IMG/VR virus record: IMGVR_UViG_3300010043_000004
Location: 1-47,265 of that record
Source of the DNA: a virus
Taxonomy: Duplodnaviria > Caudoviricetes
Length of the DNA: 47,265 bases
Direction: 5' to 3' (one strand)
A model generated the notes under the pieces. The model was not told the DNA's origin, did not search any database, and was given only the letters and a program-made list of their open reading frames with translations. Positions 1 through 47,265 of this stretch are shown here, piece after piece. The position numbers were made by a program, and so were the translations under genes. How positions within the stretch are numbered: the first letter of the stretch is position 1; each line of letters starts with the position of its first letter.

Positions 1-123
1 CCAGCAAGGCCTGCCATCCTCAAGTTCGTCTCGGTATCCGGTGTAATACCATTCCCCGCTGGCCCAAGTACCACCTCGTCTGTTGGTATAAGTTTGGCCC
101 CAGGCCAAGATAAAGTTAGGCGA
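1..123. repeat. Exact terminal direct repeat (copy 1); assembly circularisation overlap
   Basis: 1-123 (ccagcaaggcc...aaagttaggcga) is identical to 47143-47265 and lies inside a gene that reads through the junction. Confidence 0.97.
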
Positions 124-207
124 GCCATAACGGTTCAGTCCTCCGACTTGGTTCAGCCGCTCTTGAAAGCGTGGTGGGCACTTCAGCCGCTCTACAATTT
201 GATCCAT
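1..207 (-). CDS. 5' part of a junction-spanning hypothetical late-operon protein (MDQIVERLKCPPRFQERLNQVGGLNRYGSPNFILAWGQTY...), continuing in 46660-47142
   Basis: ATG at 207 overlaps the end of groES; the frame is open through base 1 and matches ORF 46660..47250 (AWGQTYTNRRGG). Confidence 0.85.
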   Translation of the reverse strand, partial: MDQIVERLKCPPRFQERLNQVGGLNRYGSPNFILAWGQTYTNRRGGTWASGEWYYTGYRDELEDGRPCW

Positions 208-536
208 ATGTCTTGAAAGCTGATCAGCACCAGCTTTTCATTGTCAATCATCACATCTTGAGCAGAGTAGAAAGAGAACATGATCTTATCACCGAGGCTC
301 ACACCTTCAACATCTGGCCCAACTCCTAGCACTACACCAACATTAGAAGCTGGCTTGAAAGCATCGGCAATCTGCACAGTCTGGTCTTTCTGCTCATATG
401 GCACTCTTCTCAGCAGCACTCTATCATTCAGCGGCTGTGCATGGCTGACGGCTACAGTGTGCTCAGCTCTATCCAGCACTAGATTCAGAGCTTTAGCTTT
501 GAGTGCTTTTGCATCGGCATAAGTAATGTCAGGCAC
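192..536 (-). CDS. groES: GroES/Cpn10-like co-chaperonin
   Basis: PLNDRVLLR, GVVLGVGPDV, VSLGDKIMF and LISFQDI match the Cpn10 signature; about 30 aa N-terminal extension. Confidence 0.9.
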   Translation of the reverse strand: MPDITYADAKALKAKALNLVLDRAEHTVAVSHAQPLNDRVLLRRVPYEQKDQTVQIADAFKPASNVGVVLGVGPDVEGVSLGDKIMFSFYSAQDVMIDNEKLVLISFQDIWIKL

Positions 537-822
537 TTTTCTTCCCCCAATATTTGCCTTTCAGCTCAGCAGCTGATTGGACTAAATCTCTTCTGCCAAC
601 TCGGTGAACATACTCACAGCAGCCTTCAGCTTCTACCAAGCGGAGCTTGTTTTCAGTGAGTGGCTGCTGTGAGTACCTGACCATGTTTTTTTCACTGCAA
701 CTGCCAGTTGTTTTAGACAACCGACGGTAATACTTGCAATTCTCGCACTCAAATTCACCGAGCCCCTTTTCGTTCTCATAGCCCGTATGTGGCTCACCGA
801 GAATTGCATCTTGATCAACCAT
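529..822 (-). CDS. Small Cys-rich HiPIP-like metal/Fe-S binding protein
   Basis: CENCKYY...GSC...VEAEGCC spacing resembles HiPIP; translationally coupled to MCP and groES. Confidence 0.6.
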   Translation of the reverse strand: MVDQDAILGEPHTGYENEKGLGEFECENCKYYRRLSKTTGSCSEKNMVRYSQQPLTENKLRLVEAEGCCEYVHRVGRRDLVQSAAELKGKYWGKKSA

Positions 823-2156
823 TAGTTAATTGTAGGGACAGCAGCGTTCTGAATGTAAGCACCAGCCATCATGTTCGAGTTGCAAACGTTGAATGCGGTT
901 ATATACGCCATGATATAGCTGGTAAGGTAGCTCCCAGCCCCTGCAATATCTGGTACGGGCATAACTGTTGACCCGCCGCCGAAATCATATAACTCGAGCG
1001 GGCTTGTCTCAAAAATGTACCAAGTCTGCGGTGTGATCAGATCAGCTCTACCCGGTTTCGCGGTGTAGCTGATCATCAGATTTCTATTGCAAAACGTATC
1101 AGGAAAGAATTTCTTTCCTAAGTCAATAGGTTTCTCACCGCCAACATCTTGAGCATTCACAACTTGAACGTTGTACATCAAGTTGCTAATTGCTATGCCC
1201 TGATCAGGACCTGTGTACCATATCGCTTCATCTATCGAGTCGGCATCGGGCCCGAGTGCTCTTCCCATCAGAGTCGCAGCTCTCAAGCCAATGCTCTGCG
1301 TCATTGGTCCGCCTTCGAGATCAATCGTAGGAGTAGATAGACGACCAGGAAAATTAGCCCTATTAACGCCAGCGATCGTTCCGGTATTGCCATTGTTTTG
1401 CCAATACCTTAGTCCTAGCAGAGATGAGCCAGCCGCACCAGTAGCAGCACCGCCACTGACCATAATATAGTCTCCAGCAGTGACACCTGGCGGCAGCGGA
1501 GTTGTGAACCATAAGGTGTTAGTGACAGCATCAACAAAAGAAATGACAGCCCAACCGCGAGACACACCGCCAATTGCAGGGAAAAATTGGACGACTTGCT
1601 GATCAGTGAGGCCAGCAACATTAGTCATTCCGACAATTGAGCTGATGTTAGGAGGCTGAAGAGTAGCACTGTTGATGATTGCGGTTGACGGTATCTGATC
1701 TATAGAACCAGAGCCGTCGCCGTTCATCAATCCTTCAATGCCTCTAGTGCAGCTGGCAAGACTATTCTTTAATTCTTGTGCCGAGACATTGAATAAGCCA
1801 CGCTCTCTGCCATCCGTTGCCTTCTTCGATAGCCAGGTGATTTCATTCGCAGCTTTAATAACCACAGGACTAAGCGCGAAACTGCGCCATAGTGAACCAG
1901 AGCCTCGGCCAAGTCCGTCAGCGTCTCCAGTTCCTTGAGTGATAGGAGCGCCCGCTTGTACGCGGAAAGGCACTCTAGCAGAAGGTCGCGTAGTTCCTCC
2001 ACCTTCGGTGATATTGGAACTAGGGACAGTTTTGAAATTCTTTTTAGCAAATGAATATAAGGTGTCAAACAGTGGAACTAAGTCGGGTATGTCTTTGGCA
2101 AAGGCATCTAACTCAATTGATTCAACCGCTGCTTCTTGTAATGGGTTTCCAGCCAT
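822..2156 (-). CDS. Major capsid protein
   Basis: 444 aa, downstream of portal and scaffold, GAGG SD; size and composition fit an HK97-fold coat protein. Confidence 0.85.
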   Translation of the reverse strand: MAGNPLQEAAVESIELDAFAKDIPDLVPLFDTLYSFAKKNFKTVPSSNITEGGGTTRPSARVPFRVQAGAPITQGTGDADGLGRGSGSLWRSFALSPVVIKAANEITWLSKKATDGRERGLFNVSAQELKNSLASCTRGIEGLMNGDGSGSIDQIPSTAIINSATLQPPNISSIVGMTNVAGLTDQQVVQFFPAIGGVSRGWAVISFVDAVTNTLWFTTPLPPGVTAGDYIMVSGGAATGAAGSSLLGLRYWQNNGNTGTIAGVNRANFPGRLSTPTIDLEGGPMTQSIGLRAATLMGRALGPDADSIDEAIWYTGPDQGIAISNLMYNVQVVNAQDVGGEKPIDLGKKFFPDTFCNRNLMISYTAKPGRADLITPQTWYIFETSPLELYDFGGGSTVMPVPDIAGAGSYLTSYIMAYITAFNVCNSNMMAGAYIQNAAVPTIN

Positions 2157-2305
2157 GTAAGTGCCTCAAAACGCAAACTCACCCTTACATGCCTGCGGAC
2201 TGTACATGATTGGTGGTTCTGCATTGCTTGCCTAAGCTATGCAGGTCTGCGGACAACTTACAGCTGCTCATCAGTTTTCCGACTCGAGGGTCGCGCAGCT
2301 GTCAG
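2154..2305 (-). promoter_or_regulatory. Structured 5' leader of the major capsid gene
   Basis: Stems ACAGCTGC/GCAGCTGT, CTGCAT-AGCTT/AAGC-AATGCAG, and CATGTAAG/CTTACATG, the last pairing over the start codon. Confidence 0.6.
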
Positions 2306-2312
2306 GCAGAAA

Positions 2313-2720
2313 TTAGCGGATAGTCAACCGTCCGGCCAGCTGTGGCGGGTCTGGTACTACGGTCACTTTCAGCCGCATGAAATTGACTACTAACCCAGAC
2401 GGCGAGCTGTACTGTCTATCAGGAAAAGTGATCGTGCCCAGCGGGTGGAAGGCGTCCTCTTCATTGAGGTCTGAGCCTTGCACTTCTACTTCACCCTCGG
2501 TAGCATCTTCCGGCCAAAGCACTGTGGCAATGAAGCCTCTGACACCGTGGTTCTCTACGGCTGGTGCTAAACAGACTGCTCTAGATTTCGTGCCGACACT
2601 GACGGTTTCAGCTACGAATTTTGAGTGTGCTACGCCGATTTTAGTGCCAAACATGTACTCTGGCGTCGTAGACATCGCTTGCGGTACGTTATCAGCCGGA
2701 TTCAAGCCGTAAACTGGCAT
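2313..2720 (-). CDS. Putative head decoration/virion protein, paralogue of 33495..34532
   Basis: Sits between scaffold and MCP; shares MPxY...TPxYxFG N-terminus and NFxRLxx...LAxRLxIR C-terminus with 33495..34532. Confidence 0.6.
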   Translation of the reverse strand: MPVYGLNPADNVPQAMSTTPEYMFGTKIGVAHSKFVAETVSVGTKSRAVCLAPAVENHGVRGFIATVLWPEDATEGEVEVQGSDLNEEDAFHPLGTITFPDRQYSSPSGLVVNFMRLKVTVVPDPPQLAGRLTIR

Positions 2721-3956
2721 CTAGGCCTTCTTCCAAGTCACATAACGGCCTTTGTACGGCCCAGTTGCCATCATGGCTTTACCGCTGATATAGCCAGTCA
2801 TCCAACCCGGACGTTTCTCAATTTCTGTCATAGATGGCTTTTTCATGAGCTGAACTATGCCGTTTGAATTCGGTTTTGCTGGAGCTGCGGCTACTAAGCT
2901 TGCTGCCTTGGCAGCTTTTGTGGGTGCACCGTAAAGATCTTGCACCGCACGCTTTGAAATCTCTGGAATGATGCTGTCGAGGTGAGCTTTTATGTAGACT
3001 TTAGTTCCACGGGCATCTTTCCGAGCAAGGAATGCACGTACCTGACGTTGGTAGCCCTCATCTTGAGTGAGATTGTCAAAAACATCCTGATGCACTGTGT
3101 TAGTCAGCCGCTGTCTGGCTTGTTCTGAAATCTTCATGCCTTTCAAATACGGCATGAGCGATTTTTCTACACTTCTCTGCTGATAATCATAGGTTTCTTT
3201 GCCAATTTCACCGCGAAAGAGCTTTTCTTCCTGCTGTTTGAGCTGATTCTCTCTTTCAGCCAGCTTGTCCTGCTGCGGGTTGAGCTGTTGCTGGCCGTTT
3301 TGCTCTGAGGTCTGCTTCTGCTGACCGATCCAGGCATAGATATTGCGGAGCAGTGCCTGTGCAGCTTCTGGGTTCTGGTTCTTGATGGCATCAAAAGCTT
3401 CACTCAGCCTGTCGGCAAGCTGTGCTCTCTCTAAAAAGCCGTAGAAGTGTGGTTGAACCTGCTGAGAGAAGCCATTAGGATCCATCTTGGCGAACTGCCG
3501 CATGGCATACGGCATGACCTGCTGAAAGCCTTGCGGGTAGTCTCTAGCCCAGTCATCAACAATGCTGGAATCACCAGCCTCAGCAGCTTGTTCTAAGTAT
3601 TCAGACGCTTGTACCTGCTCTCTAAGAGTAGCAATGCCGTCCACGCCGCCAACAGTATCAAGGGCAATCCGAGCCGCCTGTGCTTCTCTGGCAGTCGGAA
3701 AATGCTTAACCAAGTCGTTGTAGCTAAAATAAGCCTTGCGGAGTAGATCAGCTTCCTTAGGGTTAGTTTCTCTAAGCCTAGCAAGCGCATTCTTGACTTC
3801 TTTCAGCCCGAGTGACTGATCTTCTGCGGTCGGCTCTGGCTTTTCAGCAGGCTGCTCTGGCTCAACAGTTTCTACTGGTGCAATTTCTGAAGCAGTGTCT
3901 TCAGCTGATACTTCTTCTATCGGTTCTGCTACATCTACTGCGCCTACATCATCCAT
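2721..3956 (-). CDS. Capsid scaffolding protein
   Basis: Acidic N-terminus, helical Q-rich body and basic C-terminus; between portal and MCP. Confidence 0.7.
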   Translation of the reverse strand: MDDVGAVDVAEPIEEVSAEDTASEIAPVETVEPEQPAEKPEPTAEDQSLGLKEVKNALARLRETNPKEADLLRKAYFSYNDLVKHFPTAREAQAARIALDTVGGVDGIATLREQVQASEYLEQAAEAGDSSIVDDWARDYPQGFQQVMPYAMRQFAKMDPNGFSQQVQPHFYGFLERAQLADRLSEAFDAIKNQNPEAAQALLRNIYAWIGQQKQTSEQNGQQQLNPQQDKLAERENQLKQQEEKLFRGEIGKETYDYQQRSVEKSLMPYLKGMKISEQARQRLTNTVHQDVFDNLTQDEGYQRQVRAFLARKDARGTKVYIKAHLDSIIPEISKRAVQDLYGAPTKAAKAASLVAAAPAKPNSNGIVQLMKKPSMTEIEKRPGWMTGYISGKAMMATGPYKGRYVTWKKA

Positions 3957-3963
3957 ACTCTAC

Positions 3964-6543
3964 CTACAGACCTCCTCCGGGTGGGGCTGGTGCTGGCTGA
4001 TTGAGGTTCGGCAGCGGCGGAGCTTGCGGGATGCTCTTTCTCGCGGCTGTCTCAGTCACTTTCTGCTCAGTCTCAGCAGCATCCTGCATCCCGAAACTCA
4101 TGGGGTTAGCATTAATGCCGTACTCCTGCTGCAAGAGCTGAGCTGCGACATCATTGGGCATTCGATCAACTGCTACTGAGACTGACTTGCTGATCGGTCT
4201 GGAATTCAATTGATTATTCGGTGGCTGAAGAGCTTGAAACATAGTCATATGCTCTTGCCAGTGCAGCTTGAGATTGGCAAAAGCTAGCTGCTGAGCTTGA
4301 TTGCCATGAGCCAGCTTTCTCCCGGTGGGGCTATTCATCATGTCTACACAGGTTTGAGCTTCGGTGCTGTGATCTTCTGAGGCATCTTTAGCCACTGGGC
4401 AAGAGCTGATCTCTTCCGGCATTTGTTGCAGCTGCTGCATAAGCTGCATCATCTGAGCTTGCAGCTGCTGTGACACCGTTGGGTCAAGGCCCATAATCTG
4501 CTGAGACTGCACTATCTGCTGCTCCAGCAAGTTCACTTGCTGTTGTAGCTGCTGAAAGTCAGGATTAGGCCGCGGCTGTGGCTCTCTCTTTAACAAGATC
4601 TCAAATTCTCCTCTTTGCTTATCTACTGATTCAGCTTGTGGGACAACGAATTCCTTCAGCCCGATAGCATCTTTCAGCAGTCTGAGATTTTCCGGCAGTG
4701 AGAAGATTTGCGTGACTATCGGGCTGGTCGGAGCTTCTTGCATCAGCATCTGCACACGGCTTGATCTCTGTATCCATGTCTCCGGAAAATTGGCATCAGC
4801 CTCCGGGTAGCAGAGCACATTGCCTTTCATGTCGGCTACTTCAATAGTCATCTGAGTGCTTTGATCGGTCATCCAACTGATGCTGGTTTCACCGCGCTTC
4901 AGTCGGCATCTGGCTGCAAGCTGCACGGCTTGTCGGTGATAGCAAGCTGATGCAGCTTGCAGCCGACTCCAGGGAGTGCCCAACCTCCCTAAAGCCTGAT
5001 CTCTTTGAATAGCAATTCCGCCGACCGTATCGGAGTTTGCTTCAGCCCCGAACAAACTTGGCAGCGCTCCACTTAGTAACTCAGGGAAATCTTTAAAAAA
5101 CAGCTGCACAAAGTTGGGCAATTCCGGCTGATGCTGTGGCAGCGGCTCGGCATAGATCATCTCTTGTATCTGTCGGCCAGGAACACTTAGAAAAGGGCGT
5201 CTTTGACCCGGCACATTGTTTTGTTTGCCAAGTGCACCAACATTGAAAACTTCGCCGTCCATCCAAACGGTCGGCACCGTACGGACAAAGAAGTCGTTCA
5301 ACAAGTCTATCCAGTTGTTCAATCTCTTTTGAATCGAGAGCACTGTAGACATGAGTGCACGACGATTCGCACCGTGACCGTTGCAAGATTGCAGAACGTG
5401 CAAGTGATCATCCATGCATTCATTGCGACAGAAAGCCAGTTCATCGGCAGCATGTACAGCAAGACAGCCGTCGGGAAAGTTAGTAAGAAATTCCTCCCTG
5501 ATTTCTTCGTCTTTGACATAGAAGAAAGCAGCAGGACGTAGCCATGTATAGCTGACCGTGACCTCTCTATTGAAACTGTCACCTGTTACATACCCACCTT
5601 CTAGTGCTAGGCGAACGTTGATTCTTGAGAGCCGGTCTATCCCGATTTCACCGACTCCGCCACCAGGATGGATTTTGTCTTCAATCCACGGAAACTTAGC
5701 CTTAGCACGGCATTCATCCATGTCCCAGAAAGCGATGCAGAAATCCATATCATGAATATCATCCGCCATGATTGGGACCTTATGAGAGAGCTTGCCGAGA
5801 CACTCAACTACTTCTCTTCCACGAGGCCGACGGTTGACTTTCTGCTTAGCTGGGGTGTCAGCATCTTCTTCTGGGGCTATGCCGCGATGCTCATCATCAT
5901 CTTCAAAGCCAAATCTCTGCCCATCTAATCTGTAGGTCGTATAAAACAAGACTCTGCCGTCAGTGCACATCATGCCAGCTGCGGCACTGTGCAGTTTCTT
6001 CAAGTCATTATTCTTGGCAAAGCATTCTTTGAATTCATCCGCAGCTGCGGCCGCCGTTACATCGGGGTCATTCTCCGGGTCGGCTGGCTGAAATCTCACA
6101 TTCGGCAAGTCCCTAGTAAGAGCAGAAGTCAATATCTCACAGTGAGCGGCATAGATATTTGTCTCAAATACCTGTGCACCTTGCATCTGGGCCCACGTTT
6201 TTCCACTGGCCTGACTGAACAGTTGCCAGCCGCCGCCTCTTCTCGGGAATAAATAGTGATACCCGCGCTCAAACAATTCAGCTTCCCACGTCTGTTCTAC
6301 TTCCATACGACGGGAAGCAAGATCGCGTCTAGCACAGTTACGGCACAGCTCATAAAGATGATTCTTAGCAGCCTGAGAGAGATGAACAAAAGGTTGGTCG
6401 GTGTAGTCAAAAGATTCAAAGACGCCTAAGTTTTCTGGCTCTTCTTCATCTTCATCTTCTTCTTCCGGCTCAACATCTTCATCCCGCTCTGGCGGCTCTT
6501 CTTCCTCATCTTGAGCTTTCTGATTGGTTACGTCGTCGGCCAT
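3964..6543 (-). CDS. Portal protein (P22-like, long)
   Basis: 859 aa downstream of TerL; FQPADPENDPDVTAAAAAD, ELLSGALPSLFG, and a Q-rich C-terminal coiled coil like the P22 barrel. Confidence 0.8.
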   Translation of the reverse strand: MADDVTNQKAQDEEEEPPERDEDVEPEEEDEDEEEPENLGVFESFDYTDQPFVHLSQAAKNHLYELCRNCARRDLASRRMEVEQTWEAELFERGYHYLFPRRGGGWQLFSQASGKTWAQMQGAQVFETNIYAAHCEILTSALTRDLPNVRFQPADPENDPDVTAAAAADEFKECFAKNNDLKKLHSAAAGMMCTDGRVLFYTTYRLDGQRFGFEDDDEHRGIAPEEDADTPAKQKVNRRPRGREVVECLGKLSHKVPIMADDIHDMDFCIAFWDMDECRAKAKFPWIEDKIHPGGGVGEIGIDRLSRINVRLALEGGYVTGDSFNREVTVSYTWLRPAAFFYVKDEEIREEFLTNFPDGCLAVHAADELAFCRNECMDDHLHVLQSCNGHGANRRALMSTVLSIQKRLNNWIDLLNDFFVRTVPTVWMDGEVFNVGALGKQNNVPGQRRPFLSVPGRQIQEMIYAEPLPQHQPELPNFVQLFFKDFPELLSGALPSLFGAEANSDTVGGIAIQRDQALGRLGTPWSRLQAASACYHRQAVQLAARCRLKRGETSISWMTDQSTQMTIEVADMKGNVLCYPEADANFPETWIQRSSRVQMLMQEAPTSPIVTQIFSLPENLRLLKDAIGLKEFVVPQAESVDKQRGEFEILLKREPQPRPNPDFQQLQQQVNLLEQQIVQSQQIMGLDPTVSQQLQAQMMQLMQQLQQMPEEISSCPVAKDASEDHSTEAQTCVDMMNSPTGRKLAHGNQAQQLAFANLKLHWQEHMTMFQALQPPNNQLNSRPISKSVSVAVDRMPNDVAAQLLQQEYGINANPMSFGMQDAAETEQKVTETAARKSIPQAPPLPNLNQPAPAPPGGGL

Positions 6544-6753
6544 CTATTTTTGCAGAGAGTGATGCTCTTTGAACGCATCTTGACACTCTTTGATGGCGTC
6601 TTCCGCCATCTGCGGGTGATCAGGTGTCATAAGCACTGAGCAGTGAATGTAGTCAATGCCAGCATGATTAAAGCTGTGCACTCTGGTGCCGAGAAAAGGA
6701 TGCAATGTACAGCCCACATTGAATAGCAGCAGCAGTAAACAGAGGGCTTTCAT
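6544..6753 (-). CDS. Small predicted lipoprotein
   Basis: MKALCLLLLLFNVG-C signal peptide with lipobox; ATG overlaps the TGA of the upstream gene. Confidence 0.6.
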   Translation of the reverse strand: MKALCLLLLLFNVGCTLHPFLGTRVHSFNHAGIDYIHCSVLMTPDHPQMAEDAIKECQDAFKEHHSLQK

Positions 6754-6941
6754 CTTGAAGCTCTCATAGCATTCTGCGCGAATGTAGCTCTCTTTCTCTG
6801 CTTCGGGTCTGCTGAATTCTTCTCTTTGGCCGCCCATTCAGCAGTGCTCATGCCATGTCTTTCAGCTTGGCTCTTGAACAAGCCTTTAGTGCCTTTCTTT
6901 TCCATCCGCGAAGAAGCTTTCTGTAGAAAGTTATTTGCCAC
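6750..6941 (-). CDS. Small basic phage protein
   Basis: AAGGAG SD before GTG; KGLFKSQAERHGMS...KRATFAQN resembles small basic head-region proteins. Confidence 0.65.
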   Translation of the reverse strand: MANNFLQKASSRMEKKGTKGLFKSQAERHGMSTAEWAAKEKNSADPKQRKRATFAQNAMRASR

Positions 6942-7110
6942 TTGAGTTTCTCCTTGCTTGGCCCGCAGCTAAGCCTTTCTTGTAGCCTTTCTTCATGTGC
7001 CCCATTGCAGGATCAGCATGTAGCTCTGTCTGCATCTTGGTTTTTTCTTCTGGGTCAAGCGGTGAGCCTTTTGAGAGCAAGAACTTGACTTGCTGTCTAG
7101 TCCACGGCAT
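6931..7110 (-). CDS. Small hypothetical protein (MPWTRQQVKFLLSKGSPL..., 59 aa), absent from the ORF track
   Basis: Fills the gap between 7114..7578 and 6750..6941 with coupled start and stop. Confidence 0.7.
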   Translation of the reverse strand: MPWTRQQVKFLLSKGSPLDPEEKTKMQTELHADPAMGHMKKGYKKGLAAGQARRNSSGK

Positions 7111-7113
7111 CAG

Positions 7114-7578
7114 CTAGCCCATGTAGCCGGGAATCTGTGATCTTTTGTTGCCACCAGGGCTGGCTTGGTCAACGTTGGCTATCTCAGTGCTGGCATCTTC
7201 CGGGCTTAAGCCAGCAGCACTGCCAGCGTGCACATGAGCGGCAGCGCTGGTGGGATGGGTAGAAGAATGACGGCGGCCAGAATGAGTTGAAGTGACATTG
7301 TGGAGGTCGCCGTCGTGGCTAATCTCAATCTTGCTTGCCGGGCCATGAGAACGAACAACATCACCGATATCCATGCTAGAAATGTCGTGGTCGTCATGTT
7401 CCGGGTCCTCCTGTGAGGCATAGTCGTGGCCGGACGCTGGCCGCTCACTGCTGGCTTCAGCATCAGTCTCACCTTGAGCTTCAGACTTCGGCTCACTCTT
7501 GGGGCTGGAGCGTTCGTTGTAAGCAGTCATTTTCTGACGGTTCCCGAATGCTCTACCATCTTTGGCGCGAAATGCCAT
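7114..7578 (-). CDS. His/Ser-rich hypothetical protein
   Basis: AGGAG SD; tight operon packing. Confidence 0.7.
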   Translation of the reverse strand: MAFRAKDGRAFGNRQKMTAYNERSSPKSEPKSEAQGETDAEASSERPASGHDYASQEDPEHDDHDISSMDIGDVVRSHGPASKIEISHDGDLHNVTSTHSGRRHSSTHPTSAAAHVHAGSAAGLSPEDASTEIANVDQASPGGNKRSQIPGYMG

Positions 7579-7581
7579 AGG

Positions 7582-8259
7582 CTACTCCTTCTTTTTGCGG
7601 CGGTGATGCGCTTGCTGGGCTGCTGGCTGATCCGGCAAGCCGGAGCGGTTGTCGCCCTGAATCTGGCCTTGAGAAGCATCAGCTGCGGTCTGCCCAGTCG
7701 GTGCGCTAGTCGGGTTGGCCGTACCGATCACAAGATCCTCGGGTGGAGGAATGACCTGCGGCAGTGGGCTTCTCATCAATCGGAATTCACCGACTATGGT
7801 GGGGTCGGCAACTCCATGCGCTCTCTGCCACGCAACTTGCAGCGGTGTGTAAGCTACTTGAGCCTCAAATAGCCGCAAGCAATTGGGCTGACCACACCAC
7901 AAGATCAGAAATGGCGGGTCAGTCTGAAGTTCTCGGCAACCACAAGCCCAGAGTTTTTCAGCAGCAAATGCTATCCATTCTCTGTCGCCGGGAGTTATGT
8001 TCGGTGTAGTTGACATTGGCTTGGCTCCTTTAGTGAGCTTTTTTTTATAGAGTTCTTCCCAAACAGCGCGCTGTTTTCTGGCGCTGCTAGCTTCTTCATG
8101 AGCATTGTGAAGCTGAATTCTCAGCTGCTGATTGTCGGCAAGCAGCTCTTTGCAACGCTGTTGGAATTCATCCCGCTGCTCTTCAACGTTTTTAGTAGCT
8201 GTCAGCTGCTTTTTCTGAGTAGCTTTCTTTTCTGGTTTCTTGTGAGCCATTTTCGCCAT
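7582..8259 (-). CDS. Hypothetical protein (coiled coil plus Cys domain); probable internal start at 8016
   Basis: Open frame; AAAGGAG SD upstream of the in-frame MSTTP. Confidence 0.6.
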   Translation of the reverse strand: MAKMAHKKPEKKATQKKQLTATKNVEEQRDEFQQRCKELLADNQQLRIQLHNAHEEASSARKQRAVWEELYKKKLTKGAKPMSTTPNITPGDREWIAFAAEKLWACGCRELQTDPPFLILWCGQPNCLRLFEAQVAYTPLQVAWQRAHGVADPTIVGEFRLMRSPLPQVIPPPEDLVIGTANPTSAPTGQTAADASQGQIQGDNRSGLPDQPAAQQAHHRRKKKE

Positions 8260-8467
8260 TTCCGCCGTTTCCAGGCTTTGACGGCTCAGCAGCAGCCAGC
8301 TGCTCTAAATAGAAGCAGGTCGGGGCATGTCTCACGCGGTCAATCTCTACGCCGGCCGGGGGCGGAACTTGTCTACTGTGCACTATGCAGACCGTGACCA
8401 GCTGCTCGTTGAATGTGGCACAACCACAGCTCCAGTGCTGCTCTGGGGTGATGACGAAGACTGGCAT
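8192..8467 (-). CDS. Hypothetical protein
   Basis: GAGGAGG SD before ATG 8467; HWSCGC motif. Confidence 0.55.
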   Translation of the reverse strand: MPVFVITPEQHWSCGCATFNEQLVTVCIVHSRQVPPPAGVEIDRVRHAPTCFYLEQLAAAEPSKPGNGGNGENGSQETRKESYSEKAADSY

Positions 8468-8817
8468 TCCGCCTCCTCTTCTTCTTTTTTTAAGATTTGG
8501 TTGTGAGCTTGCAATGCTTCAGCCCAGTGGCTTGACGGTAAGCTGAAGTCTGTGGTTGATTGCTGTCTCTGAAAAGCTTCTCTACGTGCTTGATATTCTG
8601 GAGTAGTTCTTTCAAGCTGTGGATTCAGAGCCAGCTCTAGTTTTTCCAACTTTTTCCACAGCAGGGCTTTTTCAGCTCTTAATTCTCTGATCTCAGCCTG
8701 ATACTCCAGACGGCATCTAATCAGCTCATTTTGCAATAACCTAACGAACTTGCTTGTAAGCAAATCCGAGAAGAATTCTCTGAGCTTGTATGCTATTGAC
8801 TTCTCTTCACTGATCAT
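8383..8817 (-). CDS. Coiled-coil hypothetical protein
   Basis: Follows TerL in the operon; heptad pattern. Confidence 0.6.
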   Translation of the reverse strand: MISEEKSIAYKLREFFSDLLTSKFVRLLQNELIRCRLEYQAEIRELRAEKALLWKKLEKLELALNPQLERTTPEYQARREAFQRQQSTTDFSLPSSHWAEALQAHNQILKKEEEEAECQSSSSPQSSTGAVVVPHSTSSWSRSA

Positions 8818-8869
8818 GAAAAGATGTGTCTATTCAAGTTCTCTCACAATGGTGTCTTTGATGGGCTTG

Positions 8870-8896
8870 AAACCCCGGCTGCCAAGCTGGGGTTTT
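8870..8896 (-). terminator. Hairpin directly after the terL stop
   Basis: AAACCCCAGCT-TGGC-AGCCGGGGTTT; weak U tail. Confidence 0.4.
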
Positions 8897-10451
8897 AATT
8901 TACCAGCCGTTGAGCCCATGACGGCAAGGTCTTTTCCTTTATCTGTATTGAGTGCATGTCATGCATCTTCTTGTACAGCCAGAAGAATCTCTCTTCTTTG
9001 TCTTCAATTGCCAGCGCTTCTTCTCTGAGTCTGACTTCTTCCGGCTTGAAGCTTGAGCCGCACATGAACACCAAACCCATGCTTGCGCCGTCGTATGCGT
9101 CGTCGCCAATGCCGTTTTCACTGAAGTCTACTTTTCTGATGGCTTCAGTATTGTCCGGATCTCTTACCAGGGTTGGCAGCTGCTCAATCAATTTGGGGCA
9201 GTCCTCGCAGATTTGCCAATGTCCGCTGTCCAGCATCTGAGCCGTCAATCTGGCACGGCTGATTCTTGAGCCGGGTGAGCTGTCTGACGGGAAAGCTTTA
9301 GGGATGCCGGGAGAGAGAGAATCATTGATCAGCGTCATGATGCTCTTCGGCGTCTTGCGGCTGCTTCTAGGGCTTTGCCGCCCAGCATCCCAGCTGAAGG
9401 GAAATGCTACCCATCTTTCGCCTTCGGCTTTCTGAGAGATTCTCTTGGCTAGTTCATCTTCTCCGACATGGCGGCCATACATTTCGCCCCACGTATAGAC
9501 TCTCTTGTTCTCATCTATGGCGTGACAATAAACCGCATGGGGATGATCATAGCCCCAATCACCGCTCAGCCAACGGCGGTACCACGGTTTCAATCTTTTG
9601 TGCAGTTCTTCTTTAGTAATGACGTGTCTGGTTTTAGAGAACTGGGGGAAATATTGACCAACGAATATATCCCAGCTCCCGAACAGCCATGCATCTCTAA
9701 GATGGGGGTCAGTGATTGATGCAAGCTTGAGCCCGTACTCACTTTGCAGAAAATACTCTCTTCTCTCGTCATCCGACCAGCTGTAGTAAGTAGCCGTTGA
9801 GATGTGATCTCTTTTGAGTTCATGCCTGACCCACTCGATGTTGTCCCAGCTGTAAGCTTGCACGAAGCCCCAGCGTTTTCTCTTCTCTGCGGCTTCAAAT
9901 CGTCTCTCAACAAAAACTCGTTTCAAATAAGTCAAGCCTTTTGGTGGCAAGCCAGCTTCTGAAAAACCCGGCATGAACGTGAAGACCATCTTAGGCTTAA
10001 GGTCTGAGTTAGTGCAGCGGTTAGAGCCGCTGAGCCGCTCTAACTCACTCTGAGAAAAATCTTGAGCTTCATCAATCAGAATGTCCGCGAACTCCGCCGA
10101 ATAAAACTGTGACATGTCTGCGTCGTGTTCTGCACTGCCCATGAAGAGCTTGCTGCCACCAGGCAAGCGGAGTTCTTTGTGAGATTCCCGCCACATACTC
10201 TGCAAGAAAGGAAATTCTTCAAACATCTTGACTATGTGAGATTTGTAAAGGTCCGTGTAAGTGCGTCTCAGAATCAAGCCGTTGGTATTCTCATACTTCA
10301 GCCGCCGCATGAGCATACATCTTCTACCACCGCCGCTTTTAGAGCCACCACGAGCCCCACCAAAGCCGATGTTACTCGTCAGCTCGTCGTCCCACAGCTC
10401 CCAAAGCATCGCTTGCTTGGGCTGTAGGCTGATTTTCAGATCCTGATGCAA
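8895..10451 (-). CDS. terL: Terminase large subunit
   Basis: Walker A GGARGGSKS, LILRRTY, Walker B ILIDEAQ, nuclease motifs DWGY and DDAYDG. Confidence 0.95.
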   Translation of the reverse strand: MHQDLKISLQPKQAMLWELWDDELTSNIGFGGARGGSKSGGGRRCMLMRRLKYENTNGLILRRTYTDLYKSHIVKMFEEFPFLQSMWRESHKELRLPGGSKLFMGSAEHDADMSQFYSAEFADILIDEAQDFSQSELERLSGSNRCTNSDLKPKMVFTFMPGFSEAGLPPKGLTYLKRVFVERRFEAAEKRKRWGFVQAYSWDNIEWVRHELKRDHISTATYYSWSDDERREYFLQSEYGLKLASITDPHLRDAWLFGSWDIFVGQYFPQFSKTRHVITKEELHKRLKPWYRRWLSGDWGYDHPHAVYCHAIDENKRVYTWGEMYGRHVGEDELAKRISQKAEGERWVAFPFSWDAGRQSPRSSRKTPKSIMTLINDSLSPGIPKAFPSDSSPGSRISRARLTAQMLDSGHWQICEDCPKLIEQLPTLVRDPDNTEAIRKVDFSENGIGDDAYDGASMGLVFMCGSSFKPEEVRLREEALAIEDKEERFFWLYKKMHDMHSIQIKEKTLPSWAQRLVN

Positions 10452-10818
10452 GCTGTCGGTTTTCTTGTATTACTTCGGCTTGAAGTTCTTGCAGCCTTCT
10501 CGGTTCTTGCCCGATGTACTCGATGACCAACTTGAAAGGCTTCTCTTGCTCGACGTTGACCTTCTGATCTGGCATTCCGTACGCTCTATTAGCCAGAGCG
10601 GTGAAAGTCTTGGGGTCGCCTTTCTTGGCGGACTCCGTGAGAGACTGATAAATCTCATCAAGGTTGCCAACAAACACGGCATGCGCCAGCTCAGCCGCCC
10701 AGTCTCTTCTATCGCGAAACAGCTCCGGGTGCTTGGCTCTGGTTTCCAGATAGCTTCTGGCAAGCTTCTGCCCATCTACTTTTTTGCGTCTCAGTTTTGG
10801 CACTACACAAAACTCCAA
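10372..10818 (-). CDS. terS: Terminase small subunit
   Basis: Immediately upstream of terL; AKKGD...LANRAYGMPDQKV pattern typical of TerS. Confidence 0.75.
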   Translation of the reverse strand: MEFCVVPKLRRKKVDGQKLARSYLETRAKHPELFRDRRDWAAELAHAVFVGNLDEIYQSLTESAKKGDPKTFTALANRAYGMPDQKVNVEQEKPFKLVIEYIGQEPRRLQELQAEVIQENRQLASGSENQPTAQASDALGAVGRRADE

Positions 10819-11072
10819 TGAAATTTAGCGTACTTTCTCTGCGGGTTAGGGTCTTGAAATCTCAGCCCCGGCAGTTCGGTTGGCGGCAGCTGACTGAGCT
10901 GAGCAGTAGGCTTTGGCCCGAAGTGCCCCAGCTCGATGCCAATGAATTTGCCATCCGCATAGACTTCTCTAGCTCTCTTTGCTTGCAGCAGCTTTATGGC
11001 TTCTCTGGTAAGGATGACTAGGCAAGTGTTGACTACATGAATGCGGTTCGGGAGGTTTGGCAGATGCGACAC
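10803..11072 (-). CDS. Hypothetical protein, first gene of the late operon
   Basis: Overlaps the start of terS. Confidence 0.5.
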   Translation of the reverse strand: MSHLPNLPNRIHVVNTCLVILTREAIKLLQAKRAREVYADGKFIGIELGHFGPKPTAQLSQLPPTELPGLRFQDPNPQRKYAKFHWSFV

Positions 11073-11281
11073 AGCAAGAAAGGGGCTACTTCACTTGAGG
11101 TGAGTGACACCAGCTCAGAGAGCTTCAGAGAATAGAGCCGGACAGCAAGCAAGTTTTACCGCTTTCCCCCTGACGGCTTTAAAAATGAGTGCAGTCCGGC
11201 TTGCTCACGCCTTCCGACCAGATTTGATGCTATCACTACTTGTCAAGCAGTGTTAAAATTTAATGCTCAGAATTGAAATCC

Positions 11282-11590
11282 GCAGGCTCTTTCTAAACCA
11301 ACACTAGACAACTGCAAAATTGAAGTTCGGCAAGGCGGCAATCTGGGCTTGCTTGACATTCATGGTACAAAGGACGTGCTGGCACAGATCGATGCAAGCC
11401 CCCAAAGCTTGGAAACTGAGCTAGTACAGCAAGGGGTCTTAGGCGTACCCCTTACATGCAAGCGCCTAGAGCGCATGGGCTTACCTATGCAAAACGGCTG
11501 GGAACTTCTCGGTCTCAGCAAGACTTTGAGAGGATCGAACTTAAAGTCGCAGAGGAGCTTGGGTTTCGCTAAGCCTAAGCTCCTTCTTTC
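11282..11590 (+). ncRNA. Putative large structured RNA (multiple hairpins, H-type pseudoknot, terminal terminator-like hairpin)
   Basis: Seven or more contiguous helices whose non-Watson-Crick pairs are G-U on the + strand; extended -10 TGtTAAAAT at 11251-11259. Confidence 0.7.
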
Positions 11591-11605
11591 AAAGGAGAAA
11601 AAGCC

Positions 11606-11893
11606 ATGACTGCTGAAGAGACTGCCAGGATGGCGGATTTGATCGAGAGAAATGCTCTCTTGAGCGGCACGCTGCTGAGAAAATCTGAAGAGAGAACTGA
11701 CAAGCTGATCGAGCTGCAAATGAAGCTCAGAAAGCTTGAAGATCAGCACTGCTATTGCATGAATGAGCTGAAGAAAGCTGAGGCCATGAAGAAGCAGGCC
11801 GTTGAGCTGCTGCGCGACATCTTGGATTGCCTGGACCCAATGAGCGAACAGCACGAAGCTGCGAAGAAGTGGCTGAAGGATGCAGGATCGTGA
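11606..11893 (+). CDS. Coiled-coil hypothetical protein
   Basis: AAAGGAGAAA SD then ATG. Confidence 0.75.
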   Translation: MTAEETARMADLIERNALLSGTLLRKSEERTDKLIELQMKLRKLEDQHCYCMNELKKAEAMKKQAVELLRDILDCLDPMSEQHEAAKKWLKDAGS

Positions 11894-12186
11894 TCAACCC
11901 TAGAACTATCACGCTCGATGAAGTCAAACAGGAACTCGATCTAGCCAGGAAGCAGTGCGAGGAAGCCTCGAGGATTCACCGCGTGGCCGAAGCGACGATT
12001 GACCGTCTGGAGAAGGAACGGGACGGATACAAGAAGTCAGCCCTTGAATTCGCCGAACATGCTACGAGGCTTGAGAAAGAGCGCGATGAATTGAAATCCG
12101 CGATTCGGCACATGGGCGAAATGGCGGAGGTGAGCACATACATGCCGTTGATAACCAGGGCGGCCGAGCTGCTGCCGCTCTGCTGA
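11890..12186 (+). CDS. Coiled-coil hypothetical protein
   Basis: GTGA overlap with the previous gene; LEKERD repeats. Confidence 0.65.
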   Translation: MINPRTITLDEVKQELDLARKQCEEASRIHRVAEATIDRLEKERDGYKKSALEFAEHATRLEKERDELKSAIRHMGEMAEVSTYMPLITRAAELLPLC

Positions 12187-12276
12187 AGACGGCAGTACTT
12201 GGCACGAAGATGACCCCTATCATGCATTGTGGGTAGAGAAGCGCAACGAATGGCTGAAGAATGCAGGGTTTAACAA

Positions 12277-12495
12277 GTGAAACAGCCAAACGATCTGTTC
12301 CTGCGAAAGCTCTGCGAAGCTGTAATCGAGTCGAAGCATCGGAACGTAGCAGAGCATTTGATGAATGGGCTTCTGTGGGCGTCCTATCCTGAGTGGTACG
12401 AATGGTACATAAAGTTGCCAAAGGAGCGGCTGGATCGCGGGTGCAGCAAGCGGTCAAAGGCCGAATTGCGCGATATGCTGGAGAAGCTGAAATGA
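12277..12495 (+). CDS. Hypothetical protein
   Basis: ORF coupled to the next gene (ATGA). Confidence 0.5.
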   Translation: MKQPNDLFLRKLCEAVIESKHRNVAEHLMNGLLWASYPEWYEWYIKLPKERLDRGCSKRSKAELRDMLEKLK

Positions 12496-12689
12496 CGAAG
12501 ATCTGGGAAGTGAATGAAGAGACGCTGAAGCGCATGGAGAAGGCTGAAAAAGAACGTGAGCAGTTGGAGCAACAAGTCTTCCATTTGAAGCAACTGCTCG
12601 ATCATTACCGGGAACGCGAGAAGCATGCCGCCGAACTGCTGCGCGACGAGAACTCAACCGGCGAATCTTGGATTGTGCAGCGCGACTAG
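12492..12689 (+). CDS. Coiled-coil hypothetical protein (MTKIWEVNEE...)
   Basis: GGAG SD; ATGA overlap. Confidence 0.6.
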   Translation: MTKIWEVNEETLKRMEKAEKEREQLEQQVFHLKQLLDHYREREKHAAELLRDENSTGESWIVQRD

Positions 12690-12824
12690 TGGTTCCGAGA
12701 TGCGGGGGCGGAGCTGCAATGACTTGCCACTTTGAAGGCCCGCAGCTGATTATCTGCTACGTGCAGCAGCTAAAGCTTGTCCGCAAACCAGTGCTGAAGA
12801 AGCCTACAAAGAAAAAGAAAGTGC

Positions 12825-13139
12825 ATGATCAAGCTCAAAAGCAAAGTGAATTGGAAGAAAGTCGGTCAGTTTCTCGGCGGTGACTGCTATCAGTGGGGCG
12901 ATGTGAAAGTCATTGTCAACAAAGAAATGGGCTTGTGGCACTTGAGCATCTCACTGAGCTATCGCTACCCTACTTGGGATGAAATCTACACTGCTTGGTA
13001 TGACTTGATCCCAGATGCCCAGAGCATTCGTGGTGCATTGATCTTGCCACCAAAGACGGAATACGTGAATGTGCATGCCAACTGCTTTCACATTCACCAG
13101 CTGCAAGATGCTGAACTGCCTGCTACACTAGTGCTGTAA
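12825..13139 (+). CDS. Conserved phage protein of the WxHxSxS...PTWDE...PPKxEYVNxHxNCxH family
   Basis: WHLSISLSYRYPTWDEI...LPPKTEYVNVHANCFHI. Confidence 0.8.
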   Translation: MIKLKSKVNWKKVGQFLGGDCYQWGDVKVIVNKEMGLWHLSISLSYRYPTWDEIYTAWYDLIPDAQSIRGALILPPKTEYVNVHANCFHIHQLQDAELPATLVL

Positions 13140-13766
13140 AAAGAGAGAGCTAGACATAAAACCAGAAAAATCTTAATAGGCTGCTGACACCCTTTTTTCA
13201 TGCCTAGAATCAACTGCTTGAAGAGCAAGAGAATCCTATGCCCAAAATTAGGCTTGAAAGCCACGCGTCCACGTGGTGGGTCCTCCCTACCGTCCGGGTA
13301 TCGGGGGCCCTGCATCTGGCTGAAAACAAACCGCCGCCCGCCTAAGCTGCTGAAAACAACGAACAACTCCGCAGCTGAAAGTGACAACCGGTGTAACACT
13401 GCTGCACAGCAGCTGCAGAACCCTGTTGTGATTTCTGGTACAAAGCACAACACAGTGCAAACAATCAGCTTGCAGCCTGCTTTTGATTTCACTGTGATTT
13501 CAGCTTGCAGCAAACCGTCTAGGATCACGTAGGAACCTGCCCTGATCTTTTCCGATGCTCAGCCACAGCTGAGAGCCAGGAAGCTGCCCAGCAGCAAAAG
13601 CGAGCTGTAAACACTCGCCTTGATAACCACTTCAATCATCTTCTACAGCATCATTACAGCACAGCTTGCAGCACTCAGAGCATTTAGTTTTATGTCTGTG
13701 TCAAACCTGACACTGTGCAAAACTGGCTTACAATGATGATTCTACAGCACTAATAAATTTGAGATA
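13140..13766. other. Non-coding region of about 630 bp; candidate genome terminus/packaging site
   Basis: No credible gene; GC-rich core 13261-13315; repeats GCTGAAAACAA x2, CAGCTTGCAGC x3, TGTGATTTC x2; lies just before the strong early promoters. Confidence 0.4.
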
Positions 13767-13770
13767 GTGC

Positions 13771-13799
13771 TTGACATAAAACCGAATGTTTGGTATTGT
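13771..13799 (+). promoter_or_regulatory. Early promoter P1 with operator ACCGAATGTTTGGT
   Basis: TTGACA-17-TATTGT. Confidence 0.85.
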
Positions 13800-13838
13800 C
13801 TTTACATGATGTTGAGCACAAACAAAGGAGAAAGCACA

Positions 13839-14219
13839 ATGACAAACTTCTCACAGACACTCAGCTGCAAGTACTGCGGACAGTTCTTCAGCCAAAGCAT
13901 GACACACAGAGCACATGAGAAAGCTTGCAACTTCCGCGAGAGAAACAACACAGCAGAAGTTGAAGCACTGACGCAGCAGCTGATCAGCGAGAAGAAGAGA
14001 GCTGATGACAATGATGTACTGATCGGGCAGCTCCGCAGACAGATTGCGGAGCTTAAAGCACAGCAGCTCACTTGGCATGAGATTGCAGAAACGCTGGCTT
14101 GCCTAGATGAGCGTAAGCAGTATCTGCGGCGGCACAACATCCCAGCTGAGAATCTTGAGTTCAAACTGATTGACACTATCCGCACAAAGCTGCAAGCCCG
14201 AACAAGCTTTGAAGAATAG
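13839..14219 (+). CDS. Zn-finger/coiled-coil early protein (alternative leaderless start at 13806)
   Basis: AAAGGAGAAAGC SD; CKYC...HRAHEKAC. Confidence 0.8.
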   Translation: MTNFSQTLSCKYCGQFFSQSMTHRAHEKACNFRERNNTAEVEALTQQLISEKKRADDNDVLIGQLRRQIAELKAQQLTWHEIAETLACLDERKQYLRRHNIPAENLEFKLIDTIRTKLQARTSFEE

Positions 14220-14272
14220 TGTACGGACGACTTTACTTTTCTCTTGACACATAACCAAACGTTCGGTAGTAT
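14219..14272 (+). promoter_or_regulatory. Early promoter P2 with upstream box GTGTACGGACGA and operator ACCAAACGTTCGGT
   Basis: TTGACA(14244)-17-TAGTAT. Confidence 0.85.
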
Positions 14273-14318
14273 CACTTACATGATGCAGCGAGATACAACA
14301 CAAAAGGAGAAAACGACA

Positions 14319-14537
14319 ATGAATCTATTCGAGCTGAAGCCGGGCACAGTCTGTGAGTTCAACGGAGCTACTGTGAAGCTTGTGAAGCAAGTAGCAGCTC
14401 ATGAGGGGCAGACCTGGAAAGTGCAAGATGTCAAGACAAGAGAGACTTTTGTAGTTGAGCCGCAGTTCCGCAACTGGCTGAAGCCAGTGACTGAGCAACT
14501 GATGAATGTCGGTGAGCCGTATTCACATTTGAGCTAG
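14319..14537 (+). CDS. Small beta-rich (SH3-like) early protein (alternative start at 14280)
   Basis: AAAAGGAGAAA SD. Confidence 0.75.
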   Translation: MNLFELKPGTVCEFNGATVKLVKQVAAHEGQTWKVQDVKTRETFVVEPQFRNWLKPVTEQLMNVGEPYSHLS

Positions 14538-14606
14538 CTGTGAAGCTTTGAAGAGTGAGCTGCTGAGCAGCCTGCTCTTGAAAGATCACACTCAAAGGAG
14601 AAAGCA

Positions 14607-15116
14607 ATGTCAAAGCAGATTGATTATCAGCTGAAAGCAGTTGAAGACGATGCAGTTGCCGCCAATAACAGCAAAGTGCTTAGTGCTGCTGCATTCAAGC
14701 TAGCCCGCAGCAGTTACATCGGCATGGGACACAAAGCACTGGCCGAGATGACAGTCTACAAGGACAAAGAGCGCGATGCACTGCAAGCTGAGATTGCTGA
14801 GCTGAGAGAGCAGCTTGAAGAAGCCCGCATTGACAACAAGAACTTGAAAGCAGAGTGAGATGCTGAAGCCGCAGCCAAGACTGCAACAGCTGAGAAGCTT
14901 ATGCAAGTGAGAGAGCAGTATCAAGCTGAAGCAGCTCACACAGAAGACCAAGCCGGTGAGACTGTAGAGCAGCTCAGCTTTCAGCGTGACAACTTGTTGT
15001 TTGACAATGAGCAGCTCAAGAAAGCACTGCTAGCTAGAGCAGAAGAGATTGAGCAGCTGAAGCTTGAAGCAGCTCAAAAGCTCAGCTCAATCCGGGCAAA
15101 GCTTGCTCAAATCTAA
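14607..15116 (+). pseudogene. Coiled-coil early gene interrupted by a single in-frame TGA (14856-14858)
   Basis: ORFs 14607..14858 and 14901..15116 are in the same frame and read continuously as LKAE*DAEAAAK. Confidence 0.6.
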
Positions 15117-15165
15117 GCTCCCCAGAGAAAAGTGCACAAACGAGTATTTTCTGTGCACTTTTCTA

Positions 15166-15194
15166 TTGACATATAACCGAGTGTTGGGTATTAT
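15166..15194 (+). promoter_or_regulatory. Early promoter P3 with operator ACCGAGTGTTGGGT
   Basis: TTGACA-17-TATTAT; upstream inverted repeat GAAAAGTGCACA/TGTGCACTTTTC. Confidence 0.85.
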
Positions 15195-15234
15195 CTCATT
15201 ATTGCAGTTGAGATTGAAACAAAGGAGAAAGCAA

Positions 15235-15771
15235 ATGCCAATAGTAAACATGGCCTTCAAAGAGAAAGACATCCCAGCCGGAGCAGTGAATGTCCGCGAA
15301 TATCGAGACAACAGCACAACCGACCCAAACCCGATGTGGCTGTATGACACCTTCACTGGCTGCTGCGTTTCTGAGCGTGAGATGAACGGCTACAACGATT
15401 CTGATTTCTACATGACAGTGTGGGATGAGACTGAGCAGAAGTTCAAGAGCATCATGTTCGCCACTACTCGCGGTTGGACCTATCCCTGCTTGGCTAGCCG
15501 AGTTGATGCAACTGAAGAAGTGATGGCCCGCTATCAAGCCAAGCTGCAAGCTGAGAGAGAGCAAGCGCAAGCTGAGCGGGATGCCAGAATCAAGCGGACT
15601 CCTGCCAAGGGCAAGACGCTCAAAGTTGTCAAAGGACGCAAAGTGAAGATTGGGACTGTTGGCCTGTGCATCTGGGCTGGCTCAAGCAACTACGGTGACC
15701 GAGTGGGGATCAAGACCGATGATGGACAAGTGCACTGGACAGCAGCCTCAAACGTCGAGGTTGTCCTATAA
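15235..15771 (+). CDS. Conserved phage early protein with C-terminal KOW/SH3-like domain
   Basis: NGYNDSDFY, ATTRGW, VVKGRKVKIGTVG...RVGIK motifs; SD. Confidence 0.8.
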   Translation: MPIVNMAFKEKDIPAGAVNVREYRDNSTTDPNPMWLYDTFTGCCVSEREMNGYNDSDFYMTVWDETEQKFKSIMFATTRGWTYPCLASRVDATEEVMARYQAKLQAEREQAQAERDARIKRTPAKGKTLKVVKGRKVKIGTVGLCIWAGSSNYGDRVGIKTDDGQVHWTAASNVEVVL

Positions 15772-15827
15772 CTCACAGCTGAGCTGGGCAGCTGCAAAGC
15801 TGCTCAGCTCTCACAAAGGAGAAAGCA

Positions 15828-16079
15828 ATGATCGAGCCAGTATATGTGACTTGCATGGGAGCTGTGTGGAAACTGACAAGCAAGCAATACAAACGATTCT
15901 TGCATGATGTAGCTCAACAAATGCATTGGGACCTCAACGACTACGGCAAGCTAGTGAGCAGCGATCTTAAGCAAGTCACCGACATTGAAAAGCGCGATGC
16001 ATTTGACGAGCTAGATTCTCATTTCAGTTGTGCTTGCTCAGTCTGCACAAGACACAAAGAACAGTGTACGGACGAGTAA
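15828..16079 (+). CDS. Hypothetical early protein
   Basis: AAAGGAGAAAGC SD preceded by a hairpin. Confidence 0.75.
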   Translation: MIEPVYVTCMGAVWKLTSKQYKRFLHDVAQQMHWDLNDYGKLVSSDLKQVTDIEKRDAFDELDSHFSCACSVCTRHKEQCTDE

Positions 16080-16117
16080 AGCTAATGCTTGACAAGAATC
16101 CAAACACTCGGTATTAT
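16064..16117 (+). promoter_or_regulatory. Early promoter P4 with box GTGTACGGACGA and operator TCCAAACACTCGGT
   Basis: TTGACA(16089)-17-TATTAT. Confidence 0.9.
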
Positions 16118-16159
16118 CTGATTATGTTGATGCAGCATACAAGCAAAAAGGAGAAAACA

Positions 16160-16387
16160 ATGAAGATTGTTCTAATCAAGACTCAGAAAGGTTGGATGGC
16201 TGAGTACTTCGGGAAAGATGCTTACGTAGAGAAGATTATCAACCTGTTCGGCACTCACATTCTGCCGACAGCTTTCACCGCCGCAGCTCCTGCACATCAA
16301 GTGCTGTCAGCAATTCAACAGCTCAACCCGACCGCTGATGTCTGGCTGGACAATGAGCGCAACTTTGACTTCGGAGGTCGGCGATGA
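16160..16387 (+). CDS. Small early protein with LFGTxxLPxxFTA motif, paralogue A (alternative start at 16124)
   Basis: SD; homologous to 17071..17286. Confidence 0.8.
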   Translation: MKIVLIKTQKGWMAEYFGKDAYVEKIINLFGTHILPTAFTAAAPAHQVLSAIQQLNPTADVWLDNERNFDFGGRR

Positions 16388-16479
16388 AGATTAGTGAAGT
16401 TGTGAGCAAGCTGACTGACTTGCAGCACATGCACGGTGACATCGAAGTTGCTTTAGTCGGTGATAGCGCACACAGCTGA
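16384..16479 (+). CDS. Very small, possibly truncated protein (MKISEVVSKLTDLQHMHGDIEV...)
   Basis: GGAGG SD; ATGA overlap. Confidence 0.45.
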   Translation: MKISEVVSKLTDLQHMHGDIEVALVGDSAHS

Positions 16480-16537
16480 GCAGAAGAAACCGCTGTTTGA
16501 GCAAGCTCTCAGCTATCAAGAGTCACTCACAAAATCA

Positions 16538-16566
16538 GGGCTGCCGCGCAAGCGGTAGCCTTTTCT
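16538..16566 (+). terminator. Intrinsic terminator
   Basis: GGGCTGCCGC-GCAA-GCGGTAGCCT followed by TTTCT. Confidence 0.7.
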
Positions 16567-16583
16567 CAAAAGGAGAAATGTTC

Positions 16584-16832
16584 ATGGCAAAGAACGGACT
16601 CAGCAATCAACTGCTCGGCAAGTGCATTGTAGCTAAGCCGAACTACGGCAGCCCGAGCGAGAGAGACACAGTGAACTGGACCGTCTGGGCTGGCTTGCAG
16701 CCGAACGCGGGCGGCGAGTGGGTGGCGATAATTGATGCTGTCTGGACTGAGGACGGATCCGTGAAAGCAATAGTGCACGATGTGCACGGCAGCACCAAAG
16801 AGCTGTGGCTTATGCAGGTGAACCTGAAATGA
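16584..16832 (+). CDS. Hypothetical early protein
   Basis: AAAAGGAGAAA SD. Confidence 0.7.
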   Translation: MAKNGLSNQLLGKCIVAKPNYGSPSERDTVNWTVWAGLQPNAGGEWVAIIDAVWTEDGSVKAIVHDVHGSTKELWLMQVNLK

Positions 16833-16974
16833 AGCTGAACAAAAAACAGGCTGACCGCACTCTACACGCGAAGTTTGACGATGATGCCTTGATCTTGATT
16901 GAGAGAGAGCGGCCGCAAGTGTGTCTATGCAGCTTGGGAAGTCTATGCCGATGACTACACCGGCAAAGCAATCC

Positions 16975-17028
16975 GTGTACGGTCGAGTCAAGAAACATCT
17001 TGACAAGAATCCAAACACTCGGTATTAT
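16975..17028 (+). promoter_or_regulatory. Early promoter P5, near-identical to P4
   Basis: GTGTACGGTCGA-13-TTGACA(17000)-17-TATTAT. Confidence 0.9.
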
Positions 17029-17070
17029 CTCATTATGTTGATGCAGCAAACAACTTCAAAGGAGAAAGCA

Positions 17071-17286
17071 ATGCAAGCAAAAAAACCCCTGATTTCACTA
17101 TTCAAGACTGCTCAAGGTTGGATGGCAAGATTCGGCGGAGAAGACGGAGCAAAATTTGTGAAGCTGTTCGGGACTAACATCCTGCCGCTTCCGTTCACCG
17201 CAGAAGCTGAGCCTGTGCAAGTGCTTGGCACATTTCAGAAGCTTCACCCGGAAGCTGATGTTTGGCTAGAGCGGGAGGTGCGGTAA
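17071..17286 (+). CDS. Small early protein, paralogue B (alternative start at 17035)
   Basis: KTAQGWMA...LFGTNILPLPFTA...ADVWL aligns with 16160..16387. Confidence 0.8.
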   Translation: MQAKKPLISLFKTAQGWMARFGGEDGAKFVKLFGTNILPLPFTAEAEPVQVLGTFQKLHPEADVWLEREVR

Positions 17287-17609
17287 TGAAAGCCAAAGAC
17301 ATACAGATCGGCAAGAACTACGCCGTCAAAGTGAGCGGCAAGCTGGCATCCGTTGGGATTATCAGAGCGCACTTCAACGGTGGCTGGATCGGAGTGAACA
17401 ATCAGACTGGCCGCGAAATCAGAATCCGCAGTGCTGCCAGACTCCGTTATCAGTGCCCGGCATCCGATCCGAACCGCTACTTTCCGAAAGACAAGCTGCT
17501 GTCCGAACCTGTTGAGCCGAAGCCGAGCAAGTATGCTCACCTCAGAGATGCTGACCCAGAAGTAGCTAACCTGTTAGAAGCAATGCTCAAAAAGGAGAAA
17601 ACACAGTGA
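17286..17609 (+). CDS. Conserved phage protein (IGKNYAVKVSGK...GGW...TGREIRIRSAARLR)
   Basis: GGAGGT SD; SH3-like pattern. Confidence 0.75.
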   Translation: MKAKDIQIGKNYAVKVSGKLASVGIIRAHFNGGWIGVNNQTGREIRIRSAARLRYQCPASDPNRYFPKDKLLSEPVEPKPSKYAHLRDADPEVANLLEAMLKKEKTQ

Positions 17610-17932
17610 ACTTCAAAATCAGTGCCGATGAATACACACTCGCTGGGCGAATAGCCCAGCGAGCTGTAGGGATAGCTGAAGCTCAGCAGCCACACTTGAA
17701 GCGCAACAGATTGAATGAACTGCGCCGCACTTTCTTCATGGACATTACAGCAGTCCACAAGAACCTGTTCCGGCTGCGGCTGCAAGAGCTGCTCGACAGT
17801 GACAACTTCAATTTCACTCATGATGTTTTTGGGATCTATCAGCACTTGAACCGCGAGACTGGCAAGCTGGAGAACTGCTTCGTTCCGCGGTTTGCTCTGA
17901 CAAAGTCCAGGAGGTGCAGTAATGGACACTGA
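17606..17932 (+). CDS. DUF6874-like protein
   Basis: MDITAVH...LRLQELLDSDNFNFTHDVFGI..HLNRETGKLENCFVPRFA. Confidence 0.75.
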   Translation: MNFKISADEYTLAGRIAQRAVGIAEAQQPHLKRNRLNELRRTFFMDITAVHKNLFRLRLQELLDSDNFNFTHDVFGIYQHLNRETGKLENCFVPRFALTKSRRCSNGH

Positions 17933-18092
17933 ACAAGAAATCAAATTTCTGTTGCAGTCGCAGAAGTCACTCGGTGAGAACATCGAGAAACTGTACGAGA
18001 CTGTGAAAGAGCAATCTTATGAAATGCGGCGGTTCCGCAAAGTGATGCACTCTGCATTCAATACATGGCTGGAAGATGAGGAGGAGCAATGA
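17922..18092 (+). CDS. Small coiled-coil protein (56 aa), absent from the ORF track
   Basis: GGAGGT SD; coupled stop and start. Confidence 0.6.
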   Translation: MDTEQEIKFLLQSQKSLGENIEKLYETVKEQSYEMRRFRKVMHSAFNTWLEDEEEQ

Positions 18093-18331
18093 GAGTCGGC
18101 ATGGCAGTAGTCAGCGGTGAGCTTGCAAAGAAACGCAAGCTTGCTGAGCACTTGAGAGCCGCTGCACCGCTAGCACTTGAGTTGAAGCTCACCGTTGGCG
18201 GCAATGGAGTCCTAGAGTTTGCTGATGTGCTGAAAGCAGTTGCTGATCAGCTCTCAGATAGCTTGGGGCCGCAAGCAGAAGAAGACAAGCCGCTCAAAGA
18301 TACAGTGCGGCATCCGCTGTACCGATACTAA
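18089..18331 (+). CDS. Hypothetical protein
   Basis: GGAGGAG SD. Confidence 0.65.
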   Translation: MRVGMAVVSGELAKKRKLAEHLRAAAPLALELKLTVGGNGVLEFADVLKAVADQLSDSLGPQAEEDKPLKDTVRHPLYRY

Positions 18332-18436
18332 CGGCGCATAGCTTGCTGGGCTGCTTCAATCAGCTCAGCAAGCTGATGCCGTAGCCCGACGATACCACGC
18401 AGATTGATGAGAAGAAACATACAAAAGGAGAAACGA

Positions 18437-18688
18437 ATGTCAACAGACACGAAGTCACGCAAGCAGCAACTTGAAGAGCAGATTGCAGAGAAGCACGAGA
18501 TGCAGCCTGTTGGGCAAGCTTATCAATGGGAAGCTTGCGGGATTCACACAACTGAAGCTTGTGAAATCTGCGGCTTGACGCATGAATCGTATCGCAACGG
18601 GCAGAACAGCCCAGACCGCGATGAGTGGAACGACTTTCACGGCAATCAGCTGTCACTCGCAGAAGCTGCCCGTAAAGAATGCGAATGA
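18437..18688 (+). CDS. Hypothetical protein with CxxC
   Basis: AAAAGGAGAAA SD. Confidence 0.7.
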   Translation: MSTDTKSRKQQLEEQIAEKHEMQPVGQAYQWEACGIHTTEACEICGLTHESYRNGQNSPDRDEWNDFHGNQLSLAEAARKECE

Positions 18689-18698
18689 AAGGAGAAAC

Positions 18699-18980
18699 AT
18701 GAGCCGAAAGACGAACGAACATCTTGAGATGCTGATGCGGCGAGAAGCTGCTAGAGTGCTCGGCGGTGCAAAGAGTGAAGTCAAAGCCATGAAAGCTAGA
18801 GAGAACGGCCGTCGTGGCGGGAGGCCGCGCAAGTACCCCAGATGCACTAAGTTTGCTACCGGCTTTCATCAGTTCCGCAAGGGGCGTTGTCTCTGCGGCC
18901 TGACAACCAACCCAGATGACTTGCAAGTAGAAGTTGAGAAGCGGCAGAGAACTGAAATCCTAGAGAGGTGGAACTCATGA
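18699..18980 (+). CDS. Small DNA-binding protein with AT-hook-like motif and Cys/His cluster
   Basis: AARVLGGAKSEVKAMKARENGRRGGRPRK; SD. Confidence 0.75.
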   Translation: MSRKTNEHLEMLMRREAARVLGGAKSEVKAMKARENGRRGGRPRKYPRCTKFATGFHQFRKGRCLCGLTTNPDDLQVEVEKRQRTEILERWNS

Positions 18981-19192
18981 ATGTGCCCAACTTAAAGCTG
19001 AAGATTCAAATTGTCGAAGCTGAGAATGCACGGCTGCGGCAAAAGATTGAAGAGCTGCTTGACCTGCTAGAAAATGCAGTGCCGAAAAATGATGTCGTCT
19101 GGCCGGAGAAGAAAGTGGAGCAGTGGCTCACAGTTCGGCGGTATCTGAAAGAAAAAAAGGAGAATGAGAATGGCACAACTGCAACCCAGTGA
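18977..19192 (+). CDS. Coiled-coil hypothetical protein
   Basis: GAGGT SD; ATGA overlap. Confidence 0.6.
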   Translation: MNVPNLKLKIQIVEAENARLRQKIEELLDLLENAVPKNDVVWPEKKVEQWLTVRRYLKEKKENENGTTATQ

Positions 19193-19334
19193 GATGAGAA
19201 ACGTTTGTTGTATCTGCAAGAATATCTACGTCGGCTACGGCAATAACGCTCAGCCAGTGCAAGACGGAGAATGCTGCGACACTTGCAATGCAACCGTAGT
19301 GATTCCGGAGAGACTGAAAGTCTTGAAGAATTAA
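19170..19334 (+). CDS. Small Cys-rich Zn-binding phage protein (54 aa), absent from the ORF track
   Basis: CCICKNIYVGYGNNAQPV..GECCDTCN..VVIPERL, a recurrent phage motif; AAGGAG SD. Confidence 0.8.
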   Translation: MAQLQPSEMRNVCCICKNIYVGYGNNAQPVQDGECCDTCNATVVIPERLKVLKN

Positions 19335-19381
19335 GAGGAAGGCGGGACTGAGAAAAGGAGAAAGCTTAAACTCAGCCCGCC
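19333..19381 (-). terminator. Terminator between the convergent early and replication operons, with an anti-SD loop
   Basis: GGCGGG-CTGAG/CTCAG-T-CCCGCC stem then TTCCTCTT on the - strand. Confidence 0.6.
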
Positions 19382-19410
19382 GTGCTACTTGTCGATGCAG
19401 ATGTTTCATT

Positions 19411-20310
19411 CTACCATAACGGCAGCTGCTCTTGTGGTTTTCTGCCATTTCTGCTGTTTCCGCCATTTCCGGCTGCGGCCGCTAGTGCTGCAAACTCCGT
19501 ACCGAGCAGCTTCATGCCGAAATTGTTCACTTCTGGCCGCAGCTCTACATCTGGCTTGAGCTTCAGTGGGTTCTTGCGAAAAGAATCATAGTTGACATGA
19601 TGCTGATAGCGGCCCCACTTCCAGCTGATGTATGTGACATCGGGGTGCTTCTCTTGCAGCTCAGCCGCCATCTTGTAGCGGCCATCTCCTTGATAGTGCG
19701 GCGTCATGCCGCCTTGCACCGACATGGTTGGCAGCTTCTTTATCAGAAACGCATTGAATAGGACCGTGCAGAAGCCCGCCTTCAGTACTCGTAGGCAAAG
19801 ATCCGTGTCATCGTTGTAGAAGCCTTCATTTCTGAAGCCCGATTTAGTGTCGATCAGCATGTTGCTATAGACTCTGCGATTCGGCAGAAACGGCGGTATC
19901 TTCTGCTTTCTCTTGGCAAAGAATTCATAGTTCATGCCAGCAATGACGATGTTTTCATAGCGGTCTACAAACTTCTCAATTGCATACAGCACTGTGCCGT
20001 CAGCCACTCTCACTTTTTGATTCTGATTGAGACGGTAGATGTCTGAGATGTTGTCATCAAACGTCCAGTACCGCTTGCAGCTTTGCTGCTCAGCAAAGTC
20101 CCAGATGTAGTTGCGGGTAACTACTAAGCCTTTGTTCTGATGCGGCAAGATGTGCAGTCTCTCAACTGGCACTACTCTCGCGTAATTGTCAAATTCTTGC
20201 TGCTCTACAAAGGCTGTGTAGGGAATCCGCAGAGCTTCAAACATCTTGATAGTGAAGCGCGTCTCCCATCGGCCTTTCGTTGGCACGTACACTGGGTACT
20301 GCGGATTCAT
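19411..20310 (-). CDS. GREB1-related/TET-associated (TAGT) glycosyltransferase, predicted DNA base glycosylation
   Basis: YPVYVPTKGR, TRNYIWD, WTFDDNI, RVYSNMLI, YNDDTDLCLRVLKAG, GGMT, LQEKHPD, RYQHHVNY. Confidence 0.85.
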   Translation of the reverse strand: MNPQYPVYVPTKGRWETRFTIKMFEALRIPYTAFVEQQEFDNYARVVPVERLHILPHQNKGLVVTRNYIWDFAEQQSCKRYWTFDDNISDIYRLNQNQKVRVADGTVLYAIEKFVDRYENIVIAGMNYEFFAKRKQKIPPFLPNRRVYSNMLIDTKSGFRNEGFYNDDTDLCLRVLKAGFCTVLFNAFLIKKLPTMSVQGGMTPHYQGDGRYKMAAELQEKHPDVTYISWKWGRYQHHVNYDSFRKNPLKLKPDVELRPEVNNFGMKLLGTEFAALAAAAGNGGNSRNGRKPQEQLPLW

Positions 20311-21097
20311 CTTGTAAGCACCAGTATTGCGGACGGTTATTCCAGAAGTTAGTTTTGAGTTGAACATAGCCGAGTTTCTGCATCACTCGGCTAAACACTC
20401 TGCCGATATTTCTCGGCAGCACTGGGTAGGCATGATGAAAGTAGCAATCGAAGTGGCCGACAGCTTTAGCCGTGAATGAATTAGCAATAAAGAAATGTCG
20501 TGGCTGGCAGTAGCTGATAATTTTGAGCAGATGCTCAACTGGCTCTTCAAAGTGCTCAAAGTACTCTGAAGCAAACATCACATCTACGGTTGGCGGCAGA
20601 GTTTCAAGTGTGTAGAGTGCATGAAACTTGTATTCATCAGCCAGCAGCTCTGCAAACCGCGCTTGAAAGCTGTCTTTCAAGTCAGAGTAATAGCAAGCAG
20701 CATTAGGGTACAGCTGAGCAAATGCGGCGGTTGTGTAGCCAAGCCCGGCTCCGAGATCGAGCACCGTTCTCGGCTCTGGCATCACGGTCTGCATGTTCTT
20801 AATGTGCTTGCGCGAGTAGCACACAAAGCAAGCTAGCAGCTCTGCCAGATATTCTTGCTCCGTGTAGACTGAATAATCCGGCATGTTATGGTCAAACTTC
20901 AGAGATGCATACCACCTATTCATCAGCAGCTCGCTTTGAGAAGTTCCAAGCCGCTTCTCTTTTGAAGCTCTCAGATGCTTGATGGTCTGCACTGCCGTAT
21001 AGCTTAAGTGCTTAACTTCAATCGAGCTGTCTACTCTCCAGCATCGCTTAATGTAGTCATCCAGCAGTTCATTAAACTTCACAGTGAGCAAATTCAT
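20237..21097 (-). CDS. Class I SAM-dependent methyltransferase
   Basis: VLDLGAGLG, FASEYFEHF.EP. Confidence 0.85.
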   Translation of the reverse strand: MNLLTVKFNELLDDYIKRCWRVDSSIEVKHLSYTAVQTIKHLRASKEKRLGTSQSELLMNRWYASLKFDHNMPDYSVYTEQEYLAELLACFVCYSRKHIKNMQTVMPEPRTVLDLGAGLGYTTAAFAQLYPNAACYYSDLKDSFQARFAELLADEYKFHALYTLETLPPTVDVMFASEYFEHFEEPVEHLLKIISYCQPRHFFIANSFTAKAVGHFDCYFHHAYPVLPRNIGRVFSRVMQKLGYVQLKTNFWNNRPQYWCLQDESAVPSVRANERPMGDALHYQDV

Positions 21098-21219
21098 AGT
21101 ACCTTCCATCTCTGGACAGGGGCAGATGTGGATTAGCAACAGTTCCACTGCTGTTGCTATCTGCCCTCTCAAAGCGCATCAGCATTCAGCCCTTCGTGCT
21201 TTGAATTGTCCAGAGAAGT

Positions 21220-21555
21220 TCATTTTGGCTTCTGCTTGTTTCTGTACATAACTCTTGTGTCAACATATCTCAGCTTTGCCAGCTGCGCTTTCTCAGCTTC
21301 CGGGTACCAAATGAAAGCAGTTTCAGAAGTCATCGGCTGCTGCACCAGCTCTGAGAACTGCTGCAAGTGCTCAAGGCATTCAAAATGCACATAGATACTC
21401 TTCCACGGCATGAGGTCTTCTTGCACAAACTCTGGCATCTCTTGCCAGTGCTCTTCATAGAATTCTTTGACCTCTGCAAATGTCAGCTGCCCCGTCTTCA
21501 GCTCTTCTTGCTGAAAGAGCAGCTTGATTTGCTCCGTGTTGTCGCGGTGGTTCAT
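21220..21555 (-). CDS. Small partner protein of TAGT glycosyltransferases
   Basis: WQEMPEFVQED...VHF...FSELVQQPMT..T..IWYP, a motif I recall upstream of phage GREB1-like GTs. Confidence 0.7.
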   Translation of the reverse strand: MNHRDNTEQIKLLFQQEELKTGQLTFAEVKEFYEEHWQEMPEFVQEDLMPWKSIYVHFECLEHLQQFSELVQQPMTSETAFIWYPEAEKAQLAKLRYVDTRVMYRNKQKPK

Positions 21556-22226
21556 GGCAATGGATTGGGGAATACCGGGTCTGGCGCACCGCCAGTAGTC
21601 TGCACATCAAACGTTGAATCTTGCTTCAGCTCATACGTGCCGTCTTTCAGCCCAAATAGCCGCCATCTGACCCAGCCGTAGTGCTCGGCATAGACGTTTT
21701 CCTCCATTGAGTGCAAGCCATTGCCCCACTGATACGTTTGCAGCAGACAGTTTTGTGTGCCCAGCTTGCCGATAGCTAAGCTGTACGGGCCTTGCACTAA
21801 GCAGACTGTTGGCCCACCGAGGTGCTGCTCAGCTTCTAGATTGCCCTTCTTGTAGCGCTTGTAGTCTGAAGCAGACATCAAGAATTGCGTGTACGGCAGC
21901 GGGTTTAAATACCGTGCACTCCAAGCAATCCCGCCGTGATTGTGCGGCCAGCTCTTGCAAGCAAATACTTTGTAGCTGGTGGGGTCATCCCAGCCACCTT
22001 CAGCTTCCGTGATGCACTGATAGACCAGATTCTGATCGTAGTAGTTGATGTCCCACGGGTAGCCTTTGACTGACTTGCAATAATAGATCCAGCCGCTTTT
22101 TGAATCGAGCGGCCTGTGCACCGTGAACATAGGGTTAACACCTGACTGACTGCTGGCAAGGTGAAACTTGCGGGAGAAGTCTGCCGACGGAAGCATGAAT
22201 TGCAGTACATCTATTGTGGCATTCAT
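21552..22226 (-). CDS. Hypothetical beta-rich, aromatic-rich protein
   Basis: 224 aa, translationally coupled on both sides. Confidence 0.7.
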   Translation of the reverse strand: MNATIDVLQFMLPSADFSRKFHLASSQSGVNPMFTVHRPLDSKSGWIYYCKSVKGYPWDINYYDQNLVYQCITEAEGGWDDPTSYKVFACKSWPHNHGGIAWSARYLNPLPYTQFLMSASDYKRYKKGNLEAEQHLGGPTVCLVQGPYSLAIGKLGTQNCLLQTYQWGNGLHSMEENVYAEHYGWVRWRLFGLKDGTYELKQDSTFDVQTTGGAPDPVFPNPLP

Positions 22227-22522
22227 TAGAAAATTCCTTGTAAATCATCAATTGATCGAGCAAGCACGTACTTGTGTCCATAGCCTTTGACTAGCTCCTC
22301 AAAAGCTTTCTGTCTGAAAGTCTGTTGTCCTTTCTCGTTCTTCACTTCAATCCAAACCGTGCCGGGAGGTGGGCACACAATGTCGGCGGCTCCTTGACCG
22401 AGCGAGTGAGCACGGAAAGCTCGGTCTTCAAAAAAGAAGCTCCCGGTAGACAGCCGGAAGTTGAAGATCCGCTTAGCTGCCAGATAATCGCGAATTTGCT
22501 TCAAAACTTCAGCTTCTTTCAT
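22226..22522 (-). CDS. VRR-NUC family nuclease (Holliday junction resolvase-like)
   Basis: KEAEV, GAADIV, WIEVKNEKGQQTFRQK.F, YVLARS. Confidence 0.9.
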   Translation of the reverse strand: MKEAEVLKQIRDYLAAKRIFNFRLSTGSFFFEDRAFRAHSLGQGAADIVCPPPGTVWIEVKNEKGQQTFRQKAFEELVKGYGHKYVLARSIDDLQGIF

Positions 22523-22764
22523 TGCACTATTTTGATTCTTTCAAACGGCAAGCCAAGCTCTCTCTGCATATGCTGAAGCAAGAAGTCAAGCAAGAAGTAA
22601 GCCTCCATTGGGTGAATTTCTCTTTGCTCTAGCAGCTCTTGAATCTCATTGCTGATGTCAACCCAGCGGTCAACATTCTCTCGGCGTGGCTCAATCACCG
22701 TGCCCTGTGGCCCACTCTTGATGTGAGCAAACTTCTCAAGCACTTCTTTGTTTGTGGCATTCAT
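22519..22764 (-). CDS. Hypothetical protein
   Basis: GAGG SD before MNATNK. Confidence 0.6.
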   Translation of the reverse strand: MNATNKEVLEKFAHIKSGPQGTVIEPRRENVDRWVDISNEIQELLEQREIHPMEAYFLLDFLLQHMQRELGLPFERIKIVQ

Positions 22765-22957
22765 TTCTGAACCTCTCAAGCTCGTCTCTGTGTGGTGAGT
22801 GAGCAAAGGGTTTAGCTGAGCAAGTGCACATTGACCATTCACACAGAATCGAGTTCGGTATCCTGACTGTCTTTGCCGTCAGCTCCCGGCATTGCTTGTC
22901 AAACTGCCGTTTCTCTGTAGATCGCCTCCAGCTTCGTGTTTGCCATCCGTAGCCCAT
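22736..22957 (-). CDS. Hypothetical protein with Cys/His
   Basis: Fills the operon gap. Confidence 0.45.
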   Translation of the reverse strand: MGYGWQTRSWRRSTEKRQFDKQCRELTAKTVRIPNSILCEWSMCTCSAKPFAHSPHRDELERFRNECHKQRSA

Positions 22958-22963
22958 AGATGT

Positions 22964-23473
22964 CTAGTCATCCGGCTGCAACGTCTCCTCGGCCAACAGA
23001 GGTGGCCTAGCGACAGCTTTAGGAGTGCTTCTGGCTGCATTCATAGCCATTTTTCGCTTCAGCTGCTGCACCAAGCATTCCGGATCTTTTTGCACCCAGT
23101 AGTCTTGTGGCGTCAAGTTGTGCTCTTCTAAGAACTTATGCCGTCTCATGCGCTCCTCTGCTCTCTGCCGCTGCTCTTCTCTGGCAGCCTTCTGCTCTGC
23201 TCTGCGCTCTCTGGCTTCGTCTATCAAATCGAGTATCATGCCGACTTCTGGAAAGAGTTTGCCACGGTAAGCTAAGAGAGCTGCACAAATTTCTGGATCC
23301 GAGCAGCTATTCAGCTTTGCTTTCCAGTAGTCGCTTATTTGCCCCGGTACTAGGTTCTGTCTGTAGTCGATAGCCATCTGCCGAACTATGTCTGGCCATC
23401 TTGGCTCGTCGTATCTCTGGCTCGTTGTCAATTGCACGTTGGATGGTTGCAGTAACTGGCCGCGGATAGCCAT
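22964..23473 (-). CDS. Putative helicase loader-like protein downstream of the initiator
   Basis: Position; YWKAKL...AALL...FP.V pattern; AAGGAG SD. Confidence 0.5.
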   Translation of the reverse strand: MAIRGQLLQPSNVQLTTSQRYDEPRWPDIVRQMAIDYRQNLVPGQISDYWKAKLNSCSDPEICAALLAYRGKLFPEVGMILDLIDEARERRAEQKAAREEQRQRAEERMRRHKFLEEHNLTPQDYWVQKDPECLVQQLKRKMAMNAARSTPKAVARPPLLAEETLQPDD

Positions 23474-23879
23474 TCATTTCTCCTTGATAGCGCATTGCTA
23501 GCAATTTGCTGCTCTGCTCTGTAATATCTGTATATATCTGCTCTGTCTCTGTAGTAGCATGTTGGTGCAAGTTGCTAGCACCATTTGCAGAATTGCTAGC
23601 ATCATCTGTAACTTCAACAAAATTCAGCTCAATCAGCCTTTGCACGTTAGGTTTAGTGTGTAAGTAGGCCCTGCGCTGTATGTAAGCCAGATCGAGCGGA
23701 ATTTTATTGTCGTTGTCAGCTGCTAGCAAAATCAAACTAACTGCTAGCACTCTGCTAGCATCATCTAAGAGAATCCACGTCCTAGAATTCAGCAAATCAC
23801 GGTACAACCGAACCCACGGCGGATTGCGGTGCTTGTAATGCTGAAACTTCTCCCAGTTCACAATCTTGAGAACCTTCAT
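23307..23879 (-). CDS. Replication initiator/replisome organiser
   Basis: IVNWEKFQHYKHRNPPWVRLY N-terminus, ETEQ motif, internal iterons. Confidence 0.75.
   Translation of the reverse strand: MKVLKIVNWEKFQHYKHRNPPWVRLYRDLLNSRTWILLDDASRVLAVSLILLAADNDNKIPLDLAYIQRRAYLHTKPNVQRLIELNFVEVTDDASNSANGASNLHQHATTETEQIYTDITEQSSKLLAMRYQGEMNGYPRPVTATIQRAIDNEPEIRRAKMARHSSADGYRLQTEPSTGANKRLLESKAE
23496..23760. repeat. Six TGCTAGCA iterons; putative origin of replication
   Basis: At 23496, 23573, 23594, 23721, 23742 and 23753; AT-rich tract 23521-23540. Confidence 0.65.
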
Positions 23880-23882
23880 GTC

Positions 23883-24230
23883 TCACCTCACAGCAGCCCA
23901 TACAATCATTTCCCTCCGGTTACGGTTCAAAGCTCTCTCCCCTGAATCTTCTAGGAATCCGAGCCGCACCAGCTCACATCTTCTAGTGCGCCAAGTGCTT
24001 TCAGTCGGGTACTTCCAATGCAGGCGGTCTTTCAGCTGCTCATCAGTTGCTTTGCCGCCGAGCTGCAAGACCATGTTGTACACATCTCGCTGTGTCTCTT
24101 TCAGTCGCTCTGGCGTCAGCTGCTCTGCGGCAAGATGGGAAGTCTCTGGGTCACTGCTTCTTGCATGAGCAGTTGGCTTGAACAGCTCTAGGTCTGACTT
24201 CTCAAACGGCAACAGCGGTTCTATACTCAT
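23883..24230 (-). CDS. Winged-helix DNA-binding protein
   Basis: ARSSDPETSHLAA...ATDEQL...RRCELVRLGFLEDSG...IVW. Confidence 0.75.
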   Translation of the reverse strand: MSIEPLLPFEKSDLELFKPTAHARSSDPETSHLAAEQLTPERLKETQRDVYNMVLQLGGKATDEQLKDRLHWKYPTESTWRTRRCELVRLGFLEDSGERALNRNRREMIVWAAVR

Positions 24231-24849
24231 TTCTCACCGTCGTTTCTAGCTCATTCAGTTCCTGCAAGAACTGCTCAACTTCACACTCAATAGCTGAAAT
24301 CAGCTTGTCGTCTCGGTTTATGCGACGAATGTAGAGTTGCAACTCTTTGTCTTGCATCTTGGGGTTGAAGCTCACGAAGTCGCACCATTGCCGCTCAGCA
24401 CAAGCCATGCCGCCCATCATTTGCCAGAGATAAGCTTCCGGTATAGCTTTCTGCAAAACGATTTTGGTGTGGCTCGGCGGTTGTGGGCACTTGATCTCAA
24501 CCATGCCATCGCGGCCCACCAGCCCATCAGTAGAAGCAGCAAAGCCGCGGATTCTGGGGTGAGTTGCCAGCCCAATCTGCTCAACTTCAACACCTTTCAC
24601 GCTTTCATATTCGGAGCGAGCAATCGGCTCGTAGTCAACGCCCCACTGCATAGCTTCATTGACGTGATGCCACATCTGATCGTGAGTCAACCGCTCAGCC
24701 AGCAGCTCCATCATGTAGCTTTCCCGCAGCTTCGAGCGGCTGCCTCCGCGAAGCTGCTTCACAATGTCATTCAGTCGAGAAGAGGTCACTGACCCCGTAC
24801 GTGCTGTCATCCACTCGGCTGTTCTCTGCTGAAAGCTCCGATGTATCAC
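24202..24849 (-). CDS. YqaJ/lambda-exonuclease family recombination nuclease
   Basis: QRTAEW..AR.G.VTSS, MQWG..YEP.AR, ASTDGLV, EIKCP, Y.WQM, WCDFVSF.P. Confidence 0.92.
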   Translation of the reverse strand: MIHRSFQQRTAEWMTARTGSVTSSRLNDIVKQLRGGSRSKLRESYMMELLAERLTHDQMWHHVNEAMQWGVDYEPIARSEYESVKGVEVEQIGLATHPRIRGFAASTDGLVGRDGMVEIKCPQPPSHTKIVLQKAIPEAYLWQMMGGMACAERQWCDFVSFNPKMQDKELQLYIRRINRDDKLISAIECEVEQFLQELNELETTVRNEYRTAVAV

Positions 24850-25660
24850 TCTGCACCTCTTCAGCTTTCCCGCCACGAAGTTCAAACTTTCTCGCGTCTT
24901 TTGCTGCTATCAGTACCTGCTCTGACTGCACGTCGCCCATTGCGCGGCACTTCTGAATGGTTGTCGCCCGCAGCTGGTTCCAATACTTCTGCAAAGCAGC
25001 TTCATCCTCACAAGTTGAGATTTTGTGAATGCACTTGCCGAGCGTGGCATTGTCTAGCGTGGCTGGCTTGTCTTCAGCTTTGCTTCTTTCCCCTTGTGGC
25101 ATGTCAGCTGTTGCACAGCCAGTCGCACACAGCAAGCTGTAACGTTCCCAGAATGTGATCCCAGCAGCATTGGCATGGTTGAGCTGCTTGCCGCCAGAGA
25201 AGTCTGGTGCAGCTGCCAGCCGAGTCTCTTTGCCGCCACCAGCAACGTGCTCCAATATGCAAGTTACGGCTGAAAGCTCACCGTTTTCTTTGTAATCAGG
25301 CTGCCAACTCCTTGTGACGCCCCACTTTGCCAGCTTTGGCCCGATGACATCAACGACCTGATCCAGCTTGCTGAACCGATATGACATCTGACCGCCAGTC
25401 TTCAGCCCGTACTGTGCAATCTCTTTCTTCAAAATCTTGATGTCTGGCTCTTGATGAAAGCGGACCATGCTTTGCGTAAATGCTATTTTTTCCAAGCGTT
25501 TCTGCCGCCGCTCGACTAGATCCATCAGCCGCCCAAGCTTGTCGATGTCAACGACATGATCTATGGCATAACGGATGAGCGAATCATCATCAGGCGGCGT
25601 AGCTAATTCCTGTGGCGAAACAACCATCTGGCTGCTTGCTGCCACTTGCTCTTTTGGCAT
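24767..25660 (-). CDS. erf: ERF-family single-strand annealing protein
   Basis: DIDKLGRLMDL, YRFSKLDQV, VTCILEH, SGGK...GITFWERYSL. Confidence 0.85.
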   Translation of the reverse strand: MPKEQVAASSQMVVSPQELATPPDDDSLIRYAIDHVVDIDKLGRLMDLVERRQKRLEKIAFTQSMVRFHQEPDIKILKKEIAQYGLKTGGQMSYRFSKLDQVVDVIGPKLAKWGVTRSWQPDYKENGELSAVTCILEHVAGGGKETRLAAAPDFSGGKQLNHANAAGITFWERYSLLCATGCATADMPQGERSKAEDKPATLDNATLGKCIHKISTCEDEAALQKYWNQLRATTIQKCRAMGDVQSEQVLIAAKDARKFELRGGKAEEVQSDTSELSAENSRVDDSTYGVSDLFSTE

Positions 25661-25827
25661 CTCTCCTCCTGCTGACTGCACGAGTCACAAATCCAAAACT
25701 GGTCGAGGTAGCCTGTCTCAGCTTCCCTCTGCGGTGCACACCACAGGGCGCATTCGTGCAGCTCTCCGCACCATTCACAATGAGTTGTCCGAGTGTCAGG
25801 TCCCTGGTGGTAGTTGCCGAACTGCAT
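25603..25827 (-). CDS. Small Zn-finger protein
   Basis: CEWC...WICDSC. Confidence 0.5.
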   Translation of the reverse strand: MQFGNYHQGPDTRTTHCEWCGELHECALWCAPQREAETGYLDQFWICDSCSQQEERCQKSKWQQAARWLFRHRN

Positions 25828-25841
25828 GGCTCACCAACCTG

Positions 25842-26026
25842 TGAAATCACTTTGCAGGGGAAAGCGAAAAGTGATTTCAGAAATCAAAATGCTTTGTTTT
25901 CAGTAGCCAATACGCCCTTATATTCCCCTGCATTCCACTGCGTTCCCTTGCATTCCAACTTGTTGTGCTTTTGAGTACTGATCACACCGTGCTGATTCCA
26001 AAGCAGTTGCCTGCTCTGGAATCAGC
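25842..26026. other. Candidate attP region
   Basis: Intergenic, just downstream of the integrase; 10-bp periodic repeats ATTCCCCTGC/ATTCCACTGC/GTTCCCTTGC/ATTCCAACT (25922-25960); flanked by inverted repeats GAAATCACTTT/AAAGTGATTTC and GCTGATTCCA/TGGAATCAGC. Confidence 0.55.
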
Positions 26027-26032
26027 TTGAAA

Positions 26033-27187
26033 TCAGACTTTCTTTTTTTCTTCGTCCTCAGAATCACAACTCTTCAAGGCAAGCTCAATCACTTTGTCTT
26101 GAGCTTCCCTCTCTTCATCGGTCACAACGCCGCCGTAAGTTTCAAATGTCATGTCAGCCTTGCTGTGCCGCATGAGTTCTTTCTGTACGCGTGGCTTTGT
26201 CCCGACGGCATCGAGCCAGGCTGAGAAACTGTGCCGCAAGCTATGAGTACCAAGGATTTCATCTTCTTGCAACTCAATGCCTGCTTTCCGGCCAGCTTCT
26301 TGATAGGCTTTCCGCACTGTGAACTGAGCAAGCGGCAGCTTGCCATGATGATACGCAGAAGCGAAAACCCAAGCAGTTGCTTCCGTGTATTCGGAGAGCT
26401 GCCGCCACTGTTGCAGGACCGCTAGCACTCTTGAGGGGATGTGCATCGGCCGTTTGCTCTTTTTCGTCTTGCAGGGGCCTTCTTTCTGCTTGACGATAGA
26501 CCGTTTCAGATCAACAGTTGATTCCAGCCAGTTGATGTCCTCCCATTTCAAGCCGAGACACTCACAGCTTCTCAGCCCACAGGCGAACGATACGAGTGCA
26601 ACGGCTCTGTACGGCTGTTCAAGCTGCAAGATCCAATCTTGAAACTGCTGCACTGTCAGCTTGATTGAGCGGTACACTCTGACGCTAGCAACACCCTGCA
26701 CGAGACAATCCCACATCGGGTTCTTCTCACTGTACGGGAGGTAGTTTGCCCAGATTGCGTACCGCCACAAAGCACTGACAGCTGAGCGCAGCTGCCCCCG
26801 GCTGCCAGGGGAAAGAGCTGTTGTCTCAAGCCACTGCTCAACAGGCTTGGCACCGAGTTCCGTGATGTTGTTGCTGCCCCACCGCGGAATTACCCAGTTC
26901 TCAAAAAACGCATTCTGCACACGGGCGGAATTTTCCCGCAGCAGTTTGTGCTGTCTGAGTTCCTTGTATTCGGCGGCGAGTTCTTTCACGGTCAACGGCT
27001 TTCGTTCTTCAGCCAGCCGCACTGAGCCGCGAATCTCTTCAGCTCTTCTGAGTGCTTCTGGCCGAGTCAAGTCTTTGATCAGCCCAATCTTTTTGGAAGT
27101 TCTCTTGCCGGTTTCAGGATCCGTGTACAGTAGGCTCCACGTACCCCTTGATTTGTTCTCTACAATACTGCCTTTGATTTTGCTCAT
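26033..27187 (-). CDS. int: Tyrosine recombinase (phage integrase)
   Basis: Catalytic R (GLRSCE), K (KTKKS), HSLRH, MRH and Y (TYG); SD AAGAGG before MSKIK. Confidence 0.95.
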   Translation of the reverse strand: MSKIKGSIVENKSRGTWSLLYTDPETGKRTSKKIGLIKDLTRPEALRRAEEIRGSVRLAEERKPLTVKELAAEYKELRQHKLLRENSARVQNAFFENWVIPRWGSNNITELGAKPVEQWLETTALSPGSRGQLRSAVSALWRYAIWANYLPYSEKNPMWDCLVQGVASVRVYRSIKLTVQQFQDWILQLEQPYRAVALVSFACGLRSCECLGLKWEDINWLESTVDLKRSIVKQKEGPCKTKKSKRPMHIPSRVLAVLQQWRQLSEYTEATAWVFASAYHHGKLPLAQFTVRKAYQEAGRKAGIELQEDEILGTHSLRHSFSAWLDAVGTKPRVQKELMRHSKADMTFETYGGVVTDEEREAQDKVIELALKSCDSEDEEKKKV

Positions 27188-27237
27188 CCTCTTTCTCTTC
27201 TCCTTTTTTTGGGGATGAGCGTATTGGCTCGGTGTGA

Positions 27238-27432
27238 TTATAGCAAAGTGCCCAGAACATAGGCGTCTAAATCGGCTCGGAGAAACCTCCAACTGTGTCG
27301 ATTGTCCCCCAATGCTGGATACCCTTTCACTTTGCCTTCTGATACAAGCTGCATTAATTTGCGGGTTGACATTCTCAAGTATCGGGCGGCTTGAGTCTTG
27401 GTCAACCATTCGTCCTTTCTTGTCAAACACAC
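27238..27432 (-). CDS. xis: Excisionase/HTH_17 DNA-binding protein
   Basis: WLTKTQAARYLRMS...GKVKG...WRFLRADLD; upstream of int. Confidence 0.85.
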   Translation of the reverse strand: MCLTRKDEWLTKTQAARYLRMSTRKLMQLVSEGKVKGYPALGDNRHSWRFLRADLDAYVLGTLL

Positions 27433-27757
27433 TCAACTCTGGTCCTTTCCGGGCGAAAGAAAAAGCAAAAATCACCGGAAGGTGGGGAAGAGTTGCTACA
27501 GTCAAGTTTTGCTGGGACTCCAATTTCCGAACTACCTTTCGTGCGGTTGGTCTTTACAGTTCTCTCGTCCTTCAATTGTTAAGCTGGGCAGCTTTTTTGG
27601 TTGAAGGTTAATGGTGTCTTTCGCATCATTTTGCGAACATCATTGATGCAATGCAGAGAAAACTACTCCTGTGCACCAAATCAGTCAATTGCTGTTTTAT
27701 CTTTTCTGTGCAAAACCAGGAGAGCATTTTGTCTGTAATGATTTGTAAAGAAGCTTC

Positions 27758-27786
27758 TTGCAAGCAAGCTAGAAAGCTGCTAAAGT
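27758..27786 (+). promoter_or_regulatory. Promoter for a leaderless transcript
   Basis: TTGCAA-17-TAAAGT with TG extension; ATG 7 nt after the -10. Confidence 0.6.
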
Positions 27787-27793
27787 CTTCAGC

Positions 27794-27946
27794 ATGGACC
27801 AAAAACAATTCGCTTCACTCGGTGGCAAAGCTAGAGCGAAAAAACTCAGCCAGAAGCGCATTCAAAGGATTGCCCAACTGGGCGGGATAGCAGCAGCGAA
27901 GAAACGCCGCAACGGGAGCCCTAAATCTAAAAAGGAGAAACAATGA
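27794..27946 (+). CDS. Small basic nucleic-acid-binding protein (50 aa), absent from the ORF track
   Basis: MDQKQFASLGGKARAKKLSQKRIQRIAQLGGIAAAKKRR, GGKARAxxL family. Confidence 0.75.
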   Translation: MDQKQFASLGGKARAKKLSQKRIQRIAQLGGIAAAKKRRNGSPKSKKEKQ

Positions 27947-28494
27947 AAAATGGCTATCAGAGAGCAATACCAGAGCAGATCGTCATCTACACATTTGCGC
28001 GGGTCGAGCAATTTATCGAAGATTACGCGCGAAGCAACAAAGTACCTCCGCATGAGCTTGCCAGCAGGGTGGCAGAACTTCTTCACTCCAATACAGGCGG
28101 GGAAATATTACGGGCTCAGAATCAAGTGCCCAACGTGCGATCAAACGGCACCGGATACCGTGAACCAGCACGGCAAATGGCGGTGGCTAGCCAACCACAT
28201 CCTGATAGCTCACAAATGACCAGAGAAGAGCAAGCTATGGCGCTGTATCAGCAGGGCTTCAGAACTGAGCACATTGCTGAGCAGATGGACATCAACCCAG
28301 CAACTGTCCGCACCTATGTAGCAAGAGCTAACAAAGCTGGCTTGAAAGCAGCTTTTGAGAACCAGCACACAACCAAGGGCCGCTCGTACAACGGCAAGCA
28401 TTGGACTCAGCAGCCGAAAAATCGCGCAAAAGTGCTGAAGCGGATGCGGCAATTGCGGAAAGTTGGAATTAAAGCGCGCTGGGCAAAGAAATGA
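27943..28494 (+). CDS. HTH-containing regulatory protein
   Basis: AMALYQQGFRTEHIAEQMDINPATVRTYV; AAAGGAGAAA SD. Confidence 0.75.
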   Translation: MKNGYQRAIPEQIVIYTFARVEQFIEDYARSNKVPPHELASRVAELLHSNTGGEILRAQNQVPNVRSNGTGYREPARQMAVASQPHPDSSQMTREEQAMALYQQGFRTEHIAEQMDINPATVRTYVARANKAGLKAAFENQHTTKGRSYNGKHWTQQPKNRAKVLKRMRQLRKVGIKARWAKK

Positions 28495-28626
28495 GCGTCA
28501 AGAATGAGTGCATAAAGCCAGTGAGCTGGCTGAACTGCACACCGCGCATGAATGCCAGGGAGAGATTAGCCGGAAAGACATAACTCTGTGATTGTGGGCT
28601 GAAGACATCCTCTGGCTCAATGAGAA

Positions 28627-28650
28627 TGCCGCTGCTTTTAACAGCGGCAT
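28627..28650. terminator. Terminator between convergent operons
   Basis: ATGCCGCTG-CTTTAA-CAGCGGCAT then TTGTTTT. Confidence 0.7.
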
Positions 28651-28655
28651 TTGTT

Positions 28656-28796
28656 TTATCTAGAAGGGCTGGGTTTTGTTTTTTCATCATCGTCATCCGG
28701 CTTCGGCTCATTCGGCTCTGGCTGATGCGGTTCTCCCGGCTGATGTTTTCCAGGCGGCATGTGCGACGGCTGTGGCTTATCTGGTGTAGTGTGCAT
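28656..28796 (-). CDS. Pro-rich small protein (46 aa)
   Basis: MHTTPDKPQPSHMPPGKHQPGEPHQPEPNEPKPDDDDE...; AAGGA SD. Confidence 0.45.
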   Translation of the reverse strand: MHTTPDKPQPSHMPPGKHQPGEPHQPEPNEPKPDDDDEKTKPSPSR

Positions 28797-28831
28797 CTTC
28801 TTTTTCCTTACTGGCTTGAATTTAGTTTTCT

Positions 28832-28951
28832 TCACCGACTAGGCTTCGGTTGTTTGTTCCTGCCGAACCAGTGAACTAGAAACCAGACAATGGCAATGAT
28901 AATGCCGCCGATCGAGCCGTCTTCCAATGCACTTGTCAGGTCACAATTCAT
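28832..28951 (-). CDS. Small single-TM membrane protein (39 aa), possibly holin-like
   Basis: GSIGGIIIAIVWFLVHWF followed by a basic tail; GAGG SD. Confidence 0.55.
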   Translation of the reverse strand: MNCDLTSALEDGSIGGIIIAIVWFLVHWFGRNKQPKPSR

Positions 28952-28963
28952 GGGAACTTCCTC

Positions 28964-29509
28964 CTATCTCTTAGTTAAATTGACTTGCATGTCACTCACT
29001 GCATTAATGTAGTGCTTGACATGAAAGTACTGCACGTCTTGCGTCTTCAAAGCAGTCTCCGGGTCAAGTGAGTAGCCATAGCTGAATTCAAAGTCACACG
29101 TTCCTAAGTAGTGCGTCAGCTTGTTTGCTTCTCGCCATCCTTTGTCAAAGTACAAGAAGCTGCTCTCGGCCACTGGAGGCCACATATGCATTGGGTCTTG
29201 AATAGCTCGCGGAGAAGACCAGTAGGGCACGATAATGGTCATCTTGCCTTTGGGGATCAAGATCCGGTAGCACTCATCCATGAACGGAATCCGCTGCGGC
29301 CCAGCAATGTGCTCAAAGAAGTGAGAGCAGAATATTTCTTCAACTGAGCAGTCTGCCCACGGCCACGGAAACTGCGTCAAATCAACTTTCTCATCAGCTG
29401 CGGCAAACAAATCAACACCCCTGAAGCCTTCTTTCTTGTTCTCACCACAGCCTAAGTCAAGCTTCAGTAGTTGCTTCTTGTCAACTTCAGGCTCTAGAAC
29501 AGTAACCAT
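28964..29509 (-). CDS. SAM-dependent methyltransferase (Methyltransf_11-like)
   Basis: KLDLGCG, VDL...PWP, SHFFEHI, ECYRILIPKG, DPMH. Confidence 0.9.
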   Translation of the reverse strand: MVTVLEPEVDKKQLLKLDLGCGENKKEGFRGVDLFAAADEKVDLTQFPWPWADCSVEEIFCSHFFEHIAGPQRIPFMDECYRILIPKGKMTIIVPYWSSPRAIQDPMHMWPPVAESSFLYFDKGWREANKLTHYLGTCDFEFSYGYSLDPETALKTQDVQYFHVKHYINAVSDMQVNLTKR

Positions 29510-29512
29510 TGT

Positions 29513-30220
29513 TCACCACATCATATTGGTATTAGCATCAAAATGCCCAACTTTGACTCTGCTGTCACAAGCGAAGTGAAAGCCTTCTCTTCCGGCTCTG
29601 TCAAAAAACCATAGATCCTGACTGAATGCATGGCCGTTTTCTTGCACAGTACGGAACCACGGCGGTTGCAGTCTCTTGAACATGTCAAGTTTGAACAAAG
29701 TGAAGCCCATGCCGAGGCCGTTGTATTCTTTCACTTTGTCAATCGGCGGAATTTGCGGAATGAAGTTTTTCGGCATACTTTTTGGGTCGCCGTAGCACAT
29801 CGGCTGTCCAGCTTCGCCTTTTGTCCAGTACAAGCCTTCAACTGCATCATACTTGTTCATTGATTCATACAATTTGAGCAGCCCATCTGGCGGGGGGCAG
29901 TTGTCTTCTTCAAGTGTGAGAATGTATTGCCAAGTACTCAACTCTGGATTAGACAATACCATTTCTATTGCCGCTTGGTATGCTGCACCAACTTCTTTCT
30001 TTTCTACAAACACAGGGCCGTATACTTTTTGATTCATTGGCTTCATCAGCCCCATCCAACTGTTCACTACACGGTGATGAATACCCTCGCCGCGAGTAGG
30101 AGTGACGATGATAGTAGACAAATCTTCATAGCTTCTAGCTTCTTCTAGACGTTTACGAGATTTCTCAAGATCTAGATTGTGGTAGCCAATATCACTCATA
30201 CAGTGAATCCGATCATCCAC
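29513..30220 (-). CDS. GT-A fold (GT2-like) glycosyltransferase
   Basis: IVTPTRG, YILTLEEDN, GLGMGFTLF, PPWF, SQDLWF, DSRVKVGH. Confidence 0.8.
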   Translation of the reverse strand: MDDRIHCMSDIGYHNLDLEKSRKRLEEARSYEDLSTIIVTPTRGEGIHHRVVNSWMGLMKPMNQKVYGPVFVEKKEVGAAYQAAIEMVLSNPELSTWQYILTLEEDNCPPPDGLLKLYESMNKYDAVEGLYWTKGEAGQPMCYGDPKSMPKNFIPQIPPIDKVKEYNGLGMGFTLFKLDMFKRLQPPWFRTVQENGHAFSQDLWFFDRAGREGFHFACDSRVKVGHFDANTNMMW

Positions 30221-33200
30221 ATCACTGGAACCCTCATCATAGTAGCGGAAGTGCCGATTATCTGAGAAGCAGTAACAGCAGGCGGAAGACTGTTAACATT
30301 CGTAATGCAGCCCCAAAATGGGATCCTCTGGTTAGTTGAATTAGTGACTGCGCCCAGTTCACCAGCATTAACGCCGCTCATCATGCCTTCATGGACGACA
30401 GCATTTGGTGTGCACACTGAGGTCCAGTTTCCTACAGTTGACAGGCAGAATGCCGCCCAATAATCACGGTCATCAAACTGTGCAGTGATTGGAATCTTAA
30501 GATTTTTAAGATAGTTGTAGTTTGCTAAGTTTGACTGAGCTGTGATTGATATTGTGTATTGAGTTGATGAAGATGAAAGCCGCGTGAGCGTTGAGCCTGT
30601 ACGGCTGTAAAAACCGAGTGACATGCTGACATAGCCGCTGACTGAAGCAGCTCCAGAGAAATTAGCCGCAAATGACATGTGAGACATCATGCCTGCTGCT
30701 GTATAGTGGCCGGGAAACATTTTGTTCAGCGGCCAAACTACACATGAAAAAGCTGCTGTCGGCGACATCTCAGACCAAGTTGTGTAAGCTTTGACGATTG
30801 GGCCAGCTTCACACAAATAGCGGTTAGCACTGTCACCGCCTCCTCCGCCCCCTGATGCACTACCGCCAGCATTCCAGAATGATGATTGCGTTACCCAGTT
30901 GCCAGCTGTGTTCCATGCACCTGATGAAGCAGTCCAGTTGTTCGCAGTATTCCAGTTCCCAGAGGAAGCTGTCCAGCTGCCCATTGTGCTCTGAGCATTC
31001 CATGCACTAGAAGATGCTGACCAGTTGCCTGCTGTGTTCCAATTAGCTGAAGAGTTGAGCCATCCAGACCATGAAGTGAGCTGTGAAGTATAAGGAGCTG
31101 AAATAGTGAAAAGTGAGTTTGAAGCATTCTGACCTGATGTGATCAGAGCACCTCCGCTCTGAATCAGTGATACGCCAAGAGTACTTCCACCAGCCGCAGC
31201 ATTCCAAGCTGCACTTGATGCTGACCAGTTGCCTGCTGTGTTCCAGCTAGACGATGAATTAAGCCAGCCTGACCATGAAGTGAGCTGAGTTGTATTCGGA
31301 GCGGAAATAGTAAACAGAGAGTTTGAAGCATTTTGCCCTGATGTGATGCCGACTCCAACACTCTGAATGAGAGACACACCTAAAGCACTGCCGCCCGCAG
31401 CTGCATTCCAAGCAGCAGAGGAAGCCGTCCAATTTCCCCAGGAGACTAATTGAGATGTAGCTGGTGCTGAGATTGTGAATGTTGAGCCGCCTGTATTGGC
31501 TACGGATGCAATGCTTGCCCCAATTGCAGAGACTAGTGAAACTCGGCCACCGAGAGCAGTGCCAGTCATTTCACTCGTCATCGTGTTCACAATTGATGAG
31601 ATATAGCTTGATATTCCTGAAGTCAACGTTGTCAAGCTCGTAGCATGGCTAGTAATGAAACTGGTCACTACACTGCTATAGGCGGAAGTCTGATTTAATG
31701 CACTGATTGTTGCTGAAAGCCCGCTTGTACCTGAAGACGTTTGCAGAGAAATGTTGGCACCTTGGCTCAGCATCAGTTGATTGGTAACGAGCTGCCCGTT
31801 GATACCAGCCGTGAATCCTCCTGCTGGTGCACCTGAGTCGCCTGGCGGTGCTCCCCAAAAGCTAGCTGTCGTGCCTCCAGGCCCAGTAGCTTGGTTGACT
31901 GTGATGTAGGCATTCATTCCTTGCCCAGACCATGCACCGCCGCCAAGCTCAGTCATCGTGTGCACAACTGATGTGATGTAGCTGCTAATGCCGCTCGTCA
32001 GTGTCGTCAAGCTAGTTGCATAGCTGCTGATAAGGCTAGTGACTATGCTGCTATATGCTGAAGTCTGATTTGATGCACTGAAAGTGACACTCAACCCGCC
32101 AGGGCCAGATGCGGTCTGCAATGACATCAGCGGCCCCTGTGACAACATCAGTTGATTCGTAGCAATCTGGCCGTTTGCACCGCCAGAGAATGTCGGCGGT
32201 GGCTCACCGCCAGCCGCTGCGTTCCATGCAGCACTAGACTGCATCCAATTCGACCAAGAGATAAGCTGGCTCGTGTTCGGAGCTGAAATTGTGAAGACTG
32301 AATTTGTGCCAATTGTTCCAGATGTGATGCCAGCACCGATGCTCTGAACAAGTGACACGCCGCTCATAGTTTCGCCAGATCCGCCTCCACTTCCTTCAGC
32401 TCCCCAGAACTGAGCCGTCGTCCCTATGCTGTTCGTCACCATTGAGACAGTGATGTCATCATTCATGGCTGAATATGACCAAGAATTGCGCGGGCCGTAG
32501 ACTGTTGCTACTGAGCCGTTGTTCTGACTGACAGTGAGATTAGTATTCCCGGCACTCAACTGGAAAGATGAGATGCCTCCTCCGCCACCGCCCGCAGCGG
32601 CATTGATCGTCACTGCACCGTACCCAGCCTGTTGTTGAGATGCCGACAGTGTGACGTTCGAACCAGCGAAGAGCGTAAGGAACGGATCGACAGCAACCAA
32701 GCTAGACCCCTGCGTTGAACCGCCAGCCTGACCTAGCGCCATCAGCCAGCTTGCTGCCCCCCCTCCGCCGCCACCGGCACTGAGGGAGTACACGGGAATG
32801 CCGCCAGTCGTCAAGGTACTAGCTATTGAGATATTGTCGCCGCCGAACAGTATCGGCGGTTGAGCGCGAATCGTAAGTGCTAGTCCTGGACTAGCACCTG
32901 TTGAATAAGTAGCATTGCTGAAATATATCCCACTTCCAGCAGCTAGCTGTAAGTTTCCAGTGCGGAAATTGTTCTGGCCGATGTTGCCCTGCATCGTGCC
33001 GCCTGCCATCCATAGACCAGTACTGTATTGCGTTGCAATGCCAGTGCCTCCGCCACCAGCTGCACCGTTGATAGTTACTATCAGACCGCCCTGAGCATTT
33101 GTATCGGTCTGAAGTGTTATGTTATTGCCCCCATAGAGGAACAGTGAATCATCACTCTGTGTTCCATCAGCTTCTACAGTGAATGATTCACACACACAAC

Positions 33201-33495
33201 CAATTGCTTGATCGCGAAGCACTTTCATCAAGCGGCCACGGAAGTAGAAGACTTCAGTGTAGATGCCACTAGCTACATAGTAGAGGACATGCCCAGCTGC
33301 ATCAGAGATGAGCGGTTGCTGTAGAGGATGCTCGCCATCTGAGTCACTGAAGACATCTGCAAGCGGCTCAGGTGGGAAGTCATTCAAATCTGCTGGCTGC
33401 TTGCACACAAAGACCTGTGCGCCAGCAAGAGCATTGCCCAAAGCATCTTGAATAAAGCTGTCTCGGCGGAAGAATTTAGGCTCGGGTTCGTCCAT
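30196..33495 (-). CDS. Tail fibre/spike with N-terminal virion-docking domain and Ser/Thr/Gly/Trp repeats
   Basis: 1099 aa; N-terminus ALAGAQVFVC...PLISDAAG; duplicated modules; WxASSxxWN repeats. Confidence 0.8.
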   Translation of the reverse strand: MDEPEPKFFRRDSFIQDALGNALAGAQVFVCKQPADLNDFPPEPLADVFSDSDGEHPLQQPLISDAAGHVLYYVASGIYTEVFYFRGRLMKVLRDQAIGCVCESFTVEADGTQSDDSLFLYGGNNITLQTDTNAQGGLIVTINGAAGGGGTGIATQYSTGLWMAGGTMQGNIGQNNFRTGNLQLAAGSGIYFSNATYSTGASPGLALTIRAQPPILFGGDNISIASTLTTGGIPVYSLSAGGGGGGAASWLMALGQAGGSTQGSSLVAVDPFLTLFAGSNVTLSASQQQAGYGAVTINAAAGGGGGGISSFQLSAGNTNLTVSQNNGSVATVYGPRNSWSYSAMNDDITVSMVTNSIGTTAQFWGAEGSGGGSGETMSGVSLVQSIGAGITSGTIGTNSVFTISAPNTSQLISWSNWMQSSAAWNAAAGGEPPPTFSGGANGQIATNQLMLSQGPLMSLQTASGPGGLSVTFSASNQTSAYSSIVTSLISSYATSLTTLTSGISSYITSVVHTMTELGGGAWSGQGMNAYITVNQATGPGGTTASFWGAPPGDSGAPAGGFTAGINGQLVTNQLMLSQGANISLQTSSGTSGLSATISALNQTSAYSSVVTSFITSHATSLTTLTSGISSYISSIVNTMTSEMTGTALGGRVSLVSAIGASIASVANTGGSTFTISAPATSQLVSWGNWTASSAAWNAAAGGSALGVSLIQSVGVGITSGQNASNSLFTISAPNTTQLTSWSGWLNSSSSWNTAGNWSASSAAWNAAAGGSTLGVSLIQSGGALITSGQNASNSLFTISAPYTSQLTSWSGWLNSSANWNTAGNWSASSSAWNAQSTMGSWTASSGNWNTANNWTASSGAWNTAGNWVTQSSFWNAGGSASGGGGGGDSANRYLCEAGPIVKAYTTWSEMSPTAAFSCVVWPLNKMFPGHYTAAGMMSHMSFAANFSGAASVSGYVSMSLGFYSRTGSTLTRLSSSSTQYTISITAQSNLANYNYLKNLKIPITAQFDDRDYWAAFCLSTVGNWTSVCTPNAVVHEGMMSGVNAGELGAVTNSTNQRIPFWGCITNVNSLPPAVTASQIIGTSATMMRVPVMWMIGFTV

Positions 33496-34532
33496 TATCT
33501 GATCAGCAGCCTTGCAGCAAGCTTTGAATTGTCAGCAATCTCATTGATATGCAGCCGGACAAAATTGGCTGTGATCATGCAACCAGTCTCAAACCGTCCG
33601 GGTGATTGCGGCATAGTAGTCAACGGCAGCGTAACGCGAGGCGAGACAGTGAGCAATTCCGGGTCTCCGTTTTCGGTCGGAGGAAAGCCCATGATGCGGC
33701 TCACTTCTCTAAAGTTGCAATCATTGTTGTCATTTGAAACTTCAACTCCAATGTCAAAGTCTGGTACTTTGCCAGGACAAGAGAAAGCTACATCAATTGA
33801 GAAGTTCTGTATTGAGCGGCCCTGCGGATCATCAGACAATGCAACGGCAATTGACTTGTAGCCTTTCTGCACTTTCTCAAGCACTGGGCTTCTTGGGATC
33901 AGTGCAACAGCTGGTGAAGCTGTCGGCGGATTGCCTATAGTGAAGTGCCCTGTCTGGTTGCCGTAGAAATAATTGATATTAGGGCCGTTGTGCTTGATGC
34001 TAATCATCCAGCCAGTCCATTCTGCATAATTGCCTTCAGCTGAGTGCCCAGTGCGAATTGTGAATGAGCGTTTGTTTAGCAGAGCTGGATTAGGATCAAC
34101 AAATCCGTCAAAAATGATCACATCATCATCATCGAGGAGGCTCATGTTGCCTCCGCCAAAAGTGCAGGAAGCAAAGCCAGTATCGTACCAGTTGATTTCA
34201 GTAATCGGCTGCGGCTGCGGTGGCTCATTGCCGCTAGCAAAGCTGATGGTGCCAATGCCGCTCACTCTACCGATGTGTACCGCAGTGATCGGAGTCGCAG
34301 TGACTTGCAAGTCAGGATTTGTAGCTCCAATGATTGTGATCAATTCACCGACTCGCGGTATTTTCCCCTCAATGATTGTGCCTGTCACTGTAGTTGTGCC
34401 GTTGCCTTCTGATTTAGTGATCAGAAATTTTGTCGGCCCTTCAGTGTCGCGCAAGAAACCAAACAAATAGATCGGAGTGCCTGCTTTGGCTAGCGGCACA
34501 AGCTGAAATGGCGATTGACTGTAGAGAGGCAT
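33495..34532 (-). CDS. Virion structural protein, paralogue of 2313..2720 with an inserted domain
   Basis: Shared termini; beta-rich insert. Confidence 0.65.
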   Translation of the reverse strand: MPLYSQSPFQLVPLAKAGTPIYLFGFLRDTEGPTKFLITKSEGNGTTTVTGTIIEGKIPRVGELITIIGATNPDLQVTATPITAVHIGRVSGIGTISFASGNEPPQPQPITEINWYDTGFASCTFGGGNMSLLDDDDVIIFDGFVDPNPALLNKRSFTIRTGHSAEGNYAEWTGWMISIKHNGPNINYFYGNQTGHFTIGNPPTASPAVALIPRSPVLEKVQKGYKSIAVALSDDPQGRSIQNFSIDVAFSCPGKVPDFDIGVEVSNDNNDCNFREVSRIMGFPPTENGDPELLTVSPRVTLPLTTMPQSPGRFETGCMITANFVRLHINEIADNSKLAARLLIR

Positions 34533-34593
34533 TTTTGCTTTTCTTTTGCCGTGCTTGCAAGAAAGAACCGTTTAGTGTAGAGTTGCTAGCTCT

Positions 34594-34770
34594 ATGGACA
34601 TTGCCACTATTGCAATATGGCTAGTAGTGATCGTAGTCGGAGTTGCACTTCTCACTTGGGTTGTGAAGAATTGGGACCTCGTGCTAGCTTTTGTGTTTCT
34701 TGCGCTCATCATCGGGAGCATCCCATTTATGCTCTGGATGGAATATTTGAAGCTTCACCGAGTCTACTGA
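34594..34770 (+). CDS. Two-TM membrane protein (58 aa) antisense to the late operon; SieA-like superinfection exclusion candidate
   Basis: MDIATIAIWLVVIVVGVALLTWVVKNWDLVLAFVFLALIIGSIPFMLWMEYLKLHRVY; own promoter TTGCAA(34555)-17-TAGAGT. Confidence 0.7.
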   Translation: MDIATIAIWLVVIVVGVALLTWVVKNWDLVLAFVFLALIIGSIPFMLWMEYLKLHRVY

Positions 34771-36107
34771 GTTGGCTGTTGTGTAAGGCTCTGCGTCCAT
34801 GGGGTAGCAATTGCCGAAGCAATCTTCGGAATCTTAGCTAAGTCAACGTACCGTGCTCCTCTTGCAAAAGCCATTCTGGCACTGGGTGTGGACACAAGTT
34901 CGGGAATCACTAGTCCTGCTACTGCTCCGCCGATACCGCCCTCTAAACCGCCAGCCATAGCAGCTGTCAATGCTCCGGTCGGTGCTGAGATGCGTTTGGC
35001 TACATTCTGAGCTACACCAGCATTGCGTTGAATCATAGAGTAGCGGCGGCTTGCAGGAACCAGATCGGTGATATTCTTCCGCAGCTTTGCATCCCCAGGA
35101 GTTGTGTAGTCAATTTGCCGATTGATTTCTGGGTAGAGTTCTTTTAGCAGTTCTTGTGCACCCGGATCAGAATGCATAGATGGGCCCCAGCGGTTCACTC
35201 TGATGTCAATGCCCTGTCTGATCTGTTCAAGCTCATTCGGGCTGAATATCAATCTAGTTGGGTCATTGGGGTCTTGCAGAGCTTGTCTGACTTGCTCCAT
35301 GTCAGCTCTATACTCTGGCGGTGCAGTGAATGGTATTTTTTTGATTGCTTCATCAACTAGCTGGTGTGCTCTTCTAGTTGAGCCAAACTGATTGCGGTTG
35401 CTAGCTTGATCAAGCCCAGCAATTCTCTGCTGTCTGAGATTTCCAATCCGGCTATCAATTTGCTCTTGCATCTTTACTGGATTAATTCCAGAAGTCTGCT
35501 CAAGCAGTGTCTGCCCAGTAGTTCGGCCAAAGCCGCGGTCTTGTGACCCTATGTGAGCAGCTGTCTCAGCCATCGCTGGAGCAAGTGTTCTCAGTCCTGC
35601 ACTCAATCCTTCTCCAGCAGTTCCGATGACTGCGCCACGAGCAAAATCTTGCCAACTTGGTTTGTCGGCTTGCATAGCACTCAATGCACCACCACCAGCA
35701 ATACGCAAAGCAGATCCAGCACTAGCAAGCGGAGCACCGGGGATTGCTTCAAGCGGCAAGTATTGAAGCATCTGACCAGTAAACTTCATGCCGCCTTGAG
35801 CAAGATTTTGCGGAGTGGCTTCTTGCTGCATTCTGTCTAGCCACGATTGTGGAGCATGAGCTATTGACCCTAAGCCATGCAGAGTCTGTATAGCTGACTG
35901 CTTGAGACCAGCTCCGATGTTCTTAGCACCTTCATACCCAAGTAGAGTACCTTGAATGTCATGCCAATCTGGCGGAACAGGTGCTTGTCCTGTGCCAGCT
36001 TGCACTGCATCAAAGTCAATATCCCCACTCGGAGCTTGAGTGCTCTGAGCTTGTGAAAAGTCTATGTCTTGACTAGGGGATGACGGTGTACTTTTGTTTT
36101 GCGGCAT
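34764..36107 (-). CDS. DNA ejection (internal virion) protein
   Basis: Ala/Gly/Gln-rich with GGALSA and GGIGGAVAG hydrophobic segments; P22 gp16/gp20-like position. Confidence 0.7.
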   Translation of the reverse strand: MPQNKSTPSSPSQDIDFSQAQSTQAPSGDIDFDAVQAGTGQAPVPPDWHDIQGTLLGYEGAKNIGAGLKQSAIQTLHGLGSIAHAPQSWLDRMQQEATPQNLAQGGMKFTGQMLQYLPLEAIPGAPLASAGSALRIAGGGALSAMQADKPSWQDFARGAVIGTAGEGLSAGLRTLAPAMAETAAHIGSQDRGFGRTTGQTLLEQTSGINPVKMQEQIDSRIGNLRQQRIAGLDQASNRNQFGSTRRAHQLVDEAIKKIPFTAPPEYRADMEQVRQALQDPNDPTRLIFSPNELEQIRQGIDIRVNRWGPSMHSDPGAQELLKELYPEINRQIDYTTPGDAKLRKNITDLVPASRRYSMIQRNAGVAQNVAKRISAPTGALTAAMAGGLEGGIGGAVAGLVIPELVSTPSARMAFARGARYVDLAKIPKIASAIATPWTQSLTQQPTQ

Positions 36108-37704
36108 TAGCTAATACATCTTCTCTACTTCTGCCAGTTTTCGTTACCGTTGCATCAATCTGGCCTTGAGTTAAGAAGCGGCCGTTGTCGATGTTTTCAA
36201 TGTCTTTCTGCAAGCCTGCTCTGATGATTCGGTATTGACTAGAATCCGTAGCTGCATTCATTGCATCGTCTGCCTGCTGAAACATTGTCAGCTTAGCTTG
36301 CACTTTAGTCTGCATTGCACCAACAAGAGCTTTAATCTCACGTTCTTGCTCAGGTGTAATAGACCGTGCTCTTTTGGGGTCGGTATTCCATGCTTGCAAT
36401 TTTGCTCTCAAGTTTTCCCAGTTAGAGCGACCACCGACGATGCGGTTGATTTCAGCATCAGTCATTCTCAAGCCTGATCCAGCTCCACCCGCTACGGTTG
36501 ACAATATCTCAGGTGCCAGCATTGAATCAGTGAGCATATTGCCTTGAGCAATGCTGGTTTGCAACGTCCCGAATCTAGTATTCAGAGCAGCTACAGGCTG
36601 TCGGAGTTTCTCTATCTCATTCTGATTTTCTGTGTATTGCTTAGCATCAAATGTTGCTTGCTGCGGAGTCTGATAGCCTGGAGGCAACGGCCGCTTAGTG
36701 CCGTGCACTGGGTTGTACAAGATGCCGGGTTGCCCCGGTTGTCCTGTCAGAGCAACATATGGCCCCGGAGCAAACTTAGCAACTGCTTGATCAGTCAAAT
36801 CTCTCACATGAGCTTGCCGCTCAGGCGGGAGAGTCTCAAAAGTTTCACCGGGAGCAAGCCCCAAGCTTTTAGCATTATCTGGGTTGTGCATGTAAGCTTG
36901 TATTTCCATTTCTTTGGCTTGCTCTGCTGGCCCCTTTAGCGGCACAACCGGCCCTGAATATGGTTTGCCGTCTACGTAGTACTGATTAGTTGAAGGCTCA
37001 AATGAAACAGGCTTCCCATCTGGTGTAACTTGTTGGTTGACTGGCGTGAATTGTCGTGGCAATCCAGCTTCAATGTAGTTGCCCTGTTCATCTCTGTACG
37101 GCACAAGATCTTGTGTAGTTGGGTCCATGTGACCGAGCACGATCTGGTTGCCGATTCTCATCTGAACAAGCTGCCCATGCTTTGCTGTCTGAGCTTCAAT
37201 CATTCTGGCTTGTGCACTCAGTTGCCCAGTTGCAAGCTCTTGCTGCTTGTCAGCTTCAGATTGCAGTATGGCTAGCCGTTGCTGATCATAGAGCGGAGTG
37301 CCGGGAATCCGCTGAGCAATACTCGGAGCAATGATGTCACCAGCAATGCCAGCAACGCGGCCAATCTTTCCGCCAGTTCCTAGCTCACTCCACGGCTTCA
37401 AGCCTGCACTGCCAAGCTCTTTCTGGATTGCATCTTGAATCTGCATCTGACGGTTCAGTGACCGCTCTTCAATTGCCGACTGGGTGTGCCGCTGCCACTC
37501 AGCTGAGCCTGGAGGTGCAGCTGGAGCTTGCCGTGGGCCCATCAAGCCGAGCTGCTGACCTTGAGCCAGTGGGCTGATCGGTGCATTGGCTTGCTGCTGC
37601 TGCTGTGGAAAAAGATCCATTGGCACAGCATCAAGCATCGGCTGAGCTATATCCGGTGTCAAGCTCGGTATTGCAAACGGATTATCGATTGTTCCCGCCG
37701 CCAC
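36073..37704 (-). CDS. DNA ejection (internal virion) protein
   Basis: Q/A-rich, 543 aa, in the ejection cluster. Confidence 0.7.
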   Translation of the reverse strand: MAAGTIDNPFAIPSLTPDIAQPMLDAVPMDLFPQQQQQANAPISPLAQGQQLGLMGPRQAPAAPPGSAEWQRHTQSAIEERSLNRQMQIQDAIQKELGSAGLKPWSELGTGGKIGRVAGIAGDIIAPSIAQRIPGTPLYDQQRLAILQSEADKQQELATGQLSAQARMIEAQTAKHGQLVQMRIGNQIVLGHMDPTTQDLVPYRDEQGNYIEAGLPRQFTPVNQQVTPDGKPVSFEPSTNQYYVDGKPYSGPVVPLKGPAEQAKEMEIQAYMHNPDNAKSLGLAPGETFETLPPERQAHVRDLTDQAVAKFAPGPYVALTGQPGQPGILYNPVHGTKRPLPPGYQTPQQATFDAKQYTENQNEIEKLRQPVAALNTRFGTLQTSIAQGNMLTDSMLAPEILSTVAGGAGSGLRMTDAEINRIVGGRSNWENLRAKLQAWNTDPKRARSITPEQEREIKALVGAMQTKVQAKLTMFQQADDAMNAATDSSQYRIIRAGLQKDIENIDNGRFLTQGQIDATVTKTGRSREDVLANAAKQKYTVIP

Positions 37705-38164
37705 CGTAAGCTCCTAAGATCCTGCTCAGCCGCTGTCTAGTGCCGCCTTGGCCTCTAGTCTCTTCTGGTGTTGAGCCGGTTCTCTGCCCTCCGGGTTCTG
37801 GCTCAGCGAGGCCGTGTGCTCTGACAGCTCTCTGATACTGCATTGTGCCGGGGATTTCCCGCATAGTCTGATTGCCGAGAAAAGCAGCTCCTAGACCTCC
37901 TAAGATTCGACTGCCTAAACCGGGATGATACTGTGCTGGCATGAGTGGCTGCACAGGAGGCAGCACTGGGGCAGTAGGAGGCGCTACTTGGTTAATTGGC
38001 GGCGGCACTGGCGGGTTTACGCCAGGGGTCGGCCCAGCATTGGGAGGTACCGCAGCGATGCCGCCGCCAAGCCCGGGAATCGGAGCATTTGGGTTCGTCC
38101 CTGCTTGATTCGGGACTGAGAACTGCGTAGGAGCAAAACTGAACGGTATAGGATTGCTTGCCAT
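37682..38164 (-). CDS. Pro/Gly-rich internal virion protein
   Basis: GLGSRILGGLGAAF...IPGT resembles GGKIGRVAG...IPGT in 36073..37704. Confidence 0.55.
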   Translation of the reverse strand: MASNPIPFSFAPTQFSVPNQAGTNPNAPIPGLGGGIAAVPPNAGPTPGVNPPVPPPINQVAPPTAPVLPPVQPLMPAQYHPGLGSRILGGLGAAFLGNQTMREIPGTMQYQRAVRAHGLAEPEPGGQRTGSTPEETRGQGGTRQRLSRILGAYGGGGNNR

Positions 38165-38167
38165 AAC

Positions 38168-38698
38168 TTAGCCTGACATGCCAGCTGAAGCACCTGCTGC
38201 ACCTTCTCTGGCGAATTGAGCGAGATTCTGCACCCAGCCAGTCTGATTTGCTGCGGCTTGTGCATTGATAAGCGGGGCTTGCAAGCCGTAAGCCCGCATA
38301 GCAGCATCCAGCTGAGTGCCGTACATGCCAGCTCCCATGCCGAGGCCTTGCATCTGACGGTCAAGAAACATCTTGTTCACATTCAGAGCAGCTTGCTGGT
38401 CTTGTGCAGTCTTCTGCCGTTGAGCTTGATCCAGTGCCATAGTCTGAGAACCGGGATTGCGGTTTCTGGCTGCCATCAAGTTTGCTTGGCCTTGCACACT
38501 GCTGAGTGCTCCGCCGCTCTCACCTTGCTGCTGTACTAGAGCATCAGCTTTCTGCTGCGGAGTGCCGCCAGCCATCTCAATCGGTGTCAGATTTGATAGA
38601 ACATTCTGCCCAGTCTGAGCTGCTTGACCTTCTAGCTGCTGTCCAGTCTGCCCAGCTAGTGCAGTCGCTTGCTGACCTTGTGCTACGGCTGATCTCAT
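38168..38698 (-). CDS. Small ejection/pilot protein
   Basis: Q/A/G-rich, 176 aa. Confidence 0.65.
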   Translation of the reverse strand: MRSAVAQGQQATALAGQTGQQLEGQAAQTGQNVLSNLTPIEMAGGTPQQKADALVQQQGESGGALSSVQGQANLMAARNRNPGSQTMALDQAQRQKTAQDQQAALNVNKMFLDRQMQGLGMGAGMYGTQLDAAMRAYGLQAPLINAQAAANQTGWVQNLAQFAREGAAGASAGMSG

Positions 38699-39093
38699 GG
38701 GATTTCAAATGTGTATTTCTGCCAGCCCCGATCTTTCACCCAGCCAGCTTCTTCAAGCCGCTTGCCGAAGCTCTTCTCTACTTCCGGGGGGAGCACACAG
38801 TACATCTGATCAAGGCCAAGCCTCCCAAGGCTAGTGATCAGATTGCGGTGCAGAGCTTCAAGGCCTTCTTTGCGCTCTTGCGGAGTGCCGCAGTTATGAT
38901 CTACAAACAAGTAGACTTCAGCATTCAGCTTCACTAGAGCCGCCGCCATAAACTGACCGCAGCTGTAAACAGAGCGGCGAACAGGAAAAAGAGGACTATC
39001 AATGAAATCAGGCAGACGATAATCGTATCCCGCCGTTTCATGGATTTTGTTAATCCGCTCGATGTCCTCAGTCAGCATTTCACCAACATTCAT
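38695..39093 (-). CDS. GNAT-like protein (podoviral internal virion assembly type)
   Basis: Position before the ejection genes; FGKRLEEAGW motif. Confidence 0.55.
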   Translation of the reverse strand: MNVGEMLTEDIERINKIHETAGYDYRLPDFIDSPLFPVRRSVYSCGQFMAAALVKLNAEVYLFVDHNCGTPQERKEGLEALHRNLITSLGRLGLDQMYCVLPPEVEKSFGKRLEEAGWVKDRGWQKYTFEIP

Positions 39094-39719
39094 GTTTTTA
39101 CATTCCGCTTTGGCTGTACTGCTGGCCTGCTCAAGAAGTGCCCAAAGCCGTAGTTGCCCTGCTGGCCGCTGTTCTGTGCTGTCCCGCTGCCTGTTGAAGG
39201 TTGCAATGTGAGGTTAGTAGTGCCGTTCATGGTGACTGGTGCAGCCAGATGGCCGCCAAAGTTCACAGCTCTAGATGGCTTTGATCCTGGGTACTGGCTG
39301 TAAGCACGAAAATAGTAGGATTGCGGAGTGCCAGGGGTAGGCAAGCCTGTTGTTGTATCAGTGCCTGGACTGTCGCCATTCGTAGGCAATGCCAGTACCC
39401 TGGTTCTTGAGGTACCCAAGTGCTCAACGTGTGGCTGAAGAAAGTTTGGCTCAGTCGCATATTCTACGAAGTAATTTACATGTTTGTTTACCGGATTGCT
39501 ATCTTGAATCACTACATGCGCCATTTCACCGGAAGCTTTGACTTGCACTTGCTGAACCTGCGGAGGACTTGACGCATCAGCTATTGCAGATGCTCCGATA
39601 TTTTTCGCTAAGCGATTGACTGCATTCTCAATCATTCTGAGAGCTGCTGCCGTCCAACGGCCTTGCTCGTTGTCTACTTGCAAGTGCTGAGTGAATTGAC
39701 CAAGATCGAGGCCGGCCAT
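39090..39719 (-). CDS. Tail-associated structural protein
   Basis: Follows the tail hub gene; Fn3-like YFVEY...YYFRAYS. Confidence 0.6.
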   Translation of the reverse strand: MAGLDLGQFTQHLQVDNEQGRWTAAALRMIENAVNRLAKNIGASAIADASSPPQVQQVQVKASGEMAHVVIQDSNPVNKHVNYFVEYATEPNFLQPHVEHLGTSRTRVLALPTNGDSPGTDTTTGLPTPGTPQSYYFRAYSQYPGSKPSRAVNFGGHLAAPVTMNGTTNLTLQPSTGSGTAQNSGQQGNYGFGHFLSRPAVQPKRNVKT

Positions 39720-42700
39720 TAGTTCAACCCCCTCACTGGAGCCCATGGATCCTTGACGATTGACAAGATTGTCTCTGACAGCCTGAAGTGTGCTGCCAGA
39801 GCATTCGTTGAATATTCCAAGAACAGCCTCTGAGCTGTGAGATTGAATGGCACTTCTCGGTTGTCAACTGAAGCATTGTGCAAGTCAATCCCGCCAGGCA
39901 CTACATACGGGTGCGGTGTGACTAGATCATTTACCAGTGCTCTAAGCCGTACTTTTCCATCACCTGCGAGATTGTGTGAACTGTAGCGGTAGAGCTTTCT
40001 GTACTGGCCGAGTAGCGGCCCATACTGCTGCGCTTGCTCAGTTTTCGGAAAACCATATGTGCAGTACAAGCCGTTGATAGGGATGCCATCATCATCAAGA
40101 GTGTTTGCATCAAGCTGATAAACTTTTGCATTGTGTCTGCCGTTGCCGATGAAGTACTGATCCGTGCCGTCTGGTCTTGTGATGCTTGCAGAGTACGGGC
40201 TGGGAATCTGCCAAATTGACCATTTTCTAGAGATGTCCCAAGAAATGAGTTTGCCACTGTAGCTGACTTTGACTGGCCCGCGCTCGATCAAATCATTAGC
40301 ATTTTGCAATTCTTTGTAATTGCACATCAACATGCAATTCGGAGTTTCCGGGCTGGGGTTCAGCACGGCATCTGGCATCCACTTGTTTGGTGTTGGCAGC
40401 GGAACGTGAATAGTGATTCTTCGTTCCTGCACATCATTTCTGACTATGATGGTGTGACTAAACTTCCAGTTCAGAGCATTCCAGATCGGCTGAATCTCTT
40501 GCAGAATTTTCTGCGGCTCACCACCATGAAAGAGATACAAACCTAAGCGGTTTGCTGTGATCATCCATTCTTCACCATAATCAAAAGCATGAATGCCGCA
40601 GCAGCCTACTTTGTCCGACACTTGGCGGATGCCCCATTCAGCTGGCTCTTCATTTGCCGAATCTTGAGTTGAGAACATCGAGCCAGTCTTCAAGAAATAA
40701 AGCAAGTCGTATTGTCGAAACAAGCCAACAACTGGCTGATTGTTCTGCCCGCCAGCATCTAAGTTCCCGCTGACACCATCTACTGCTTCTAAATTGCCAA
40801 CATACGAACCAAACACTTGAGTAGTCAGGTCTGGCCTGTCAGTAGGGTAGATTTCAAATCTATCAATCTCGACATCAGCTCCAGCAGGCAAGTGTGAAGC
40901 ATACAGCCGCAATAGCAAATCATCTGGCACACTCAACGGCAATGCACCTTTCGGCACTAACGGCAGCACCAGAGTCTGAAAGTTAGTTGACATTGAAGGC
41001 AGCGGGAAGCCAGCGCTGCCGTACAAGCCATTCTGCTGATAGCTGACTACATCAAGAAAGAGCTGGCCTCCTTGATCGGTGATGCCTGATGGTGATCTGA
41101 TGTCAATGCGGATTGAATAGCCAACTTGCGGCCGCAAGATTGGCACCATGTAGGCATCTTGAAATGCACTCTGATGAATGCCGCCATAGATGCCATCAGC
41201 ATTTGAGCCGTCACTCACAATGTAGTAGCTGAAGCCGAAGACTGGTGAGAGCTTGATTCTCCCGCCGAGAGCATTCACATTTGGCTCTGGCGTCCAACCA
41301 GCTGGGTAGTTGAATTCGCCGTGTGTGACATAACCTCCATCAAAAGTAGTATTGATGAAATTCTGCACACGATTGTTCTGATGCACATAAAAGTTGCGGT
41401 CGGCATACGAGACTATAGAGCGGCAAGCTCCGACTTCGAGTTGATTGAAAAGATTATTGCCGGGTATATCAATTGCCGTTGCCGCCATCAAGACTGCATC
41501 AGTGAAAGTGAATGCCCAATCTTGGTTAGTATTGTTGGGAATTCTAGTAGCTTTATAGGTCAGTGGCTGCCCTGCATTCGGGATAGTGACATCTTCAGGC
41601 AAGTAGAAAAAATTGCCGCCGTTTGCAGGTGTGAATGCAATGATTCTAGCTACTACATTCGGCGGCCCCACACAGATGTTAGTCACTCTGATTGAGCTGT
41701 CAGCCGTAGTCGTCCCGAAAGTGACTGGTGGTGACGGTGCAGTCAAGTAGCCGTTTCTAGTCTCAAAGATTGTGACAGCTTGTCTGACTCCTGCTCCAAG
41801 ACCAGTATTGAGAAAAACTTGGCCTGTCCCAGTGTCATTCCCGAATACAGCACCGGGAAGGCCAAGAAATGATGGAGCGGGATCAAATTGAAACTGCGTT
41901 CCGAGTTCGACTGCGGTTGCATTGGCTTCTATTGCACTGCCAACATCACCGAAGCCAGGAATATTGATAGTAAACGTTGACCCAGTAGCCGTTGTGATCG
42001 GCACATTAGTCTGATTGAAGATGCTGCTCCCGTTCACAAAAGGCCCGTTGATGCAGCCAGTAATATTCACCAGACTGCCAACGGTCGGGGCATTGCCGCT
42101 GATTATGCTGAAATCATAGGTAGCTACACCCGCGGTCAAGCTGGTCTGAGTGATGCTGTACTGGCCGCCGTTGACTAGATTCAGAATCGTCCAAGTATTA
42201 TTCCACTGACTTGGCGTAGCATTCTGAATTGTGATCTGATCACCGACTTGAAAATTGGCTGGCCGATCTGGCGTCAGCGTCATGGTTGCCAGAGTCGGTT
42301 GAAAATTGCCAGCTGTAGTACCGTGAGCTTGTGCTCTAGCCGGTGAAGTTGTGACCGTCTGCACCGTAAACATCCAGCGGTTAGAGCCGCCACCCGGAGG
42401 CGTAGCAAAGCCAGTATCGGTGACGATATAGGTGCCATTCAAGCCGAGAAAATCTCCAGTCAAGCCAGTGAGATTGATCCCTTGCCCGATCACAATGCTC
42501 GGGTCAGGCCCTGGTGGTACAGTTCCAGGGCGGTAGAAAATTGTCAGCGTATTGCCAGGATTTGTGCTCGTCGGGCCTGCCGACCACAGCACATCTTGAA
42601 AAGGCTGCCCAGTTGCACTGCCCTGCGCTGGTATTTGAGTGATTGACGCAATAGTCCAGCAGCTGTTTTGCCCAGTATCCGTTGTCCCGGTTGTCGGAGC

Positions 42701-43633
42701 ACAAGTGCCAGCATTGCCAGCACAAGAAGGAGCTAAGCCGGGGCCAACTTGGCTTATGCGATCAAAATTGGTCCCATGTCTGGGGATATTTGTGCCGTGC
42801 AGCAAGTCGGAGAATGCAATCCACTCTTCATCTTGATTCGTCTCTGAATAAGCGCACTGGTTCGGGTAGATTGTTTCTAGCTCTGGCACCAGAACGCCGG
42901 GGTTCTCAGTAACGTTTTCTTCCCAAAGTGTGCCATCAGAATCTAGAACAAAAGTGTGCGTTTCACCGTCATCTTCTACAAACGTCTTGATCCAGTTGAT
43001 GTTGTCTGGACCTTGTGACTGAAAGATGGTGATCACGGCTTGACGAATGAAGAGGCTTGCAGTATTGCCGACAGGCACAGTCCCGAACACCTGATAGCCA
43101 AAAGTAATGTTGTTTACGATGTCAGCACTGAGATTTGCAGAGAAGCCGTCCGTTGGGCTGCCGACAGTGACTATGCTGTCTCCGGTCTGAAACTGAAATG
43201 ACTCTGGCATCCCGATCGGCTCACCATTCAGAATGAGCTGTACTGTCACTGTCGGTGCAACACTTCCTGTGTAGTGCCCACTGAGCTGAATCTCGACTCC
43301 AGTGACGGCAATTGCTGGTGATAGAGCAATTGGGAACTGATTCCAGAAAATGATGTCCGAAGTGCCAGAGAAAGTAGTAGTGTCAAAAACTCCGTCAAAA
43401 GCCCAAGCTCCAGCTATGGAAGCTGAATTTCCGGCGAACAGCACACCGCTGTTTAGGTCTACAAACTGATAAGCTGATTTCAAGCCGCTTCTGGTGAAGA
43501 CTGCCCCGACATCATAGTCAACATCCCAATTCTGCGGGCTTGCGCCTTCTGGCAAGTCAGTAGCAGCTACTTCAACGCATAATCCACCATATGTAGTCAA
43601 AACTACATCAGCTGATTGTCGGTTATTGTTCAC
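39719..43633 (-). CDS. Tail hub/stabilisation protein (P22 gp10 or T7 tubular B-like) with inserted beta domains
   Basis: N-terminal YGGL...DLPEGASP..WDVD; propeller-like repeats; 1304 aa. Confidence 0.75.
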   Translation of the reverse strand: MNNNRQSADVVLTTYGGLCVEVAATDLPEGASPQNWDVDYDVGAVFTRSGLKSAYQFVDLNSGVLFAGNSASIAGAWAFDGVFDTTTFSGTSDIIFWNQFPIALSPAIAVTGVEIQLSGHYTGSVAPTVTVQLILNGEPIGMPESFQFQTGDSIVTVGSPTDGFSANLSADIVNNITFGYQVFGTVPVGNTASLFIRQAVITIFQSQGPDNINWIKTFVEDDGETHTFVLDSDGTLWEENVTENPGVLVPELETIYPNQCAYSETNQDEEWIAFSDLLHGTNIPRHGTNFDRISQVGPGLAPSCAGNAGTCAPTTGTTDTGQNSCWTIASITQIPAQGSATGQPFQDVLWSAGPTSTNPGNTLTIFYRPGTVPPGPDPSIVIGQGINLTGLTGDFLGLNGTYIVTDTGFATPPGGGSNRWMFTVQTVTTSPARAQAHGTTAGNFQPTLATMTLTPDRPANFQVGDQITIQNATPSQWNNTWTILNLVNGGQYSITQTSLTAGVATYDFSIISGNAPTVGSLVNITGCINGPFVNGSSIFNQTNVPITTATGSTFTINIPGFGDVGSAIEANATAVELGTQFQFDPAPSFLGLPGAVFGNDTGTGQVFLNTGLGAGVRQAVTIFETRNGYLTAPSPPVTFGTTTADSSIRVTNICVGPPNVVARIIAFTPANGGNFFYLPEDVTIPNAGQPLTYKATRIPNNTNQDWAFTFTDAVLMAATAIDIPGNNLFNQLEVGACRSIVSYADRNFYVHQNNRVQNFINTTFDGGYVTHGEFNYPAGWTPEPNVNALGGRIKLSPVFGFSYYIVSDGSNADGIYGGIHQSAFQDAYMVPILRPQVGYSIRIDIRSPSGITDQGGQLFLDVVSYQQNGLYGSAGFPLPSMSTNFQTLVLPLVPKGALPLSVPDDLLLRLYASHLPAGADVEIDRFEIYPTDRPDLTTQVFGSYVGNLEAVDGVSGNLDAGGQNNQPVVGLFRQYDLLYFLKTGSMFSTQDSANEEPAEWGIRQVSDKVGCCGIHAFDYGEEWMITANRLGLYLFHGGEPQKILQEIQPIWNALNWKFSHTIIVRNDVQERRITIHVPLPTPNKWMPDAVLNPSPETPNCMLMCNYKELQNANDLIERGPVKVSYSGKLISWDISRKWSIWQIPSPYSASITRPDGTDQYFIGNGRHNAKVYQLDANTLDDDGIPINGLYCTYGFPKTEQAQQYGPLLGQYRKLYRYSSHNLAGDGKVRLRALVNDLVTPHPYVVPGGIDLHNASVDNREVPFNLTAQRLFLEYSTNALAAHFRLSETILSIVKDPWAPVRGLN

Positions 43634-43923
43634 ACACCTACAGCTTGATCTACTAGCACTTTCTGAATGCGGCCCTGATAAGTATAAATTTCCGTGTAGA
43701 AGTCTGGTGCAGCATAATAGAACACATTGCCCGTGCCGTCAGCTCTCACTGGGTTGTCAAGCGGCCCCATTATCCCATCAGGATCACTAAAGAGCACAGC
43801 TAGCGGAGTTGGTTGTGTCGGGTTGATCACAGCAGGCTGCAAGCACACAAAAACGTGTGCACCAGCAAGAGCTTGCCCCAGTGCATTTTGTACTGTCGCA
43901 TCTTTTCTGAAATATAGCGGCAT
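43630..43923 (-). CDS. Stand-alone fibre docking domain, paralogue of the fibre N-terminus
   Basis: NALGQALAGAHVFVC.QP...LFSD.DG...ADG.G.V.YY...YTE. Confidence 0.75.
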   Translation of the reverse strand: MPLYFRKDATVQNALGQALAGAHVFVCLQPAVINPTQPTPLAVLFSDPDGIMGPLDNPVRADGTGNVFYYAAPDFYTEIYTYQGRIQKVLVDQAVGV

Positions 43924-44900
43924 CAGAAATACGAGCGCATGAACTCAGCACGGTATGTAATCACATCAGTTGGGTTGTCAATGCTGGAGACTTCCGTACC
44001 GTTGTCTAGAATCTTTACAAAGCCCATAGCTGGTGCAGACGGCAGTGTTGGCGGGAGCGGCGGCGGCACCAACGGCCCATAGCGAACTGGGATTGCCAGC
44101 CCTGTAGTTTCGGTAGACTCCATCTCTTCAACACCGACATTTCCCTGAAAAGTCGAGCCATCTGACTGAGTGACTTTCAGCGGAGCCAGCGGTGTTACTC
44201 CAAGCCCATAGCCGTTGAACACATCAGCATTGCCAGTCAAGTAGCGGAATGTCACTTCATCATTCTCCGCAAAGTTGTTGTCAGCCGTTGCCGTCAGCAC
44301 TCCATCTACAATCTCAATATTGGTGACTGCTGCTCCAGGCGTCCAGACATAGCTTATGCCGCTGCTCAATGACTCAATCTGCACCCAGAGCGGCATGAGA
44401 GTCGTTGCTTTAATCGGCTCCAGATAGCCCCAGACACCGCGAATGCCACCCTGGCTATACGTGAATGTTTGGCCTCCAGGCTCATCCGGCATAAGCTGAG
44501 CATTGCCCTGCACAATTATCCGGCGCTGTGTGTTATCAATTCCAAACCACAACGGGTCGATGTTGAACTGTAGAGTTGCCATTGCGCGGCCTCCTATTAC
44601 TTCCGGCGCTACTTCTACGAATCCTGTTTCTGGCCCGCTGACTACAGGCCAATTGTGCAAATTGTCATATATAGTGACTGAATACATAATGCCTGACATG
44701 GTAGCTTGATAGCGAGCACCGCTAGGATTGTTTGTAGCTACAAGCTCAAATACTATGCCGTTGAACTGTGGAAAAGCAGTCAACCCGGTTAAAGTTAGCT
44801 TCATTCCGACTAGAAATCCTGCCATCTGATCGTTAGTGTTAATCAGCAATTGATTGCCAGTTGAGGAAATTGTGCTTATAGAAAACTGCGGCTCAGGCAT
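43923..44900 (-). CDS. Virion structural protein; probable internal start at 44582
   Basis: Two beta-rich repeats (LTGLT.FPQFNG, YLTGNADVFNG); GGAGG SD before the in-frame MATLQ. Confidence 0.6.
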   Translation of the reverse strand: MPEPQFSISTISSTGNQLLINTNDQMAGFLVGMKLTLTGLTAFPQFNGIVFELVATNNPSGARYQATMSGIMYSVTIYDNLHNWPVVSGPETGFVEVAPEVIGGRAMATLQFNIDPLWFGIDNTQRRIIVQGNAQLMPDEPGGQTFTYSQGGIRGVWGYLEPIKATTLMPLWVQIESLSSGISYVWTPGAAVTNIEIVDGVLTATADNNFAENDEVTFRYLTGNADVFNGYGLGVTPLAPLKVTQSDGSTFQGNVGVEEMESTETTGLAIPVRYGPLVPPPLPPTLPSAPAMGFVKILDNGTEVSSIDNPTDVITYRAEFMRSYF

Positions 44901-44906
44901 AGCATC

Positions 44907-45734
44907 TCACCTATATGCATCAAGCGGAAAGAAGTTCAACCTGCGGTCTCCATACGGCTCTCCGCGAAAGTCAACTGCTTGCTGTTGTCTAATCAGGCGG
45001 TTCAAAAGCAGCCTAGTCATCTCTTCTACATGCTGCATTGCCATCTGGTGCTGATCGCTGCCACGAGCAAAGCCGTAATCTCTAGCTACCATCATAGCAA
45101 GTGCCATCTCACTGTCTTGAATAGGGACTGAAACTTGACTTAAATCAACAATGTTGTCATCTAACAGCGGCAAAGTAGCTACATAGCGGATTCGCAAGTC
45201 TTTCGGGAGCAATGAGCCGCACATCCAGATGGCATCACCACGCCATTCCCAGTAGGCCATTGCCGTCGTTTGCTTAACGGCTGGCAGCCCATTTTGCGTT
45301 TGGAACATATCTTCGAATTCATTATTCGTATGTGAAGTTCTTTCCCAGAGAAGTAAGGGGTGCAGAAAATCAGGCGGGAGCTTGATGTTATGGTGCACAT
45401 TTTTGCCGTCAAAGTAGCCGTTGTAGCCAAGTCTGACTTGTATCGTCGGGTCTGGTGCACCGATGCCCCAACGGCCATGTACTGCTCTCAAATTCTCTAA
45501 GATCAGATTGTCTCTAATCACTACTCCGCCGCCAGTGATATTGCCCATTCTCTGGTAAAGCTCCATCGTGGCGGCTCTGAGCAACGGGATAGCAAATACA
45601 CCACTGTCAGTGAGAATGTGGCCTTCGCCAGGGGTTGAAGTAGCACCCATGAAACGGTCATTGACATATGTTCGAGCAAGGTCCATGACCATCTTGTAAG
45701 TAGGGTAGGGGCCGCCAATGTCAAGCAGTGGCAT
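44907..45734 (-). CDS. Head-tail adaptor (tail tubular A-like)
   Basis: LPPDFL, YWEWRGDAI, LRIRYV, PIQD; position. Confidence 0.6.
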   Translation of the reverse strand: MPLLDIGGPYPTYKMVMDLARTYVNDRFMGATSTPGEGHILTDSGVFAIPLLRAATMELYQRMGNITGGGVVIRDNLILENLRAVHGRWGIGAPDPTIQVRLGYNGYFDGKNVHHNIKLPPDFLHPLLLWERTSHTNNEFEDMFQTQNGLPAVKQTTAMAYWEWRGDAIWMCGSLLPKDLRIRYVATLPLLDDNIVDLSQVSVPIQDSEMALAMMVARDYGFARGSDQHQMAMQHVEEMTRLLLNRLIRQQQAVDFRGEPYGDRRLNFFPLDAYR

Positions 45735-45752
45735 AAATTACATCGCGGGATG

Positions 45753-46652
45753 CTAAGACGCGGTTGTATCGGTCCGCAACGATTCAGCAGCTATCTGCGC
45801 TTCCCGCGAAGCTTCGCGTGGTGTCCACCAGCGGCACTCTGGCGGCACTTGCTCTCTAGTCTTGACGCCTGCTTTGACGGCAGCTTTCCAGTCAATGACG
45901 CAGATTACGCCAGCAAGTGCGGCGGATGCATGAAAAGCAGCTCCTTCGCGGATCGGCTCTTGGCAATTGGGGCAATATGCTGGCCGCACAATGTGCTTGT
46001 GCCAAGTAGTTTCCTCATGAAAGTAATCTGCTGCAATTCGGTCATTGATAGTCAAGTATTCAGCTAAAGCTCTCGGGTTGGTCATTTCTAAGATTTTTGC
46101 TTGATCCAGCCGGGCTCGGTAGAATGCTTCTTTTCTGGCTACGGCTTTGTCGATCTCTTCATCCGTTGGCTTCGGGAAGAGACTCCAGAACACGCCGAGC
46201 TTTCCATAGTCATTGCCCTGACTGAAGATATAAGTCGGATTGACTTTGTAATCTTGATCTAGAGTCAAGTTTTCCGGGTTCACAATGTCCATTGCGACTC
46301 GTCTTGCATCATGGCTGTCAATGTATCTCTCGCCGTTTTCTCTCATCAGCGGCTGATTCATGGGGTGCGGCAGCCTGCCAATTACCGCATACTTTTCACC
46401 TTTCTTGATTTCTGTGATTTCAAGATGCGGCACCAAAGGGGGGAAACTTCGGTGCAGTTTAGCCCCAATCGGGCGCTCATCTACTACGGAGTAGATGTAC
46501 ACAAACATTTCCGGCTTTCTGAAGTTGATGGGGTCCACATAGTTCGGCCCATACAATTTTTCATTTGCCGTCATTGTGTCACGCATAGACCGCTGATTGA
46601 ACTGACCGTTGTCAGCTAAAGAAGTATTTTCAATTCTTGCGTCTGCTGGCAT
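45753..46652 (-). CDS. Hypothetical late protein with Zn-ribbon-like motif
   Basis: CPNC...FH...CVIDW; GAGGA SD. Confidence 0.7.
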   Translation of the reverse strand: MPADARIENTSLADNGQFNQRSMRDTMTANEKLYGPNYVDPINFRKPEMFVYIYSVVDERPIGAKLHRSFPPLVPHLEITEIKKGEKYAVIGRLPHPMNQPLMRENGERYIDSHDARRVAMDIVNPENLTLDQDYKVNPTYIFSQGNDYGKLGVFWSLFPKPTDEEIDKAVARKEAFYRARLDQAKILEMTNPRALAEYLTINDRIAADYFHEETTWHKHIVRPAYCPNCQEPIREGAAFHASAALAGVICVIDWKAAVKAGVKTREQVPPECRWWTPREASREAQIAAESLRTDTTAS

Positions 46653-46659
46653 TTGATCC

Positions 46660-47265
46660 TCAGTGAATTGTGATTCCTAAGCCTTGCTTGTGAATGAGTG
46701 CGGCAGCTGCATTCCAGTAGTCACTGATAGCTTTCATGCGCTTGTCAATCAGTGACGTTCTACAGCCTTGATTAGAAAAGCTAACTGGGCCGTTGAAGGG
46801 CAGCTGAGCAGCTTTTCTAGCATCTGCAATCATTGCATCAAGTTCTTTCTGCTTGCGTTCTTGCACAAGTTTGAAACCGATTTCTTTTTGCGACTCAGTG
46901 AGCTTCAGCCACTCATGCACCATCGGGATTAAGCAGTCAATCATCAAGCCGCACAGCGGCAAGTGCTCTACCACGAGCGTCGAATTGACAAGTCCCCGCC
47001 AGACAAGGGGCTGAACAGTCTGGTAATCACCATGCCAGGGAAAGTCGGCAAGGAGCTGGAGTCCGCTAGTCGGGCAAACATTGCTGGCGTACCAAATTTC
47101 AGCAGAGCCAAAGACCGCTGGGTCGATCCAGCGCTTAAGAATCCAGCAAGGCCTGCCATCCTCAAGTTCGTCTCGGTATCCGGTGTAATACCATTCCCCG
47201 CTGGCCCAAGTACCACCTCGTCTGTTGGTATAAGTTTGGCCCCAGGCCAAGATAAAGTTAGGCGA
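46660..47265 (-). CDS. 3' part of the junction-spanning hypothetical protein starting at 207
   Basis: Open frame across the terminal repeat. Confidence 0.85.
   Translation of the reverse strand, partial: SPNFILAWGQTYTNRRGGTWASGEWYYTGYRDELEDGRPCWILKRWIDPAVFGSAEIWYASNVCPTSGLQLLADFPWHGDYQTVQPLVWRGLVNSTLVVEHLPLCGLMIDCLIPMVHEWLKLTESQKEIGFKLVQERKQKELDAMIADARKAAQLPFNGPVSFSNQGCRTSLIDKRMKAISDYWNAAAALIHKQGLGITIH
47143..47265. repeat. Exact terminal direct repeat (copy 2)
   Basis: Identical to 1-123. Confidence 0.97.

Follow-up and report, generated by a model that had tools for sequence, protein, structure and literature searches.

A strand-specific row of predicted RNA hairpins and a pseudoknot between the terminase genes and a small-gene operon of a probable Acidobacteriota phage

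CsrB/RsmZ-type sponges are stand-alone RNAs of a few hundred nucleotides in which serial short hairpins repeat a GGA motif in the loop. In toxin-antitoxin systems of type III, the antitoxins ToxI, CptI, and TenpI combine a promoter, H-type pseudoknot RNA units of ~30 nt, a palindrome, and a gene within ~20 bp (PMC3401426, in excerpt). The gene 32 leader of phages T4/T2, which controls the SSB gene, contains a pseudoknot that precedes an unstructured A+U-rich tract (PMC3014915, in excerpt). At terminase loci, the cabRNA of staphylococcal phages is cut from within the terS-terL coding region (PMC10686824, in excerpt), and 14 structured-RNA candidates of at most 151 nt have been placed upstream of putative large terminase genes (PMC10690425, in excerpt). 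Lastly, in IsrB, which like IscB goes with an omega-RNA/HEARO, the PLMP domain stabilises the base of the terminal RNA hairpin and contacts the Shine-Dalgarno sequence (PMC9581776, in excerpt).

Here we analyse an intergenic region of a phage genome that shares features with several of these systems, and that we tentatively read as a multi-site protein-binding platform (a sponge) for one RNA-binding protein, with its own promoter and leaky release at its last hairpin. Like CsrB/RsmZ, the region consists of serial short hairpins, and its repeated element also occurs near mRNA ribosome-binding sites; unlike them, it repeats a stem with a G·U pair and not a loop GGA, is phage-encoded, has no Rfam match, and has a binder that is only hypothetical. 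As in the gene 32 leader, the 5' leader of a phage gene is predicted to contain a compact pseudoknot with two stems ahead of the ribosome-binding site, but here four hairpins follow the pseudoknot and the gene is unrelated. Proteo-phage-1 (RF03044), ROOL, GOLLD, and the candidates in the excerpt of PMC10690425 are likewise structured phage RNAs of unknown function. The first three differ from our region in that no Rfam model matches it (for Proteo-phage-1, at E up to 1), while the PMC10690425 candidates were compared by size.

These comparisons bear on a counter-defence role, in which the RNA would serve as an antitoxin mimic or as a substrate decoy for a host RNase, a type III toxin, or an RNA-sensing cyclase. 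A palindrome (11552-11585) lies between the RNA and the gene at 11606, as in the type III antitoxins, whose promoter, H-type pseudoknot unit of ~30 nt, and gene within ~20 bp also have predicted counterparts here. However, taking tandem near-identical repeats of 31-62 nt as the criterion for such an antitoxin, we found no such repeats, a single pseudoknot, and a downstream ORF that matches no family, toxins included; a ToxN search on the phage was empty, with a control that was silent as well. The element and cabRNA are both structured RNAs encoded by phages at the terminase locus and are similar in size, but the element is intergenic and divergent, lying on the strand opposite to the putative terS and ~450 nt upstream of it, whereas cabRNA lies inside terS-terL. 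We consider a counter-defence decoy quite unlikely, and continue with the sponge as our working reading.

The locus and its promoter elements

The window, by which we mean the whole stretch of DNA analysed, is a record of 47,265 bp that represents a whole phage, with direct terminal repeats and genes for an integrase and a large terminase. Its nearest terminase relatives among cellular genomes sit in Terriglobales assemblies (57% and 52% identity), from which we infer an Acidobacteriota host. The DNA of the region is real; it is identical in one soil sequencing run, possibly the source of the record, and a run from a second study spans 11156-11441 with zero differences. None of the runs listed as containing it is an RNA run, which carries no information on expression. 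The structured region occupies the gap separating two divergent transcription units, the left one comprising the 89-aa ORF, the putative small terminase, and terL, and the right one a small-gene operon:

8895-10451, - strand: large terminase (terL), by family match
10372-10818, - strand: putative small terminase (terS), assigned by its position; identity of 37% to its syntenic counterpart in the closest phage found (L001); no family match
10803-11072, - strand: conserved 89-aa ORF, divergent from the RNA; predicted N-terminal fold weakly PLMP/IF3-N-like; candidate partner protein
11227-11256, - strand: promoter-like mirror image of the + strand element, directed at the 89-aa ORF and the terminase genes
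11251-11259, + strand: extended -10 promoter-like element, from sequence and a motif scan; predicted start near 11265
11592-11597, + strand: Shine-Dalgarno of ORF 11606, the same strong motif as in the phage's other + strand genes
11606-13139, + strand: downstream small-gene operon, with predicted coiled-coil ORFs that are paralogues (two of them interrupted), one ORF of 72 aa, and a DUF7694 gene

The extended -10 that the initial annotation placed just upstream of the RNA is present, but it has no matching -35 and is absent from the sigma-70 scan listing. An imperfect palindrome (11234-11252) is common to the + and - strand promoter elements. A similar mirrored-promoter motif occurs at the syntenic site in L001 and also upstream of terL in L073, with a pattern that was derived from these very sites and for which we estimate about four chance matches in the 3.07 Mb scanned. 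Altogether, the arrangement points with moderate strength to an RNA that may be co-regulated with the packaging genes through the mirrored promoter.

The predicted coiled-coil ORFs downstream form a small family with a C-terminal AAELLR...W(L/F)xDAG motif, which matches no known family; ORF 11606 has no match in Pfam, PHROG, or PADLOC. The window carries three copies (11606-12722, +) and L001 carries four (2581-3671), in the opposite orientation relative to the terminase. Two of the window's copies are interrupted (12687-12691 and ~12175), with one frame change and one in-frame stop, so the module may be decaying. In a contig of run X1, the stop is a different one, one codon later than that of the window, which makes two nonsense alleles at one spot. 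Atlas and viral fold searches with both flanking proteins yielded nothing usable.

Several other features of the genome were recorded. Five near-identical sigma-70 promoters on the + strand (13771, 14244, 15166, 16089, and 17000) are each followed by a short leader and then by the same strong ribosome site, and they have a spacer sequence in common that may be an operator. The long intergenic stretch 13140-13770 contains a number of short words in repeat and, near 13278-13310, a G/C-run motif, and it resembles a terminase cutting region; a similar-looking stretch lies at ~1130-1500 in L001. Palindromes are strongly avoided genome-wide (CTGCAG, 2 against 52 expected; GAGCTC, 0 against 39; also CCGG and GCGC), pointing to restriction pressure from the host. 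A TET-associated-type glycosyltransferase beside a methyltransferase (19411-21172, -) and a second methyltransferase (28964-29509, -) make up a possible DNA or surface modification module, and a 1099-aa ORF with internal repeats of 39-204 nt (30905-32361) is probably a repetitive tail protein.

Strand-specific folding and predicted architecture

The structure that the initial annotation saw on the + strand exceeds chance; the region folds better than shuffled controls on this strand and not on the other. Specifically, hairpins of at least 7 bp number seven on the + strand against two on the - strand, and seven were reached in none of 2000 dinucleotide shuffles. The global fold has a z-score of -2.66 on the + strand (0/100 shuffles) against -0.46 on the - strand, and the local fold of 11402-11590 has -3.92 against -1.25. 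The signal is confined to 11345-11585, the 5' part (11265-11343) being no better than shuffles (z +0.56 and +0.63). Of all 191-nt segments of the genome, on both strands, the one in this region is the richest in hairpins, with six against at most four elsewhere. Ranked by fold z-score, the region comes 8th of 498 genome windows, and a noisier scan of 1258 did not place it among the first 30; related phages also hold windows with five or six such hairpins, at least one of which is apparently coding DNA. As for the G·U wobbles that form on the + strand only, from which selection on RNA had been proposed, their count is partly circular, whereas the strand comparison, which is the fair test, holds. 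Overall, the region is likely a real, undescribed, lineage-specific structured RNA or leader, known from one phage. Its predicted elements are as follows:

11265-11343, + strand: weak 5' domain that does not exceed shuffles; A-rich, irregular hairpin whose loop is predicted to hold tandem G·A
11345-11401, + strand: 8-bp helix (11345-52/11394-401) closing an irregular stem-loop; z -2.83 and -1.94
11406-11422, + strand: hairpin (11406-12/11416-22) of the shared stem type, with G·U at pair 5
11431-11469, + strand: predicted compact H-type pseudoknot; stem 1 of 7 bp, stem 2 of 7-8 bp, loops of 1-2 and 8 nt
11473-11490, + strand: hairpin (11473-79/11484-90) of the shared stem type
11497-11519, + strand: hairpin (11497-503/11513-19) of the shared stem type
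11522-11548, + strand: 9-bp hairpin (11522-30/11540-48) with a diverged shared stem (3/6 consensus pairs)
11552-11590, + strand: final hairpin (11553-66/11571-84) of the shared stem type with a short pyrimidine tail; 15 bp with G11552·U11585; z -4.67

Every helix named in the initial annotation pairs on the + strand as it had said, with the TAGA arm of the first hairpin at 11305-08. The pseudoknot it proposed pairs as well (stem 1, 11431-37/11447-53; stem 2, 11440-46/11462-68), and stem 2 grows to 8 bp through U11439·G11469. The two stems are predicted at ~-10 kcal/mol, and the pseudoknot occupies the only long linker of the region. A helix equal to the pseudoknot's, with its loop, was reached in 186 of 20000 random segments, and the phage genome holds eight looser H-type patterns of 6+6 bp; we regard the pseudoknot as plausible, not proven, and as modest evidence when taken alone. 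Between 11406 and 11585, 120 of 180 nt are paired. In the full-length ensemble, helices 11345 and 11406 are outcompeted (pairing probability ~0.06-0.07), and both form in local folds.

No known family accounts for this structure. Across the whole window, Rfam gave 0 matches at the gathering score (Rfam 15, 4227 models), in agreement with the initial annotation, and 11100-11700 searched at E up to 10 returned two unrelated chance rows only (E 4.7 and 8). The Rfam 15 models presumably include Acido, ROOL, GOLLD, HEARO, and Rsm/Csr. ARAGORN called 0 tRNA or tmRNA genes, two classes to which the initial annotation could not match the RNA either; a tRNA-His-like acceptor with CCA (11345-11404) has neither a T-arm nor an anticodon arm, and a resemblance to a tmRNA resume codon was dismissed in the absence of the tRNA-like domain. 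Retron or DGR RNA was rejected on 0 matches to RVT_1 in the genome (control positive in 3/14), as were antisense targets in the phage genome, where no complement exceeds 11 nt. A recurring four-base word occurs 8 times against 2.6 expected, yet other windows reach 8 too. A literature search of partial coverage found no description of the RNA region or of a stand-alone PLMP protein.

The region is also crossed by an open frame of 86 aa (11349-11609), listed by gene callers, which could itself be the functional element. Consistent with the RNA reading of the initial annotation, this ORF lacks protein-level conservation, since a search of 5.8 billion proteins returned only the ORF itself among four candidates. 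None of 19 matches to its back-translated patterns was confirmed, it belongs to no family, and it would start at a TTG with no Shine-Dalgarno. A coding function is scarcely credible on this evidence. The reverse 164-aa ORF was set aside as well, its only two matches being repetitive artefacts.

Resemblance among stems and hairpins ahead of ribosome sites

The initial annotation described the helices one by one and overlooked the kinship of their stems, the class of the final hairpin, and the mirrored promoter pair. The consensus of the shared stem reads G-C, C-G, two variable pairs, G·U, and G-C, with the G·U in constant register. Compared two at a time, the six stems agree on average at 3.53 of 6 pairs; genome hairpins matched for length score 2.53 +/- 0.26, and 3.53 was reached by 6 of 5000 matched-hairpin sets and by 4 of 5000 pair-order shuffles. 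With a motif defined post hoc, after the data had been seen, four stems within ~170 nt match the consensus, whereas the largest cluster in 180 Markov-simulated genomes is two. Outside the RNA, the motif occurs five times against 2.3-2.6 expected, which is inside the simulated range, and the genome is rich in the triplets that compose it. Two of these five copies (15781 and 18339) belong to the strongest hairpins that lie between genes in the + strand region.

The stem copies differ at both sides of pairs, keep the G·U, and contain no internal non-pairing positions. If the copies are homologous, such double-sided changes are what selection on shape would give, and they would be the sole covariation-like signal. 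The hairpin loops are unrelated to one another, with an intact GGA in only one of them.

A relic of little function could also produce related stems. In that case, tandem hairpin-plus-ribosome-site cassettes would have arisen by duplication and gene loss, and the strand bias would have been inherited from the parent hairpin. The occurrence in one phage only, the related single hairpins at 15781 and 18339, the fold rank of 8/498, and a modular setting with five near-identical promoters and interrupted neighbour genes are all consistent with such a history. However, double-sided changes without internal non-pairing positions are unexpected from neutral decay, a tandem repeat is undetectable (0 rows at score 30), and the pseudoknot fills the one long linker. 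We judge a relic unlikely, and the stem resemblance is counted here in favour of the sponge.

The final hairpin ends 6 nt ahead of the strong Shine-Dalgarno and 20 nt from the start codon; its tail is weak, with no proper U-tract, and a terminator scan does not call it. A hairpin of -21 kcal/mol or better stands just upstream of 4 of 15 + strand ribosome sites, the 11552 hairpin included, and the hairpin-plus-ribosome-site layout is seen again at 15781 and 16537, with a less clear case at 14552, and the shared stem core at 15781 and 18339:

15781-15810, + strand: intergenic hairpin that has this stem core and immediately precedes a ribosome-binding site
16537-16562, + strand: intergenic hairpin that immediately precedes a ribosome-binding site, in the same layout but with a different stem
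18339-18375, + strand: intergenic hairpin with the same stem core

On the sequence evidence, the final hairpin is likely a leaky terminator or a processing or stabilising hairpin, of a class that the phage uses. Strong intergenic hairpins were noted at 14552-14594, 15781-15810, 16537-16562, and 18339-18375 (+), at 8867-8898, and at 25991-26026 (-); several carry GCAA or GCCA tetraloops, and three directly precede ribosome sites.

The layout at the last hairpin also bears on a reading in which the structure is a 5' leader of 11606-13139 that works only in cis, as an attenuator or a translational operator; it would set read-through at the last hairpin or access to the Shine-Dalgarno and leave the free RNA without a job. 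No other clear promoter was seen ahead of this operon, the start codon is 20 nt away, and the tail is too weak for the terminator scan. In addition, a prediction that leaves out the 5' arm of the final hairpin has the Shine-Dalgarno buried by the 3' arm, with an unpaired probability of 0.01-0.25, and in T4 the gene 32 leader pseudoknot nucleates repressor binding (PMC3014915, in excerpt). In the full RNA, however, anti-Shine-Dalgarno pairing has a probability of 0.0 and no antiterminator competes with the last hairpin, the paralogous genes of L001 need no such leader, and the pseudoknot stands ~135 nt from the start codon with structured RNA in between. A leader acting only in cis seems somewhat unlikely to us; of the functions proposed in the initial annotation, a protein decoy and an attenuator remain the two live readings.

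Distribution, the 89-aa neighbour and the proposed function

Searches for homologues covered phages, plasmids, and sampled Acidobacteriota genomes. With blastn, 50,697 phage records gave only short matches (7 records, 6-8% of the query, E 2-5) and 72,556 plasmids gave none. DNA patterns run on IMG/VR found the pseudoknot 0 times and the hairpin motif in 13 stretches, none of which extended past the motif (best 10.6 bits). Neither blastn nor nhmmer detected a homologue in 115 of 117 terminase-relative or neighbour-gene loci, two self copies being excluded. A single-sequence covariance model, which has limited reach for distant homologues, matched only itself in 83 sources including the window and 0 times in 151 sampled genomes of the likely host order, and a DNA search of 401 sampled genomes of an Acidobacteriota class gave 0 matches; these genome searches were run with no positive control. 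Neighbour-gene scans returned the phage of L001 or weak partial matches only. Three hairpin-dense windows of relatives were inspected as possible homologues and showed no likeness.

The closest phage found, L001, has a terL that is 71% identical and the same gene order upstream of terL. Although it retains the 89-aa gene, the putative terS, and four members paralogous to the downstream family, it has no such RNA, and the structured RNA was not found in other terminase-linked loci or in five whole related phage records. By this comparison of sequences, the element is accessory, and this speaks against a role as packaging RNA. The initial annotation had considered a packaging or scaffold role, and a phi29 pRNA-like function of this kind would suit an element that adjoins the terminase operon and is likely under common promoter control. 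Since the element is missing from the closest phage and from the other terminase relatives and terminase-linked loci searched, and the large terminase is ordinary, we hold this role to be extremely unlikely.

The 89-aa ORF has ten relatives and belongs to a conserved family of 65-92 aa that is encoded upstream of the putative small terminase; the N-terminus is predicted to be PLMP/IF3-N-like, and a proline-rich motif at the C-terminus is conserved. The structure model of the 89-aa protein is confident over residues 11-50. IsrB/IscB N-termini fill five of the top six rows of structural matches, with IF3-N further down; the best match (8dmb) is weak, with Z 5.4 and an rmsd of 1.9 over 42 residues. 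The PLMP profile assigns the protein a probability of 1-10%, a score that was reached by 1 of 100 column-shuffled controls, and Pfam and PDB gave no sequence match. The predicted N-terminal fold weakly resembles the PLMP domain of IscB/IsrB. The hairpin plus Shine-Dalgarno that this domain contacts in IsrB is the module that the phage repeats.

Given such a neighbour, the region could be a domesticated OMEGA remnant, that is, a stand-alone omega-RNA-like scaffold with a nuclease-less PLMP protein. Like omega-RNA/HEARO with IscB/IsrB, as far as the excerpt of PMC9581776 describes it, the region is of similar size (~300 nt), pseudoknotted, and ends in a hairpin plus Shine-Dalgarno beside a predicted PLMP-like protein. 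The arms of helix 11345 equal those of a hairpin upstream of an IscB-type gene in L137, and the covariance model gave one weak match at 1 of 14 IscB-type loci (13.6 bits, E 0.012), which is only a lead. However, nhmmer with the 14 IscB-type upstream regions (one from the wrong strand) and their profile found no match, and Rfam has no real match either. The region consists of serial hairpins and a compact pseudoknot, not of a nested multiway scaffold, and no nuclease was found; RRXRR has 0 matches in the phage genome, though its control was equally silent. The position does not fit an omega-RNA, which would lie just upstream of the gene with the PLMP domain and on one strand with it; the structure is on the + strand and the PLMP-like ORF on the - strand, where the fold of the region upstream of the ORF does not exceed shuffles (z -0.26). 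A long-range inverted repeat of 9 bp (11241/11358) was also discarded, since it spans the promoter and clashes with the omega-RNA order. We therefore regard an OMEGA remnant as highly unlikely. RRXRR (IscB/IsrB-type) genes occur in 7 of the 401 sampled Acidobacteriota genomes (L133-L148), most of them with similar conserved upstream regions.

For the sponge, we propose the following course. Transcription from the extended -10 would give an RNA of ~325 nt. In its 3' 190 nt, the predicted fold is a series of hairpins related in sequence, plus one pseudoknot. At the last hairpin, leaky termination or cleavage would yield free RNA together with read-through mRNA for 11606-13139, and the mirrored promoter would place the RNA under common control with the packaging operon. 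The RNA may then titrate a protein that would bind, in addition, the single hairpins ahead of other genes of the phage; more speculatively, this binder could be the divergent 89-aa protein with its predicted PLMP-like fold. Counted in favour are the strand-specific folding, the similarity and clustering of the stems, the hairpin-plus-ribosome-site layout, the mirrored promoter, the unconserved overlapping ORFs, and the PLMP-like neighbour. Counted against are the lack of a homologue, the post-hoc motif, the differing loops, the two outcompeted helices, the weak PLMP match, the presence of the 89-aa gene and four paralogues without the RNA in L001, the interrupted downstream genes, and the self-derived promoter pattern. 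An extended version of the model, in which the locus is a phage ribonucleoprotein switch, is very unlikely in our estimate; there, the mirrored promoter would make the PLMP-like protein in one direction and the titrating hairpin array in the other, tuning translation or stability of hairpin-led genes, as a nuclease-free OMEGA offshoot.

Non-coding RNAs of phages are poorly catalogued, and our literature search found none from Acidobacteriota phages. If the sponge reading is true, an RNA that repeats a stem with a fixed G·U instead of a loop word would widen the range of such RNAs. Should the 89-aa protein prove to be a free PLMP-like domain that binds this RNA, PLMP function would extend outside IscB/IsrB, and the locus would provide a small protein-RNA pair.
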